A DNA stretch of 43,743 nt from Gemmatimonadales bacterium (lineage in GTDB: Bacteria; Gemmatimonadota; Gemmatimonadetes; Gemmatimonadales; GWC2-71-9): NCBI GenBank assembly GCA_030601605.1, contig JAUVTI010000002.1:1-43743 (forward strand). The letters are read 5' to 3'. The notes beneath the pieces were generated by a model. The model searched no databases. It was not told the origin of the DNA and worked only from the letters and a program-made list of their open reading frames with translations. The translations under genes were made by a program, and so were the position numbers. Positions 1 to 43,743 of the stretch are shown here, piece by piece (the stretch's first letter is position 1; the number at the start of each line of letters is the position of its first letter).

Positions 1-1509
1 GCTGATGGAGAAGCTCGGACGCATGCTGATGTTGAACCCGCCATATGCGTACAGGTAGGTGGGGTTGGAGCCGTCCAGCGCGATCCCCTTCCTGTGCGTG
101 ATGAACATGGGGACCCGCGTACCGTCCTTGCTCTCGTAGAAGACCTGCGTGGTCTCGTAGCTGCTGGGATCGAAATCGACTTCGGGCGCCTTGAACACCG
201 TCGTCGCGCCGCTGAGGAAATCGTACCGGAAGATCGTGGGCGGGTATAGGAACGACGTGAAGTTGTAGAACATCTCGTCGTCCTCGCGCTTGCCGGTCAC
301 GGTGAAGACACTGCCAAGCGTTGGCAGCTCGAGATCCCCGATCGGGGCGCCGTCCATCTTGTACAGCGCGACCTTCGTGTGTGCGTCGTGCAGGTAGTTG
401 GCCACGAACGTGTTGTGCACGACGGTCACCCAGTTGAGCACGTCCTCCTGCTCGGGGATGATCTCGCGCCAGTGCTCTCTCTCGGGACGCGTGATGTCGA
501 TGGCGACGAGGCGGTAACGCGGGGCGTCGAGGTTCGTGTGGAAGTAGAAGACCGACCCGTCGTTGTCCACGAACGAGTAGCTGGCGTCGAAGTCATCCAG
601 CAGCTGAACCATGGCGCCGTCGAAGCTCGGCGCCCGCGGGTACAGCAGATCCATGTAGTAGACCCTGTTGCGCTCGTCCGTCCCGTGCCACGCGTGCGTT
701 ATCAGATAACGGCCGTCGTCGGTCACGCTGCCGCTGAAGCCCCACTCGGGCTGGTCGGGCCGCTGGTAGATGAGCCGGTCTTCGGACTGGTCCGTGCCGA
801 TCCGGTGGTAGTAGAACATCTGGTTCAGGTTGGTGGAGCGCAGCGTGTCGGGGCCGTCGGGCGTGGCGTAACGGCTGTAGAAGAACCCCGCATGGTCGTG
901 CGTCCAGGAGGCGCCGGAGAACTTGATCCAGCGCAGGTGGTCCGGATAGTCGTCGCCCGACGCCACGTCGCGCACGAAGAACTCGCGCCAGTCGGAACCG
1001 CTGATGGCCTTACCGTACGCGACCGTCTCACCGTCGTCGGAGAACGCGAGCCCGGCGAGCGATACAGTCCCGTCCTCGGAGAACGTGTTGGGGTCGAGGA
1101 GCACGGCGGCCGCGGCATCCAGCGCGTCCTGCTTGTAGAGCACCGACTGGTTCTGGAGTCCGTCGTTCTTGAAGAAGAAGTAGCGGCTGCCCTCCCTGAA
1201 CGGGACTCCGTAACGGGGGAAGTCCCACAGCTCGGTGAGCCGCGCCTCGAGGGCCTCCCGCTCGGGGATGGACTCGAGGTAGGCAAACGTCACGCAGTTC
1301 TCCGCTTCGATCCACGCGCGTGACTGCGGCGAGTCGGGGTCCTCGAGCCAGCGGTACGGGTCGGCCACAGACGTGCCGTGGTAGTCGTCCGCCACGTCGA
1401 CCGTGTGGGCCACCGGCAGGGAGCATTGAACTTCCTGTGCCACCGCGACGGGTGTGATGCCCAGCGTGACGAGGATGGCGAGCGCGAAGGCAGTCAGGGT
1501 CCGCTTCAT
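1..1509 (-). CDS. Prolyl oligopeptidase (S9A prolyl endopeptidase), partial; the 3' end lies beyond the window edge
   Basis: Absent from the ORF track because it runs off the left edge. Reverse translation from the ATG at 1509 gives MKRTLTAFALAILVTLGITPVAVAQEVQCSLPVAHTVDVADDYHGTSVADPYRWLEDPDSPQS, i.e. a signal peptide followed by the DPYRWLED motif. The same frame at positions 1-60 reads TYLYAYGGFNISMRPSFSIS, the YGGFNIS start of the S9 catalytic domain. The track lists no minus-strand ORF in this frame, consistent with one open frame reaching the edge. Confidence 0.85.
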   Translation of the reverse strand, partial: MKRTLTAFALAILVTLGITPVAVAQEVQCSLPVAHTVDVADDYHGTSVADPYRWLEDPDSPQSRAWIEAENCVTFAYLESIPEREALEARLTELWDFPRYGVPFREGSRYFFFKNDGLQNQSVLYKQDALDAAAAVLLDPNTFSEDGTVSLAGLAFSDDGETVAYGKAISGSDWREFFVRDVASGDDYPDHLRWIKFSGASWTHDHAGFFYSRYATPDGPDTLRSTNLNQMFYYHRIGTDQSEDRLIYQRPDQPEWGFSGSVTDDGRYLITHAWHGTDERNRVYYMDLLYPRAPSFDGAMVQLLDDFDASYSFVDNDGSVFYFHTNLDAPRYRLVAIDITRPEREHWREIIPEQEDVLNWVTVVHNTFVANYLHDAHTKVALYKMDGAPIGDLELPTLGSVFTVTGKREDDEMFYNFTSFLYPPTIFRYDFLSGATTVFKAPEVDFDPSSYETTQVFYESKDGTRVPMFITHRKGIALDGSNPTYLYAYGGFNISMRPSFSIS

Positions 1510-1604
1510 GTATCCTCCGAGAAGCAATCCGGGAGCTTTCGCTCCTTGGGTCCAGGCGGTCGGAAGGTGCCAATGAATCTGCATCGAACGCGCGACGAGG
1601 GGGA

Positions 1605-4600
1605 GTGCGGCCGGGGGTGGCGGTGGACACGGGCAGTTCCCTATCTTCGCGATGGACTGACGGGAGACGTGCTGTGACCGAGCCAGCCGGGAGGCGGAGT
1701 CGGGCCTCGCTGCTCGCCTGGGCGCCGGGCGAGGAGACACGCGAGTTCGCGGCGGCGCGGCGTGTTGAGGACGAGCTCGGCGTCGAGCTCACGGCGCGGC
1801 TCGTGGCCGAGAGCACTGCCGCCGGCGTCACGCACCTCGTGCTCGTCCTGGTGGTGACTGCGCTCGCCTGGGAGGCGGTCCCGCTCGAGGTTCTGCTGCC
1901 GTGGGCCGGCATCGTGGCGGCGGCCGGCGCGTCACGCGCCGTGGTGGCGCGGCGCATGTCTGCGATCGGTTCGAGCCCGGAGTTCACGACCCGCGCCATT
2001 CGCATGGCAGTCTGGGCAACCGGTCTCGGTTGGGCGTCGGCGACGGTCATTATCGCGCCGGCCCTGCCGCCGCAGTATCTGGCTCTCCTAATGGTGGTGT
2101 TCGCGGGACTCGTGGGGGGGGCCACCGTCACACTCATAGGCGATCCCAGGAGTTTCTACGGACTCGCCGGCGTGCTGCTGGTGCCGTTGGGGCTGGCGGT
2201 CGTGGTGAGCGGGCAGAGCCGGTTCCAACTCGTCGCAGTCGCGCTGATCGCGGCGTATGCGACAATGATGGTCGTGCTCTATCGGCGCTCGCACGCGGCG
2301 TTGCTGGAGCGCCTCCAGACCGCGACCCGGGTCGCGCTGCGGGAGGCCGATGCGGCGCGTGACAGCACGTTTCTCGACGCGCTGGTGAACAGCGCGCCCG
2401 ACGCCATCACGGCGGTCAGCACAGAGGGACGGGTACTCGGCGTGAACCCCGCCTTCGAGCGCCTGTTCGGTTATGAGACGGACGAGGTACTGGGTGAGTT
2501 CCTCACCGACCTGCTCGTGCCCGAGCCGGACCAGGAGGCCGCCCGCGAGCTGGACCAGGCCGTGCGCCGCGGCCGACCGATGGTCGTTGAGGTCGAGCGC
2601 CTGCACCGCGATGGCCGGCTCATTCCGGTTCGCCTCTCGGCGGCCTCCGCCGGGGAAGAGGCCCACGGCGCGGTGCTCCTGGTGTACGACGATCTCACGG
2701 CCGAGAAGCAGATCGAGCGCGCGCTGCGTGAGGCGGAGGAGCAGTACCGCGAGTTGGTGGAGTCGGCGTCCGATCTGGTGTGGCAGACGGATGAGGACGG
2801 GCGCTGGACGTTCCTCAACGAGGCGTGCCGCAGCATCTACGGGGTCGCGCCGCAGGACCTGCTGGGCAAGCCGTTCACCGAGAGGGTCGACCCCTCGCAC
2901 CTGGAAGCGGATCTGAGGGCGTTCAGGAACGTGCTGGAGGGCGGCGACTCCACCGACTACGAAACGGTGCATCGCGACTCCAGCGGGCGGCAGCGGCACC
3001 TCAGCGTGGCGGCGCTGCCGGTGCGCGACTCGCGCGGCGAAGTAGTGGGGGCGAGGGGGATCGCGCGCGACGTATCGGAGAGAGTGGCAGCCCGAAGGGA
3101 CCTCGAGCAGGCGCGCGAGGCAGCGGAGCGGACGGCCGAGGCCAAGAGCGCGTTCCTCGCCGCGACGAGCCACGAGATCCGCACGCCGATGAACGGTGTG
3201 CTCGGGATGCTCGAGCTCCTGCTCGAGAGCGACCTGGGGAGCGAGGAGCGTCGCCTCGCGGAGCTCGCGCGTAGCGCCGCCGAGGCGCTGCTCGTCGTGA
3301 TCAACGACGTGCTCGACTACTCCCGGATCGAGGCCGGCCAGGTGCAGCTGGAGGAGGTCGCGTTCGACCTGCCGTCGCTCCTGAGCCTGGTCGTGCGGCT
3401 CCTCGCGCCGGGCGCGAGCGAGAGGGGAGTGGAGCTGGCGTGCGACGTGCACCCCGACATCCCCCGACTGGTGCGGGGGGATCCGGCTCGCCTCAGGCAG
3501 GTGATAACGAATCTGGTGGGCAACGCCATCAAGTTCACCCACGAGGGTGAAGTCGTGGTGTCGGCGGTCCTCGAGAGCCGGCGCGACGATCGGGCTACGG
3601 TGCGCTTCACGGTGCGCGACACGGGGATCGGCATCGCCCGCGAGAAACTGGAGTTCGTGTTCCAGGATTTCACGCAGGCCGACGTCAGCACGTCACGGCG
3701 CTACGGCGGCACCGGCCTGGGCCTTCCCATCAGCCGCCGACTTGTGCGCCTCATGGGAGGCGACATCGAGGTGTCCAGCACCGAGGGGCAGGGGAGCGAG
3801 TTCACCTTCACGCTGGCCCTTCCGGTGGAGGCGCAGGTGCCCGAGGTCCTCTGCGGCGACGTCGGGAAGCTCAAGGGTTCGCGCGCGCTCATCGTGGACG
3901 ACAACCCCACCCACCGGAGAATCGTGCGCGAGATGCTCGGCGGCGCACAGATGGAAGCGGACGAAGTGGCGGATGCCGACGCCGCCCTCGAGGCTCTGCG
4001 CGGCGCCAGGGCCGAGGGCCGGGGCTACGCCCTCGCCATCGTGGATGCGTACATGCCCGGCAAGGACGGCTTCGAGACCGCGCGGGAGATCCGTGCGGAT
4101 CCGAAGCTGGAGGAAACCAGGATCATGATGCTCACTTCGGCCGGCGTGAGGGGGGACGCTCAGCGCTGCCGCGAGCTGGGCATCGAGGCCTACCTTCCCA
4201 AGCCCCCCGCCCGCGAGGAGCTGCTGGAGGCCGCGGCGGCCCTGGTGACCGGAGCCGGGGAACCCGCGGGGTACGGGCGGCTCATCACGCGCTACTCCAG
4301 CGGGGAGGCCGGCAGGCGCCTGCACGTGCTCGTCGCGGAGGACAATCCGGTAAACCAGGAAGTGGCTGCGGCGATGCTGCGCCGCAGGGGTCACACCGTG
4401 CGGGTGGTGGCCAACGGGCGCGCGGCCGTGGAGGCGGTGCGGCGGGGCAGCGTGGACGTGGTGCTGATGGACATCGAGATGCCCGAGTTGGACGGTGTGT
4501 CCGCGACGGAGGAGATTCGCAGCGATCCCGCTTTCGCGGACATTCCGATCGTGGCGGTCACCGCGCACACCACCAGCGAGGAGCGCGAGCGCTGCCGCCG

Positions 4601-5054
4601 CGCCGGGATGGACCGCTACGTGGTGAAGCCGTTCAAGCCGTACGAGTTGCTCTCAGCGGTGGAGGGATGGGGGATCGCGTCCGATGAGGAGGACCGGGAG
4701 AGGGCGTCGCGGCCGCCACTGGATCTCGACGGGCTGGAGGAGATGATGCGCGAGGCGGGCGCCGAGGAGGTGATCCCGCGCATGCTGACGGTGTTCGGAG
4801 AGGATGCGCCCGGCCGTATGGCCGCCATCGAGGCGGCGGCGGACGGCGGCGACCCCGCCCTGATAAGGCAGGCGGCCCACGCGTACAAGTCGAGCGCGCT
4901 GACGATCAGGGCGGAGGAGCTCGGTTCACTCCTCGGGCAGATGGAGACCGCCGCCCGCGAGGGAGATGTTGCGGCGGCCGCAGAGCTGGTGGGCCAGGTG
5001 CGCGAGGCGCACGAGGCGGTACTGCGCCACCTGGCAGCGAGGCGGGAACGCTAA
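1605..5054 (+). CDS. Hybrid sensor histidine kinase: N-terminal multi-TM region, 2 PAS, HisKA, HATPase_c, 2 receiver domains, C-terminal HPt
   Basis: PAS-like segments NSAPDAITAVSTEGRVLGVNPAFERLFGY and SASDLVWQTDEDGRWTFLNEACRSIYG. H-box ATSHEIRTPMNGVLGM; N-box NLVGNAIKFT; G-boxes VRDTGIGI and GGTGLGLPIS. REC1 LIVDDNP...DAYMPGKDG...LPKP; REC2 VLVAEDNPVNQ...LMDIEMPELDG...VVKPF. HPt motif AHAYKSSALTI. The start is uncertain: GTG at 1605, or the in-frame GTG at 1674. Confidence 0.9.
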   Translation: MRPGVAVDTGSSLSSRWTDGRRAVTEPAGRRSRASLLAWAPGEETREFAAARRVEDELGVELTARLVAESTAAGVTHLVLVLVVTALAWEAVPLEVLLPWAGIVAAAGASRAVVARRMSAIGSSPEFTTRAIRMAVWATGLGWASATVIIAPALPPQYLALLMVVFAGLVGGATVTLIGDPRSFYGLAGVLLVPLGLAVVVSGQSRFQLVAVALIAAYATMMVVLYRRSHAALLERLQTATRVALREADAARDSTFLDALVNSAPDAITAVSTEGRVLGVNPAFERLFGYETDEVLGEFLTDLLVPEPDQEAARELDQAVRRGRPMVVEVERLHRDGRLIPVRLSAASAGEEAHGAVLLVYDDLTAEKQIERALREAEEQYRELVESASDLVWQTDEDGRWTFLNEACRSIYGVAPQDLLGKPFTERVDPSHLEADLRAFRNVLEGGDSTDYETVHRDSSGRQRHLSVAALPVRDSRGEVVGARGIARDVSERVAARRDLEQAREAAERTAEAKSAFLAATSHEIRTPMNGVLGMLELLLESDLGSEERRLAELARSAAEALLVVINDVLDYSRIEAGQVQLEEVAFDLPSLLSLVVRLLAPGASERGVELACDVHPDIPRLVRGDPARLRQVITNLVGNAIKFTHEGEVVVSAVLESRRDDRATVRFTVRDTGIGIAREKLEFVFQDFTQADVSTSRRYGGTGLGLPISRRLVRLMGGDIEVSSTEGQGSEFTFTLALPVEAQVPEVLCGDVGKLKGSRALIVDDNPTHRRIVREMLGGAQMEADEVADADAALEALRGARAEGRGYALAIVDAYMPGKDGFETAREIRADPKLEETRIMMLTSAGVRGDAQRCRELGIEAYLPKPPAREELLEAAAALVTGAGEPAGYGRLITRYSSGEAGRRLHVLVAEDNPVNQEVAAAMLRRRGHTVRVVANGRAAVEAVRRGSVDVVLMDIEMPELDGVSATEEIRSDPAFADIPIVAVTAHTTSEERERCRRAGMDRYVVKPFKPYELLSAVEGWGIASDEEDRERASRPPLDLDGLEEMMREAGAEEVIPRMLTVFGEDAPGRMAAIEAAADGGDPALIRQAAHAYKSSALTIRAEELGSLLGQMETAAREGDVAAAAELVGQVREAHEAVLRHLAARRER

Positions 5055-5887
5055 CTCCCCTCTGAGAACCTGGCGCTCGCACCCAGCTGAAGGATCGGAC
5101 CCGCAGGGAAGTTCCGCCCGGCCAGCGGCAGCCGCACGCCCGCCTCGAGCCACAGCGGTCCCACGGCACGAGCGGCACCCGTCAGCTGCAGCGTGATGAT
5201 GCGCCGGGCGGACGCCGTCTCGACTCCCTCCACCACCCAGTTGTCGCCGATCAAGCCGTCCAGTGTCGCCTTGACGAGCGTGCGGGAGGTCGGGTTCACG
5301 CCCGCCTCGGTCAGGAACACGAACTCGTTGCCCGGATCCTTCCGCGTGGTCGTGTTCTCGAACCGCACCCTGTAGCCGAGCCAGAGCTCCCAGTAGGCGG
5401 GGAAGGGCCAGAACGAGTGGCCGACTTCTCCGAAGAAATCGAGATCCCACTGTCCCTCTCCGATGGGGACGAATTGCACGTCGAGCGGCGCGAACCCGAA
5501 CGGCGCCTTGGCCCCGGCGCGCAGCGCCAGGGCTGTGGACCCGTGCAGGACCTGCCAGCGCAACCAGGCCCGCACGTCGCCGATCCCGGTACTGCGCACG
5601 GTATCCACCACGTTTGAGAAGCTGAGATCCAGGTACGGGACCTGGAGCCAGAAGTCGAGGCTTGGCAGGATCCCGACTATGACGTCGGCGAAGATCGCCC
5701 GATTGTCCGACTCGCCCCCGTCGATCCGCTCGCGGCGGTTCCCCTCCTGGTCGAACTCCTCGCCCGTCCGCTGCAGGAAGAAGCTGCCCTTCACCCACAC
5801 GCGCCCGGGGGCGCCCTGGGTCCACTGCGCCTGAGCGGGGAGCGCTACCAGAGTGAGGCACGCCGCCGCCACTGCCGTCCGGATCAC
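5051..5887 (-). CDS. Putative outer-membrane beta-barrel protein (MetA-pathway/transporter-like OMP)
   Basis: Signal peptide IRTAVAAACLTLVALPAQAQ, followed by alternating amphipathic strands rich in aromatic residues and Gly (GIGDVRAWLRWQV, WELWLGYRVRF). The ORF extends to a GTG at 5926, but the GTG at 5887 forms a GTGA overlap with the upstream gene's stop, so I prefer it. The stop overlaps the convergent kinase stop (CTAA at 5051-5054). Confidence 0.55.
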   Translation of the reverse strand: MIRTAVAAACLTLVALPAQAQWTQGAPGRVWVKGSFFLQRTGEEFDQEGNRRERIDGGESDNRAIFADVIVGILPSLDFWLQVPYLDLSFSNVVDTVRSTGIGDVRAWLRWQVLHGSTALALRAGAKAPFGFAPLDVQFVPIGEGQWDLDFFGEVGHSFWPFPAYWELWLGYRVRFENTTTRKDPGNEFVFLTEAGVNPTSRTLVKATLDGLIGDNWVVEGVETASARRIITLQLTGAARAVGPLWLEAGVRLPLAGRNFPAGPILQLGASARFSEGS

Positions 5888-6996
5888 TGCCCGAACAGGC
5901 GGCTGTCCGGGTAGTACACCGACCACGCGAACCAGAACAGGGTGTAGGCGTCGACGAGCGGGGAAAGACGCCGCCCGGCGAGCGGGCCGGCGATAGCTTC
6001 GCCCAGTGCGTTCCAGGTGGAGCCCGTCTCGGCGTCCTGCAGCTGCGGGCCGTTTCCGACCAGCCGGAACGTGAGGACCGTATCGCCCAGCGTTCGGTCG
6101 AACGCCCGGGCCGTGCGGGTGCCGTCCAGGTACGTGACCAGAATCGGTCGCCCGGCGATGCTGTCGTTGAGCGCTACGGCCGCACCGAACCCGGCGAGCA
6201 CGCCAAAGGGATACGCTACCGCGGAGTCGCCTTCATGAATGCCCAGCACCAGCTCCTTGGGCGGGCGCGCGTCGCTCCAGGTGGATGACGGGAACAGCGT
6301 CACGGGATTGTCCGGCTGGTCGTAGGTGCCGTATGGGTATGCGCCGTAGGAGCGGTCGAACCCGGTGCTGGTGTCCACGACCGTGGTGTTGGGATGCAGG
6401 CTGCGCCACTGTCCCCACGTGGTCTCGACGAGCGGTAGGCGCTCGAGCGCCTTCCCCCGGTCGGGGCCGCACTGGGCGCCGAGCAGGAGCTGGTTCCAGA
6501 GGCTCTCGGTCTGGCGGTCGAACATGATGAGGTTGTTCTCGAACAGCAGGCCTGAGACGCCGAAGTTGCGCGTCTCGCCGTCCAGCACCGGGTCGAAGGC
6601 GATCCCTGATCCGGTGAGCGGGCAGTAGCTCAGGAGGACCGGTTCCCCACCCAGCGTGTCGTTCACGACCTCGTGCCACCAGAGGACCAGCAGGGGATAG
6701 GCCCGCGCTGCTCCGTTCAGCTCCAGCCCCAGCACTCGGTCTTCATCTCGAAAGAAGCTCGCTGCCCCTGCGGGTACCACTTCGGGGAGGTTTAGCGCGG
6801 GGATGCCGTCACGTCCCGGTCCGCCGTCGAAGATGCGGGACGTCGGGATGGAACAGGCGGCGCCCGCGGTGGGGTCCGTCAGCGCATCCGAGGCATTCGA
6901 GTCGGAACATGCGGCGAGCAGCGACGCCGCCCCCGCCAGCGCGGTTGCGAAAACGGCTCGTCGAAGCGCGGGGCTCTGGGGACAGACGCGGCTCAT
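5884..6996 (-). CDS. DUF3179-family lipoprotein (paralogue 1)
   Basis: Start ATG at 6996 gives MSRVCPQSPALRRAVFATALAGAASLLAAC, a lipobox. Family-like motifs: DGIPALN, AYPLLVLWWHEVVND, SYCPLTGSG, GVSGLLFENNLIMFDRQTESLWNQ, and C-terminal FWFAWSVYYP. It is clearly paralogous to the 9108-10223 gene. The track ORF (to 7332) carries an implausible N-terminal extension. Confidence 0.7.
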   Translation of the reverse strand: MSRVCPQSPALRRAVFATALAGAASLLAACSDSNASDALTDPTAGAACSIPTSRIFDGGPGRDGIPALNLPEVVPAGAASFFRDEDRVLGLELNGAARAYPLLVLWWHEVVNDTLGGEPVLLSYCPLTGSGIAFDPVLDGETRNFGVSGLLFENNLIMFDRQTESLWNQLLLGAQCGPDRGKALERLPLVETTWGQWRSLHPNTTVVDTSTGFDRSYGAYPYGTYDQPDNPVTLFPSSTWSDARPPKELVLGIHEGDSAVAYPFGVLAGFGAAVALNDSIAGRPILVTYLDGTRTARAFDRTLGDTVLTFRLVGNGPQLQDAETGSTWNALGEAIAGPLAGRRLSPLVDAYTLFWFAWSVYYPDSRLFGQ

Positions 6997-7003
6997 GTCA
7001 TTC

Positions 7004-7050
7004 GGGAACCGATCCCGGCTAGGGAAGGTTCCCATCCCAGTTCCGGGAAC
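7004..7050. promoter_or_regulatory. Inverted repeats built on GGGAAC/GTTCCC in the divergent intergenic region; candidate operator
   Basis: GGGAACC (7004-7010) pairs with GGTTCCC (7028-7034). There is also an 11-nt palindrome GTTCCGGGAAC (7040-7050). The site lies between divergent starts at 6996 (-) and 7156 (+). Confidence 0.3.
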
Positions 7051-7155
7051 ACTCCGGGGACGGCTGCCGTTAACTGGTTCGTGTTTCGGATGAGCCATCG
7101 GTTCGGGCCGCACGGCCCGGCTGACCAGATCACCCCACCCATCGTAGGAGGAAGT

Positions 7156-7548
7156 ATGGTGAAACGCATCATTGCTGGGATCGGTGTCTTCGCGTTCCTG
7201 GCGCTGGCACCGGCCGTGGCGCAGGCCCAGATGGACATGGCCCACGCCCCAGAGGGAAAGGAGGCGACGATCTCCGGCACCGTGATCGACCTCTCCTGCA
7301 AGTTCCGCCACGGACTCACGGGCGAGATGCACCGCATGTGCGCACAGGTTTGCGCCGACAAGGGAGTGCCCCTGGCCATCCTGACCAATGACGGCAAGCT
7401 GGTCGTGCCTGTCAGCGCAGCGATGCCGGGCGCCAGTGAGAACGAGGTCCTCAAGGAGTTCGCCGAGCAGCAGGTGACCGTTAAGGGAACGGTCTATGAG
7501 GCTGGCGGAGCGTTGGCAATCGAGATAACGGAGGTCAAGCGGTCGTGA
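7156..7548 (+). CDS. Small secreted protein with 3 Cys and a Met/His-containing N-terminus (hypothetical)
   Basis: ATG at 7156 is preceded by AGGAGGAAGT. Signal peptide MVKRIIAGIGVFAFLALAPAVAQA. The mature part begins QMDMAHAPEG and contains C-x15-C-x3-C (SCKFRHGLTGEMHRMCAQVC). Its stop overlaps the next gene's start (GTGA at 7545-7548). Confidence 0.6.
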   Translation: MVKRIIAGIGVFAFLALAPAVAQAQMDMAHAPEGKEATISGTVIDLSCKFRHGLTGEMHRMCAQVCADKGVPLAILTNDGKLVVPVSAAMPGASENEVLKEFAEQQVTVKGTVYEAGGALAIEITEVKRS

Positions 7549-9107
7549 CCCTCCTCGGCGGGACCACGGGCCGGGTTCTGACCCGGCCCGTGCTCGCCCT
7601 GGCCGCGTTGGCTGCGGCCGCGGGCCTTGCCCTGGCAGCGGTGCGCGGCGTGAGCGGCCCGGCGCGGGGGGCGTTTGCCGAACCCAACCCGGCGTGGGTG
7701 GCCCCAGCCGAGTCGATGGCGGGATCGGTGCGGCACCTCCATCAGGCGGAAGCCGCGGAGCTGCTCAGGCCGGACACCGTGTTCCCCGAGCGGGACGTCC
7801 GGTTGCTGTGGTTCGACGGACGCGCCGCATCTCCGGTCGAGGGCCGGGACGCGGTTGTCCTGGACGGGGCCGGTGGCATCGTACGGTTCGACACGCGGCT
7901 CATACCTCATAGGGTGAACCTGCGCCTCGAGGGCCGCGTGCCGGCCAGCGTGGCGGCCGCGACCGGCGGTGGCGCGTGGGTCGTAGACGGAGAGGGTCAG
8001 GTGCTGCGCACCGGCCCGGACGGAGGCATCGAGCAGACGGTGGCCGGGCCGTTCGATTACACGGTCGTGGTCGCCGACCCGCTGGGCGGAGCCTGGTTGG
8101 TCCGCTCTACCGAATTCTTTTCCTACAGACTGGCGCGTGGTGACGAGCCGCTGCTCGTACATGTCGATGAAGCGGGTGGCGATGCCACGGCTACCGCGTC
8201 GATTCTGCTGCCCGAGCACGTGCTCCTGGCCGAGCTGGCCAATGCAGGGCACGTGGCGGTCGGACCCGATGCTGTCTACTTCGCTCCCTTCATTCGGGAC
8301 GAAGTGATCGCACTTTCACGTGGCGGTGACACGCTGTGGGTGGCACACCGCGGGTTGGTACAGGCGCGGCCCGAGCCGCGCTTCGAAATCGGCCCCGACG
8401 GGCCGGTCATCGACTATGCGCCGGTCAACCTCGGCCTCTCGCTTGGACCTGACGGACTGCTCTACGTGCTGAGCGTGCCGGGATTCACGACCATGGAAAG
8501 CCGCGTGGATGTCTACGATCCAGCCACGGGTGTGCTGGAGCGGACCGCACGGCTGCCTACACCGCTGCCCACCGTGGCCCTGGACGAAACCGGCCGCCTC
8601 TATCTACTCGACTCGTTCAGGTTGCTGACCGGAGTGGCGCCGGCAGAGCGGGAGGCCTTCGCCGCCTTCGAGCTGGAGGTCCTGGACAGCGATGATCGGA
8701 TGGTCCTCGCCGATGTCGAAGGCAAGGTGGCCCTGGTGAACTTCTGGGCCAGCTGGTGTGCGCCGTGCCGCGTGGAGATGCCCGCACTCGACAGCCTGCA
8801 GCGGTCGATCGTGCACCCCGACTTCGTGTTCTTCACGATGAATGAGGATGTGGACGCGGGCCAAGCTCGGGCGTTCATCGAGGAACGCGGCTTCACCTTT
8901 CCGGTGCTCCTGGGCCGCGGCAAGCTGCAGCGGCGGTACCACTACATGGGCCTGCCGTTCACCGTGCTGCTGGATCGCGAGGGACGCGTGGTGCAGCGCT
9001 GGATCGGCTTCGCCGGCGGTGATCAGATTGCGGGAATAAAGGCCGTCATTCAGGCCGAGCTCCTGCGGGAGGGTTCGGGGGGAGCGATGGAGCACATGGG
9101 CCACTGA
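7545..9107 (+). CDS. Membrane-anchored protein with a beta-propeller-like central region and a C-terminal TlpA/ResA-type thioredoxin domain
   Basis: N-terminal anchor VLALAALAAAAGLALAAV. Repeated propeller-like segments (GPDGLLYVLSVPG, ETGRLYLLDS). C-terminal redoxin signature VALVNFWASWCAPCRVEMPAL...GLPFTVLLDREGRVV. Confidence 0.8.
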   Translation: MTLLGGTTGRVLTRPVLALAALAAAAGLALAAVRGVSGPARGAFAEPNPAWVAPAESMAGSVRHLHQAEAAELLRPDTVFPERDVRLLWFDGRAASPVEGRDAVVLDGAGGIVRFDTRLIPHRVNLRLEGRVPASVAAATGGGAWVVDGEGQVLRTGPDGGIEQTVAGPFDYTVVVADPLGGAWLVRSTEFFSYRLARGDEPLLVHVDEAGGDATATASILLPEHVLLAELANAGHVAVGPDAVYFAPFIRDEVIALSRGGDTLWVAHRGLVQARPEPRFEIGPDGPVIDYAPVNLGLSLGPDGLLYVLSVPGFTTMESRVDVYDPATGVLERTARLPTPLPTVALDETGRLYLLDSFRLLTGVAPAEREAFAAFELEVLDSDDRMVLADVEGKVALVNFWASWCAPCRVEMPALDSLQRSIVHPDFVFFTMNEDVDAGQARAFIEERGFTFPVLLGRGKLQRRYHYMGLPFTVLLDREGRVVQRWIGFAGGDQIAGIKAVIQAELLREGSGGAMEHMGH

Positions 9108-10223
9108 TCAGCGCACGATCTTGGTTTCCGGCCTGAATACCGCCCACGCGAACCAGAAGTGGTTTCCGTACGCGATCGGATCCAGCTCGGTGCCTTCCAG
9201 CTCTCCCCGCACCGCCCTGCCCAGGATGTTCCAGGTCGATCCGGTCTGCTCGTCACGGAACAAGCCGTCGCCGGCGGGCTCGAACGTCAGCGTGCGGGAT
9301 CCCACCCGACGGCTGAACACACCGCTCGCTCCCACGTCCCTGCCTTCGGCGATGCGGCGGCTGTCCACGGAGCTCGCCATTCCGGGAGCCCAGAGCACGA
9401 CCAGTGGGATGTCGTCCACCTCGTCGTTCACCGCGCGCTTCTCCTCCAGCGAGGCGAACGGATAAGCGCGAGTGTCCTCACCCAGGGTCAGCGCCACGAC
9501 GCGCTCCATGGGGGGCAAGCGTCTGTCGGGCTCTCCGCTGAAGAAGCGTGCCCAGGGCGACCCGCCGAGGTCGTCGTAGCGCTGGTAGGGGTTCTCGCCG
9601 TAGGGGCGGCTGTGTCCCGTCTCCCGGGAAAGCACCACTCCGTCCGGATATGCCTGCTTGAACGTCTCCCAGCTCACGAGCGGAGCGCTGATGAAGACGA
9701 GCTGCTCGCCGGCGTACAGTCCCACGATCCCCTCTCCGGTCGCCTGCTGCCACCACGTCTCCGTCTGACGGTCGTACATCACGAGGTCGGAATGCCTTAG
9801 GCGGCCGGTGGTGCCGAAGTCGAGCACCTGGCCGTCGAAGCGCCGGTCGAAGGCGAGCGCCGTATTGCACAACGGACAGTAGGTGACCGAGACCGGCACG
9901 TCTCCCACTGCGTCGTTCACGATCTCGTGCCAGATGAGGATCTGCAGGGGGTAGGCCTTGGCCTCGTCGCCGATTGCGATCACCACGACCGGTTCGCGAT
10001 CCTCCAGCCAGCGATCCGCCTCGCGTATGGATATGAACCTCGGCTCGTCGATTGCGGGAATGCCGTCCTTGGGCGGCCCGCCCGAGACGATCTCCTCGAG
10101 CGGCACGGTGTGGCGAGAGAAGTCGGTGTCCCAGCCGTCGCCGAATTGGGCGCGGGCGGTGGCGGTCAGGGACAGGCCAACCAGCAGCAATACGATGAGC
10201 GGTCGGGAGGTCGCAACAGGCAT
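9108..10223 (-). CDS. DUF3179-family secreted protein (paralogue 2, CPLC motif)
   Basis: ATG at 10223 gives MPVATSRPLIVLLLVGLSLTATARAQ, a signal peptide. Motifs DGIPAIDEP, AYPLQILIWHEIVND, TYCPLCNT, GTTGRLRHSDLVMYDRQTETWWQQ, FWFAWAVFRP. Its stop abuts the TlpA-like gene's stop (TGATCA at 9105-9110). Confidence 0.7.
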   Translation of the reverse strand: MPVATSRPLIVLLLVGLSLTATARAQFGDGWDTDFSRHTVPLEEIVSGGPPKDGIPAIDEPRFISIREADRWLEDREPVVVIAIGDEAKAYPLQILIWHEIVNDAVGDVPVSVTYCPLCNTALAFDRRFDGQVLDFGTTGRLRHSDLVMYDRQTETWWQQATGEGIVGLYAGEQLVFISAPLVSWETFKQAYPDGVVLSRETGHSRPYGENPYQRYDDLGGSPWARFFSGEPDRRLPPMERVVALTLGEDTRAYPFASLEEKRAVNDEVDDIPLVVLWAPGMASSVDSRRIAEGRDVGASGVFSRRVGSRTLTFEPAGDGLFRDEQTGSTWNILGRAVRGELEGTELDPIAYGNHFWFAWAVFRPETKIVR

Positions 10224-10316
10224 GAACCGGCGTCCGTGAGGTGGGGAGAGAGAGGTGTGGAGAGTCGCTACGGTCAGATGGGTAACGGCCGGCAGGAGCC
10301 GGATGTTCCGCAATGG

Positions 10317-12119
10317 CTAGTCCCTGGGATCCACCACACTGATCAGCGTCATTCCCACCTTGGCAGTGGGCGGGCTCACCACGGTGTACACCAGTACGTC
10401 ACCGGAATCGCGGATCACGAATAGCGGAATCGCGGTCTCGCCGTAGAGTGCGACGAACGCATCGAAGTCGAACTCCGCGGTGAGCTTGTTGGCCTTGATC
10501 ACGGCGCCGGAGGCGAATCGCTGACTCAGGTAGTCATGCGTCGCATCCGACCTGAACAGGAAACGGCCGCGCAGGTGCTTCGGGATCTCACTCTGCTTCT
10601 GTTCCGGATCGGCGCCTCTCGGCGGCAACTGATACAGGTGTGACCGGTCGAAGATGTCGGCGAAGTGCAGTGTGCTGAGCGAGTTCACTTCGTCGTTCGG
10701 TGTGAGCGCCAGGAGGCGGCCGATCCCGTCGAGCTCGAGTTCCAGCTGCTCGAGGGCCCGGTCGGTTAGTACGTTCGCGTAGTGTGCCTTGAGGCCCGCG
10801 CGGCGCGCAGCCGCCACGTTGCCCCAGTTGGAGTCGGCCAGGAGCACCTGCACTCCCTGCTGATCCAGCGTCTTGGCCAGCTCCCGCGCCCAGGGCGCCG
10901 CCCCGATGAGGAGCATCCCCTGCGGGTTGGGTGTGGCGACGCCCAGCCAGCGCGCCAGCAGGGGAGTGAGTATGCCGTACACCGCGACGGTGCCTACGAT
11001 GACCATGAACATCAGCGGAACGAGGCGCGCCGCACCCGTGTTGCCGAGCTCGGTCAGCTTGATCGCGAAGATCGATATGACCGCCGCCGCGACGATTCCA
11101 CGCGGCGCGATGAAACCGAGGAATACGCGCTCGCGCCAGTCGAACTCCGAGCCCCAGGTGGAGAGTGCGACGGCAGCAGGGCGCACCACGAGGATCAGTG
11201 CGGCGAGGAAGGCTATGCTCGCGGGGTTGGTGTAGTCCGGATGGTGCAGCGGCAGGCTGGCCGACAGAATGATGAATAGAGCCGAGATCAACAGGACGCG
11301 GAGATTCTCCTTGAACTCCACGATGTGGCGCACGGGCACGTAGTTCTGGCTCGCCAGCGCGGCGCCCATCACGGTGACGGCGAGCAGGCCGGACTCGGGC
11401 CGGACCCAGTTGGATGCGGTGAACACGACCATCACCAGGGCCAGCGCAACGGGGCTCTGCAGGTAATCGGGAATCCAGTACCGCTTGAGCAGCAGCACGA
11501 CGACCCCGGCCCCGGCGAGTCCCAGCAGTCCACCGGTTACTGCGGCCTCGAGGATCCCCAGCCCGGCCGCCGCAGCGCCCTGCTCGAGTCCGCCGACGAC
11601 TATTATCGCCTCGAACACGAGCACGCCGAGGATCGCTCCGATGGGGTCGTTCACTATCCCTTCCCACTTGACCGCCGAGCCCACGCGCGCGTTGGGTCGG
11701 ATGTGCCGCAGCAGTGGGATGATCACGGTGGGACCGGTCACCACGAGAATCGCGCCGAACAGGATGGCGATCTCCAGCTCGAGGCCGGGCAGCAGGTAGG
11801 CAAACGCTGTCGCCAGCACCCAGGTAACCGGCACCCCGATCAGCATCAGGTTCCGGAACACGCGGCCGATGTCGGAGAGCTCGGAGATGTCGAGGCTCAA
11901 CCCGCCCTCGAACAGAATCACCGCTACCGAGAGGGAGACGATCGGGAACAGCATGTTGCCGAACAGGGCCTCGGGGTTCAGGAACCCGAACACCGGCCCT
12001 GCCATGAATCCCACCACCAGCAGGAGCAGGATCGCCGGCAGCCGCAGGCGCCACGCCAGCCACTGGGCGCCGATACCCAGGACTATGATGCTCGCCAGCC
12101 CGATCAGGAGATCGTCCAC
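10317..12119 (-). CDS. Cation:proton antiporter (CPA1/NhaP-like) with a C-terminal RCK/TrkA-like cytoplasmic domain
   Basis: About 12 hydrophobic helices (for example LIGLASIIVLGIGAQWLAW, GFIAPRGIVAAAVISIF), followed by a soluble roughly 200-aa tail (MLLIGAAPWARELAKTLDQQGVQVLLADSN). GTG start at 12119 is preceded by GGAGGAG. Confidence 0.8.
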   Translation of the reverse strand: MDDLLIGLASIIVLGIGAQWLAWRLRLPAILLLLVVGFMAGPVFGFLNPEALFGNMLFPIVSLSVAVILFEGGLSLDISELSDIGRVFRNLMLIGVPVTWVLATAFAYLLPGLELEIAILFGAILVVTGPTVIIPLLRHIRPNARVGSAVKWEGIVNDPIGAILGVLVFEAIIVVGGLEQGAAAAGLGILEAAVTGGLLGLAGAGVVVLLLKRYWIPDYLQSPVALALVMVVFTASNWVRPESGLLAVTVMGAALASQNYVPVRHIVEFKENLRVLLISALFIILSASLPLHHPDYTNPASIAFLAALILVVRPAAVALSTWGSEFDWRERVFLGFIAPRGIVAAAVISIFAIKLTELGNTGAARLVPLMFMVIVGTVAVYGILTPLLARWLGVATPNPQGMLLIGAAPWARELAKTLDQQGVQVLLADSNWGNVAAARRAGLKAHYANVLTDRALEQLELELDGIGRLLALTPNDEVNSLSTLHFADIFDRSHLYQLPPRGADPEQKQSEIPKHLRGRFLFRSDATHDYLSQRFASGAVIKANKLTAEFDFDAFVALYGETAIPLFVIRDSGDVLVYTVVSPPTAKVGMTLISVVDPRD

Positions 12120-12177
12120 CGCTCCTCCGCAATGGTCATCGGGGTCGGCCGCACCCGGTACTTGCCGGTGGGGTTCG

Positions 12178-13710
12178 CTACGGCCGCTGTTGCAGCAGGG
12201 ATCCGCCGCCGACCGAGGCGAACCCGAGGCCGCACATGATCGCCGAGCCGGTGGGAGAGGCTGCGTTCGACAGAACGGCGGCCACGGAGGCGGCCAGGAC
12301 CGCTACACCGATGGCGCACTCCAGCAGTGCGCTCCTCGCGGTGACGAGCCGGTAGGCCGTCGAGCGCCACGACGCATCGGGCACGCTTCCCAGGCGGTAC
12401 TTGGGCGTGCGCCGGAACGGGGTGGGCCTTCGCGCGAGACCGCGCGCCACGGCCGCGGTCTGGCCCAGCGCGATCCCTGCTCCCAAGACCATGATGATGG
12501 GCACGAGTACCAGCCTGCGCCACCAACCCGCCCCGCCCCCCGCCCGGGCTGCGACTCCGTAGAGCACGGCGAGCGCCAGCCCGGCAAAGGCGAGCAGCGC
12601 GCCATCCGCCGCCAGCACCCAGCTCTTGTGGAGCGGCTCCATCAGCCATCCGGCGCCGAGGCTCGTGAGCGCGAGCGCCACGAACACGGGATAGGTGAAG
12701 TGACCCGTGAGGTGCCAAAAGGCCTCGCGCTTGGTACGACCCGGGATACCCGACCGAGCGATCGAGGGCAGCAGCTTCACCGCGGTCCGCACTCCGCCCT
12801 GCGCCCACCGTTGCTGCTGCATGCGGTACGCGGCGACCTCCACCGGCAGCTCCGCGGGCACCGCGACGTCGTCCCGGTACACGAACCGCCATCCGGCGAG
12901 CTGCGCACGATACGAGAGGTCGAGATCCTCGGTGAGCGTGTCGGCCGACCACCCGCCGCCGGCCTCGATGGCCTCGCGGCGCCACACTCCCGCGGTGCCG
13001 TTGAAGTTGAGGAAGCATCCCGTGGCGGCTCGGGCACCGTGCTCCCCGGTGAAGTGGGCGTCTAGCTGCAGGGCCTGCACCCTGGTGAGCAGCGATGTCG
13101 CCCCATTGAGGTGTCCCCAGCGCGCCTGCACGAGCCCCACCGACGGGTCGCCGAACTCTCCCACGACCCGGAGCAGAAAGTCCGGCTGTGGAACGAAGTC
13201 GGCGTCGAAGATGGCTATCAACTCGCCGCTCGCCCGGCGGAGGCCTTCTGCGAGAGCCCCGGCCTTGTAGCCGGTACGGTGCGCGCGCCGGATGTGCACC
13301 GCGTGGACTCCGCGCGTGGATAGCAGCTGGACCACTCGGGCGACGACCTCACAGGTCTCGTCCGTGGAGTCATCCAGGACCTGGATCTCGAGCCGGTCCG
13401 GCGGATAGTCGAGCTCGCCCGCAGCCAACACGGCTCGCTCGGCTACGTAGCGCTCGTTGTAGAGCGGGATCTGGACCGTGACCGACGGCAACCGGCTCCG
13501 CGCCGGGATCTCTCCGGCAGGGCGACGACGTACGTGCCTCAGGTAGCGGAGCGCCAGATGCAGGCGGTGCAGTCCGTATGCCGCCAGCATGAGCGACGCA
13601 CCGAAGTGCGCGGCCAGCAGCAGGACACCCGGGTTCGCCAACGTCAGAATGCTGGTGGCGCCGGCATCTCTCCGCCCCGCGCGGAGACTATTCCGTCGCA
13701 CCTCGCGCAC
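12178..13710 (-). CDS. Family 2 glycosyltransferase, processive cellulose-synthase-like (CslA/beta-mannan synthase-like) with C-terminal TM helices
   Basis: Motifs VTVQIPLYNE, VLDDSTDET, IAIFDADF, TEDLDLS and the QxxRW motif (QQQRWAQG), plus multiple C-terminal TM helices. The start is uncertain. The GTG at 13710 overlaps the upstream thioesterase by 67 nt. The in-frame TTG at 13641 would remove that overlap. Confidence 0.8.
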   Translation of the reverse strand: MREVRRNSLRAGRRDAGATSILTLANPGVLLLAAHFGASLMLAAYGLHRLHLALRYLRHVRRRPAGEIPARSRLPSVTVQIPLYNERYVAERAVLAAGELDYPPDRLEIQVLDDSTDETCEVVARVVQLLSTRGVHAVHIRRAHRTGYKAGALAEGLRRASGELIAIFDADFVPQPDFLLRVVGEFGDPSVGLVQARWGHLNGATSLLTRVQALQLDAHFTGEHGARAATGCFLNFNGTAGVWRREAIEAGGGWSADTLTEDLDLSYRAQLAGWRFVYRDDVAVPAELPVEVAAYRMQQQRWAQGGVRTAVKLLPSIARSGIPGRTKREAFWHLTGHFTYPVFVALALTSLGAGWLMEPLHKSWVLAADGALLAFAGLALAVLYGVAARAGGGAGWWRRLVLVPIIMVLGAGIALGQTAAVARGLARRPTPFRRTPKYRLGSVPDASWRSTAYRLVTARSALLECAIGVAVLAASVAAVLSNAASPTGSAIMCGLGFASVGGGSLLQQRP

Positions 13711-14111
13711 ACGGACCCGCGCTCGTCCTCGAGCTGTGCGGTCGCGAAGATCATGGTCTTCCCCGACCGCACGACCCGGCCTTCGACTTGGAAGCGGTCA
13801 CCGACTACGGGACGTATGTACTGCATCGAGAGCTGTGCCACGCCCACGCGACCGCCCCCGGTGTGGACGTAGCCGGAGAACCCGATCACGAGATCGAAGA
13901 CCCCAGCGATCACGGCACCGTTCACGGCGTCGGTCCCCATTCCGCCCCGGTGGAACCCGCGGACCGGGTCCACGAGCGCCCGTACCACTCCGGGCGTAGA
14001 GAAATCGAGCCGCACTCCCATGTGCCGCATCCCGGGGTGGGCATTCCACTCATCCTGGAACTTTGCGAGCTGACCCTCGGTCAGCTTGGGGAGGTCCGCA
14101 GTCGGGTCCAT
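13644..14111 (-). CDS. PaaI/hotdog-fold thioesterase family protein
   Basis: ATG at 14111 gives MDPTADLPKLTEGQLAKFQDEWNAHPGMRHMGVRLDF...HRGGMGTDAVNGAVIAGVFDLVIG...GKTMIFATAQLEDERGSVCARC, the layout of a PaaI-type hotdog thioesterase. The upstream part of the 313-aa track ORF is Arg/Gly-rich shadow. Confidence 0.65.
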   Translation of the reverse strand: MDPTADLPKLTEGQLAKFQDEWNAHPGMRHMGVRLDFSTPGVVRALVDPVRGFHRGGMGTDAVNGAVIAGVFDLVIGFSGYVHTGGGRVGVAQLSMQYIRPVVGDRFQVEGRVVRSGKTMIFATAQLEDERGSVCARCDGIVSARGGEMPAPPAF

Positions 14112-14128
14112 TGTCGCTCCAGCCGATC

Positions 14129-14917
14129 TCAGGTCCTTGCCAACGAGCTGCCGCCGTCCACCACGATTATGGCGCCGGTGACCCACGCGCCCGCGGGGCT
14201 CGCCAGGTACACCACGAGATTTCCGATGTCGTCCACGCCGCCCCACCGGCCCAGCGGGATGAGGCGCCGCATCTTCTCGTCGATGGCGGCCGTGCCGGCG
14301 TCCCCCATCGCAAAGGCCTTGGTCGCGCCCTCGGTGGGGATCGGTCCGGGCGCGATCGCGTTCACCGTGATGTTGTCCGGGGCCCACTCGACGGCCAGCG
14401 TCTTGGTGAGCGCGTCGATCCCGGCCTTGGCCGCCGTGGCGTGTGCCATCTGGGGCCAGCCGCGGTAGTGCAGTGTCATCGAGATCGAGATGATGCGGCC
14501 GCCCTCCTGCCCGGACATCACCGGGTAGGCCGCCTGCGAGCAGAAGAACGTCCCGTACAGATCCGTCTCCACTACTGCGCGCCACCCGTTTTGTGAGAGA
14601 TCAGCGGAAGGCGCGTAGAAGTTCCCGGCGGCGTTGTTCACCAGCACGTCCATCCGCCCGAACTCCTCCACTGTGCGCTCGACCATGGCGCGCACCGACT
14701 CGGGGTTGCGCACGTTCACCTTCACGGCGAGCGCGCGGGCGCCCTGCTCCTCGAGCCGGCCGACCGCGGATTCGAGGCGCTTGGGCTTGCGGCCCGCGAT
14801 GGCGACCCGGGCCCCATAACGAGCCAACTCGCCCGCGATTCCGAATCCGATGCCGCTGCCGCCGCCGGTGATGAGAGCGACTTGGCCCTCGAGCAGTCCG
14901 TCACGAAAGATCGTCAT
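14129..14917 (-). CDS. Short-chain dehydrogenase/reductase, 2,4-dienoyl-CoA reductase (DECR/PECR)-like
   Basis: ATG at 14917 gives MTIFRDGLLEGQVALITGGGSGIGFGIA. Also NNAAGNF, AAKAGIDALTKTLAVEW, VNAIAPGPI. Track ORF 14129..15961 carries a long implausible extension that overlaps the divergent ALDH gene. Confidence 0.8.
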   Translation of the reverse strand: MTIFRDGLLEGQVALITGGGSGIGFGIAGELARYGARVAIAGRKPKRLESAVGRLEEQGARALAVKVNVRNPESVRAMVERTVEEFGRMDVLVNNAAGNFYAPSADLSQNGWRAVVETDLYGTFFCSQAAYPVMSGQEGGRIISISMTLHYRGWPQMAHATAAKAGIDALTKTLAVEWAPDNITVNAIAPGPIPTEGATKAFAMGDAGTAAIDEKMRRLIPLGRWGGVDDIGNLVVYLASPAGAWVTGAIIVVDGGSSLART

Positions 14918-15019
14918 GGCTATGAACCTGTGCTCGATGCAGCCGGGGCGCAAAGCGCAGGCGTATATTGGACGGGGGCAGGCGTGTGAGGCGTACGTGC
15001 GGCGGAGGAGGAGGCGACG

Positions 15020-16387
15020 ATGGCGATCGAATCGACCAATCCGACGACGGGTGAGAAAATCGCGAGCTACGAGGAGACCTCGCCGGAGGAATTGAGGGCC
15101 ATCCTCGAGCGGGCGGATGAGGCGTTCAGGGAGTGGCGGCGGGTGAGTTTCGAGGACCGCGCGTCCCTGATGCGCCGCGCCGCGGCGGTGCTGAGAGAGC
15201 GGTCCAAGCGCTACGCCATTCTCATGGCTGAGGAGATGGGGAAGCCGCTCCCACAGGGCCGGGCGGAGGTCGAGAAATGCGCCTGGGTGTGCGAATACTA
15301 CGCCGAGAACGCGAACGCCTTCCTCGCCCCCGAGGAGATCCCCACCGACGCCTCGAGGAGCTTCGTCGCCTTCCAGCCGCTTGGCGTGGTGCTCGCGGTC
15401 ATGCCCTGGAACTTCCCGCTGTGGCAGGTCTTCCGGTTTGCCGCGCCTGGATTGATGGCGGGCAACGCGGGGCTGCTCAAGCACTCTTCCAACGTGATGG
15501 GGTGCGCTCTGGCGATCGAGTCGGTGTTTCACGACGCGGGCTTCCCCGAGGATCTCTTCCGCACGCTTGTCATCGGCTCGTCTCGCGTGGGCGAGGTGAT
15601 CTCGGCCCCCCAGGTCAGGGCCGTTACGCTGACCGGGAGCGGCCCGGCCGGGCAGGCGGTGGCCGCCGCGGCGGGGGCGGCGCTCAAGAAGACCGTGCTG
15701 GAACTCGGCGGCAGCGATCCCTATGTGATACTGGAGGACGCCGATCTGGACGCGGCGGCCGATACCTGTGTGGCCTCGCGCCTCATCAACAGCGGCCAGA
15801 GCTGCATCGCGGCCAAGCGTTTCATCGTTGTCGAGCCGGTGCGCCGGGAGTTCGAGGCGTTGTACGTCGAGAAGATGCGGGCCAGGACGATGGGCGATCC
15901 GATGGTGGAGGGGGTAGACGTGGGGCCGCAAGCCCGCTGGGATCTGCGAGACGAGCTGCACCAGCAGGTGGTACGCTCGATCGAGCGGGGTGCGCGGCTG
16001 CTGCTCGGTGGAGAGGTACAGGCCGGGCCGGGAGCCTTCTACCCTCCCACCGTGCTCGCCGACGTGGAGCCGGGCATGCCGGCGTACGACGAGGAGATGT
16101 TCGGCCCGGTCGCGGCGATCATTGCGGCCGAGGACGAGGCGGACGCGGTCCGCATTGCGAACGACAGCGCGTTCGGGTTGGGCGCGGCGGTGTTCACGCG
16201 GGACGCGGCTCGAGGTGAGCGCATCGCGGCCGAGGAGCTCGAGGCGGGGGCCTGCTTCGTGAACTCGTTCGTGAAGTCCGACCCGAGGCTGCCGTTCGGC
16301 GGCATCAAGGACTCGGGCTACGGCCGGGAGCTGGCGGCGTTCGGGATCCGGGAGTTCGTGAACATCAAGACCGTGTGGGTCGCCTGA
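15020..16387 (+). CDS. NAD(P)+-dependent aldehyde dehydrogenase (succinate-semialdehyde dehydrogenase-like)
   Basis: ATG preceded by GGAGGAGGAGG. Motifs VMPWNFPLWQV, catalytic Glu in VLELGGSDP, catalytic Cys in GQSCIAAKR, and C-terminal PFGGIKDSGYGRE. Confidence 0.85.
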   Translation: MAIESTNPTTGEKIASYEETSPEELRAILERADEAFREWRRVSFEDRASLMRRAAAVLRERSKRYAILMAEEMGKPLPQGRAEVEKCAWVCEYYAENANAFLAPEEIPTDASRSFVAFQPLGVVLAVMPWNFPLWQVFRFAAPGLMAGNAGLLKHSSNVMGCALAIESVFHDAGFPEDLFRTLVIGSSRVGEVISAPQVRAVTLTGSGPAGQAVAAAAGAALKKTVLELGGSDPYVILEDADLDAAADTCVASRLINSGQSCIAAKRFIVVEPVRREFEALYVEKMRARTMGDPMVEGVDVGPQARWDLRDELHQQVVRSIERGARLLLGGEVQAGPGAFYPPTVLADVEPGMPAYDEEMFGPVAAIIAAEDEADAVRIANDSAFGLGAAVFTRDAARGERIAAEELEAGACFVNSFVKSDPRLPFGGIKDSGYGRELAAFGIREFVNIKTVWVA

Positions 16388-16390
16388 CCC

Positions 16391-17104
16391 CTACGGGTTC
16401 GTCGGTCGGATATCGAGCTCCGATACCAGGGCCCTGTCCGGCAGCTCCAGCGCCGCGACGACCGTAGCGGCCACGTCCTCCGGCTGCAGCTTGCGCTCCG
16501 GGTTCTCGATCGCCGCGCCCGACTTGTCGAAGAAGGGCGTCACGACCGATCCGGGGCAGATCGCCACCACCCGGATGCCGCGCTCGCGCACTTCCCCAAA
16601 CAAGGACTTGGAGAACCCCAGTACGGCGTGCTTCGACGCCGCGTAGGCGGCTCCGCCGGGGACGGGATTCCGCCCGGCGAGGCTGGCGATGTTGATGATG
16701 TGCCCGCTGCCACGCTCCAGCATTCCGGGCAGGAATACCCTCGTCATCAGGAAGATCCCGCGGACGTTGACGGCCATCGTCTCGTCGAACTGTTCGACGC
16801 TCATCTCTGCCACCGGTACGAAGTGGGCCAGGCCGGCGTTGTTGACGAGCACGTCCACCGGTCCCATGCGCTCCCCGACCATGGCTGCGAACGCGGCCAC
16901 GCCGGCCTCGTCGGCCACGTCACAAGGACCGCCCACGGCTGCTATGCCGCGCTCCTCGAGCTCGCCGAACAGCGTCTCCAACCGCGCCGGAGTGCGGGCG
17001 CATACTGCGAGTTGGGCGCCCCTCGCCCCCAGCTCGAAGGCTATGGCGCGGCCGATGCCCTCGGTCGCGCCGGTCACGATGCAGTTGGCGTTCCTGATTT
17101 CCAT
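16391..17104 (-). CDS. Classical short-chain dehydrogenase/reductase
   Basis: ATG at 17104 gives MEIRNANCIVTGATEGIGRAIA. Also NNAG, the catalytic YAASKHAV motif, and VVAICPGSV. Confidence 0.8.
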   Translation of the reverse strand: MEIRNANCIVTGATEGIGRAIAFELGARGAQLAVCARTPARLETLFGELEERGIAAVGGPCDVADEAGVAAFAAMVGERMGPVDVLVNNAGLAHFVPVAEMSVEQFDETMAVNVRGIFLMTRVFLPGMLERGSGHIINIASLAGRNPVPGGAAYAASKHAVLGFSKSLFGEVRERGIRVVAICPGSVVTPFFDKSGAAIENPERKLQPEDVAATVVAALELPDRALVSELDIRPTNP

Positions 17105-17192
17105 GGGTCCCAAGGTACCGGATTTCGCCTGGGCTTGCGGCCTCCTGGGCCCTGGGTCATGTTCCGAATCCTCACAAGAAGGAGGTGGCGCC

Positions 17193-19289
17193 GTGCGGGT
17201 ATATACAGGAGATGCGATCCGGAACGTGGCTGTCGTGGGCCACGGCGCGAGCGGGAAGACCAGCCTTGTAGATGCACTCGCGTTCGTGGCAGGAAGCAGC
17301 ACACGACACGGAAGGGTAGAAGACGGAACTGCGCTCACCGACTACACCCCAGACGAAATCGACCGGCAGTACTCCATCAGCCTCGCCCTCGCCCACGCTG
17401 AGTGGAACAAGGTCAAGATCAACCTCATTGACACCCCTGGTTACCTCGATTTCGTCGGGGACGCCATGGCTGGGATCTACGCCGCGGACGCGGCGTTGCT
17501 GGTGGTGAGTGCGGCGGCGGGAGTCGAGGTCGGCACCGAGAAGGTGTGGGACTTCGCCGAGCAGCGGGGAATCCCCCGGCTCTTCTTCATGTCGCTCCTG
17601 GACAAGGAGCACGCAGACTTCGAGAAGGTCTATCGGGACATCAAGGAGCACCTGACGTCCAAGGTCGTCCCCATCGAGATCCCGGTGGGTGAGGGTCCCG
17701 ACTTCCACGGGATCATCAATCTGTTCTCGAAGAAGTGCCATATGTACAAGAAGGGCACCACCAAGGGCGCATACGAGGAAGTGGACATCCCACCCGAGTA
17801 CGAGGGGCGCTTCGAGACCTACTTCCAGGAGATGATGGAGACCATCGCCACGACGAGCGACGATCTCCTGGAGCGCTACCTGGGCGGCGAGGAGATCTCT
17901 CGTGACGAGGCCATCGCCGCGATGAAGCAGGGCGTGGCCGCGGGCGAGATCTGCCCGCTGCTGTGCGGATCGGGACACCTCACCTACGGGACCCGGGCGC
18001 TGCTCACGAAGCTCGTCGAGCTGGTGCCTGCTCCGACCGAGCACCCGCCCGCGGTCGGCGAGGTGTGGGGCAATGCCGAGCCCGTCGAGCTCGAGCCGTC
18101 GGACGACACTCCGTTCGTGGCGCAGGTCTTCAAGACCGTATCGGAGCCGCACGTCGGCGACGTGACATTCTTCCGGGTCCACTCGGGCAGCGTCTCGAAC
18201 GGGACCGAAGTCTACAACGCGCCGCGCAGCTCCTCGGAGAAGCTCAACCATCTCTCGATCGCGCAGGGGAAGGACCGCAGCGAAGTGCCGATGCTGCACG
18301 TGGGCGACATCGGGGTGGTGGCGAAGCTCAAGGACACGCACACCAACGACACCCTGTCCACGCAGGGCCGGCAGGTGGTGCTACCCAAGATCCCGTTCCC
18401 GGAGCCGCTCACGGTACTCTCGGTGCAGGTCAAGCAGCGCGGCGAGGAGGACAAGCTCTCCACCGGACTGCAGAAACTCCATGAGGAGGATCCCACTTTC
18501 CAGCACGAGTACAACGCGGAGCTGTCACAGACGTTGATCAGCGGGCGGGGCGAGCGGCACCTCGAGATCATCGTGGGGCGGCTCGCGCGGAAGTTCGGAG
18601 TGCATGCCGAACTCGGAAAGCCGCGGGTCGCCTACCGCGAGACGTTCAAGAAGAAGGGCGAGGGTCAGGGCCGCCACCGGAAGCAGACCGGCGGGCGCGG
18701 GCAGTTCGGCGACTGCTGGATCCGTATCTCACCGCTGCCGCGCGGTGAGGGATACGAGTTCGACAACAAGATCAAGGGCGGTGTGATTCCCGGCAAGTAC
18801 ATCCCGGCGGTGAACAAGGGGATTCAGGAGGCCGCCGCGCGTGGAGTGATTGCGGGATTCCCGGTGGTCGACTTCAAGGCGGAGTGCTACGACGGGTCGT
18901 ATCACGACGTCGACTCGAGCGAGCAGGCGTTCAAGATGGCCGGCATCCTGGCCTTCAGGAACGTGGCGAAGAGCGCCAAGCCGATTCTGCTGGAGCCGAT
19001 CCTCGAGGTAGAAGTGTGGGCGCCCGACGAGAACCTCGGCGAGGTGATGGGCGACCTGTCATCCCGACGCGGGCAGATCCTGGGAAGCGAGCCGGACAAG
19101 CGGCTCACCAAGGTGAAGGCCTACGTGCCCGAGTCGGAGATGTACCGCTACTCGACGCAGCTTCACTCGATGACGCACGGACGTGGCACGTTCCACTGGG
19201 AGTTCTCCAGCTACCAGCCCGTGCCGCCCGAGGCGGCGGAGAAGGTGCGCGAGGAGCGCGAGAAGGAAAAGGAGGAGGAAAAGAAGTAG
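17193..19289 (+). CDS. Elongation factor G paralogue (EF-G-2-like translational GTPase) with a Glu/Lys-rich C-terminal tail
   Basis: GTG at 17193 is preceded by AAGGAGGTG. G1 motif VVGHGASGKT, G2 region TDYTPDE, G3 motif DTPGYLDF. Domain IV/V signatures GRHRKQTGGRGQFGD and YHDVDSSEQAFKMA. The tail reads EKVREEREKEKEEEKK. The upstream 168 aa of the track ORF is shadow overlapping the SDR gene. Confidence 0.85.
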   Translation: MRVYTGDAIRNVAVVGHGASGKTSLVDALAFVAGSSTRHGRVEDGTALTDYTPDEIDRQYSISLALAHAEWNKVKINLIDTPGYLDFVGDAMAGIYAADAALLVVSAAAGVEVGTEKVWDFAEQRGIPRLFFMSLLDKEHADFEKVYRDIKEHLTSKVVPIEIPVGEGPDFHGIINLFSKKCHMYKKGTTKGAYEEVDIPPEYEGRFETYFQEMMETIATTSDDLLERYLGGEEISRDEAIAAMKQGVAAGEICPLLCGSGHLTYGTRALLTKLVELVPAPTEHPPAVGEVWGNAEPVELEPSDDTPFVAQVFKTVSEPHVGDVTFFRVHSGSVSNGTEVYNAPRSSSEKLNHLSIAQGKDRSEVPMLHVGDIGVVAKLKDTHTNDTLSTQGRQVVLPKIPFPEPLTVLSVQVKQRGEEDKLSTGLQKLHEEDPTFQHEYNAELSQTLISGRGERHLEIIVGRLARKFGVHAELGKPRVAYRETFKKKGEGQGRHRKQTGGRGQFGDCWIRISPLPRGEGYEFDNKIKGGVIPGKYIPAVNKGIQEAAARGVIAGFPVVDFKAECYDGSYHDVDSSEQAFKMAGILAFRNVAKSAKPILLEPILEVEVWAPDENLGEVMGDLSSRRGQILGSEPDKRLTKVKAYVPESEMYRYSTQLHSMTHGRGTFHWEFSSYQPVPPEAAEKVREEREKEKEEEKK

Positions 19290-19322
19290 GCCGGCGCCAG
19301 GCCGGGCCGGCCTTTGGACAGC

Positions 19323-19348
19323 GGGCCTGGGGGCATCCCCCTAGGCCC
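19323..19348. terminator. GC-rich hairpin between the convergent EF-G-like and kamA genes (possible bidirectional terminator)
   Basis: GGGCCTGGGGG-CAT-CCCCCTAGGCCC (one bulged T) spans the kamA stop codon. A second hairpin, AGGCCGG...CCGGCCT followed by TT, lies at 19288-19313. Neither has a strong U-tract. Confidence 0.4.
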
Positions 19349-20531
19349 GCTTCTTCTTTGTGGTGCGCTTGCCGCCGTTGCGCGAGCGCTTGGGGCGCGC
19401 CGGCCGGCTCGCGGAGTCCAACGTCGGCAACATTCCATACTCCGGCTCGTGTACGCCCACGGCTGCCAGTGTACCTTTGCGCGGCTGAGGCCACACATAG
19501 CGCTCACCGCGGTAATTGCGCAGCACGACTTCGTCCTCGGTGATCTCCTCGACGTACTGCGGAAGCAGGGGCACCTTGCCGCCGCCGCCGGGCGCGTCGA
19601 TGGCGAAGTGGGGCACGGCGAGGCCGCTGGTCCATCCACGCAGGCCGTCAATGATCTCCAGGCCCTTCTCGACGTTGGTCTTGAAGTGCTCCACCCCCGC
19701 CACGTTGTCGCACATATAGAGGTAATAGGGCCGGACGCGAGCGGCGATGAGCTTCCGCATCAGCTCTCGCATGATCTCGACGTCGTCGTTGACGCCCTCG
19801 AGCAGCACCGTCTGACAGCCGAGCGGCACGCCGGCGTCCGCCAGCATGCCCAGCGCCTCGACCGCGGCGGGTGTGAGCTCGGCCGGGTGATTGAAGTGCG
19901 TGTTGATGTAGAGCGGGTGGTGCTTCTTGAGCACCTTGCACAGCTGGGGAGTGATCCGCTCCGGCAGTTGAGACGGGATCCGACTCCCGATCCGGATGAT
20001 CTCCAGGTGCTGGATCTTGCGGAGCCTGCCCAGGATCAGATCGAGCCGCCGGTCCGAGAGCAGCAATGGGTCGCCGCCGGAGAGGATGACGTCCTGAATC
20101 TCCTCGTGCTCCTCCAGGTAGCGGAAAGCGCTCTCCAGCTCGGACATCTTGATCTTGTCGGGATCTCCGACCTTCCTGCGTCGCGTGCAGAACCGGCAGT
20201 AGGCGGCGCACACGGGGCTGACCAGGAAGAGCGCCCGATTCGGGTAGCGGTGCGTGATGTTGGGCACCGGGCTGTCGGCCTCCTCGTTGAGGCTGTCGAG
20301 CACCCCATCCACTACCTCGAGCTCCTGCAGGTCGGGCACGCACTGCTTCCAGATCCGATCGCCGGGCTCTTCGATGAGGTCGAGCATCGCCGGTGAGATC
20401 CGCAGCTCGAAGTTGTCGATGGCCTCCTGCAGCCGTTCCGGCTCGGGGAAGTGCTCCGGTCCGAACCTGTCGACGAGCTGCTTCACGGAGCGCACGGTGC
20501 GCTCGTGGAGGAGCTTTTGCCATTCAGCCAT
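19341..20531 (-). CDS. kamA: KamA-family radical SAM/PLP amino acid 2,3-aminomutase (lysine 2,3-aminomutase-like) with a basic C-terminal tail
   Basis: ATG at 20531 gives MAEWQKLLHERTV. Radical SAM cluster CAAYCRFC; SGGDPLL; and the PLP-lysine motif IDAPGGGGK. The Asp residues in MCD and IDAPG match my memory of the lysine epsilon-amine contacts in clostridial LAM. The tail reads PKRSRNGGKRTTKKKRA. Confidence 0.85.
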   Translation of the reverse strand: MAEWQKLLHERTVRSVKQLVDRFGPEHFPEPERLQEAIDNFELRISPAMLDLIEEPGDRIWKQCVPDLQELEVVDGVLDSLNEEADSPVPNITHRYPNRALFLVSPVCAAYCRFCTRRRKVGDPDKIKMSELESAFRYLEEHEEIQDVILSGGDPLLLSDRRLDLILGRLRKIQHLEIIRIGSRIPSQLPERITPQLCKVLKKHHPLYINTHFNHPAELTPAAVEALGMLADAGVPLGCQTVLLEGVNDDVEIMRELMRKLIAARVRPYYLYMCDNVAGVEHFKTNVEKGLEIIDGLRGWTSGLAVPHFAIDAPGGGGKVPLLPQYVEEITEDEVVLRNYRGERYVWPQPRKGTLAAVGVHEPEYGMLPTLDSASRPARPKRSRNGGKRTTKKKRA

Positions 20532-21045
20532 AGGGCGCTGTCTCCGCTGTGGGAGGAGCCAATTGCTTGGCAAAGACGATCAGGTCGTCTGCCGGAGCGT
20601 AATACTCCGGGATGTGCGCGGCGCGGCCGTAGCGCAGCGCCTCGTAGAAGGCGCGCGTCGGGCCGTAGTCGGCGCGGGACGACGTCTCGACCACGACCAG
20701 GCGACCGCCGCGGTCCCGAATCGCATCCTCGGTCGCCGCCATCAGACTCTGGCCCACACCCAGCCGCTGTGCCGCCGGATCGACCACGATCCAGTACAGG
20801 TCCCACGTGTGAACGGTGCAGGGGGTGGGCCCGTAGCAGGTGTATCCCACGAGGCGGTCGTCGTCGTAGGCCCCCAGCGCGTGGTAGTCCACTCCGGGCT
20901 GAGCGACCGCGTCGTCGAACACCTCCAGCGCCACGTCCACCTCGTCCGGACGGAACACTCCGGTGGCCTCGACCATCTTGGCCACCCGGGTCCGGTCGGC
21001 GGCGCGCGGCGCGCGCAGCGTGACAGTGGAAGCGCGCGCGCTCAT
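20524..21045 (-). CDS. GNAT-family N-acetyltransferase
   Basis: ATG at 21045 gives MSARASTVTLRAP. Acetyl-CoA motif WIVVDPAAQRLGVGQSLM...FYEALRY. The start overlaps the upstream stop (ATGA at 21042-21045), and the stop overlaps the kamA start by 8 nt. Confidence 0.75.
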   Translation of the reverse strand: MSARASTVTLRAPRAADRTRVAKMVEATGVFRPDEVDVALEVFDDAVAQPGVDYHALGAYDDDRLVGYTCYGPTPCTVHTWDLYWIVVDPAAQRLGVGQSLMAATEDAIRDRGGRLVVVETSSRADYGPTRAFYEALRYGRAAHIPEYYAPADDLIVFAKQLAPPTAETAPYG

Positions 21046-22055
21046 GCGACCTGATCCCCTGCGCTCCCAGCCATGACCGGGCTGGCCGGCGGCTCCTCTG
21101 CCTCGGCGAGCGCCACTTCCACGATGCGCGACACCAGCTGCTCGTATGACCATCCATACGCGCGGGACATGTTCACCAGACCCGCGTCGCTCGTGATGTC
21201 GGGACTCGGATTGACCTCGAGGATCCAGGGCCGGCCCTGGGCGTCCACCCGCAGGTCCACGCGTCCGTAGCCGCAACCCTCCACGGCCCTCCACGCCGCC
21301 CGGGACACCTCCACGATGCGCTTGGCCAGCGGCTGATCGACCTGGGCGGGGCACACCGGCTGCGTGCCGGAGTACTCCGGGCTCTCTGGGGTCCATTTGG
21401 CGTCGAACGACACGATGCGCCACGCGTCCTTGGGCATGCGCCCGAAATCGATCTCGGAGAGCGGCAGCACAGTATCGCCCACGAACGCCACGGCGATCTC
21501 GCGGCCCGCGATGTACTGCTGCACGATGACGCTGCCGTAGTCATCGGCGTGACACGCCACCCGCTCCACCAATTGCTCCCGAGTCGTGACGATCGACGAC
21601 TGCTCGATGCCGACGCTCGCGTCCTCCTCGGCCGGTTTCACGATGGCCGGCAGCGGAAAGTCCTCCGGCACCGGCTCGTGGTCCGGAACGTGCCAACGTG
21701 GAATCGGGAGGCCCGCCGCCTGCAGCACGGCATTGAGCAGCGGCTTGCGATGGCAGACGGTCATCATCCATGCCGACCCGCCCGTGTACGGTATCCCGGC
21801 CAACTCTACGGCCGACGCGACCTTGTACTCCCACTGGCTGGTGCCGCCGACTCCCTCGCACAGGTTGAACACGAGGTCCACGCCGCTGCGGATGCGGTCG
21901 AACCACTCGAGGTTCCTGTGCACCGGCACTTTCGCGACCTCGTGACCGGCGGCCTGCAAGGCGGCGCTGACCTCGCGCACCGGCTCGAGAACCGACTGGA
22001 CGTCCTCGGGACTCCAGTCGTCCGCTCCGCCGTCGTACAGCACGACGATTCTCAC
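21042..22055 (-). CDS. ATP-grasp ligase, D-alanine--D-alanine ligase family (paralogue B)
   Basis: GTG at 22055 overlaps the upstream stop (GTGA). Sequence VRIVVLYDGG...DLVFNLCEGVGG...AIVKPAEEDASVGI...VIVQQYIAGREIAV...GYGRVDLRVDAQGRPWILEVNPSPDI has the Ddl-type ATP-grasp layout. Confidence 0.8.
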   Translation of the reverse strand: MRIVVLYDGGADDWSPEDVQSVLEPVREVSAALQAAGHEVAKVPVHRNLEWFDRIRSGVDLVFNLCEGVGGTSQWEYKVASAVELAGIPYTGGSAWMMTVCHRKPLLNAVLQAAGLPIPRWHVPDHEPVPEDFPLPAIVKPAEEDASVGIEQSSIVTTREQLVERVACHADDYGSVIVQQYIAGREIAVAFVGDTVLPLSEIDFGRMPKDAWRIVSFDAKWTPESPEYSGTQPVCPAQVDQPLAKRIVEVSRAAWRAVEGCGYGRVDLRVDAQGRPWILEVNPSPDITSDAGLVNMSRAYGWSYEQLVSRIVEVALAEAEEPPASPVMAGSAGDQVA

Positions 22056-23113
22056 TGGAGCTCGCTCCCCGTGGCGCGCCGCCACGCGATGCGGGTTACG
22101 CCCTGAATCAGCTCGTCGTAGCTCATCCCGAGCGCGCTGGCTGCCATGGGGAGGCAGCTGTGCGCCCCCGGATCGGGCATGATACCGGGTAGGGGATTCA
22201 CCTCCAGCACTTGTGGCTTGCCGTCGGCGTCGAGGCGGAGATCGACCCGCGCCCAGTCGCGGCACCCCAGAGCGCGATACGCGCCGAGCGCGGCATCGCG
22301 CAGGGCCGCCGCCAGCTCCTCGGAGATCCGTGCCGGACACTCGAGGATGTCGAACTCGGTGTCGGGCTGGTCCCACAGCCACTTTGCCTCGTACCCCATG
22401 ATGGGGAGCGATCCTTCCGGCAGCGTGTGGAACTTGTAGCGGATGAGCGGCAGCGTGGCCGCCTCCTTGCCGTGGCCGAGCACCGCGGCGGTGAACTCGT
22501 CGCCCGGGAGGAACGACTCGGCCAGGACTGGCTGGCGGTACGTCGCGAGCAAATGCCGGGCCCGCTCCTGCGCCTCGGCAGGCGACGTCACGTGGCTCGC
22601 TTCCGCTATTCCTTTAGAGGAGCCCTCCCAGATCGGCTTCAGGAACAGCGGATACGTGGTCGCGCCGTTCAGTCGCTCCAGGTCTGCGTCCGACTCCACC
22701 AGCACCGCAGGCGCGGTGGGCACGCCACGCTGGACGAAGACCTCCTTGGCGCGGCCCTTGTGGAGCGCGAGCGCCAGCGAGAGCGGGTCGCTGCCGAGGT
22801 AGGGAACTTCGAGAAACTCCGCGATGGCCGGCACGTGCGATTCGCGATTCGGCCCGCTCATGCCCTCGGCCATGTTGAAGAGGAAATCGACTTTCGCGTC
22901 GCGCAGGCGGGTCGGGAAGTCGTCGATGGCCTCGAGGTAGACGACGTCTCCGAAGACACGCAGGGCTTTCCCCACCGCCTCGATCGTTTCCGGATCGTCC
23001 CACTCGACGTATTCGTCGATTGGTGCGGACGGCTCGGGGGAGGTTCGACCACCGGCACCACCACTCCACGTGGCGTCGCTTGGCCGTTGATTGTACGCGA
23101 GCCCTATGCGCAT
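22052..23113 (-). CDS. ATP-grasp ligase, D-alanine--D-alanine ligase family (paralogue A)
   Basis: ATG at 23113 is preceded by GGAG. Sequence MRIGLAYNQRPS...DFLFNMAEGMSGPNRE...LFLKPIWEGSSKGI...ESFLPGDEFTAAV...DWARVDLRLDADGKPQVLEVNPLPGI is clearly paralogous to the next gene. Confidence 0.8.
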   Translation of the reverse strand: MRIGLAYNQRPSDATWSGGAGGRTSPEPSAPIDEYVEWDDPETIEAVGKALRVFGDVVYLEAIDDFPTRLRDAKVDFLFNMAEGMSGPNRESHVPAIAEFLEVPYLGSDPLSLALALHKGRAKEVFVQRGVPTAPAVLVESDADLERLNGATTYPLFLKPIWEGSSKGIAEASHVTSPAEAQERARHLLATYRQPVLAESFLPGDEFTAAVLGHGKEAATLPLIRYKFHTLPEGSLPIMGYEAKWLWDQPDTEFDILECPARISEELAAALRDAALGAYRALGCRDWARVDLRLDADGKPQVLEVNPLPGIMPDPGAHSCLPMAASALGMSYDELIQGVTRIAWRRATGSELQ

Positions 23114-23144
23114 TGAACTCCGAACGAACTCGTTGTTGGACAAC

Positions 23145-23173
23145 ACGATACGAAATGCCGTTGAGATATGCAA
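23145..23173 (-). promoter_or_regulatory. Candidate sigma70-type promoter of the ATP-grasp/GNAT/kamA operon, with an A-rich upstream (UP-like) tract
   Basis: The minus strand reads TTGCAT (23173-23168), a 17-nt spacer, then TATCGT (23150-23145). It is preceded by GAAAAAAGTGAAAAAAGAG and sits about 32 nt upstream of the ATG at 23113. This is the only AT-rich patch I noticed in the window. Confidence 0.3.
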
Positions 23174-23275
23174 TACTCTTTTTTCACTTTTTTCGAACTT
23201 GGGGAGTTCGGCACGACACGATGTGTCGCGGGTCACACGCGTGAGAGTGTCGCGAGCGGTCGGGCGCGCGATTTT

Positions 23276-23776
23276 TTACTCGGTAGCGTCCTCACGGCGG
23301 TGGTAGAGCCGAAAGCTGAATCCGTAGTGGTGGCGCTCGTCGGATTCGTGGCGCACGTCCTCGGCCAGCTGCCACTCCTCCAGGTCGAACTCCGGGAAGT
23401 GGGTGTCGCCCTCCACCGCGGTGTGGACCACGGTCAGGTAGATGCGGTCGGCTCGAGGCAGGGCGAGGCGGTAGATCTCGGCGCCGCCGGCCACGAAGAC
23501 CTCGTCCTCTCCCGCAGCGAGGCCGAGCGCGTCGTCGAGGCTCGACACGACCTCGGCGCCGTCGTACGTGAGGCCCGGATCGCGGCTGATGACGACGTTG
23601 CGGCGCTCCACGAGCGGCCGGCCCATCGAGTCATAGGTCTTCCGCCCCATGATCACCGTGTGGCCGATCGTGAGCTCCTTGAAGTGCTTCATGTCGGAGG
23701 GCAGACGCCAGGGCAGGGCGTCGTCGCGCCCGATCACGCGGTTCTCCGCCATGGCGGCGATGAGGGAGACGATCAA
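23276..23776 (-). CDS. folA: Dihydrofolate reductase
   Basis: [49 protein letters not shown] aligns with the E. coli FolA N-terminus. The start is TTG at 23776, overlapping the thyA stop (TTGA). Confidence 0.9.
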
Positions 23777-24567
23777 ACCGCGACCTTTCCGGGGATGTGG
23801 GGGTGGGGGTCGTAACCCTCGAGCGTGAAGTCCTCGTATGCGAAGCCGAACAGCGAGGACACGTCGGGGTTGAGACGCAGGCTTGGCAGGGCGCGCGGCT
23901 CCCTGCTCAACTGGAGCCTGGCCTGCTCCAGATGGTTGCTGTAGAGGTGTGCGTCACCGAAGGTGTGGACGAACTCACCGAGTCCCAGGCCGGTGACTTG
24001 GGCCACCATCATGGTGAGCAGCGAGTAGGAGGCGATGTTGAAGGGCACGCCGAGGAAGGTGTCAGCGCTTCGCTGGTAGAGCTGGCACGAGAGCCTCCCG
24101 TCAGCCACGTAGAACTGGAACAGGACGTGACATGGGGGCAGGGCCATGCGCGACAACTCACCGACGTTCCAGGCGCACACCATCATGCGACGGGAGTCGG
24201 GATCGTCGCGGATCAAGTCCACGAGACGGCTGATCTGGTCCACCTGTCCCCCGTCCGGCGTCGGCCAGGAGCGCCACTGGGCTCCGTAGATCGGCCCGAG
24301 GTTGCCGTCCTCATCGGCCCACTCGTCCCAGATCCTCACTCCGTGTTCGTTGAGGTATCGAACGTTGGTGTCGCCCTTCAGGAACCACAGTAGCTCGTAG
24401 GCGATCGACTTGAGGTGCAGCTTCTTCGTCGTGAGCAGCGGGAAGCCGGCATTCAGGTCGAACCGCATCTGGTAGCCGAACACGCTGAGCGTGCCGGTGC
24501 CGGTACGGTCCCGCTTCCGGGCGCCGTTGTCGAGGATGTGCTGCAGGAGGTCGAGATACTCTCGCAT
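23773..24567 (-). CDS. thyA: Thymidylate synthase (ThyA type)
   Basis: [38 protein letters not shown], catalytic Cys in [29 protein letters not shown], and a 264-aa length typical of ThyA. Confidence 0.95.
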
Positions 24568-24589
24568 TTTGCCAGTGGCGTCCTCTTAT

Positions 24590-26260
24590 TTACGGCGATT
24601 CCCCGCCGCCAAGCAACTCCAGCCTCGACACACCCCATCCGCCCGTGCGTTCGATATCGCGCAGCCCGCGGGCCAGCGTCTCCGGAATGGCGGCCGCGTC
24701 GCCGCCGACCTTCAGGTGGTCGAGTGGTCGGGCGCCCGGCTCGGGGATGATCACTCCCGGGTTCATCACTCCCTGCGGGTCGAACGCCTGCTTCACGTGG
24801 TGGAACAGCTCGATGATCTCCGCTCCGTACACTCGCTCGAGCGCGCCGGCCCGCAGCCGGCCATCTCCGTGCTCGCCGCTTGGAGTGCCGCCGAGCGTGA
24901 TCACGAGATCGGTCACTCGATCGAACAGGGTTGCGAGGCGCGCCTCGAAGTCCGGCTCGGTCGTGTCCACCAGGGCGTTGACGTGGAGGTGGCCGTCGCC
25001 GGCATGGCCGAAGGCCACGACCTGGATATCGAGTGCCTGCGCGGCGGCGCGCACGCCGGCCAGATAATCACCGAGCGCCGGCACCGGCACGCAGCCGTCC
25101 TCGATGATCTGGAGCGAGCGCTTGGTGTCGGGCAGCGCGGCGAGCACCGGGCTCGCCGCGTGGCGCAGCTCCCAGAGGCGGGCGTGCTCCTCGGGGTCCA
25201 GCGCTCTCTCGGCGAACGAGGAGAGGCTGCGGGCCGCGGCAACGGCCTCCTCGACGGTACCGCGCACCGCATCCGGGTCGATGCTCTCGAAGTCCACCAG
25301 CAGCACGGCGGCGGCATCGTCCGGGAGCCGCGCCTGCTCCCCCGCCAGGTCGAGGTACGTTCGGTCCAGCAGCTCCAGCGCGGCCGGCTCGAGCGGCAAC
25401 AGGTGCTCGATGAGCGATCCCAGCTGCTCGAGGTCGGCAACGCCGAGCAGCAGGCCCGCCACCGCGCCGGGACGGACGTCGAGCTCCAACTCGACTCGGG
25501 TGATCACCCCGAGCGTCCCCTCCGAACCGATCACCAGGTCCAGCAGGTCCCCGGTGTCGAGGTACGCGTCCAGGGCATAGCCGGCTGAGTTCTTCCGCGT
25601 GCGGGGGAAGCGTCGGCGTACCAGGTCTGCCGCGCTTCTTATCGGACCGGCCGCGTCGCGCTCGAAGCGCTCTACCCACCGTGGTACGGCGCCGAACTCC
25701 GGTGTGCGGCCGGCGCAGGCGACCGGGCTGCCAGGCGCGCCGCGGGTCAGCCACGTGCACTCCCCGTTGGTGGTCACCAACTCCAGGCCGCGCACCCAGC
25801 GCCGGATGCTGCCGTAGCAGACGCTGCGGGCGCCGGCGGCGTTGGTCGCGACCATGCCGCCGATCGTGCAGAACGCCCCGCTCGACGGATCGGGCGGCAG
25901 CCGCATTTCCTGGGCCGCGGCCGCCTCGTCCAGTGCCTGCCACGTCACCGCGGCTCCGACCGTCGCGACGCCGCGCTCGCTGACCGCCAACGGGCGGTCC
26001 AGCTGCTGCAGGTCGAGCATGATGCCGCTTCCCACGTTCCCGCCCGGCATGCCGCTCCCGGCCGCGCGGGGCACCAGCGCGAGCCCTTCGTCGCCCGCGT
26101 GCTCGAGCAGCCGCGGCAGGTCGTCCCGGTCCGCGGGGATCGCGACGGCAGCGGGGACGACGCGATAGGGACCGGCGCCCTCGCTGTAGGCGGCGCGCGC
26201 CGCCGGATCGGTGAGCCAGCGGCCGCGGAAGGCCTTTGGCGGCTGCGGATGCTGGGCCAT
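24590..26260 (-). CDS. FAD-linked oxidase (FAD_binding_4 / GlcD-D-lactate dehydrogenase-like)
   Basis: N-terminal PCMH-type FAD domain (LALVPRAAGSGMPGGNVG...IMLDLQQLD, CTIGGMVATNAAG) and a C-terminal FAD-oxidase domain (AFGHAGDGHLHVN, SGEHGDGRLR, KQAFDPQGVMNPG). The start shares 1 nt with the upstream stop (TGATG). Confidence 0.8.
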   Translation of the reverse strand: MAQHPQPPKAFRGRWLTDPAARAAYSEGAGPYRVVPAAVAIPADRDDLPRLLEHAGDEGLALVPRAAGSGMPGGNVGSGIMLDLQQLDRPLAVSERGVATVGAAVTWQALDEAAAAQEMRLPPDPSSGAFCTIGGMVATNAAGARSVCYGSIRRWVRGLELVTTNGECTWLTRGAPGSPVACAGRTPEFGAVPRWVERFERDAAGPIRSAADLVRRRFPRTRKNSAGYALDAYLDTGDLLDLVIGSEGTLGVITRVELELDVRPGAVAGLLLGVADLEQLGSLIEHLLPLEPAALELLDRTYLDLAGEQARLPDDAAAVLLVDFESIDPDAVRGTVEEAVAAARSLSSFAERALDPEEHARLWELRHAASPVLAALPDTKRSLQIIEDGCVPVPALGDYLAGVRAAAQALDIQVVAFGHAGDGHLHVNALVDTTEPDFEARLATLFDRVTDLVITLGGTPSGEHGDGRLRAGALERVYGAEIIELFHHVKQAFDPQGVMNPGVIIPEPGARPLDHLKVGGDAAAIPETLARGLRDIERTGGWGVSRLELLGGGESP

Positions 26261-27312
26261 CAGTCCGGCGCCTCCGCGTACCGCTCATCCCATCCGGCGC
26301 CCGCCAGGCGGCGGAAGTAGGTCCGGACCAGCAGATTGCTCGGCGCCACGAGACGGGTAGCCACGATCGTGCGATAGACCTGGCCGCGGGTGATCTTCAC
26401 CTTGTGGTGCGGGTCGAGCAGCCGGTGATCCCGCTCCGCGAGATGCAGCGTCCGCACGGCGAAGTAGAGGGACGTGAGGCAGAACAGCCGGATGCCGTAC
26501 TCCGCGCGCGGCAGCGTGGTGGTGTATTCGAGCGCGTCGTCGAGGTGTCTCTTGGCCTTGTCGATCAGCAGCAGCATCACGCGGCGCCCGGCCTCGCTGA
26601 AGCGCTCGTCCTGCATATCCTCCGGGCGGATGCCGGCGACCTCGCAGAGCTGGCGCGGCACGAAGCTCCAGCCGCGCGCCCGGTCATCGGCCACGTCCTT
26701 GATGATGTTGGTGAGCTGCAGACCGAGTCCGAAACTCGTCGAGAGGGCGCGCAGCCGATCGTGGCGCTCGCCCCCGGCCGTGCCACCGTGCAGCGCAAAC
26801 AGCTCCGTGAGCAGGTGACCCACGGTTCCGGCCACGTAGTAGCAGTAGCGGTCGAGTTCCTCTACGGTGCCCAGCGCCTCGAGGTGGGCTCCCGGTCCGT
26901 CCTCGGCCCTGCGGGCGAACTCCGCCATCCCGGCGCACATCTCCTGCACCCAGGGGCGGACCGCGTTCTGCTGCTCTGACGGCAGGGCGCGGAACTCGCG
27001 CAGCACTGTCTCGGCCTGTCGCGCGAGCAGCTCCTCATCGGTGCCGGCGTCTGCGAACGCCTCCCGCAGCAGCTCGGCATCCGGTCCGCCATCGTCGAGG
27101 CAGCTACTGAAATGGGTGAATAACCGGTCCTGCTCGGCGGCGGCCAGCGTCGTCGAGTCCTCGATCGTGTCCGCGATGCGACACAGCAGATACGCAATCA
27201 GGACGGGGTGTTCGAGGTCGCGTGGGAGGAGACGGACACAGATCGCGAATGTGCGCGACACCTTGGGGAGCATCGCGTCGCAAAACGCGCGGTCGTTGGC
27301 GGCCGTCGTCAT
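26260..27312 (-). CDS. Squalene synthase (farnesyl-diphosphate farnesyltransferase, eukaryote-type SQS family)
   Basis: ATG at 27312 gives MTTAANDRAFCDAMLPKVSRTFAICV. First Asp-rich motif YLLCRIADTIED; YCYYVAGTVGHLLTELF; second motif GLGLQLTNIIKDVADDRARGWSFVPRQ. These resemble SQS rather than CrtB. Confidence 0.75.
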   Translation of the reverse strand: MTTAANDRAFCDAMLPKVSRTFAICVRLLPRDLEHPVLIAYLLCRIADTIEDSTTLAAAEQDRLFTHFSSCLDDGGPDAELLREAFADAGTDEELLARQAETVLREFRALPSEQQNAVRPWVQEMCAGMAEFARRAEDGPGAHLEALGTVEELDRYCYYVAGTVGHLLTELFALHGGTAGGERHDRLRALSTSFGLGLQLTNIIKDVADDRARGWSFVPRQLCEVAGIRPEDMQDERFSEAGRRVMLLLIDKAKRHLDDALEYTTTLPRAEYGIRLFCLTSLYFAVRTLHLAERDHRLLDPHHKVKITRGQVYRTIVATRLVAPSNLLVRTYFRRLAGAGWDERYAEAPD

Positions 27313-27382
27313 CGGTCGCGGGACGCCGGAGCCGGGCTTCCCCGGAGCCAGCGGGGCGGCACGTCCGATCGCACCGTATCGA

Positions 27383-27877
27383 TCACGGGGGCGGTGTGCC
27401 AAAGCGAGACCTGACTCCGGCGATCACTCGGCGCAGGATCTGCTCACCGGGGTGTCCCGGCGGCACGATGACCTCGGATTCCCTGGAAGGCATCGACGGG
27501 TCGACGGTGAGTCGGGTTACGGCCTCCGATGCCAGCCGTGTCTCGCCCTGCCTCACGGGGTCGGAGAAGAACCGCAACTTGATGACGTTCTCGGGCTGGA
27601 GCGAGTTCTCACCTCCGGGCCGCCGCGCCACCACATCGTACCACTCGGTCTCGAGGTACCCCTCTGCGGGACTGTTCCACCGGATGGCGAGACCCTCTGC
27701 CGCGACCAGCACAGCCACCTCCGTGATCACGTCCGCGGGGTCCCCGATCACCGTGTCCAACAGCGCCCCTGGAAGCGGTGGGAAGAATGGGCGCACTCCT
27801 CCGGATGCGCAGGCCGCGGCGACTGCGACCGCGAGTGCGGCCCCCGCGCCGACCAGGCGACTACTGACGGTCGTCAT
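27383..27877 (-). CDS. Hypothetical lipoprotein
   Basis: ATG at 27877 gives MTTVSSRLVGAGAALAVAVAAACASGG, a lipobox. I recognised no family. Confidence 0.5.
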   Translation of the reverse strand: MTTVSSRLVGAGAALAVAVAAACASGGVRPFFPPLPGALLDTVIGDPADVITEVAVLVAAEGLAIRWNSPAEGYLETEWYDVVARRPGGENSLQPENVIKLRFFSDPVRQGETRLASEAVTRLTVDPSMPSRESEVIVPPGHPGEQILRRVIAGVRSRFGTPPP

Positions 27878-28421
27878 CGTCCGCTTCGGTCGTGGCCGTG
27901 CTGTCTGCTTCCTCATCTCCCTGCCCCTCTCCCGGCTCGTGTTCGTGCGCCATCGTTCGCTCGGCCAGCGCGCCTTCCAGCACCTGGGTCGGAACGCCGC
28001 CGCCGTAGCCGAAGACGATCGTGCCGCCCACATGTGCGGTCCAGATGATCCCCAGCGCACACAGCGCCGCGAGCGTCAGGTAAAGGGGCCTCTCCTTGCC
28101 GGTCATGCCGCGGCGGCGCCAGATGCTCCAGGCAGCGAGGATCACGAACGCCACTGTGAACGTTATGGCCAGCGTCTCGTGGCGCTCCATGACGAGATGG
28201 ACGCTCCCGCCATGCTCGAGTGCCTCCTCGGCGATCAGACCCGAGAACACGGCGAGAAGGGCTCCCGCGGCGCCCACCACCAGCATCCAGAAGCCCGTGG
28301 CGCGCAACGAGTCACGCTTGGTGATGTCGCCGGCGATCTCGAAAGCCACGGCGAGGACGAACAGGATCGACGGCAGATCGTTGAGCGCCGCATGCCATTG
28401 CACGGCCGAATCAGGTAGCAT
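27861..28421 (-). CDS. DUF2231-like integral membrane protein with an acidic C-terminal tail
   Basis: Four predicted TM helices (LPSILFVLAVAFEIA, FWMLVVGAAGALLAVFSGLI, LAITFTVAFVILAAW, LYLTLAALCALGIIW) and a tail reading HEHEPGEGQGDEEADSTATTEADDDDRQ. The family call is from memory. Confidence 0.5.
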   Translation of the reverse strand: MLPDSAVQWHAALNDLPSILFVLAVAFEIAGDITKRDSLRATGFWMLVVGAAGALLAVFSGLIAEEALEHGGSVHLVMERHETLAITFTVAFVILAAWSIWRRRGMTGKERPLYLTLAALCALGIIWTAHVGGTIVFGYGGGVPTQVLEGALAERTMAHEHEPGEGQGDEEADSTATTEADDDDRQ

Positions 28422-28466
28422 CGTCAGGGTCCCGGTTCAGTGACGGTGGGTGGGGGCAGCGTGTGC

Positions 28467-29294
28467 TCACGCGCCCAGGGACTTCTTGATCTCGTCGGCA
28501 ATGCGCATGAACGCGCTCGGGCGCGGCGCGTGCAGCTTTGGTTTGGCGCCTATCTCTCCGTGCTCGAGGCGGTCGATCACCTGCTCCATCGCGACCTGCA
28601 CTCGCTCCAACTGGGAGCGGCGCCGGCGTGCCGCCACGAAGCCCAGCAGCGAGCCGAGAACGACCGGCAGCAGGGCCACGGGGAGCATCACTCCGAGCGT
28701 GGCGCCGACGACCGATGCCGCGGTGCCGAGGCCGGCCAACGTCGCGGCGGCGGCGATGTGGCTGTTGCGGGTGTTCGAGAGGTCCGCCACCAGCCTGACG
28801 TGACAGCGGCCCTCCTCCAGTGGCACTACCTGGCCCGTCATCTCCTTCGCGCGCGACAGCTCGTATGCGCGTCCGCCCACCTGAAGCCCCCGCTTGATGG
28901 ACGAGAACATGTCCTGACGCGCCTCCCACGAGGTTTGCTCCGGATAGCGGCGCTTCACCGACAGCAGCTCGCCCTCGGTCATCCAGCCGTTGAGGGCGTC
29001 GCGCAACTGACGGCAGTCACCCGGAATCGTGCGCTGCGCCGCGATCCGTGCCGGACCAGCCAGCCAGCCGGCGAGGCCAGGCTCCACCGTTGCGACGGCG
29101 CGGGTGCGCTCCTCCATGAGCGCCTGCTGCAGCAGGCCCGCCGGGATGCCCACCTCCTGGCCGAGCTGCATGAGCTCGCGCTCGGTGAGCCCGTCACCGA
29201 TGTCCCGCTCTCCAGCCTGGAGCTCGGCCGCGCGCTGAATTATCCGCTCCAGCGCGGCCCGATCGATGCGTGTGCCAGGGACGAGGTCGTTCAT
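28467..29294 (-). CDS. Hypothetical membrane protein (soluble N-terminal helical region, 2 TM near the C-terminus)
   Basis: MNDLVPGTRIDRAALERIIQRAAELQ...LTERELMQLGQEVGIPAGLLQQAL, then the hydrophobic stretch AAAATLAGLGTAASVVGATLGVMLPVALLPVVLGSLLGFVAA. The codon usage is coding-like. Confidence 0.5.
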   Translation of the reverse strand: MNDLVPGTRIDRAALERIIQRAAELQAGERDIGDGLTERELMQLGQEVGIPAGLLQQALMEERTRAVATVEPGLAGWLAGPARIAAQRTIPGDCRQLRDALNGWMTEGELLSVKRRYPEQTSWEARQDMFSSIKRGLQVGGRAYELSRAKEMTGQVVPLEEGRCHVRLVADLSNTRNSHIAAAATLAGLGTAASVVGATLGVMLPVALLPVVLGSLLGFVAARRRRSQLERVQVAMEQVIDRLEHGEIGAKPKLHAPRPSAFMRIADEIKKSLGA

Positions 29295-29298
29295 GGTG

Positions 29299-30483
29299 CT
29301 AGAAAGCCTCGACTATCACCGCCGCGCCCTGCCCGCCGCCGATGCATGCCGAGCCGAGCCCGTACCGCATGCCGGCGCGCCGCAGGGCGTGTAGCAGGTG
29401 GATGGTAATGCGTGCGCCGCTCGCCGCCAGCGGGTGGCCGATGGCGATAGCGCCGCCGTGCACGTTGGTGCGCTCCCGGTCGAGCCCGAGCTCCTTCTCG
29501 ACCGCCACGTACTGCGGTGCGAAGGCCTCGTTGACCTCGACCAGATCCATATCTTCGAGCTTCATCCCCGCTTTGGCGAGTGCCTTCCGTGCGGCCGGGG
29601 CCGGGCCGATGCCCATGTATGCGGGGTCCACGCCCACGAACCCCCACGATACCAGGCGGCCCAGCGGTTCCAGCCCATGCTCGGCGGCGAAGTCCTCGCC
29701 TGCCACGACGGTGGCGGCGGCGCCGTCACAGATGCCCGAGGCGTTGCCCGCCGTCACCAGGCCGTCCTTCCTGAAATATGGCGGCAAGGCCAGCAATGCA
29801 TCGAGGGTGGATTCGGGGCGCATGTGCTCGTCGGCACGCCATTCGACGATCTGGCCCGTGCGGCGGTCCTTCACGGGCACGGGAATCACTTCCGGATCGA
29901 AAACTCCTTCGTCCCATGCCTGCTTGGTGCGCTGGTGGGAGAGGAGCGCGTACTCGTCCACTTCCCGGCGCGAGAGCCCGTACTTCTCGGCCAGGTTCTC
30001 GGCGGTCTCTGCCATGGAGAGCCCACACTCCGGATCCGAAAGAGCCTCCCACAGCGAATCCTCCAACGGCGGAGCCGGCCCGAGCCGGTAGCCCCACCGA
30101 GCGCCGCGCAGCACGTGCGGCGCCTGGCTCATCGACTCGGTCCCGCCGGCGAGCACCACGCGCGACTCGTCGAGCAGGATCTGCTGTGCACCCTGGACGA
30201 TGGACTCGAACCCGGAGCCGCACAGCCGGTTCACCGTCACTGCCGGGACCTCGACAGGAATGCCGGTCTGCAGCGCCACGTGGCGCGCCAGGTAGATGGC
30301 ATCGGCCGATGTCTGCTGTGCGTTTCCGAACACCACGTGGTTCACGAGCTCGGGCGCCACGCCGGAGCGCTGAATGGCGTGCCGGCTGGCGATCACCCCG
30401 AGTTGAGTGGCGGAATGGCTCTTTAGCGTTCCGCCGAAGTTTCCGAAGCCCGTGCGGACGCCGGAAAGAAAGACGATGTTCAT
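29299..30483 (-). CDS. Acetyl-CoA C-acetyltransferase (thiolase II)
   Basis: ATG at 30483 gives MNIVFLSGVRTGFGNFGG. Active-site VNRLCGSGFESI; NEAFAPQ; GGAIAIGHPLAASGAR; C-terminal CIGGGQGAA. The start overlaps the upstream stop (ATGA). Confidence 0.9.
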   Translation of the reverse strand: MNIVFLSGVRTGFGNFGGTLKSHSATQLGVIASRHAIQRSGVAPELVNHVVFGNAQQTSADAIYLARHVALQTGIPVEVPAVTVNRLCGSGFESIVQGAQQILLDESRVVLAGGTESMSQAPHVLRGARWGYRLGPAPPLEDSLWEALSDPECGLSMAETAENLAEKYGLSRREVDEYALLSHQRTKQAWDEGVFDPEVIPVPVKDRRTGQIVEWRADEHMRPESTLDALLALPPYFRKDGLVTAGNASGICDGAAATVVAGEDFAAEHGLEPLGRLVSWGFVGVDPAYMGIGPAPAARKALAKAGMKLEDMDLVEVNEAFAPQYVAVEKELGLDRERTNVHGGAIAIGHPLAASGARITIHLLHALRRAGMRYGLGSACIGGGQGAAVIVEAF

Positions 30484-31529
30484 GGGAGGCGCTCCGCGAT
30501 CCACCGTGCCACCTCCTCAGTCGAGCGCTTGCCGCCGAGGTCAGGGGTGGTCTGGCCTTCGGTCAGGGCATCGCGCACTGCGGCTTCCACCGAGCGGGCG
30601 GCGTCGTCCAGCCCGAGGCTCTCCAGCATCAGAGCGCCCGCCAGGATCGCCGCCATGGGATTGGCGACTCCCTTTCCGGCGAGCGGCGGAGCCGACCCGT
30701 GCACCGGCTCGAACAGGCCCGCCCGTCCGGGATGGAGGTTAGCGCTGGCCGCGAGGCCGAGCCCGCCCACGAGCCCGGCGCCCAGGTCGGATAGGATGTC
30801 GCCGAAGAGGTTGTTCGTCACGATGACTTGGAACCGCTCCGGCGCCTGTACGAGTTCCATCGCCAGCACGTCCACGTAGCGGTGCTCCCGCGCGATCTCG
30901 GGGAAGTCGGCGCCCACTTCGTCGAACAGGCGCCGCCACAGCCGGTGCATCGGCACGGCGTTCGACTTGTCGCTCATCGTGATGCGCGTCCTGCCGTTGG
31001 CGCGCGCCCACTCGAAAGCGGCGCGGAGGATGCGCGACACTTTCGGCGCGGTGTGCACCTCGTGCGCGATCTGCTCCTCTTCGGCTGTGCCCTCGCGGCT
31101 GCTGTCGCCGCGCCCGAGGTAGAACCCCTCCGTGTTCTCGCGGAAGATCACGAAATCGATCGGGCGGTCGCCCTTGAGCGGACAGAGATCGGGGTGCAGC
31201 GTCCGCGTGGGCCGGAAGTTTACGTACAGGTCGAGTTTCAGGCGCAGCCCGAGCAGGATATCGCGCGCGTGCTCGTTGCCGGGAACGCGCGGATCGCCCA
31301 GCGCGCCGATCAGGATGGCGTCTACGTCGTCGCGCAGGTGGGTGAAGGCGCCATCCGGCAGGGTCTCCCCGGTCGCCAGGAAGTGGTCCGCCCCGTACGG
31401 CAGGTGCTCCCACACCAGCGTGGCATCGCCCGAGGCGGCGGCGCGCTCGATGGCCGGGATCGCGGCCTCGATCACCTCGGGGCCGATCCCGTCCCCTCCA
31501 ATGGTGGCGACGGAGAAACTGCGCGCCAT
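30480..31529 (-). CDS. Isopropylmalate/isocitrate/tartrate dehydrogenase-family oxidative decarboxylase
   Basis: VATIGGDGIGPEV, FRENTEGFY, NLFGDILSDLGAGLVGGLGLAASAN, HGSAPPLAGKGVANP. The substrate cannot be assigned from motifs alone. Confidence 0.85.
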   Translation of the reverse strand: MARSFSVATIGGDGIGPEVIEAAIPAIERAAASGDATLVWEHLPYGADHFLATGETLPDGAFTHLRDDVDAILIGALGDPRVPGNEHARDILLGLRLKLDLYVNFRPTRTLHPDLCPLKGDRPIDFVIFRENTEGFYLGRGDSSREGTAEEEQIAHEVHTAPKVSRILRAAFEWARANGRTRITMSDKSNAVPMHRLWRRLFDEVGADFPEIAREHRYVDVLAMELVQAPERFQVIVTNNLFGDILSDLGAGLVGGLGLAASANLHPGRAGLFEPVHGSAPPLAGKGVANPMAAILAGALMLESLGLDDAARSVEAAVRDALTEGQTTPDLGGKRSTEEVARWIAERLP

Positions 31530-31534
31530 CGGTG

Positions 31535-32236
31535 CTACCCGGTTACCGAGTGCCCGCAGGTGACGCAGAAGCGCCAGCCCGGCTCGAGAGCGTCACCGCA
31601 CGCGGGGCAGGTCGCCTCCTCCACCTGGCGGCCGCAGGATGGGCAATAGACCACTCGCCGCCCGCCGGGCAGCTCCACGTAGCAGTGCGGGCAGGTCGCC
31701 TCTACCGCCTCGAACACGAGCCCCCGCCCGTCGGGCGGCTCGACCGCCTCCGGCTCCGTGGATCCACCCTCGGCCGGCGCTTCCGGTTCAGGTGGAGCGA
31801 AGAGCTCGTCCGGGGTTGCAACCTCCGGCTCCGGCGGCGCGAATCTGCTGTCCTTCCGCGGGGCATGGCCGGGCGGCGCGTAAGCGACCTCTTCGTCCAG
31901 CACGGAGCGGACGCCTCTGGCGGTCAGCTTGACGGTGGCGGCGGCGAAGTCGCGGAACGCACCCGGGTCTGGGTTCACCGATTCCGCTTCGAGCGCGAGC
32001 GCCTCCTGGACGTCGAGCGGCTCCACCGAGGCGTAGCCTCGCTCACCCGACAACAGCCGTAACACGGCCATATCGTAGTCCTCGACGGACTCGAACTTGA
32101 GCGCGCGCCGGTGGCCCCGGTAGGGAACGATGTTCTGGTACAGCTCGGACACCTCGAACGGCGACGTGAGACGCTCGGGCGCATCCTTGGCCAGGTGATT
32201 CACCAGATAGCGGAACAGCCGATCGAGGTCATCCAT
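31535..32236 (-). CDS. Hypothetical protein with a C-terminal double zinc ribbon
   Basis: ATG at 32236 gives MDDLDRLFRYLVNHL. A Pro/Glu linker carries a duplicated FAPPEPE. The C-terminus reads CPHC...CPSC...CPAC...CVTC (four CxxC pairs). Confidence 0.6.
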   Translation of the reverse strand: MDDLDRLFRYLVNHLAKDAPERLTSPFEVSELYQNIVPYRGHRRALKFESVEDYDMAVLRLLSGERGYASVEPLDVQEALALEAESVNPDPGAFRDFAAATVKLTARGVRSVLDEEVAYAPPGHAPRKDSRFAPPEPEVATPDELFAPPEPEAPAEGGSTEPEAVEPPDGRGLVFEAVEATCPHCYVELPGGRRVVYCPSCGRQVEEATCPACGDALEPGWRFCVTCGHSVTG

Positions 32237-32247
32237 TCCCGGGTGCC

Positions 32248-32748
32248 TCAGCGCCACTCGCCGACCCAGCGGTCGTAGTGCACGGGAGTGATGCCCACTC
32301 GCTGGAGCAGCTCCACCCCGCTGGGGTCGCGGTACTTGCGGCGATAGAAGACGTGAGTGACGCCCGAGTTGATCATGGCCTTTGCACAGGCGACACAGGG
32401 ACTGTCGGTCAGGAACACCACCTTGTCGCGTATGCCGCCGGGCGCCTTCACCAGGGCGTTGATCTCCGAGTGGATGCATCCGCAACTGCCGGGGACGGTC
32501 GAGTCGCAGCGGTTGGGCAGCCCCCTGGCGTTTCCGTTGTACCCGATCGCGACCACGTTCTCAAGCCAGGCGTCCGTGATCACGGTGCCGACCTGGAGTC
32601 GCGCACAGGTCGAACGCTTCGCCAGCTCCTCGGCCATCCGCATGTACACCTCGTAGAGGGGAATGCGGTCGAGCGACGGCTCCTCTCCATCGGACAGGAC
32701 GTTCAATGGATGCGTGTTCTCGGATACACCGTCCTTGAAGGCGCTCAT
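32248..32748 (-). CDS. dCMP deaminase (deoxycytidylate deaminase, ComEB-like)
   Basis: Zinc motifs HSEINAL and PCVACAKAM, plus CARLQVGTVITD. The start overlaps the rnhA stop (ATGA). Confidence 0.85.
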   Translation of the reverse strand: MSAFKDGVSENTHPLNVLSDGEEPSLDRIPLYEVYMRMAEELAKRSTCARLQVGTVITDAWLENVVAIGYNGNARGLPNRCDSTVPGSCGCIHSEINALVKAPGGIRDKVVFLTDSPCVACAKAMINSGVTHVFYRRKYRDPSGVELLQRVGITPVHYDRWVGEWR

Positions 32749-33353
32749 ACGTGGCTACTCAATTCGGACTCCAGCTCGGCAAACGCCCGATCGGGATCGT
32801 AGTCGGTGAACTTGCCATGGGAGCGACGCTCCTCGAGCCATTCGAGAAGACGTGACGGCACCGCTCCCTGGGAGTGCACTTGCTCGCGGGCGCTGCTCAT
32901 CGCGAGGTGGTCGGCGTACTCGTTCTTGGGATGACCGCCGTGCCCACGCACCCACTCCCACTGCGGTTCGTGTCCCTTGACTGCCTGCAGCAGCTTCTGC
33001 CACAGCTCGAGATTCTGGATCTCGCCGCCCTTGCGCCGCCAGCCGCGCGCCTGCCAGCCGGGGATCCACTCGCGCATTCCCTTGACCAGGTACTCGGAGT
33101 CGGAAACGTACACGACCTGGAAACGGTTGCCCTTCTGCGAGAGCAGCGCAAACGTCGCCACCGCTCCCGAGAGCGCCATCCGGTTGTTGGTCGTGTCGGG
33201 TGAGGAGATGAACACGTCCCGCCGCACGATGAGCTTGCGCGAGCGCACTTCGATCAACGATCCGGCCCCACCGGGGCTGGGACCATCCTGCCCGTTGCGG
33301 AGACAGCTCTCGTCCGCGTGAACGACCGCGAGCTGAAGCGGCTTTCTAGGCAT
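32745..33353 (-). CDS. rnhA: Ribonuclease HI with a roughly 45-aa C-terminal extension
   Basis: HADESCLRNG...GGAGSLI, TNNRMALSG, VSDSEYLVKGM, WEWVRGHGGHPKNEYADHLA. The start overlaps the end of selD by 8 nt. Confidence 0.8.
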   Translation of the reverse strand: MPRKPLQLAVVHADESCLRNGQDGPSPGGAGSLIEVRSRKLIVRRDVFISSPDTTNNRMALSGAVATFALLSQKGNRFQVVYVSDSEYLVKGMREWIPGWQARGWRRKGGEIQNLELWQKLLQAVKGHEPQWEWVRGHGGHPKNEYADHLAMSSAREQVHSQGAVPSRLLEWLEERRSHGKFTDYDPDRAFAELESELSSHV

Positions 33354-34428
33354 CGGTGTCGGTCACCTCGATAGCGGGCTTCGCCGCGTCGGTTATCTCC
33401 CCTATCACTGCGGCCGCTGGAGTGCGGCCGGCCTCGAGTGCGCCGAGCAGCCCATCGAGTCCCTCCGGCGCCACCGCGATGAGGAGGCCCCCCGAGGTCT
33501 GCGCGTCGCATAGCAAGGTGCGCGTGGCGCTGTCCACTCCCGACTGCCACTCGGTGTACTCGCCCGCCTCCGCGAGGTTACGTTCGGTGCCGCCGGGCAC
33601 GGATCCGGCCGCCGCCCGTTCGGCTGCGAGCGGGAACAGGGGGACGGCGCGAGAGAAGACCCGGGCTCCCACGCCGCTCGCGGCGATCAGCGTGTGGAGG
33701 TGGCCCATGAGGCCGAACCCCGTGACGTCGGTAGCGGCGTGCACGGCGTCGCCCGCATCGCGCATCGCGGCCATCCCGCCGGCGTTCAGCGTGGCCATGG
33801 AGCGAATGGCCGGTTCCATCTCCTGCTCGGTGACCGCTCCCTGCTTGAGCGCGGTGCTCAGGATACCCGTTCCGATCGGCTTTGTCAGCACGAGGCGGTC
33901 TCCGGGCCGAGCGCCGACGTTGGTGATCACGCGGTCCGGGTGGACCTCGCCGATCGCGACCATCCCGAACTTGGGCTCCCTGTCGTCGATCGAGTGGCCC
34001 CCGAGCACGAACGCACCGGCCTCCTTCACCTTGTCCACACCGCCGCGCACCGTCTCGCCCAGCAGCTCCAACATCGCCTCGTCGCGGGGCCACGCCACCA
34101 GGTTGAGCACGAACAGGGGCGTCGCGCCCATCGCGTAGAGATCGCTCAGGGCGTTGGCGGCGGCGATGGCGCCGAAGCTGTACGCGTCGTCCACGATGGG
34201 CGTGAAGAAGTCCACCGTCGCCACGATCGCGCGGCCCTCCGATGCCTGGAAGACCGCCGCATCGTCGCGGCTCAACGCGGCCACCAGGACGCGCGAATCC
34301 TCGACTGGGGGCAGGTGACGCAGGACCTGCGCCAGCTCAGACGAGCTGAGCTTGCAGGCTCAACCGGCGCCGTGTGACAGCGTCGTGAGCCGGATGCGCG
34401 GTCGCTTGTCGCGCGGGGCCTCAGACAT
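33346..34428 (-). CDS. selD: Selenide, water dikinase (selenophosphate synthetase), selenocysteine-containing form; in-frame TGA at 34362-34360 read as Sec
   Basis: The track ORF (33346..34284) begins after the TGA. Reading on from the ATG at 34428 (SD AGGAG 5 nt upstream) gives MSEAPRDKRPRIRLTTLSHGAG-TGA-ACKLSSSELAQVLRHLPPVEDSRVLVAALSRDDAAVF. This aligns with E. coli SelD ([21 protein letters not shown]), placing the TGA at the Cys17 position. The body carries DDAYSFGAIAAANALSDLYAMGA. Confidence 0.9.
34334..34352 (-). other. SECIS-like hairpin immediately downstream of the selD UGA
   Basis: The minus-strand RNA reads UGA GCC UGC AAGCUCAG-CUCGU-CUGAGCU GG. That is a perfect 7-bp stem (extendable to 9 with one mismatch) starting 9 nt after the UGA, the position expected for a bacterial SECIS. 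Confidence 0.6.
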
Positions 34429-34449
34429 TCGTGCTCCTGTTCAAGTCGC

Positions 34450-34455
34450 TATAAT
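34450..34455 (+). promoter_or_regulatory. Perfect TATAAT -10 hexamer 7 nt upstream of the ATG at 34463 (candidate leaderless promoter)
   Basis: The sequence is gcTATAATacgcgccATG. There is no Shine-Dalgarno between the hexamer and the ATG. Only a weak -35 (TTCGTG, 16-nt spacer) lies upstream. Confidence 0.35.
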
Positions 34456-34462
34456 ACGCGCC

Positions 34463-35155
34463 ATGTGGATCGCATACGCTACTGCCTTAGCGCTCGGGAT
34501 CGCACACGCGCTCGAGGTCGATCATATGGTGGCGGTGAGCGCCTTCATCGGCAACCGCCCCAACTTGCGTTCGGCAGTCTCCTTCGGCGTGCTCTGGGGC
34601 CTGGGGCATTCGCTCGTAGTCCTGCTCGTGGGCGGCGCTCTCATCCTTTCGGGCATCTCCGTGCCCCAGTCCGTGACTGGATGGGCCGAGCTCGGAGTCG
34701 GTGTGATGCTCGTGCTCCTCGGCGTCTGGGCGGCCTTGGCCTCCCGCCGCCTTCATGTGCACGCGCCGCACGACCACGGGGGGCACGCTCACCTGCACAC
34801 GCATGCCCCGAAGCAACATCCCCACAGCCACGGGCACCGCGATCCAGCACGGCGACACAGGCACCTCTCGACCATCGTCGGGGCGATCCACGGCCTCGCC
34901 GGGACGGCTCCCGTAGTGGCCCTCGTTCCCGTGACCCTCATGCCCACCAAGTGGGGAGCGCTCGGCTACCTCGCCGCGTTCGGGCTCGGCACGGTGCTCG
35001 CCATGGGAACCTACTCGGCTCTCGCCGCCGTGGCCGCCGCGCGCGCCGCTTCCTCGGCCACCATGGCGCGCGCCGTCGCCGTCGGGACGGCCGCCGCGAG
35101 CCTGGCGATCGGGGCGTGGTGGATCGTCCGGGCAATGGGCGACCTCACCGGGTAG
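34463..35155 (+). CDS. NiCoT-like nickel/cobalt transporter with a His-rich loop
   Basis: MWIAYATALALGIAHALEVDHMV contains the HX4DH signature. LWGLGHSLVV resembles the LGHSxVV motif. Central loop HVHAPHDHGGHAHLHTHAPKQHPHSHGH. About 6 TM helices. The upstream part of the track ORF (34352-34462) overlaps selD and is rejected. Confidence 0.6.
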   Translation: MWIAYATALALGIAHALEVDHMVAVSAFIGNRPNLRSAVSFGVLWGLGHSLVVLLVGGALILSGISVPQSVTGWAELGVGVMLVLLGVWAALASRRLHVHAPHDHGGHAHLHTHAPKQHPHSHGHRDPARRHRHLSTIVGAIHGLAGTAPVVALVPVTLMPTKWGALGYLAAFGLGTVLAMGTYSALAAVAAARAASSATMARAVAVGTAAASLAIGAWWIVRAMGDLTG

Positions 35156-35248
35156 ATCCGCCCACCGGCTGCCGCAGCTATCAGTTTACAGCAACCGACG
35201 ATCGGACAACTGCCGTCCACGACCGAGCTCCGTTCCACTGTCGCTCGA

Positions 35249-36925
35249 TCACTCCCCGATCCAACCCGGTCCTCTGAGCCCGCGGCCGGGCCTTTCACGG
35301 GTCAGTTCGCCCTCATCGAGGACGACCTTCCCGTTCACCACGACCCACTTCATGCCCTCCGAGTACTGGTGCGGATCCTGGAATGTGGCGCGGTCCATGA
35401 TGGTCGCCGCGTCGAACACGACGATGTCGGCGGCCAGGCCGGGGCGCAGGATGCCGCGCTCGAACAGTCCGGCTCGCTGGGCGGGCTGCGATGTCATCTT
35501 GCGGATCGCCTGCTCCAGCGAGAGTATCCCGCGCTCGCGCACGTAACGCCCCAGGATGCGCGGGAAGCTGCCGTACACTCTGGGGTGGACCTTGTCCTCC
35601 GAGAGTATGCCATCGGTGGCCACCGCCCCGAAGTCGGTGCAGAAGCTGACCCACCAGTGTCCGATGGCGGACCGGACGTCCCACTCGTTCATGCTGAAGT
35701 AGATCGCGCCCGTGTGCCCGTTGTCCTTGATGATGAGGTCGAACGCCGCGTCGAGCGGGTCCACGCCCCACTCCACTGCGATCTCGGCGATCGTCTTGCC
35801 CTCCAGGTACTTGAGTGAGTCGGCCATCACGCCGGCGACCAGAACCCCGCTCGCTCCGCCGGCGCCGCGGAAGAAGCTCTCGACCCCTCCGGGCGGGTTG
35901 AGGATGTCCGCCCGGATGCGCTGGCGCTGGTCCGGATCCTCGAGCCGCTCGATCATCGCCGAGTCGCCCCCCTCGTGCGCCCACTGGGGAATGCTCGCAT
36001 CCAGGGATGTCGCCGAGGCGGGGTAGGGGTATACGTCGGCGGTGATGTCGATCCCGGCGGCGCGCGCGGAGTCGAGCTTGGCCAGGATGCGCGGCATGGT
36101 GCCGTGGCTCTCCTGTCCGGCACGCTTGAGGTGCCATATCTCCACCGGGATGTCGGCTGCCTCCGCGATCTCGAGCGCCTCGTTGATCGCCTCGTCCATG
36201 CGCACGCCTTCGTCCCGCAGGTGTGTGGCGTAGAAACCGCCGTGCCGGCTCGCTGCCCGGGCCAGCGCGATGAGCTCGTCGGTCGAGGCATAGTAGGCAG
36301 GGGCGTAGACGAGCGACGTCGAGACTCCAAGTGCACCCTGCATCATCGCTGAATCCACCAGCGCCACCATGCGGTCGAGCTCCTCGGGAGTTGGGTCGCG
36401 GTCCTCGCTCCCGAGCACCACCATCCGCACCTGCGTGGCGCCAACGAGCGACGCCAGGTTGATGGCCGAGCCGGATGCTTCGAGCCGGTCGAAGTAGCCG
36501 TCGAAATCGTACCAGTCGACCGTGATTCCCAGGGACGCGTGGTACTCGGCGTCGTCGGCGATGGTGGCGTCGGTCTGCGGCGCCACCGACGAGCCCTCAC
36601 CCGTGACCTCGGTCGTGATGCCTTGGTAGATCTTGCTCGCGGCGCGGCCGTCGGCCAGCGCCTTGAGCTCGGACCACCCGAGCATGTCGATGAAGCCCGG
36701 GGCCACGATGAGGCCGCTGGCATCTATGGTTCGGCGAGCGCGAACGTCGCCCAGCCGTCCCACCGCGACGATCCGGTCGTCCCGCACGGCTACGTCGCCC
36801 CGGTAGCGCGGGTTGCCGGTCCCGTCCACGATCCATCCCCCGCGTATGACGAGGTCGTATCTGTCAGCGCCGCCTGCGCACGCTGCCAGAGTGAGTGCGG
36901 CAACGAGCGCGATCGCTATCCTCAT
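35249..36925 (-). CDS. N-acyl-D-amino-acid deacylase (D-aminoacylase)-family amidohydrolase, lipoprotein
   Basis: ATG at 36925 (1-nt overlap with the upstream stop, TGATG) gives MRIAIALVAALTLAAC. YDLVIRGGWIVDGTGNPRYRGDVAVRDDRIVAVG...APGFID is typical of the family. YATHLRDEG and the C-terminal AADIVVFD...VVVNGKVV are also present. Confidence 0.75.
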   Translation of the reverse strand: MRIAIALVAALTLAACAGGADRYDLVIRGGWIVDGTGNPRYRGDVAVRDDRIVAVGRLGDVRARRTIDASGLIVAPGFIDMLGWSELKALADGRAASKIYQGITTEVTGEGSSVAPQTDATIADDAEYHASLGITVDWYDFDGYFDRLEASGSAINLASLVGATQVRMVVLGSEDRDPTPEELDRMVALVDSAMMQGALGVSTSLVYAPAYYASTDELIALARAASRHGGFYATHLRDEGVRMDEAINEALEIAEAADIPVEIWHLKRAGQESHGTMPRILAKLDSARAAGIDITADVYPYPASATSLDASIPQWAHEGGDSAMIERLEDPDQRQRIRADILNPPGGVESFFRGAGGASGVLVAGVMADSLKYLEGKTIAEIAVEWGVDPLDAAFDLIIKDNGHTGAIYFSMNEWDVRSAIGHWWVSFCTDFGAVATDGILSEDKVHPRVYGSFPRILGRYVRERGILSLEQAIRKMTSQPAQRAGLFERGILRPGLAADIVVFDAATIMDRATFQDPHQYSEGMKWVVVNGKVVLDEGELTRERPGRGLRGPGWIGE

Positions 36926-38313
36926 CACTGCCACCCTTCCTGGAAGTCCTCGGGCAGGTAGGCCGTTCCACGCAGAACGACCCGGTTGATCCGCTGCGTG
37001 TTCTGGATGTCCTCCAGCGGGTTCGCGTCCAGCACGACGAAGTCGGCCACGGCCCCGGCCCGAATCACGCCGATCGAGTCGGCCTCCAGGAGATGCGCCA
37101 CGTTGCGGGTCGCGGCGAGCAGCGCGTCACGCGGCAGGAGACCGGCGCGCACCAGCATGGCCATCTCGTCGTGCAGGCTCGCTCCCGGCGCGAGGAGCTG
37201 GTTGGGGCTGTCGCTCCCGGCGGCGACGGTGCCGCCTGCTCGGTGGTACATCCGGACAAACCTGTTCTGCGCAGACCGCGAGCGTCGGAAAGCCCGGAAG
37301 TCGGCCGTGGTGATTCCGGCGCGCCGCACCAGGCCGGGAACGTTCCAGGCCTCCTGGATCGAGTCGGGCACGCCCGACAGGTCGAGCCGCTCGGTGTAGC
37401 GGGAATCCAGCAGGTGCGCCCAGGTCTCGTGCAGAATCAGGGTGGGCACGATTCGCACGCTCAACTCGATCAGCTGGTGCGCGATGCGGTCGGATGTGGC
37501 GGAGTCCAGCTCGGACCAGCTGCGCTCCACGAGGTTCCAGCCGCGGAAGAAGCTGTTGTGAGCGGCATAGTATCGCCCTGGGTTGCTGGAAGCGGCCTCG
37601 ACCACTCCGGTCATGTGTTCGAGCGTCTTCACGCCGAAACGTGCCGCCGTCACCGCGTCCACCTTGCCGAGGTGTCCGGTCACCGGGAGGAGGAGCTCCC
37701 GTGCCTCGTCCATCAGGGGACGCAGCAGCCGGCGGGTGATCTTGGTGTAGATCTTGGCCTGCGTGGCCCCGAGCAGAGTGAGCTGGTCGATGGCCCGCCT
37801 GGCTTCGGTGGGGGAGCTGACCGACGTAGCCGTTTCCCGTGTTGGGGAGGGCCCGTCGATCACCGCGCCCGAGACATACATCCGCGGCCCCAGTATCCCG
37901 CCCAGCAGTACCTGGTCGCGCAGGTTCATGACCGTCTGCTGGTCGCCACCCACGTCGCGGATGCTCGTCACGCCGTAGGCCACGTACCGGCTCAGGGTCC
38001 AGGCTTCGGCGTGCGTATGGGCATCGATCAGTCCGGGGATCACCCACTTGCCGTCGAGCCGAATCTCGGTGGCGCCACGCGGGATCGGCACCTGGTCGGG
38101 CGTGCCGATCGCCTCGATGTGTCCGTCCATGCTCACCAGGATCACGGCGTCCAACAGCAGCGGCGCCCCTGTTCCGTCGAAGACCTCGGCGCCGATATAA
38201 GCGGTCTTTCCCTCGCCCGGGCTGCAGGCGGGTGCCGCGACCAGCGCGCACAGGACCAGCCACCTGAGCAACCGGGAACCGGGAACGGGGAACGGGGAAC
38301 GGTGGGGACGCAC
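36925..38313 (-). CDS. Amidohydrolase-family metallohydrolase (imidazolonepropionase/prolidase-like), secreted or lipoprotein
   Basis: LLRWLVLCALVAAPAC lipobox-like signal; canonical PGLIDAHTHAE metal motif; C-terminal GAVADFVVLDANPL. I prefer the GTG start at 38313 (GGAAGGA upstream), which avoids overlap with the upstream gene. The ORF extends to 38382. Confidence 0.7.
   Translation of the reverse strand: MRPHRSPFPVPGSRLLRWLVLCALVAAPACSPGEGKTAYIGAEVFDGTGAPLLLDAVILVSMDGHIEAIGTPDQVPIPRGATEIRLDGKWVIPGLIDAHTHAEAWTLSRYVAYGVTSIRDVGGDQQTVMNLRDQVLLGGILGPRMYVSGAVIDGPSPTRETATSVSSPTEARRAIDQLTLLGATQAKIYTKITRRLLRPLMDEARELLLPVTGHLGKVDAVTAARFGVKTLEHMTGVVEAASSNPGRYYAAHNSFFRGWNLVERSWSELDSATSDRIAHQLIELSVRIVPTLILHETWAHLLDSRYTERLDLSGVPDSIQEAWNVPGLVRRAGITTADFRAFRRSRSAQNRFVRMYHRAGGTVAAGSDSPNQLLAPGASLHDEMAMLVRAGLLPRDALLAATRNVAHLLEADSIGVIRAGAVADFVVLDANPLEDIQNTQRINRVVLRGTAYLPEDFQEGWQ
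38273..38300. repeat. Tandem heptanucleotide repeat, 4 copies (CGGGAAC CGGGAAC GGGGAAC GGGGAAC)
   Basis: Read directly from the sequence. It lies 13-40 nt inside the preferred start of the amidohydrolase gene and encodes RSPFPVPGS. Confidence 0.85.
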
Positions 38314-38356
38314 AGCGGTGCAATCCTTCCCCTTTCCCCCTTCTCTCTTCCCCGCG

Positions 38357-38797
38357 TCAGCCATCACTTCCCGTCTGATCATGAATGATCTTCCACTCGC
38401 CCTCGATGCGCTTCATCACGAGCGTGAACGGACCGCTCGCCGTCACCGAGTCGCTGCGGAATAGCACGAAGCGGGCGGTCGTCAGGAGATAGTCGCTCCC
38501 CAGGGACCGCGCCGCGACCTCCTCGAACCGCAGGGAGTCGCGCTCCGACCCGAGGTCCCACCAGCGCGCGTAGTTGTCATGGATCCAGTCCCATCCGTAT
38601 TGTACCTGGCCGCCGGCCACGAAGGTGGTCGTGGAGTCCCTTGCGTAGTCGTCCACGAACGCCTCGAGATCGCCCCGGTTCCATGCCTCGGATGAGGCGC
38701 TGAGAACCGCCACTGCTGTGGCTGTCGGGTTGGCTGGAGGGATTTCCTGAGCGCTGCAGGCGGCGAGGACGCCTATTGCAACAACCCATCGCTTCAT
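38357..38797 (-). CDS. SnoaL/NTF2-like (DUF4440-type) lipoprotein
   Basis: ATG at 38797 gives MKRWVVAIGVLAAC, a lipobox. WNRGDLEAFVDDYA...FTLVMKRIEGEWKIIHDQT is typical of the NTF2-like fold. Confidence 0.55.
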   Translation of the reverse strand: MKRWVVAIGVLAACSAQEIPPANPTATAVAVLSASSEAWNRGDLEAFVDDYARDSTTTFVAGGQVQYGWDWIHDNYARWWDLGSERDSLRFEEVAARSLGSDYLLTTARFVLFRSDSVTASGPFTLVMKRIEGEWKIIHDQTGSDG

Positions 38798-38832
38798 GTT
38801 ATGTCGCTCCTGGCCGGAGTGAGTCGAACGTA

Positions 38833-38866
38833 GCCGCCACGCAGGGGAATGCAAGGGCGTGGCGGC
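38833..38866. promoter_or_regulatory. Perfect 10-bp inverted repeat in the divergent intergenic region upstream of the GH15 gene
   Basis: GCCGCCACGC (38833-38842), a 14-nt loop, then GCGTGGCGGC (38857-38866), followed by GTTTC. It ends 20 nt before the ATG at 38886. Confidence 0.4.
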
Positions 38867-38885
38867 GTTTCACGAAGAGCACTCG

Positions 38886-40688
38886 ATGCCCTATCTCGAC
38901 ATTGCCGACTACGGTGTGATCGGTGACCTGAGAACGGTCGCGCTCGTCGGCGTGGACGGCTCGATCGACTGGTGCTGCTTTCCGCGGTTCGACGGCCCCA
39001 GCCTGTTCGGAGCGATCCTCGACGATGTGCGTGGAGGGCGCTTCCGGGTGGGGGTGAAGGGTGCGCCCCGAGGAAACCAGCGCTACATGCCGGGCACCGG
39101 CGTGCTGCAGACGGAGTTCACCACGCCCGGCGGGAGCGCCATGGTGATGGACTTCATGCCCGTTTCGGTGGGGGGTGCCGCACCGCACCGGCCGCTGGAG
39201 ATTCACCGGCACGTGACCTGCACCGGCGGCGCCGTCGAGGTCGAGGTAGAGCTCCAGCCGGGGTTCGACTACGGGGCCTCGCGGCCCCTGGTCTACCGGC
39301 GGCGCCACGGGGTGCTCGCGACCGATGGGATCGACGAGGCGGTGGCGCTGGCGACCTCCGCAAACTGCGACTGGAGGATCGAGGGCGGCTCGGCGCTCGC
39401 CACGTGCGCGCTCCGCGAGGGCGAGTCGTTTGCCTTCGTGCTGCGCTACGACGACGACGACGTCCGCCCCGTCGAGCACTACCTGACCGAGGACGCCCTT
39501 GCCGATACGGTGGCCTTCTGGCGCGGCTGGGTGGCCCGGCTGCGCTACGCCGGTCCCTACCGGGACCACGTCGTGCGCTCGGCGATAACGCTGAAGCTGA
39601 TGTGCTACGCCCGCACGGGTGCGATCGTCGCCGCGCCCACCACCTCGCTGCCCGAGGTGCTCGGGGGGGAGCGCAACTGGGACTACCGCTTCACCTGGCT
39701 GCGCGACACCTGCTTCACGCTGCACGCGTTCTACGTGCTGGGGCAACACGAGGAAGCCGATCACTTCATGCAGTTCGTCAAGCGGGTATGCCGCACCAAG
39801 GGGCGACCGCACCTGCAGATCATGTACGGGATCGACGGGCGACGCGACCTGTCGGAGATCGAGTTGGGGCACCTGGAGGGTTACCGCGGCTCCAGGCCGG
39901 TGCGGATCGGAAACGGCGCCGCCGATCAGCTGCAGTTGGACGTCTACGGAGAAGTGTTGGAGACGGCCTACATTTGGGCGCAGCATTACGAGATGACCGA
40001 GGGCACGTGGCACGCGCTGCATGACCTGGTCGACTGGGTCTCGTACAATTGGCGCCGCAAGGACTCGGGCATCTGGGAGGTACGCCACGAGCTGAGCCAC
40101 AACGTTCTCAGCAAGGTGATGTGCTGGGTTGCGCTCGACCGCGGGGTGAGGCTCGCCGAGCGATGCGGCCTGGAAGGCGATGTGGCTCGGTGGCGCAGCG
40201 AGGCCGACGCCTGCCGGGCCGAGATCATCAAGAACGGCTACAACGAGGAGATGGGCGCGTTCGTCGCCTCGTTCGGGAGCAGGGAGCTCGACGCATCTGC
40301 TCTCGTCATACCGATGGTCAACTTCCTCCACCGCAGCGATCCGAGAGTGCGGAGCACGGTGCGAGCGATTGCTCGCGACCTCACCACTCCCGACGGCACG
40401 ATGGTGTACCGCTACCGCTCAGAGGACGGGCTCGACGGCACCGAGGGGTCGTTCTCGATCTGCACTTTCTGGCTCGCTCAGGCGCTGGCGATGATCGGGG
40501 ACTACGAGGCGGGGGTGCGCATCTTCGAACAGATGCTCAGCCGCGCCAATCACGTGGGGCTCTACTCAGAGGAGATCGACCCGGCCACCGGCGAGTTCCT
40601 AGGCAACTTCCCGCAGGGGCTGACTCACATCGCCCTGATCAACTGCGCCCACGTGTTGGCGCGGCTGGATCCTAGCGCTTCTTCTTGA
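38886..40688 (+). CDS. Glycoside hydrolase family 15 (glucoamylase/trehalase-like)
   Basis: MPYLDIADYGVIGDLRTVALVGVDGSIDWCCFPRFD is a GH15 N-domain start. Catalytic-domain motifs NWDYRFTWLRDTCFTL, SGIWEVR and FWLAQALA are present. Confidence 0.85.
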   Translation: MPYLDIADYGVIGDLRTVALVGVDGSIDWCCFPRFDGPSLFGAILDDVRGGRFRVGVKGAPRGNQRYMPGTGVLQTEFTTPGGSAMVMDFMPVSVGGAAPHRPLEIHRHVTCTGGAVEVEVELQPGFDYGASRPLVYRRRHGVLATDGIDEAVALATSANCDWRIEGGSALATCALREGESFAFVLRYDDDDVRPVEHYLTEDALADTVAFWRGWVARLRYAGPYRDHVVRSAITLKLMCYARTGAIVAAPTTSLPEVLGGERNWDYRFTWLRDTCFTLHAFYVLGQHEEADHFMQFVKRVCRTKGRPHLQIMYGIDGRRDLSEIELGHLEGYRGSRPVRIGNGAADQLQLDVYGEVLETAYIWAQHYEMTEGTWHALHDLVDWVSYNWRRKDSGIWEVRHELSHNVLSKVMCWVALDRGVRLAERCGLEGDVARWRSEADACRAEIIKNGYNEEMGAFVASFGSRELDASALVIPMVNFLHRSDPRVRSTVRAIARDLTTPDGTMVYRYRSEDGLDGTEGSFSICTFWLAQALAMIGDYEAGVRIFEQMLSRANHVGLYSEEIDPATGEFLGNFPQGLTHIALINCAHVLARLDPSASS

Positions 40689-41103
40689 GGCGTTTCTTCG
40701 CCTTGCCGACCGCCTTCTTCACCCGCTTCGCGGCCTTGCGAACTGCCTTCTTGACGCGCTTGGCGACCTTCTTCACGGGCCGCTTCTTCGCCGCCTTCTT
40801 CTTTGCCTTCTTCTTTGGCTTGGCCCTCTTCTTGGCCGGCTTCTTCTTGGCCGGCTTCTTTGCCTTGGCCTTCTTCTTCGCCGCCTTCTTCTTGGCGGGC
40901 TTCTTGGGAGCGGCCTGCTTCACCGCCGGCTTCTCGGCCGCGGGCTTGGCGGGCTCCGCGGCGGGCGCGACCGGCTCCGGTCGCGACCAGATGAGCTCAC
41001 CAGGCTTGGGCTCGGAAGACGGCTGCGCCGGCGGGGTCAGTGGCATGGGATCCCACATTCCCGGCCCGCCGGAACCGCCGCCATAGGGATCGGACATCGT
41101 CAT
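40672..41103 (-). CDS. Histone H1-like Lys/Ala/Pro-rich basic protein
   Basis: ATG at 41103 is preceded by GGAGGGAG. A Gly/Pro-rich N-terminus (MTMSDPYGGGSGGPGMWDP) is followed by about 85 aa of KKPAKKKAAKKKAKAKKPAKKK...KRVKKAVRKAAKRVKKAVGKAKKRLKKKR. The underlying DNA is a CTTCTT/GGC low-complexity repeat. The 3' end overlaps the convergent GH15 gene by 17 nt. Confidence 0.65.
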   Translation of the reverse strand: MTMSDPYGGGSGGPGMWDPMPLTPPAQPSSEPKPGELIWSRPEPVAPAAEPAKPAAEKPAVKQAAPKKPAKKKAAKKKAKAKKPAKKKPAKKRAKPKKKAKKKAAKKRPVKKVAKRVKKAVRKAAKRVKKAVGKAKKRLKKKR

Positions 41104-41197
41104 TGGCGCTCCCTCCGGTGAATGACTCCAGGACACTAACGTTTTCCGTGTACCGGGGATGCGCAAGAGGCGGCCAGGCAGAGTGTGGCCCCTCTCC

Positions 41198-41227
41198 TTG
41201 ACACCGCTCCACGGCGAGTCTTAGGTT
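41198..41227 (+). promoter_or_regulatory. Candidate promoter of the Big_2/TolB gene (TTGACA, 18-nt spacer, TAGGTT)
   Basis: Perfect -35 hexamer TTGACA at 41198-41203 and a weak -10, TAGGTT, at 41222-41227, about 58 nt upstream of the ATG at 41285. Confidence 0.25.
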
Positions 41228-41284
41228 GGCTTCATATCTTCCAATCTGAACAGCACTTAGGGGCACTTGCGGGGTATTGAGTCC

Positions 41285-43501
41285 ATGCTTCGACGACTGA
41301 AGGCGCCTGCGATCGTTCTGGCCGGCCTCGCGGTTTTGTTGTCCGCGAGAGCCGATGCCCAGGCCGTCGCGGATCTGGATGTTGCACCCTCCGTCGTCAC
41401 CCTGGCGGTCGGGCAGCGGGTCGAGGTGTTGGCCACCGCGTACGATCGGGACGGCGACATAGCATCGGTCAGCTTCCGGTGGAGCAGCTCCTCTCCCGGT
41501 GTTGTGACCATCGAGGAGGTCAGGGCGCTGCCCGGCGTAGCAAATCTCATCGGCGTCAGCGCCGGTGAGGCGCGAGTTCAGGTCACGGCCGGCAACCAGA
41601 GCAAGACGGTCACGGTAACCGTGACCGGGGGCGCGCTGGCTGGCCCGCAGGGCGTCGGGACCGCGACCGTGCTGCAGATCGATCCCACGCGGCTCTACCT
41701 GTTCCCGGCCGAGGACATCCAGCTCAGGCTCCTCTTCCTCAAGGACGATGGGAGCGCGGCCGCCTCCCAGACCGTGACTTTCCGCTCGTTCCGGCCTGAC
41801 GTGGCCACCGTGGACGCGAGTGGCCGTGTGGTGGGCATCTCCCCCGGGACCGGCCTGATCGAGGCCGCCACCGCTTCCGGGTTGCAGCGACGAGTGCAGG
41901 TGCAGGTCGCGGACGCGCAGTGGGCCTTCGGCGATCCGGTGGTCTCTCTTTCTCCCGCCGTGTCCGACACCGTTCGAGTGGTCGTGCCCTCGCAGCAGAA
42001 CCGGCCCGTGGATCCGCGGGTCCTGCAGTGGGCCACGAGCAACCCGAACATCGTGACCGTCTCGCCGCTCGGGGTCGCGACGGCGATCTCCCACGGGCGC
42101 GCCGAGATCGCGGCCACCGGCTTCGGCCAGGAGCACCGGATTCAGGCCCTGGTACATCGGGAGGTGGACGAGATCCGGGTCCGAAAGCCGGCTGGCGACA
42201 CGGTCATGATCCCGCTGGGTGGGATGGTGACCTTCAGGGCGACGGCGTATGCCGCCGATCGGACTCCGGTTCCGGAGGCGCCGATAATCTGGCTGGTGGG
42301 AGACACGACGATCGCCACCTACAGCGTCGCCGACACCGCGGTGGTAGGGAAGGGGATCGGTACAACGACCATCGGGGTGCGCGCGCCGGGCGGCCTCCAG
42401 CAGTCCTGGACAGTGAACGTCGTGGCAGCCGGTCTGGTGCTCACGGCCGACCGGGTGGGCATGGGCATGGCCGACCGGGCCACCCTGGCAGCCAACTACG
42501 CCGACGAGCTGGGCGCGCCGCTGGCCCGGGCCGCCGCGGTGAGCTGGGCGTCGCTGGATCCGGCGGTGGTCCAGGTGGACGAGAACGGAGTACTCACGCC
42601 CGCCGGGGTGGGCAGGGCCCTCGTCGTGGGCCGGACGCCATGGGGCAACGCCGACACCGCGACCGTAATCGTGCAGGGCGAGATCCTCCTGGCATCGAAC
42701 CGGAGCGGCAACGCCGACATCTACGCGTTCGAGCGCTCGACCCCGAGCCAGCTGCACGCGATCACCCGCACCGAATCGGCGGAGTTCTCGCCTTCCTACT
42801 CGCCCGACGGGACGCGGATTGCGTTCGTGAGCAATCGCGAGGACAGCTTCGACATCTACGTGATCGACGCTGACGGCACGAACGAACGGCGCCTGACCAC
42901 GACGCCGGCCAACGAGGGTGATCCGGCGTGGTCGGCCGACGGCAGCCAGATCGCGTACCACTCGGACGCGGGCGGGACGCTGCAGGTGTGGATCATGAAC
43001 GCCGACGGCTCAAGCCAGCGGCAGCTCACGACCGGGGAGGTCGTGAACCTGCAGCCGGCGATCTCACCCGACGGCCAGACGATCGCGTTCACGTCCGCCA
43101 GGGACGGGAACTACGACGTCTACCTGATGGACCTCGACGGCTCGAACCAGCGTAACGTCACGAACACGGCTGCCCCGATCAACGAGAACGTGCCCGCGTG
43201 GATCGACGACTCGACCCTGGCGTTCGTGCGGGAGGACCGCCGCGGGCGGACCACCACGAGGATCGTGGTGCGCATGACGCTGGACGGGGAGATGACGGCG
43301 CTGACACAACCGCAGTTCACCGTCACCAACTTTGCGGTGTCCAAGAGCGGCGACATGCTCGCCGCGGTGGTGGCCACGCCCGAGTCCGGCGGCCGCTTGG
43401 CGCAGCGCATCATCCTGCTTCCCGTCGGGGAGGGCGCGCCCGTGGAGGTGCCGCTGGCCGGCGAGGACGAGCAACAGGCGACCCCGGCGTTCCGCCGGTG
43501 A
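41285..43501 (+). CDS. Secreted protein with about 5 bacterial Ig-like (Big_2) domains and a C-terminal TolB-like PD40/WD40-like beta-propeller
   Basis: Signal peptide MLRRLKAPAIVLAGLAVLLSARADAQA. Repeated Big_2-like units (WSSSSPGVVTI, FRPDVATVDASGRVVGISPGTGLIEA, WATSNPNIVTVSPLGVATAISHGRAEIAA, WASLDPAVVQVDENGVLTPAGVGRALV). PD40 repeats (SPDGTRIAFVSNREDSFDIYVIDADG, WSADGSQIAYHSD, SPDGQTIAFTSARDGNYDVYLMDLDG). Confidence 0.8.
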   Translation: MLRRLKAPAIVLAGLAVLLSARADAQAVADLDVAPSVVTLAVGQRVEVLATAYDRDGDIASVSFRWSSSSPGVVTIEEVRALPGVANLIGVSAGEARVQVTAGNQSKTVTVTVTGGALAGPQGVGTATVLQIDPTRLYLFPAEDIQLRLLFLKDDGSAAASQTVTFRSFRPDVATVDASGRVVGISPGTGLIEAATASGLQRRVQVQVADAQWAFGDPVVSLSPAVSDTVRVVVPSQQNRPVDPRVLQWATSNPNIVTVSPLGVATAISHGRAEIAATGFGQEHRIQALVHREVDEIRVRKPAGDTVMIPLGGMVTFRATAYAADRTPVPEAPIIWLVGDTTIATYSVADTAVVGKGIGTTTIGVRAPGGLQQSWTVNVVAAGLVLTADRVGMGMADRATLAANYADELGAPLARAAAVSWASLDPAVVQVDENGVLTPAGVGRALVVGRTPWGNADTATVIVQGEILLASNRSGNADIYAFERSTPSQLHAITRTESAEFSPSYSPDGTRIAFVSNREDSFDIYVIDADGTNERRLTTTPANEGDPAWSADGSQIAYHSDAGGTLQVWIMNADGSSQRQLTTGEVVNLQPAISPDGQTIAFTSARDGNYDVYLMDLDGSNQRNVTNTAAPINENVPAWIDDSTLAFVREDRRGRTTTRIVVRMTLDGEMTALTQPQFTVTNFAVSKSGDMLAAVVATPESGGRLAQRIILLPVGEGAPVEVPLAGEDEQQATPAFRR

Positions 43502-43507
43502 GCAGGC

Positions 43508-43531
43508 GCGGGCGGCCGGGTGGCCGCCCGC
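43508..43531 (+). terminator. GC-rich hairpin downstream of the Big_2/TolB gene (possible intrinsic terminator)
   Basis: GCGGGCGGCC-GGGT-GGCCGCCCGC is a perfect 10-bp stem starting 7 nt after the stop. It is followed only by TTCACAT, a weak U-tract. Confidence 0.45.
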
Positions 43532-43553
43532 TTCACATCAGCCCGGATCCACG

Positions 43554-43743
43554 ATGAAAGCACTGGTGATGAGGGGGCATGGCGACCTCTCGCAGTTGGA
43601 GATCGCCGACGTTCCACGACCCGCCGTCACGCGCAGGCACGACGTCCTGGTCCGCCTCCGGGCGGCGTCGCTCAATCACCTCGATCTCTGGACCCTGCAC
43701 GGCCTGCCGGGGGTGTCTCTGTCGTTCCCACACATTCTGGGCG
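43554..43743 (+). CDS. Zinc-type alcohol dehydrogenase/quinone oxidoreductase (MDR family), partial; the 3' end lies beyond the window
   Basis: The ATG at 43554 gives MKALVMRGHGDLSQLEIADVPRPAVTRRHDVLVRLRAASLNHLDLWTLHGLPGVSLSFPHILG, a typical MDR N-terminus (LN..D......G......P.ILG). Confidence 0.7.
   Translation, partial: MKALVMRGHGDLSQLEIADVPRPAVTRRHDVLVRLRAASLNHLDLWTLHGLPGVSLSFPHILG

What the first reader, a model, noticed from the sequence alone, without database searches (positions are those of the whole stretch)
19341..23113. Translationally coupled four-gene operon: two Ddl-like ATP-grasp ligases + GNAT + KamA-type 2,3-aminomutase, a candidate uncharacterised beta-lysine-peptide pathway
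Seen in the sequence: four minus-strand genes are chained by start/stop overlaps. These are GTGA at 22052-22055, ATGA at 21042-21045, and an 8-nt overlap at 20524-20531. They sit behind the only AT-rich promoter-like island I noticed in the window. The last gene is a radical SAM/PLP aminomutase (CAAYCRFC, IDAPGGGGK). It retains both Asp residues (MCD, IDAPG) that, as I recall, contact the lysine epsilon-ammonium in clostridial lysine 2,3-aminomutase, so beta-lysine (or another basic beta-amino acid) is the likely product.

Established knowledge offers three partial precedents. AblA/AblB (aminomutase + acetyltransferase) make the osmolyte N-epsilon-acetyl-beta-lysine. Ngg (GNAT + ATP-grasp) makes the acetylated dipeptide osmolyte NAGGN. 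EpmB/EpmA beta-lysylate EF-P. None of these combines an aminomutase with two paralogous carboxylate-amine ligases and a small (173-aa) GNAT.

Inference: the operon builds an N-acetylated di- or tripeptide-like (or oligo-beta-lysine) small molecule. Alternatively it attaches beta-lysine to a carboxylate on a protein or cell-wall acceptor. I do not know of a characterised system with this architecture.
Basis: partly seen in the sequence, partly recalled or inferred. Interest (0 to 1): 0.8.

Follow-up and report, generated by a model that had tools for sequence, protein, structure and literature searches.

The report
Uncharacterised beta-lysine ligase operon
Four overlapping genes in a Gemmatimonadota genome (a lysine 2,3-aminomutase, two enzymes resembling D-alanine-D-alanine ligase, and a small acetyltransferase) form a module that recurs across bacteria and archaea, often as fused genes, and probably builds an acetylated beta-lysine peptide whose identity is unknown.

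Summary
Four minus-strand genes (grasp1 23113-22052, grasp2 22055-21042, GNAT 21045-20524, KamA 20531-19341) are chained by GTGA, ATGA and ATGGCTGA overlaps. They sit behind the only strongly AT-rich stretch of the window.

Family assignments hold. Both ligases keep every ATP-grasp catalytic residue but lack the residues that make Ddl specific. The aminomutase is LAM/AblA-like, not EpmB-like, and keeps both lysine-binding Asp residues.

Among Gemmatimonadota-type loci, 105 of 130 carry the block complete and in order. Another 24 are cut by contig ends, and one is an exception.

In Thermoplasmatota, Woesearchaeota, Methanocellales, Deltaproteobacteria, Spirochaetales and Clostridia the same parts appear fused. 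The fusions seen are KamA-grasp1, grasp2-KamA, grasp2-GNAT and GNAT-KamA. One operon encloses an MFS transporter.

I found no curated family model, defence model or paper that assigns a product.

Most likely the aminomutase makes beta-lysine, the two ligases form two amide bonds around it, and the GNAT acetylates a free amine. The product would be a small solute or exported metabolite. Its identity and role are inferred, not shown.

The parts
23114..23251 (-). AT-rich upstream region with a promoter-like site. It contains an A-tract (23193-23179), TTGCAT (23173-23168), a 17-nt spacer, TATCGT (23150-23145), the palindrome GTTG-TC-CAAC (23144-23135), and the Shine-Dalgarno GGAG (23121-23118).
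   Evidence: This is the lowest GC in the window: 38.8% per 80 nt against a mean of 67.8%. TATTGCAT, TATCGTG and the A-tract are conserved in an alignment of 15 orthologous upstream regions. The strict sigma-70 scan found no site, because the -35 hexamer matches only 3 of 6 positions. There is no Rfam match.
22052..23113 (-). grasp1: a 353-aa Ddl-like ATP-grasp ligase. It has a disordered N-terminal insert (residues 13-34) and the motif E-W-D-D-P-E-T-I.
   Evidence: Pfam Dala_Dala_lig_C at 3.4e-30. NCBIfam Ddl models score 163 bits against a cutoff of 243. The AlphaFold model (pLDDT 84, pTM 0.86) matches Ddl structures best, with TM about 0.8. Catalytic residues are kept, but DdlB H63 is replaced by E, Y216 by W and L282 by C. 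This is the ligase type found fused to the C-terminus of KamA in other lineages.
21042..22055 (-). grasp2: a 337-aa second Ddl-like ATP-grasp ligase with a GTG start, 30% identical to grasp1.
   Evidence: Pfam Dala_Dala_lig_C at 1.2e-29. NCBIfam Ddl models score 147 bits against a cutoff of 243. BLASTP against grasp1 gives 30% identity at 9e-33. Catalytic residues are kept, but S150 is replaced by A, H63 by E, Y216 by W and L282 by G. Orthologues are fused to a GNAT (L053, L143) or to the N-terminus of KamA (L058).
20524..21045 (-). A 173-aa GNAT-family N-acetyltransferase.
   Evidence: Pfam Acetyltransf_1 at 6.8e-12. No NCBIfam model is passed; the best is RimI at 38 bits against a cutoff of 86. 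PDB 2R7H is an orthologue at 3.6e-34. It is a structural-genomics entry named 'putative D-alanine N-acetyltransferase', and the search output gives no source organism. A 173-aa orthologue (37% identity) lies in the Clostridia-MAG cluster L058. The same GNAT type is fused to KamA in P0279.
19341..20531 (-). A 396-aa KamA-family radical SAM/PLP 2,3-aminomutase. The cluster cysteines are C108, C112 and C115. D275 and D312 are the lysine-binding Asp equivalents, and K319 is the PLP lysine. It has a Lys/Arg-rich C-terminal tail.
   Evidence: Pfam Radical_SAM plus LAM_C. NCBIfam scores: AblA 434.6 (cutoff 525.4), Glu-aminomutase 381.7, Arg-aminomutase 320.5, EpmB 222.7. Only the general KamA model TIGR00238 is passed. 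The alignment to 2A5H is at 9.5e-110. None of 119 orthologues has a cysteine after the PLP lysine, and all have basic tails.
19320..19351 (.). A GC-rich 14-bp hairpin that overlaps the KamA stop codon and lies between the convergent KamA and EF-G-like genes.
   Evidence: Found by the terminator scan. The T-run is on the + strand, so it looks like the terminator of the EF-G-like gene. Its role for the operon transcript is inferred only.

Best explanation
This is a four-enzyme pathway for a small molecule.

1. The KamA-type enzyme converts L-lysine to beta-lysine.
2. The grasp1 ligase, which is fused directly to KamA in many other lineages, uses ATP to join beta-lysine to a partner through an amide bond.
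3. The grasp2 ligase adds a second amide bond, either a third residue or another beta-lysine.
4. The GNAT acetylates a remaining free amine and so removes a positive charge.

The product would be an N-acetylated beta-lysine-containing di- or tripeptide, or a short oligomer. It would be kept in the cytoplasm as a protective or compatible solute, or exported.

Shown here: the genes, their overlaps, their families, intact catalytic residues, conserved co-occurrence, and the fusions.

Inferred: lysine as the substrate, the order of steps, the partners joined, the acetylated position, and the physiological role.
For: Genes and coupling:
- The start/stop overlaps are in the sequence. The same -4/-4/-8 nt spacings are the commonest across relatives.

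Conservation:
- All 49 genome loci found with grasp1 motifs are Gemmatimonadota. Every one whose contig reaches far enough has the four genes in order.
- A search started from the GNAT instead gave 563 metagenomic relatives. The best 80 show the same block.
- Overall, 105 of 130 loci are complete, 24 are cut by contig ends, and one is an exception.
- The block survives when its flanks change. A soil group lacks thyA-folA upstream, and L001 has thyX there instead.

Fusions in other phyla:
- More than 100 KamA-Ddl-like fusion proteins occur in Thermoplasmatota, Woesearchaeota, Nanoarchaeota, Methanocellales, Spirochaetales, Deltaproteobacteria and Clostridia.
- KamA-grasp1 followed by grasp2-GNAT puts all four domains into two genes (L053, L143).
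- A Clostridia MAG has grasp2-KamA next to a grasp1 gene and an orthologous 173-aa GNAT (L058).
- P0279 fuses the window-type GNAT to KamA.

Chemistry:
- KamA keeps the CxxxCxxC motif, the PLP lysine and both Asp residues that bind the lysine epsilon-ammonium in 2A5H.
- AblA/LAM is the best-scoring model for the window protein and for six fused KamA domains.
- Both ligases keep the equivalents of DdlB K97, K144, E148, K215, R255, D257, E270 and N272, so both should be active. H63 is replaced by an acidic residue in all 22 sequences compared (Glu in 21, Asp in one). That would suit a cationic substrate (the last point is inference).

Small molecule rather than protein target:
- An MFS transporter sits inside one operon (L142).
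- A deacetylase-GNAT fusion follows the ligases in L141.
- A peptidase S51 gene follows a fusion in L140.
- Three unrelated GNAT subfamilies have been recruited to the ligases, so acetylation is a recurring step.
Against: - No product, transcript or enzyme assay exists for any member.
- The KamA falls below the AblA equivalog cutoff (434.6 against 525.4), so lysine specificity is not certified.
- The GNAT is missing from some clusters (L051, L055). One Spirochaetales fusion stands alone (L057). The four-part scheme is therefore not universal.
- Nothing identifies the partner acids or amines.
- Within Gemmatimonadota much of the surrounding region is also syntenic, so order conservation there partly reflects shared ancestry.
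- Evidence for an osmolyte role is thin. It rests on MscL and ion-exchanger genes upstream in one Woesearchaeota locus and on analogy with AblAB and NAGGN.
- Taxon names come from MAG records and may include binning errors.
Confidence: 0.55

Rival explanations
1. The system modifies a macromolecule. Beta-lysine, or a short beta-lysine peptide, is ligated by the ATP-grasp enzymes to a carboxylate on a protein (C-terminus or Glu/Asp side chain, as RimK or LysX do) or on a cell-envelope polymer. The GNAT then caps it.
For: ATP-grasp enzymes such as RimK, LysX and tubulin-tyrosine ligase act on proteins (established knowledge). grasp2 gives weak TTL and YheCD-type hits. The KamA orthologues carry a conserved Lys/Arg-rich tail that could dock to a macromolecule. 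A SET-domain gene sits in the L058 cluster. EpmA/EpmB is a precedent for beta-lysine on a protein.
Against: - Both ligases are Ddl-type by sequence and fold, not RimK-type. All characterised Ddl-type enzymes join small molecules.
- No candidate acceptor gene is conserved next to the module in any of the 10 distant contexts read.
- An MFS transporter inside L142 points to a diffusible product.
- The module occurs in archaea without peptidoglycan.
Confidence: 0.15
2. The pathway is the same, but the aminomutase acts on another amino acid (ornithine, arginine, glutamate or a D-amino acid). The product would then be a peptide of a different beta-amino acid.
For: The KamA passes no equivalog model. 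Glutamate- and arginine-aminomutase models still score 382 and 320 bits. In the 50%-identity library the clade is set apart: one full-length representative at 74% identity, with the next full-length ones at 56% or below.
Against: Both Asp residues that bind the lysine epsilon-ammonium in 2A5H are kept in the window protein and in every fused KamA sequence I read. From my own recollection, not checked here, glutamate 2,3-aminomutase replaces these Asp residues with Lys and Asn. The AblA/LAM model scores best for all eight further cluster-linked or nearest KamA sequences tested. The shortfall against the cutoff coincides with the missing C-terminal ~55 model positions, since the match ends near position 360 of 417.
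Confidence: 0.12
3. The two ligases polymerise beta-lysine, alone or alternating with another residue, into a polycationic oligomer or polymer. It would be comparable to cyanophycin, epsilon-poly-lysine or the beta-lysine chain of streptothricins. The GNAT caps it or detoxifies it.
For: Two or three paralogous ligases occur per cluster (L051 has three). A peptidase S51 gene, the cyanophycinase/dipeptidase E family, follows one fusion. A deacetylase-GNAT fusion occurs in L141. From established knowledge, GNATs of about 170-190 aa protect streptothricin producers by acetylating its beta-lysine.
Against: No characterised Ddl-type ligase is iterative. The peptidase S51 link was seen once. No PADLOC or antibiotic-resistance model matches. 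The cluster sits among housekeeping genes and is inherited vertically across the Gemmatimonadota loci examined, which is unusual for an antibiotic.
Confidence: 0.1
4. There is no joint pathway. KamA plus the GNAT is an ordinary AblA/AblB-type N-epsilon-acetyl-beta-lysine pair, and the two Ddl-like genes are cell-wall D-Ala-D-Ala ligases that merely lie beside it.
For: Public records name these proteins 'D-alanine--D-alanine ligase' and 'lysine 2,3-aminomutase'.
Against: - Both ligases score far below the Ddl cutoffs (163 and 147 against 243) and have lost Ddl specificity residues: H63 to E, Y216 to W, L282 to C or G.
- They are physically fused to KamA or to a GNAT in many lineages, including archaea without murein.
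- The NCBIfam scan returned no beta-lysine acetyltransferase (AblB) model for the 173-aa GNAT.
Confidence: 0.03

Closest known systems
[quoted passage not shown]
   Same: A LAM-type radical SAM aminomutase is encoded next to a GNAT acetyltransferase. AblA is the best-scoring curated model for the window KamA.
   Different: The KamA is below the AblA cutoff and lacks the C-terminal Zn-Cys region. The 173-aa GNAT matches no AblB model. Two ATP-grasp ligases are added and are the more constant partners.
Ngg/AsnO pathway to N-acetylglutaminylglutamine amide (NAGGN)
   Same: The logic is the same: an N-acetyltransferase and an ATP-grasp peptide-bond former make an acetylated dipeptide solute. The grasp2-GNAT fusions of L053 and L143 recall the bifunctional Ngg.
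   Different: There is no amidotransferase and no aminomutase in NAGGN. The ligases here are Ddl-type, and the domain order of the fusion is reversed relative to my recollection of Ngg, which I did not check.
D-alanine-D-alanine ligases and VanA-type depsipeptide ligases
   Same: Same fold (TM about 0.8) and the same ATP/Mg and acyl-phosphate residues.
   Different: Scores are well below the family cutoffs. Substrate-site residues are changed. grasp1 has a 22-residue disordered insert and an acidic E-(F/W/Y)-D motif. The genetic context has nothing to do with murein.
EpmB/EpmA beta-lysylation of elongation factor P
   Same: A KamA-family enzyme supplies beta-lysine to a dedicated ligase.
   Different: The EpmB model scores lowest of the aminomutase models (222.7 against a cutoff of 369.3). 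The ligases are ATP-grasp enzymes, not lysyl-tRNA-synthetase paralogues. No efp gene is linked.
MysC/MysD in mycosporine-like amino acid synthesis, and L-amino-acid ligases (BacD, TabS, RizA)
   Same: Stand-alone ATP-grasp ligases, one of them Ddl-like (MysD), attach amino acids one after another to a small core in a compact operon (established knowledge).
   Different: There are no core-forming genes such as those for 4-deoxygadusol. Similarity to an L-amino-acid ligase structure is weak (3VOT, 1e-7).
Streptothricin beta-lysine chain with GNAT self-resistance (streptothricin acetyltransferases)
   Same: Beta-lysine from a LAM-type enzyme is amide-linked into a product, and a small GNAT acetylates a beta-lysine amine (established knowledge).
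   Different: Streptothricin uses NRPS-type adenylation enzymes, not ATP-grasp ligases. No streptothricin-type genes are present here.

Membership tests
KamA family radical SAM/PLP aminomutases (TIGR00238) | Score above the family cutoff, a CxxxCxxC cluster motif, and the PLP-binding lysine | tested here: met
   280.7 bits against a cutoff of 199.2. C108/C112/C115 and K319 align with C125/C129/C132 and K337 of 2A5H.
Lysine 2,3-aminomutase AblA/KamA equivalog (TIGR03820) | Score at or above the equivalog cutoff of 525.4 bits | tested here: not met
   434.6 bits. The match covers model positions 18-362 of 417. Six fused relatives score 414-520 bits, also below the cutoff.
Lysine 2,3-aminomutase AblA/KamA equivalog (TIGR03820) | The two Asp residues that bind the lysine epsilon-ammonium (D293 and D330 of 2A5H) | tested here: met
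   D275 (MCD) and D312 (IDAPG) align with them.
Lysine 2,3-aminomutase AblA/KamA equivalog (TIGR03820) | A C-terminal domain with the Zn-binding cysteines (C268 plus a C-terminal Cys triad in the clostridial enzyme; recalled from the 2A5H literature) | tested here: not met
   C268 aligns with Asp. None of 119 orthologues has a cysteine after the PLP lysine.
EpmB (EF-P beta-lysylation) | Score at or above 369.3 bits on TIGR03821, and linkage to epmA/efp | tested here: not met
   222.7 bits. No EpmA-like or efp gene appears in the cluster or in L001.
Glutamate and arginine 2,3-aminomutases | Equivalog cutoffs of 650 and 600 bits | tested here: not met
   381.7 and 320.5 bits.
D-alanine-D-alanine ligase (Ddl) | Score above the NCBIfam subfamily cutoff (243 for NF002378, 245.65 for TIGR01205) | tested here: not met
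   grasp1 scores 163.4 and 128.4; grasp2 scores 146.7 and 128.8.
D-alanine-D-alanine ligase (Ddl) | Substrate-site residues of E. coli DdlB (E15, H63, S150, Y216, S281, L282) | tested here: not met
   H63 to E and Y216 to W in both ligases. L282 to C in grasp1 and G in grasp2. S150 to A and S281 to A in grasp2.
ATP-grasp superfamily (catalytically competent) | ATP- and Mg-binding and acyl-phosphate residues (DdlB K97, K144, E148, K215, R255, D257, E270, N272) and the three-domain fold | tested here: met
   These residues are essentially invariant in 22 grasp1- and grasp2-type sequences. The exceptions are K215 to N in L141f and conservative E270 to D in five sequences. The grasp1 model matches Ddl structures at 1e-26 with TM about 0.8.
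AblB beta-lysine N-acetyltransferase | A match to a curated AblB model | tested here: not met
   The NCBIfam scan of the 173-aa GNAT at E <= 0.01 lists only RimI, PRK03624, AAC(6') and MshD models, all far below their cutoffs.
GNAT superfamily | The acetyl-CoA-binding GNAT fold | tested here: met
   Acetyltransf_1 at 46.1 bits against a cutoff of 20.7. The solved structure 2R7H is an orthologue at 3.6e-34.
Known anti-phage defence systems (PADLOC) | A match of any of the four proteins to a PADLOC model | tested here: not met
   No hits at E <= 0.001.
Single operon (co-transcription) | One transcript covering the four genes | not testable with these tools
   Only indirect support is available: the overlaps, one conserved promoter-like site upstream of grasp1, and no internal promoter-like or terminator-like sites.

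The most novel reading that the evidence does not exclude
The module makes a class of metabolite not yet described: ATP-grasp-built beta-lysine peptides, possibly acetyl-capped oligo-beta-lysines. They would serve as a widespread protective solute or polyamine-like polycation in Gemmatimonadota, DPANN archaea, Thermoplasmatota and several anaerobic bacteria. Acetylation and deacetylation would tune the charge.
Probability: 0.25. Interest if true: 0.8.

Novelty: new variant of a known kind. Interest (0 to 1): 0.68.

Why it matters
Beta-lysine is currently known in three settings: an acetylated osmolyte, a modification of EF-P, and a building block of a few antibiotics. This module would add a fourth, ligase-based route.

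It is not a rarity. It is fixed in a large, mostly uncultured part of the Gemmatimonadota, a phylum prominent in dry and saline soils. It also recurs as gene fusions in DPANN archaea, Thermoplasmatota, a methanogen order and several bacterial phyla.

The proteins are routinely mislabelled as cell-wall D-Ala-D-Ala ligases and plain lysine aminomutases. That can mislead metabolic reconstructions, for example by suggesting murein synthesis in archaea.

The two-gene fused versions are compact constructs for heterologous expression, so the product should be easy to find. The two ligase families would also add new substrate specificities to the Ddl-type ATP-grasp enzymes, which are useful for making beta-peptides.

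Tried and rejected
- Ten full-text literature searches combined aminomutase, KamA, beta-lysine, ATP-grasp, D-alanine ligase, Gemmatimonad*, Desulfovibrio, 2R7H and osmolyte terms. One candidate, the Pelobacter genome paper, describes only an ordinary ablAB pair.
- Rfam found no riboswitch or other RNA family in 18800-23900. This rules out, for example, a lysine riboswitch in the leader.
- PADLOC gave no defence-system match.
- The strict sigma-70 scan found no promoter. The promoter call rests on conservation instead.
- Structure prediction of grasp1 and a PDB fold search returned only Ddl structures. They added nothing on substrate identity.
- The genome scan with grasp1 motifs used narrow patterns (D[FL]LFNMAE, HVPA[IM]AEF) and so found only Gemmatimonadota. 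It says nothing about absence elsewhere. Wider distribution had to come from the KamA representative search and the fusion search.
- I could not inspect the genomic context of the 2R7H protein, because no tool here holds its source genome.
- I considered a link to the convergent EF-G-like gene and rejected it. In the soil group that gene lies 1-5 kb away with other genes between, and it is absent from the distant contexts.
- An automatic count of 118 of 130 loci 'with all four' was inflated by cross-hits between the paralogous ligases. It was replaced by the stricter count.

Full report
**What is in the sequence**

The window is high-GC DNA (about 68%). Its closest database proteins come from Gemmatimonadales metagenome-assembled genomes.

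Between 23113 and 19341 the minus strand carries four ORFs, each of which starts inside the stop of the previous one:
- ATG 23113 to TGA 22052: grasp1, 353 aa.
- GTG 22055 to TGA 21042: grasp2, 337 aa, joined by a GTGA overlap.
- ATG 21045 to TGA 20524: GNAT, 173 aa, joined by an ATGA overlap.
- ATG 20531 to TAG 19341: KamA, 396 aa, joined by an ATGGCTGA overlap.

Near-identical database proteins of the same length support the first and last starts (P0121 and P0001).

Upstream, a 163-nt intergenic region separates the block from a folA-thyA pair on the same strand. This region holds the only strongly AT-rich stretch in 43.7 kb. In 80-nt windows its GC content falls to 38.8%, against a mean of 67.8% (sd 5.2).

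**Families**

Pfam assigns Dala_Dala_lig_C to both ligases, Acetyltransf_1 to the small protein, and Radical_SAM plus LAM_C to the last. NCBIfam refines this.

*The aminomutase.* It passes only the general KamA model. Among the specific models it scores:

| Model | Score (bits) | Cutoff (bits) |
|---|---|---|
| AblA/lysine 2,3-aminomutase | 434.6 | 525.4 |
| Glutamate aminomutase | 381.7 | 650 |
| Arginine aminomutase | 320.5 | 600 |
| EpmB | 222.7 | 369.3 |

Aligned with the clostridial enzyme 2A5H (9.5e-110), it keeps the cluster cysteines, the arginine after them, the PLP lysine, and both Asp residues that hold the lysine epsilon-ammonium (D275 and D312). It lacks the Zn-binding cysteines. 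Instead it ends in a Lys/Arg-rich tail, a feature shared by all 119 orthologues checked.

*The ligases.* They are 30% identical to each other and about 30% identical to E. coli DdlB. They score 163 and 147 bits against a Ddl cutoff of 243. An AlphaFold model of grasp1 (pLDDT 84) matches only Ddl structures.

In an alignment of 22 ligases of both types with DdlB, the ATP, Mg and acyl-phosphate residues are essentially invariant. The Ddl substrate-site residues are not: H63 becomes acidic in every sequence (Glu in 21, Asp in one), Y216 becomes Trp in most, L282 becomes Cys/Arg/Asp in grasp1 or Gly in grasp2, and S150 becomes Ala in grasp2. Both are therefore active ligases that are not D-Ala-D-Ala ligases.

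*The acetyltransferase.* It passes no specific model. It has a solved orthologue, PDB 2R7H, an uncharacterised structural-genomics entry (3.6e-34).

**Conservation within the phylum**

A scan of one genome per species with grasp1 motifs returned 49 loci, all Gemmatimonadota, at 59-92% identity. All 46 whose contig extends far enough carry grasp1-grasp2-GNAT-KamA in that order.

An independent scan of metagenome contigs, started from the GNAT, found 563 relatives. The best 80 show the same block.

A strict count over 130 loci gives 105 complete and in order, 24 cut by contig ends, and one exception (L120, a 1.6-kb contig with only the GNAT). The commonest gene spacings are -4, -4 and -8 nt, so the overlaps are ancestral.

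The flanks are less stable than the block. A soil group lacks thyA-folA upstream, and L001 has thyX in that place.

An alignment of 15 upstream regions shows several conserved elements:
- an A-tract;
- TATTGCAT, a 17-nt spacer, then TATCGT, which reads as a promoter;
- a palindrome just after it.

In several relatives the short leader folds into a hairpin that buries the Shine-Dalgarno sequence and the start codon (z between -2 and -4.3). The window's own leader does not fold this way. No Rfam family matches.

**Beyond the phylum**

In a library clustered at 50% identity, the Gemmatimonadota KamA clade collapses to one full-length representative at 74% identity. The next full-length relatives are at 56% or less.

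Among the 150 nearest representatives, nine to eleven are fused to a Ddl-like domain or a GNAT. Searching with two such fusions returned more than 100 proteins. They come from Thermoplasmatota, Woesearchaeota, Nanoarchaeota, Methanocellales, Spirochaetales, Deltaproteobacteria and Clostridia, and all are named only 'KamA family radical SAM protein'.

The domain fused C-terminally to KamA is of the grasp1 type. It shares the motifs (I/V)G(L)AYN, AE(F/W/Y)D..ETI.A and VDF.FN.AEG.

The contexts read were:

| Locus | Lineage (from MAG record) | Arrangement |
|---|---|---|
| L053, L143 | Not named; nearest named relatives of the fusion are Thermoplasmatota | KamA-grasp1, then grasp2-GNAT |
| L139 | Methanocellales | KamA-grasp1, grasp2, GNAT |
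| L141 | Not named | KamA-grasp1, grasp2, deacetylase-GNAT fusion |
| L142 | Not named | KamA-grasp1, MFS transporter, grasp2, GNAT nearby |
| L051 | Deltaproteobacteria | KamA-grasp1 plus two further ligases, no GNAT |
| L055 | Woesearchaeota | KamA-grasp1 plus grasp2, no GNAT |
| L058 | Clostridia | SET-domain gene, orthologous 173-aa GNAT, grasp1, a Cys-rich gene, grasp2-KamA |
| L140 | Not named | grasp1-KamA, then peptidase S51 |
| L057 | Spirochaetales | Fusion alone |

P0279 joins a window-type GNAT to KamA.

KamA is thus fused, in different lineages, to each of its three partners, and grasp2 is fused to a GNAT. This is classic fusion evidence that the four proteins act in one process. 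The constant core is KamA plus two Ddl-like ligases. Acetyltransferases of at least three unrelated subfamilies have been recruited.

AblA is again the best model for all the fused KamA domains tested, and all fall below its cutoff. The match ends near model position 360 of 417, which is where the fusion partner or the basic tail begins.

**How it most likely works**

Shown: the genes, their coupling, intact catalytic machinery, co-inheritance, and the fusions.

Inferred: KamA makes beta-lysine from lysine, because both Asp residues are kept and LAM is the best model. grasp1, its commonest fusion partner, takes beta-lysine directly. grasp2 and the GNAT, themselves fused in some archaea, carry out the neighbouring steps of a second amide bond and an N-acetylation.

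The universal change of Ddl H63 to an acidic residue, and the acidic E-(F/W/Y)-D motif of grasp1, would suit substrates with an extra ammonium group. This point is speculative.

A diffusible product is favoured by three contexts: the MFS transporter inside one operon, the deacetylase-GNAT fusion, and the peptidase S51 gene. It is also favoured by the absence of any conserved acceptor gene.

A role as a protective solute is suggested only by analogy with AblAB and NAGGN, by the ecology of the carriers, and by ion-homeostasis genes next to one archaeal locus. I give the small-molecule pathway 0.55. The rivals are:
- macromolecule modification, 0.15;
- a different beta-amino acid, 0.12;
- a polymer, 0.10;
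- mere juxtaposition of AblAB with real Ddl genes, 0.03.

**Comparison with known systems and novelty**

The module works like a hybrid of AblA/AblB and the NAGGN synthetase. It is a member of neither. The AblA equivalog cutoff, the AblB model, the Ddl cutoffs, the Ddl substrate residues and the EpmB model were all tested and not met. It does meet the definitions of the KamA family, the ATP-grasp superfamily and the GNAT superfamily.

No NCBIfam model (June 2026 release), PADLOC model or paper in the searchable library assigns a function (and ten literature searches).

I rate it a new variant of a known kind. The enzyme families are familiar, but they are assembled into an undescribed and phylogenetically widespread pathway with an unknown product.

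**Limits**

- There is no transcript, metabolite or enzyme data.
- Taxon names come from MAG records.
- The genomic context of the 2R7H orthologue could not be inspected.
- Within Gemmatimonadota, part of the order conservation reflects shared ancestry. The cross-phylum fusions, not the synteny, carry the main weight of the argument.

Noticed in passing
window 23100-23150 (-); L008, L017, L036 at 7965-8015: In several relatives the short leader of grasp1 folds into a hairpin. AACUCC pairs with the GGAGUU Shine-Dalgarno sequence, and UGCGCA pairs with the AUGCGCA start region (z between -2 and -4.3). The window and L003 lack this fold (z -0.4 and +0.85). It may be a lineage-specific translational control. 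The same GTGTTGCGCAACAC palindrome could instead be a DNA operator.
   Followed up: partly
L001 4463-5224 (same genome as L039), compared with window 23276-24567: The thyA-folA pair that precedes the cluster in the window and in most relatives is replaced at the same position by a thyX (PF02511) gene, and folA is gone. This looks like an in-place swap of the two thymidylate synthase systems.
   Followed up: partly
window 19341-19490 (-), the C-terminus of KamA: The aminomutase ends in a Lys/Arg-rich tail (…RPARPKRSRNGGKRTTKKKRA). The tail is conserved in composition in all 119 orthologues checked, which also lack any cysteine after the PLP lysine. In other lineages the fused ligase domain begins at this position.
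   Followed up: partly
window about 17200-19289 (+): An EF-G-like GTPase gene converges on the KamA gene. The two share a GC-rich hairpin at 19320-19351 that overlaps the KamA stop codon. The EF-G-like gene stays near the cluster across most Gemmatimonadota loci but at variable distance, so I judged it unrelated to the pathway.
   Followed up: partly
L058 147-536 and 2102-2548: The Clostridia-MAG version of the cluster also holds a 129-aa SET-domain protein (a possible amine methyltransferase) and a 148-aa Cys-rich protein of unknown function, between the ligase genes.
   Followed up: no
L141 9587-11872; L142 8238-9563; L140 4495-5196: Three accessory genes were each seen once next to KamA-ligase fusions: a histone-deacetylase-like domain fused to a GNAT, an MFS transporter overlapping both neighbouring genes, and a peptidase S51 (cyanophycinase/dipeptidase E family).
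   Followed up: no
P0279 (920 aa; representative library): This protein joins a window-type GNAT (38% identity, residues 140-300) and a KamA domain (residues 521-860). About 220 unassigned residues lie between them, and 140 lie before the GNAT.
   Followed up: no
L120 (1640 nt): This is the only locus of 130 where the GNAT orthologue (54% identity) is not followed by KamA, although about 1.1 kb of downstream sequence is available. It could be a variant arrangement or a chimeric contig.
   Followed up: no
L074 and L117: These are two unfused four-gene clusters with much lower identities (grasp1 42-46%, KamA 61-64%; GC 63-66%). They may come from a lineage outside the main Gemmatimonadota groups.
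   Followed up: no
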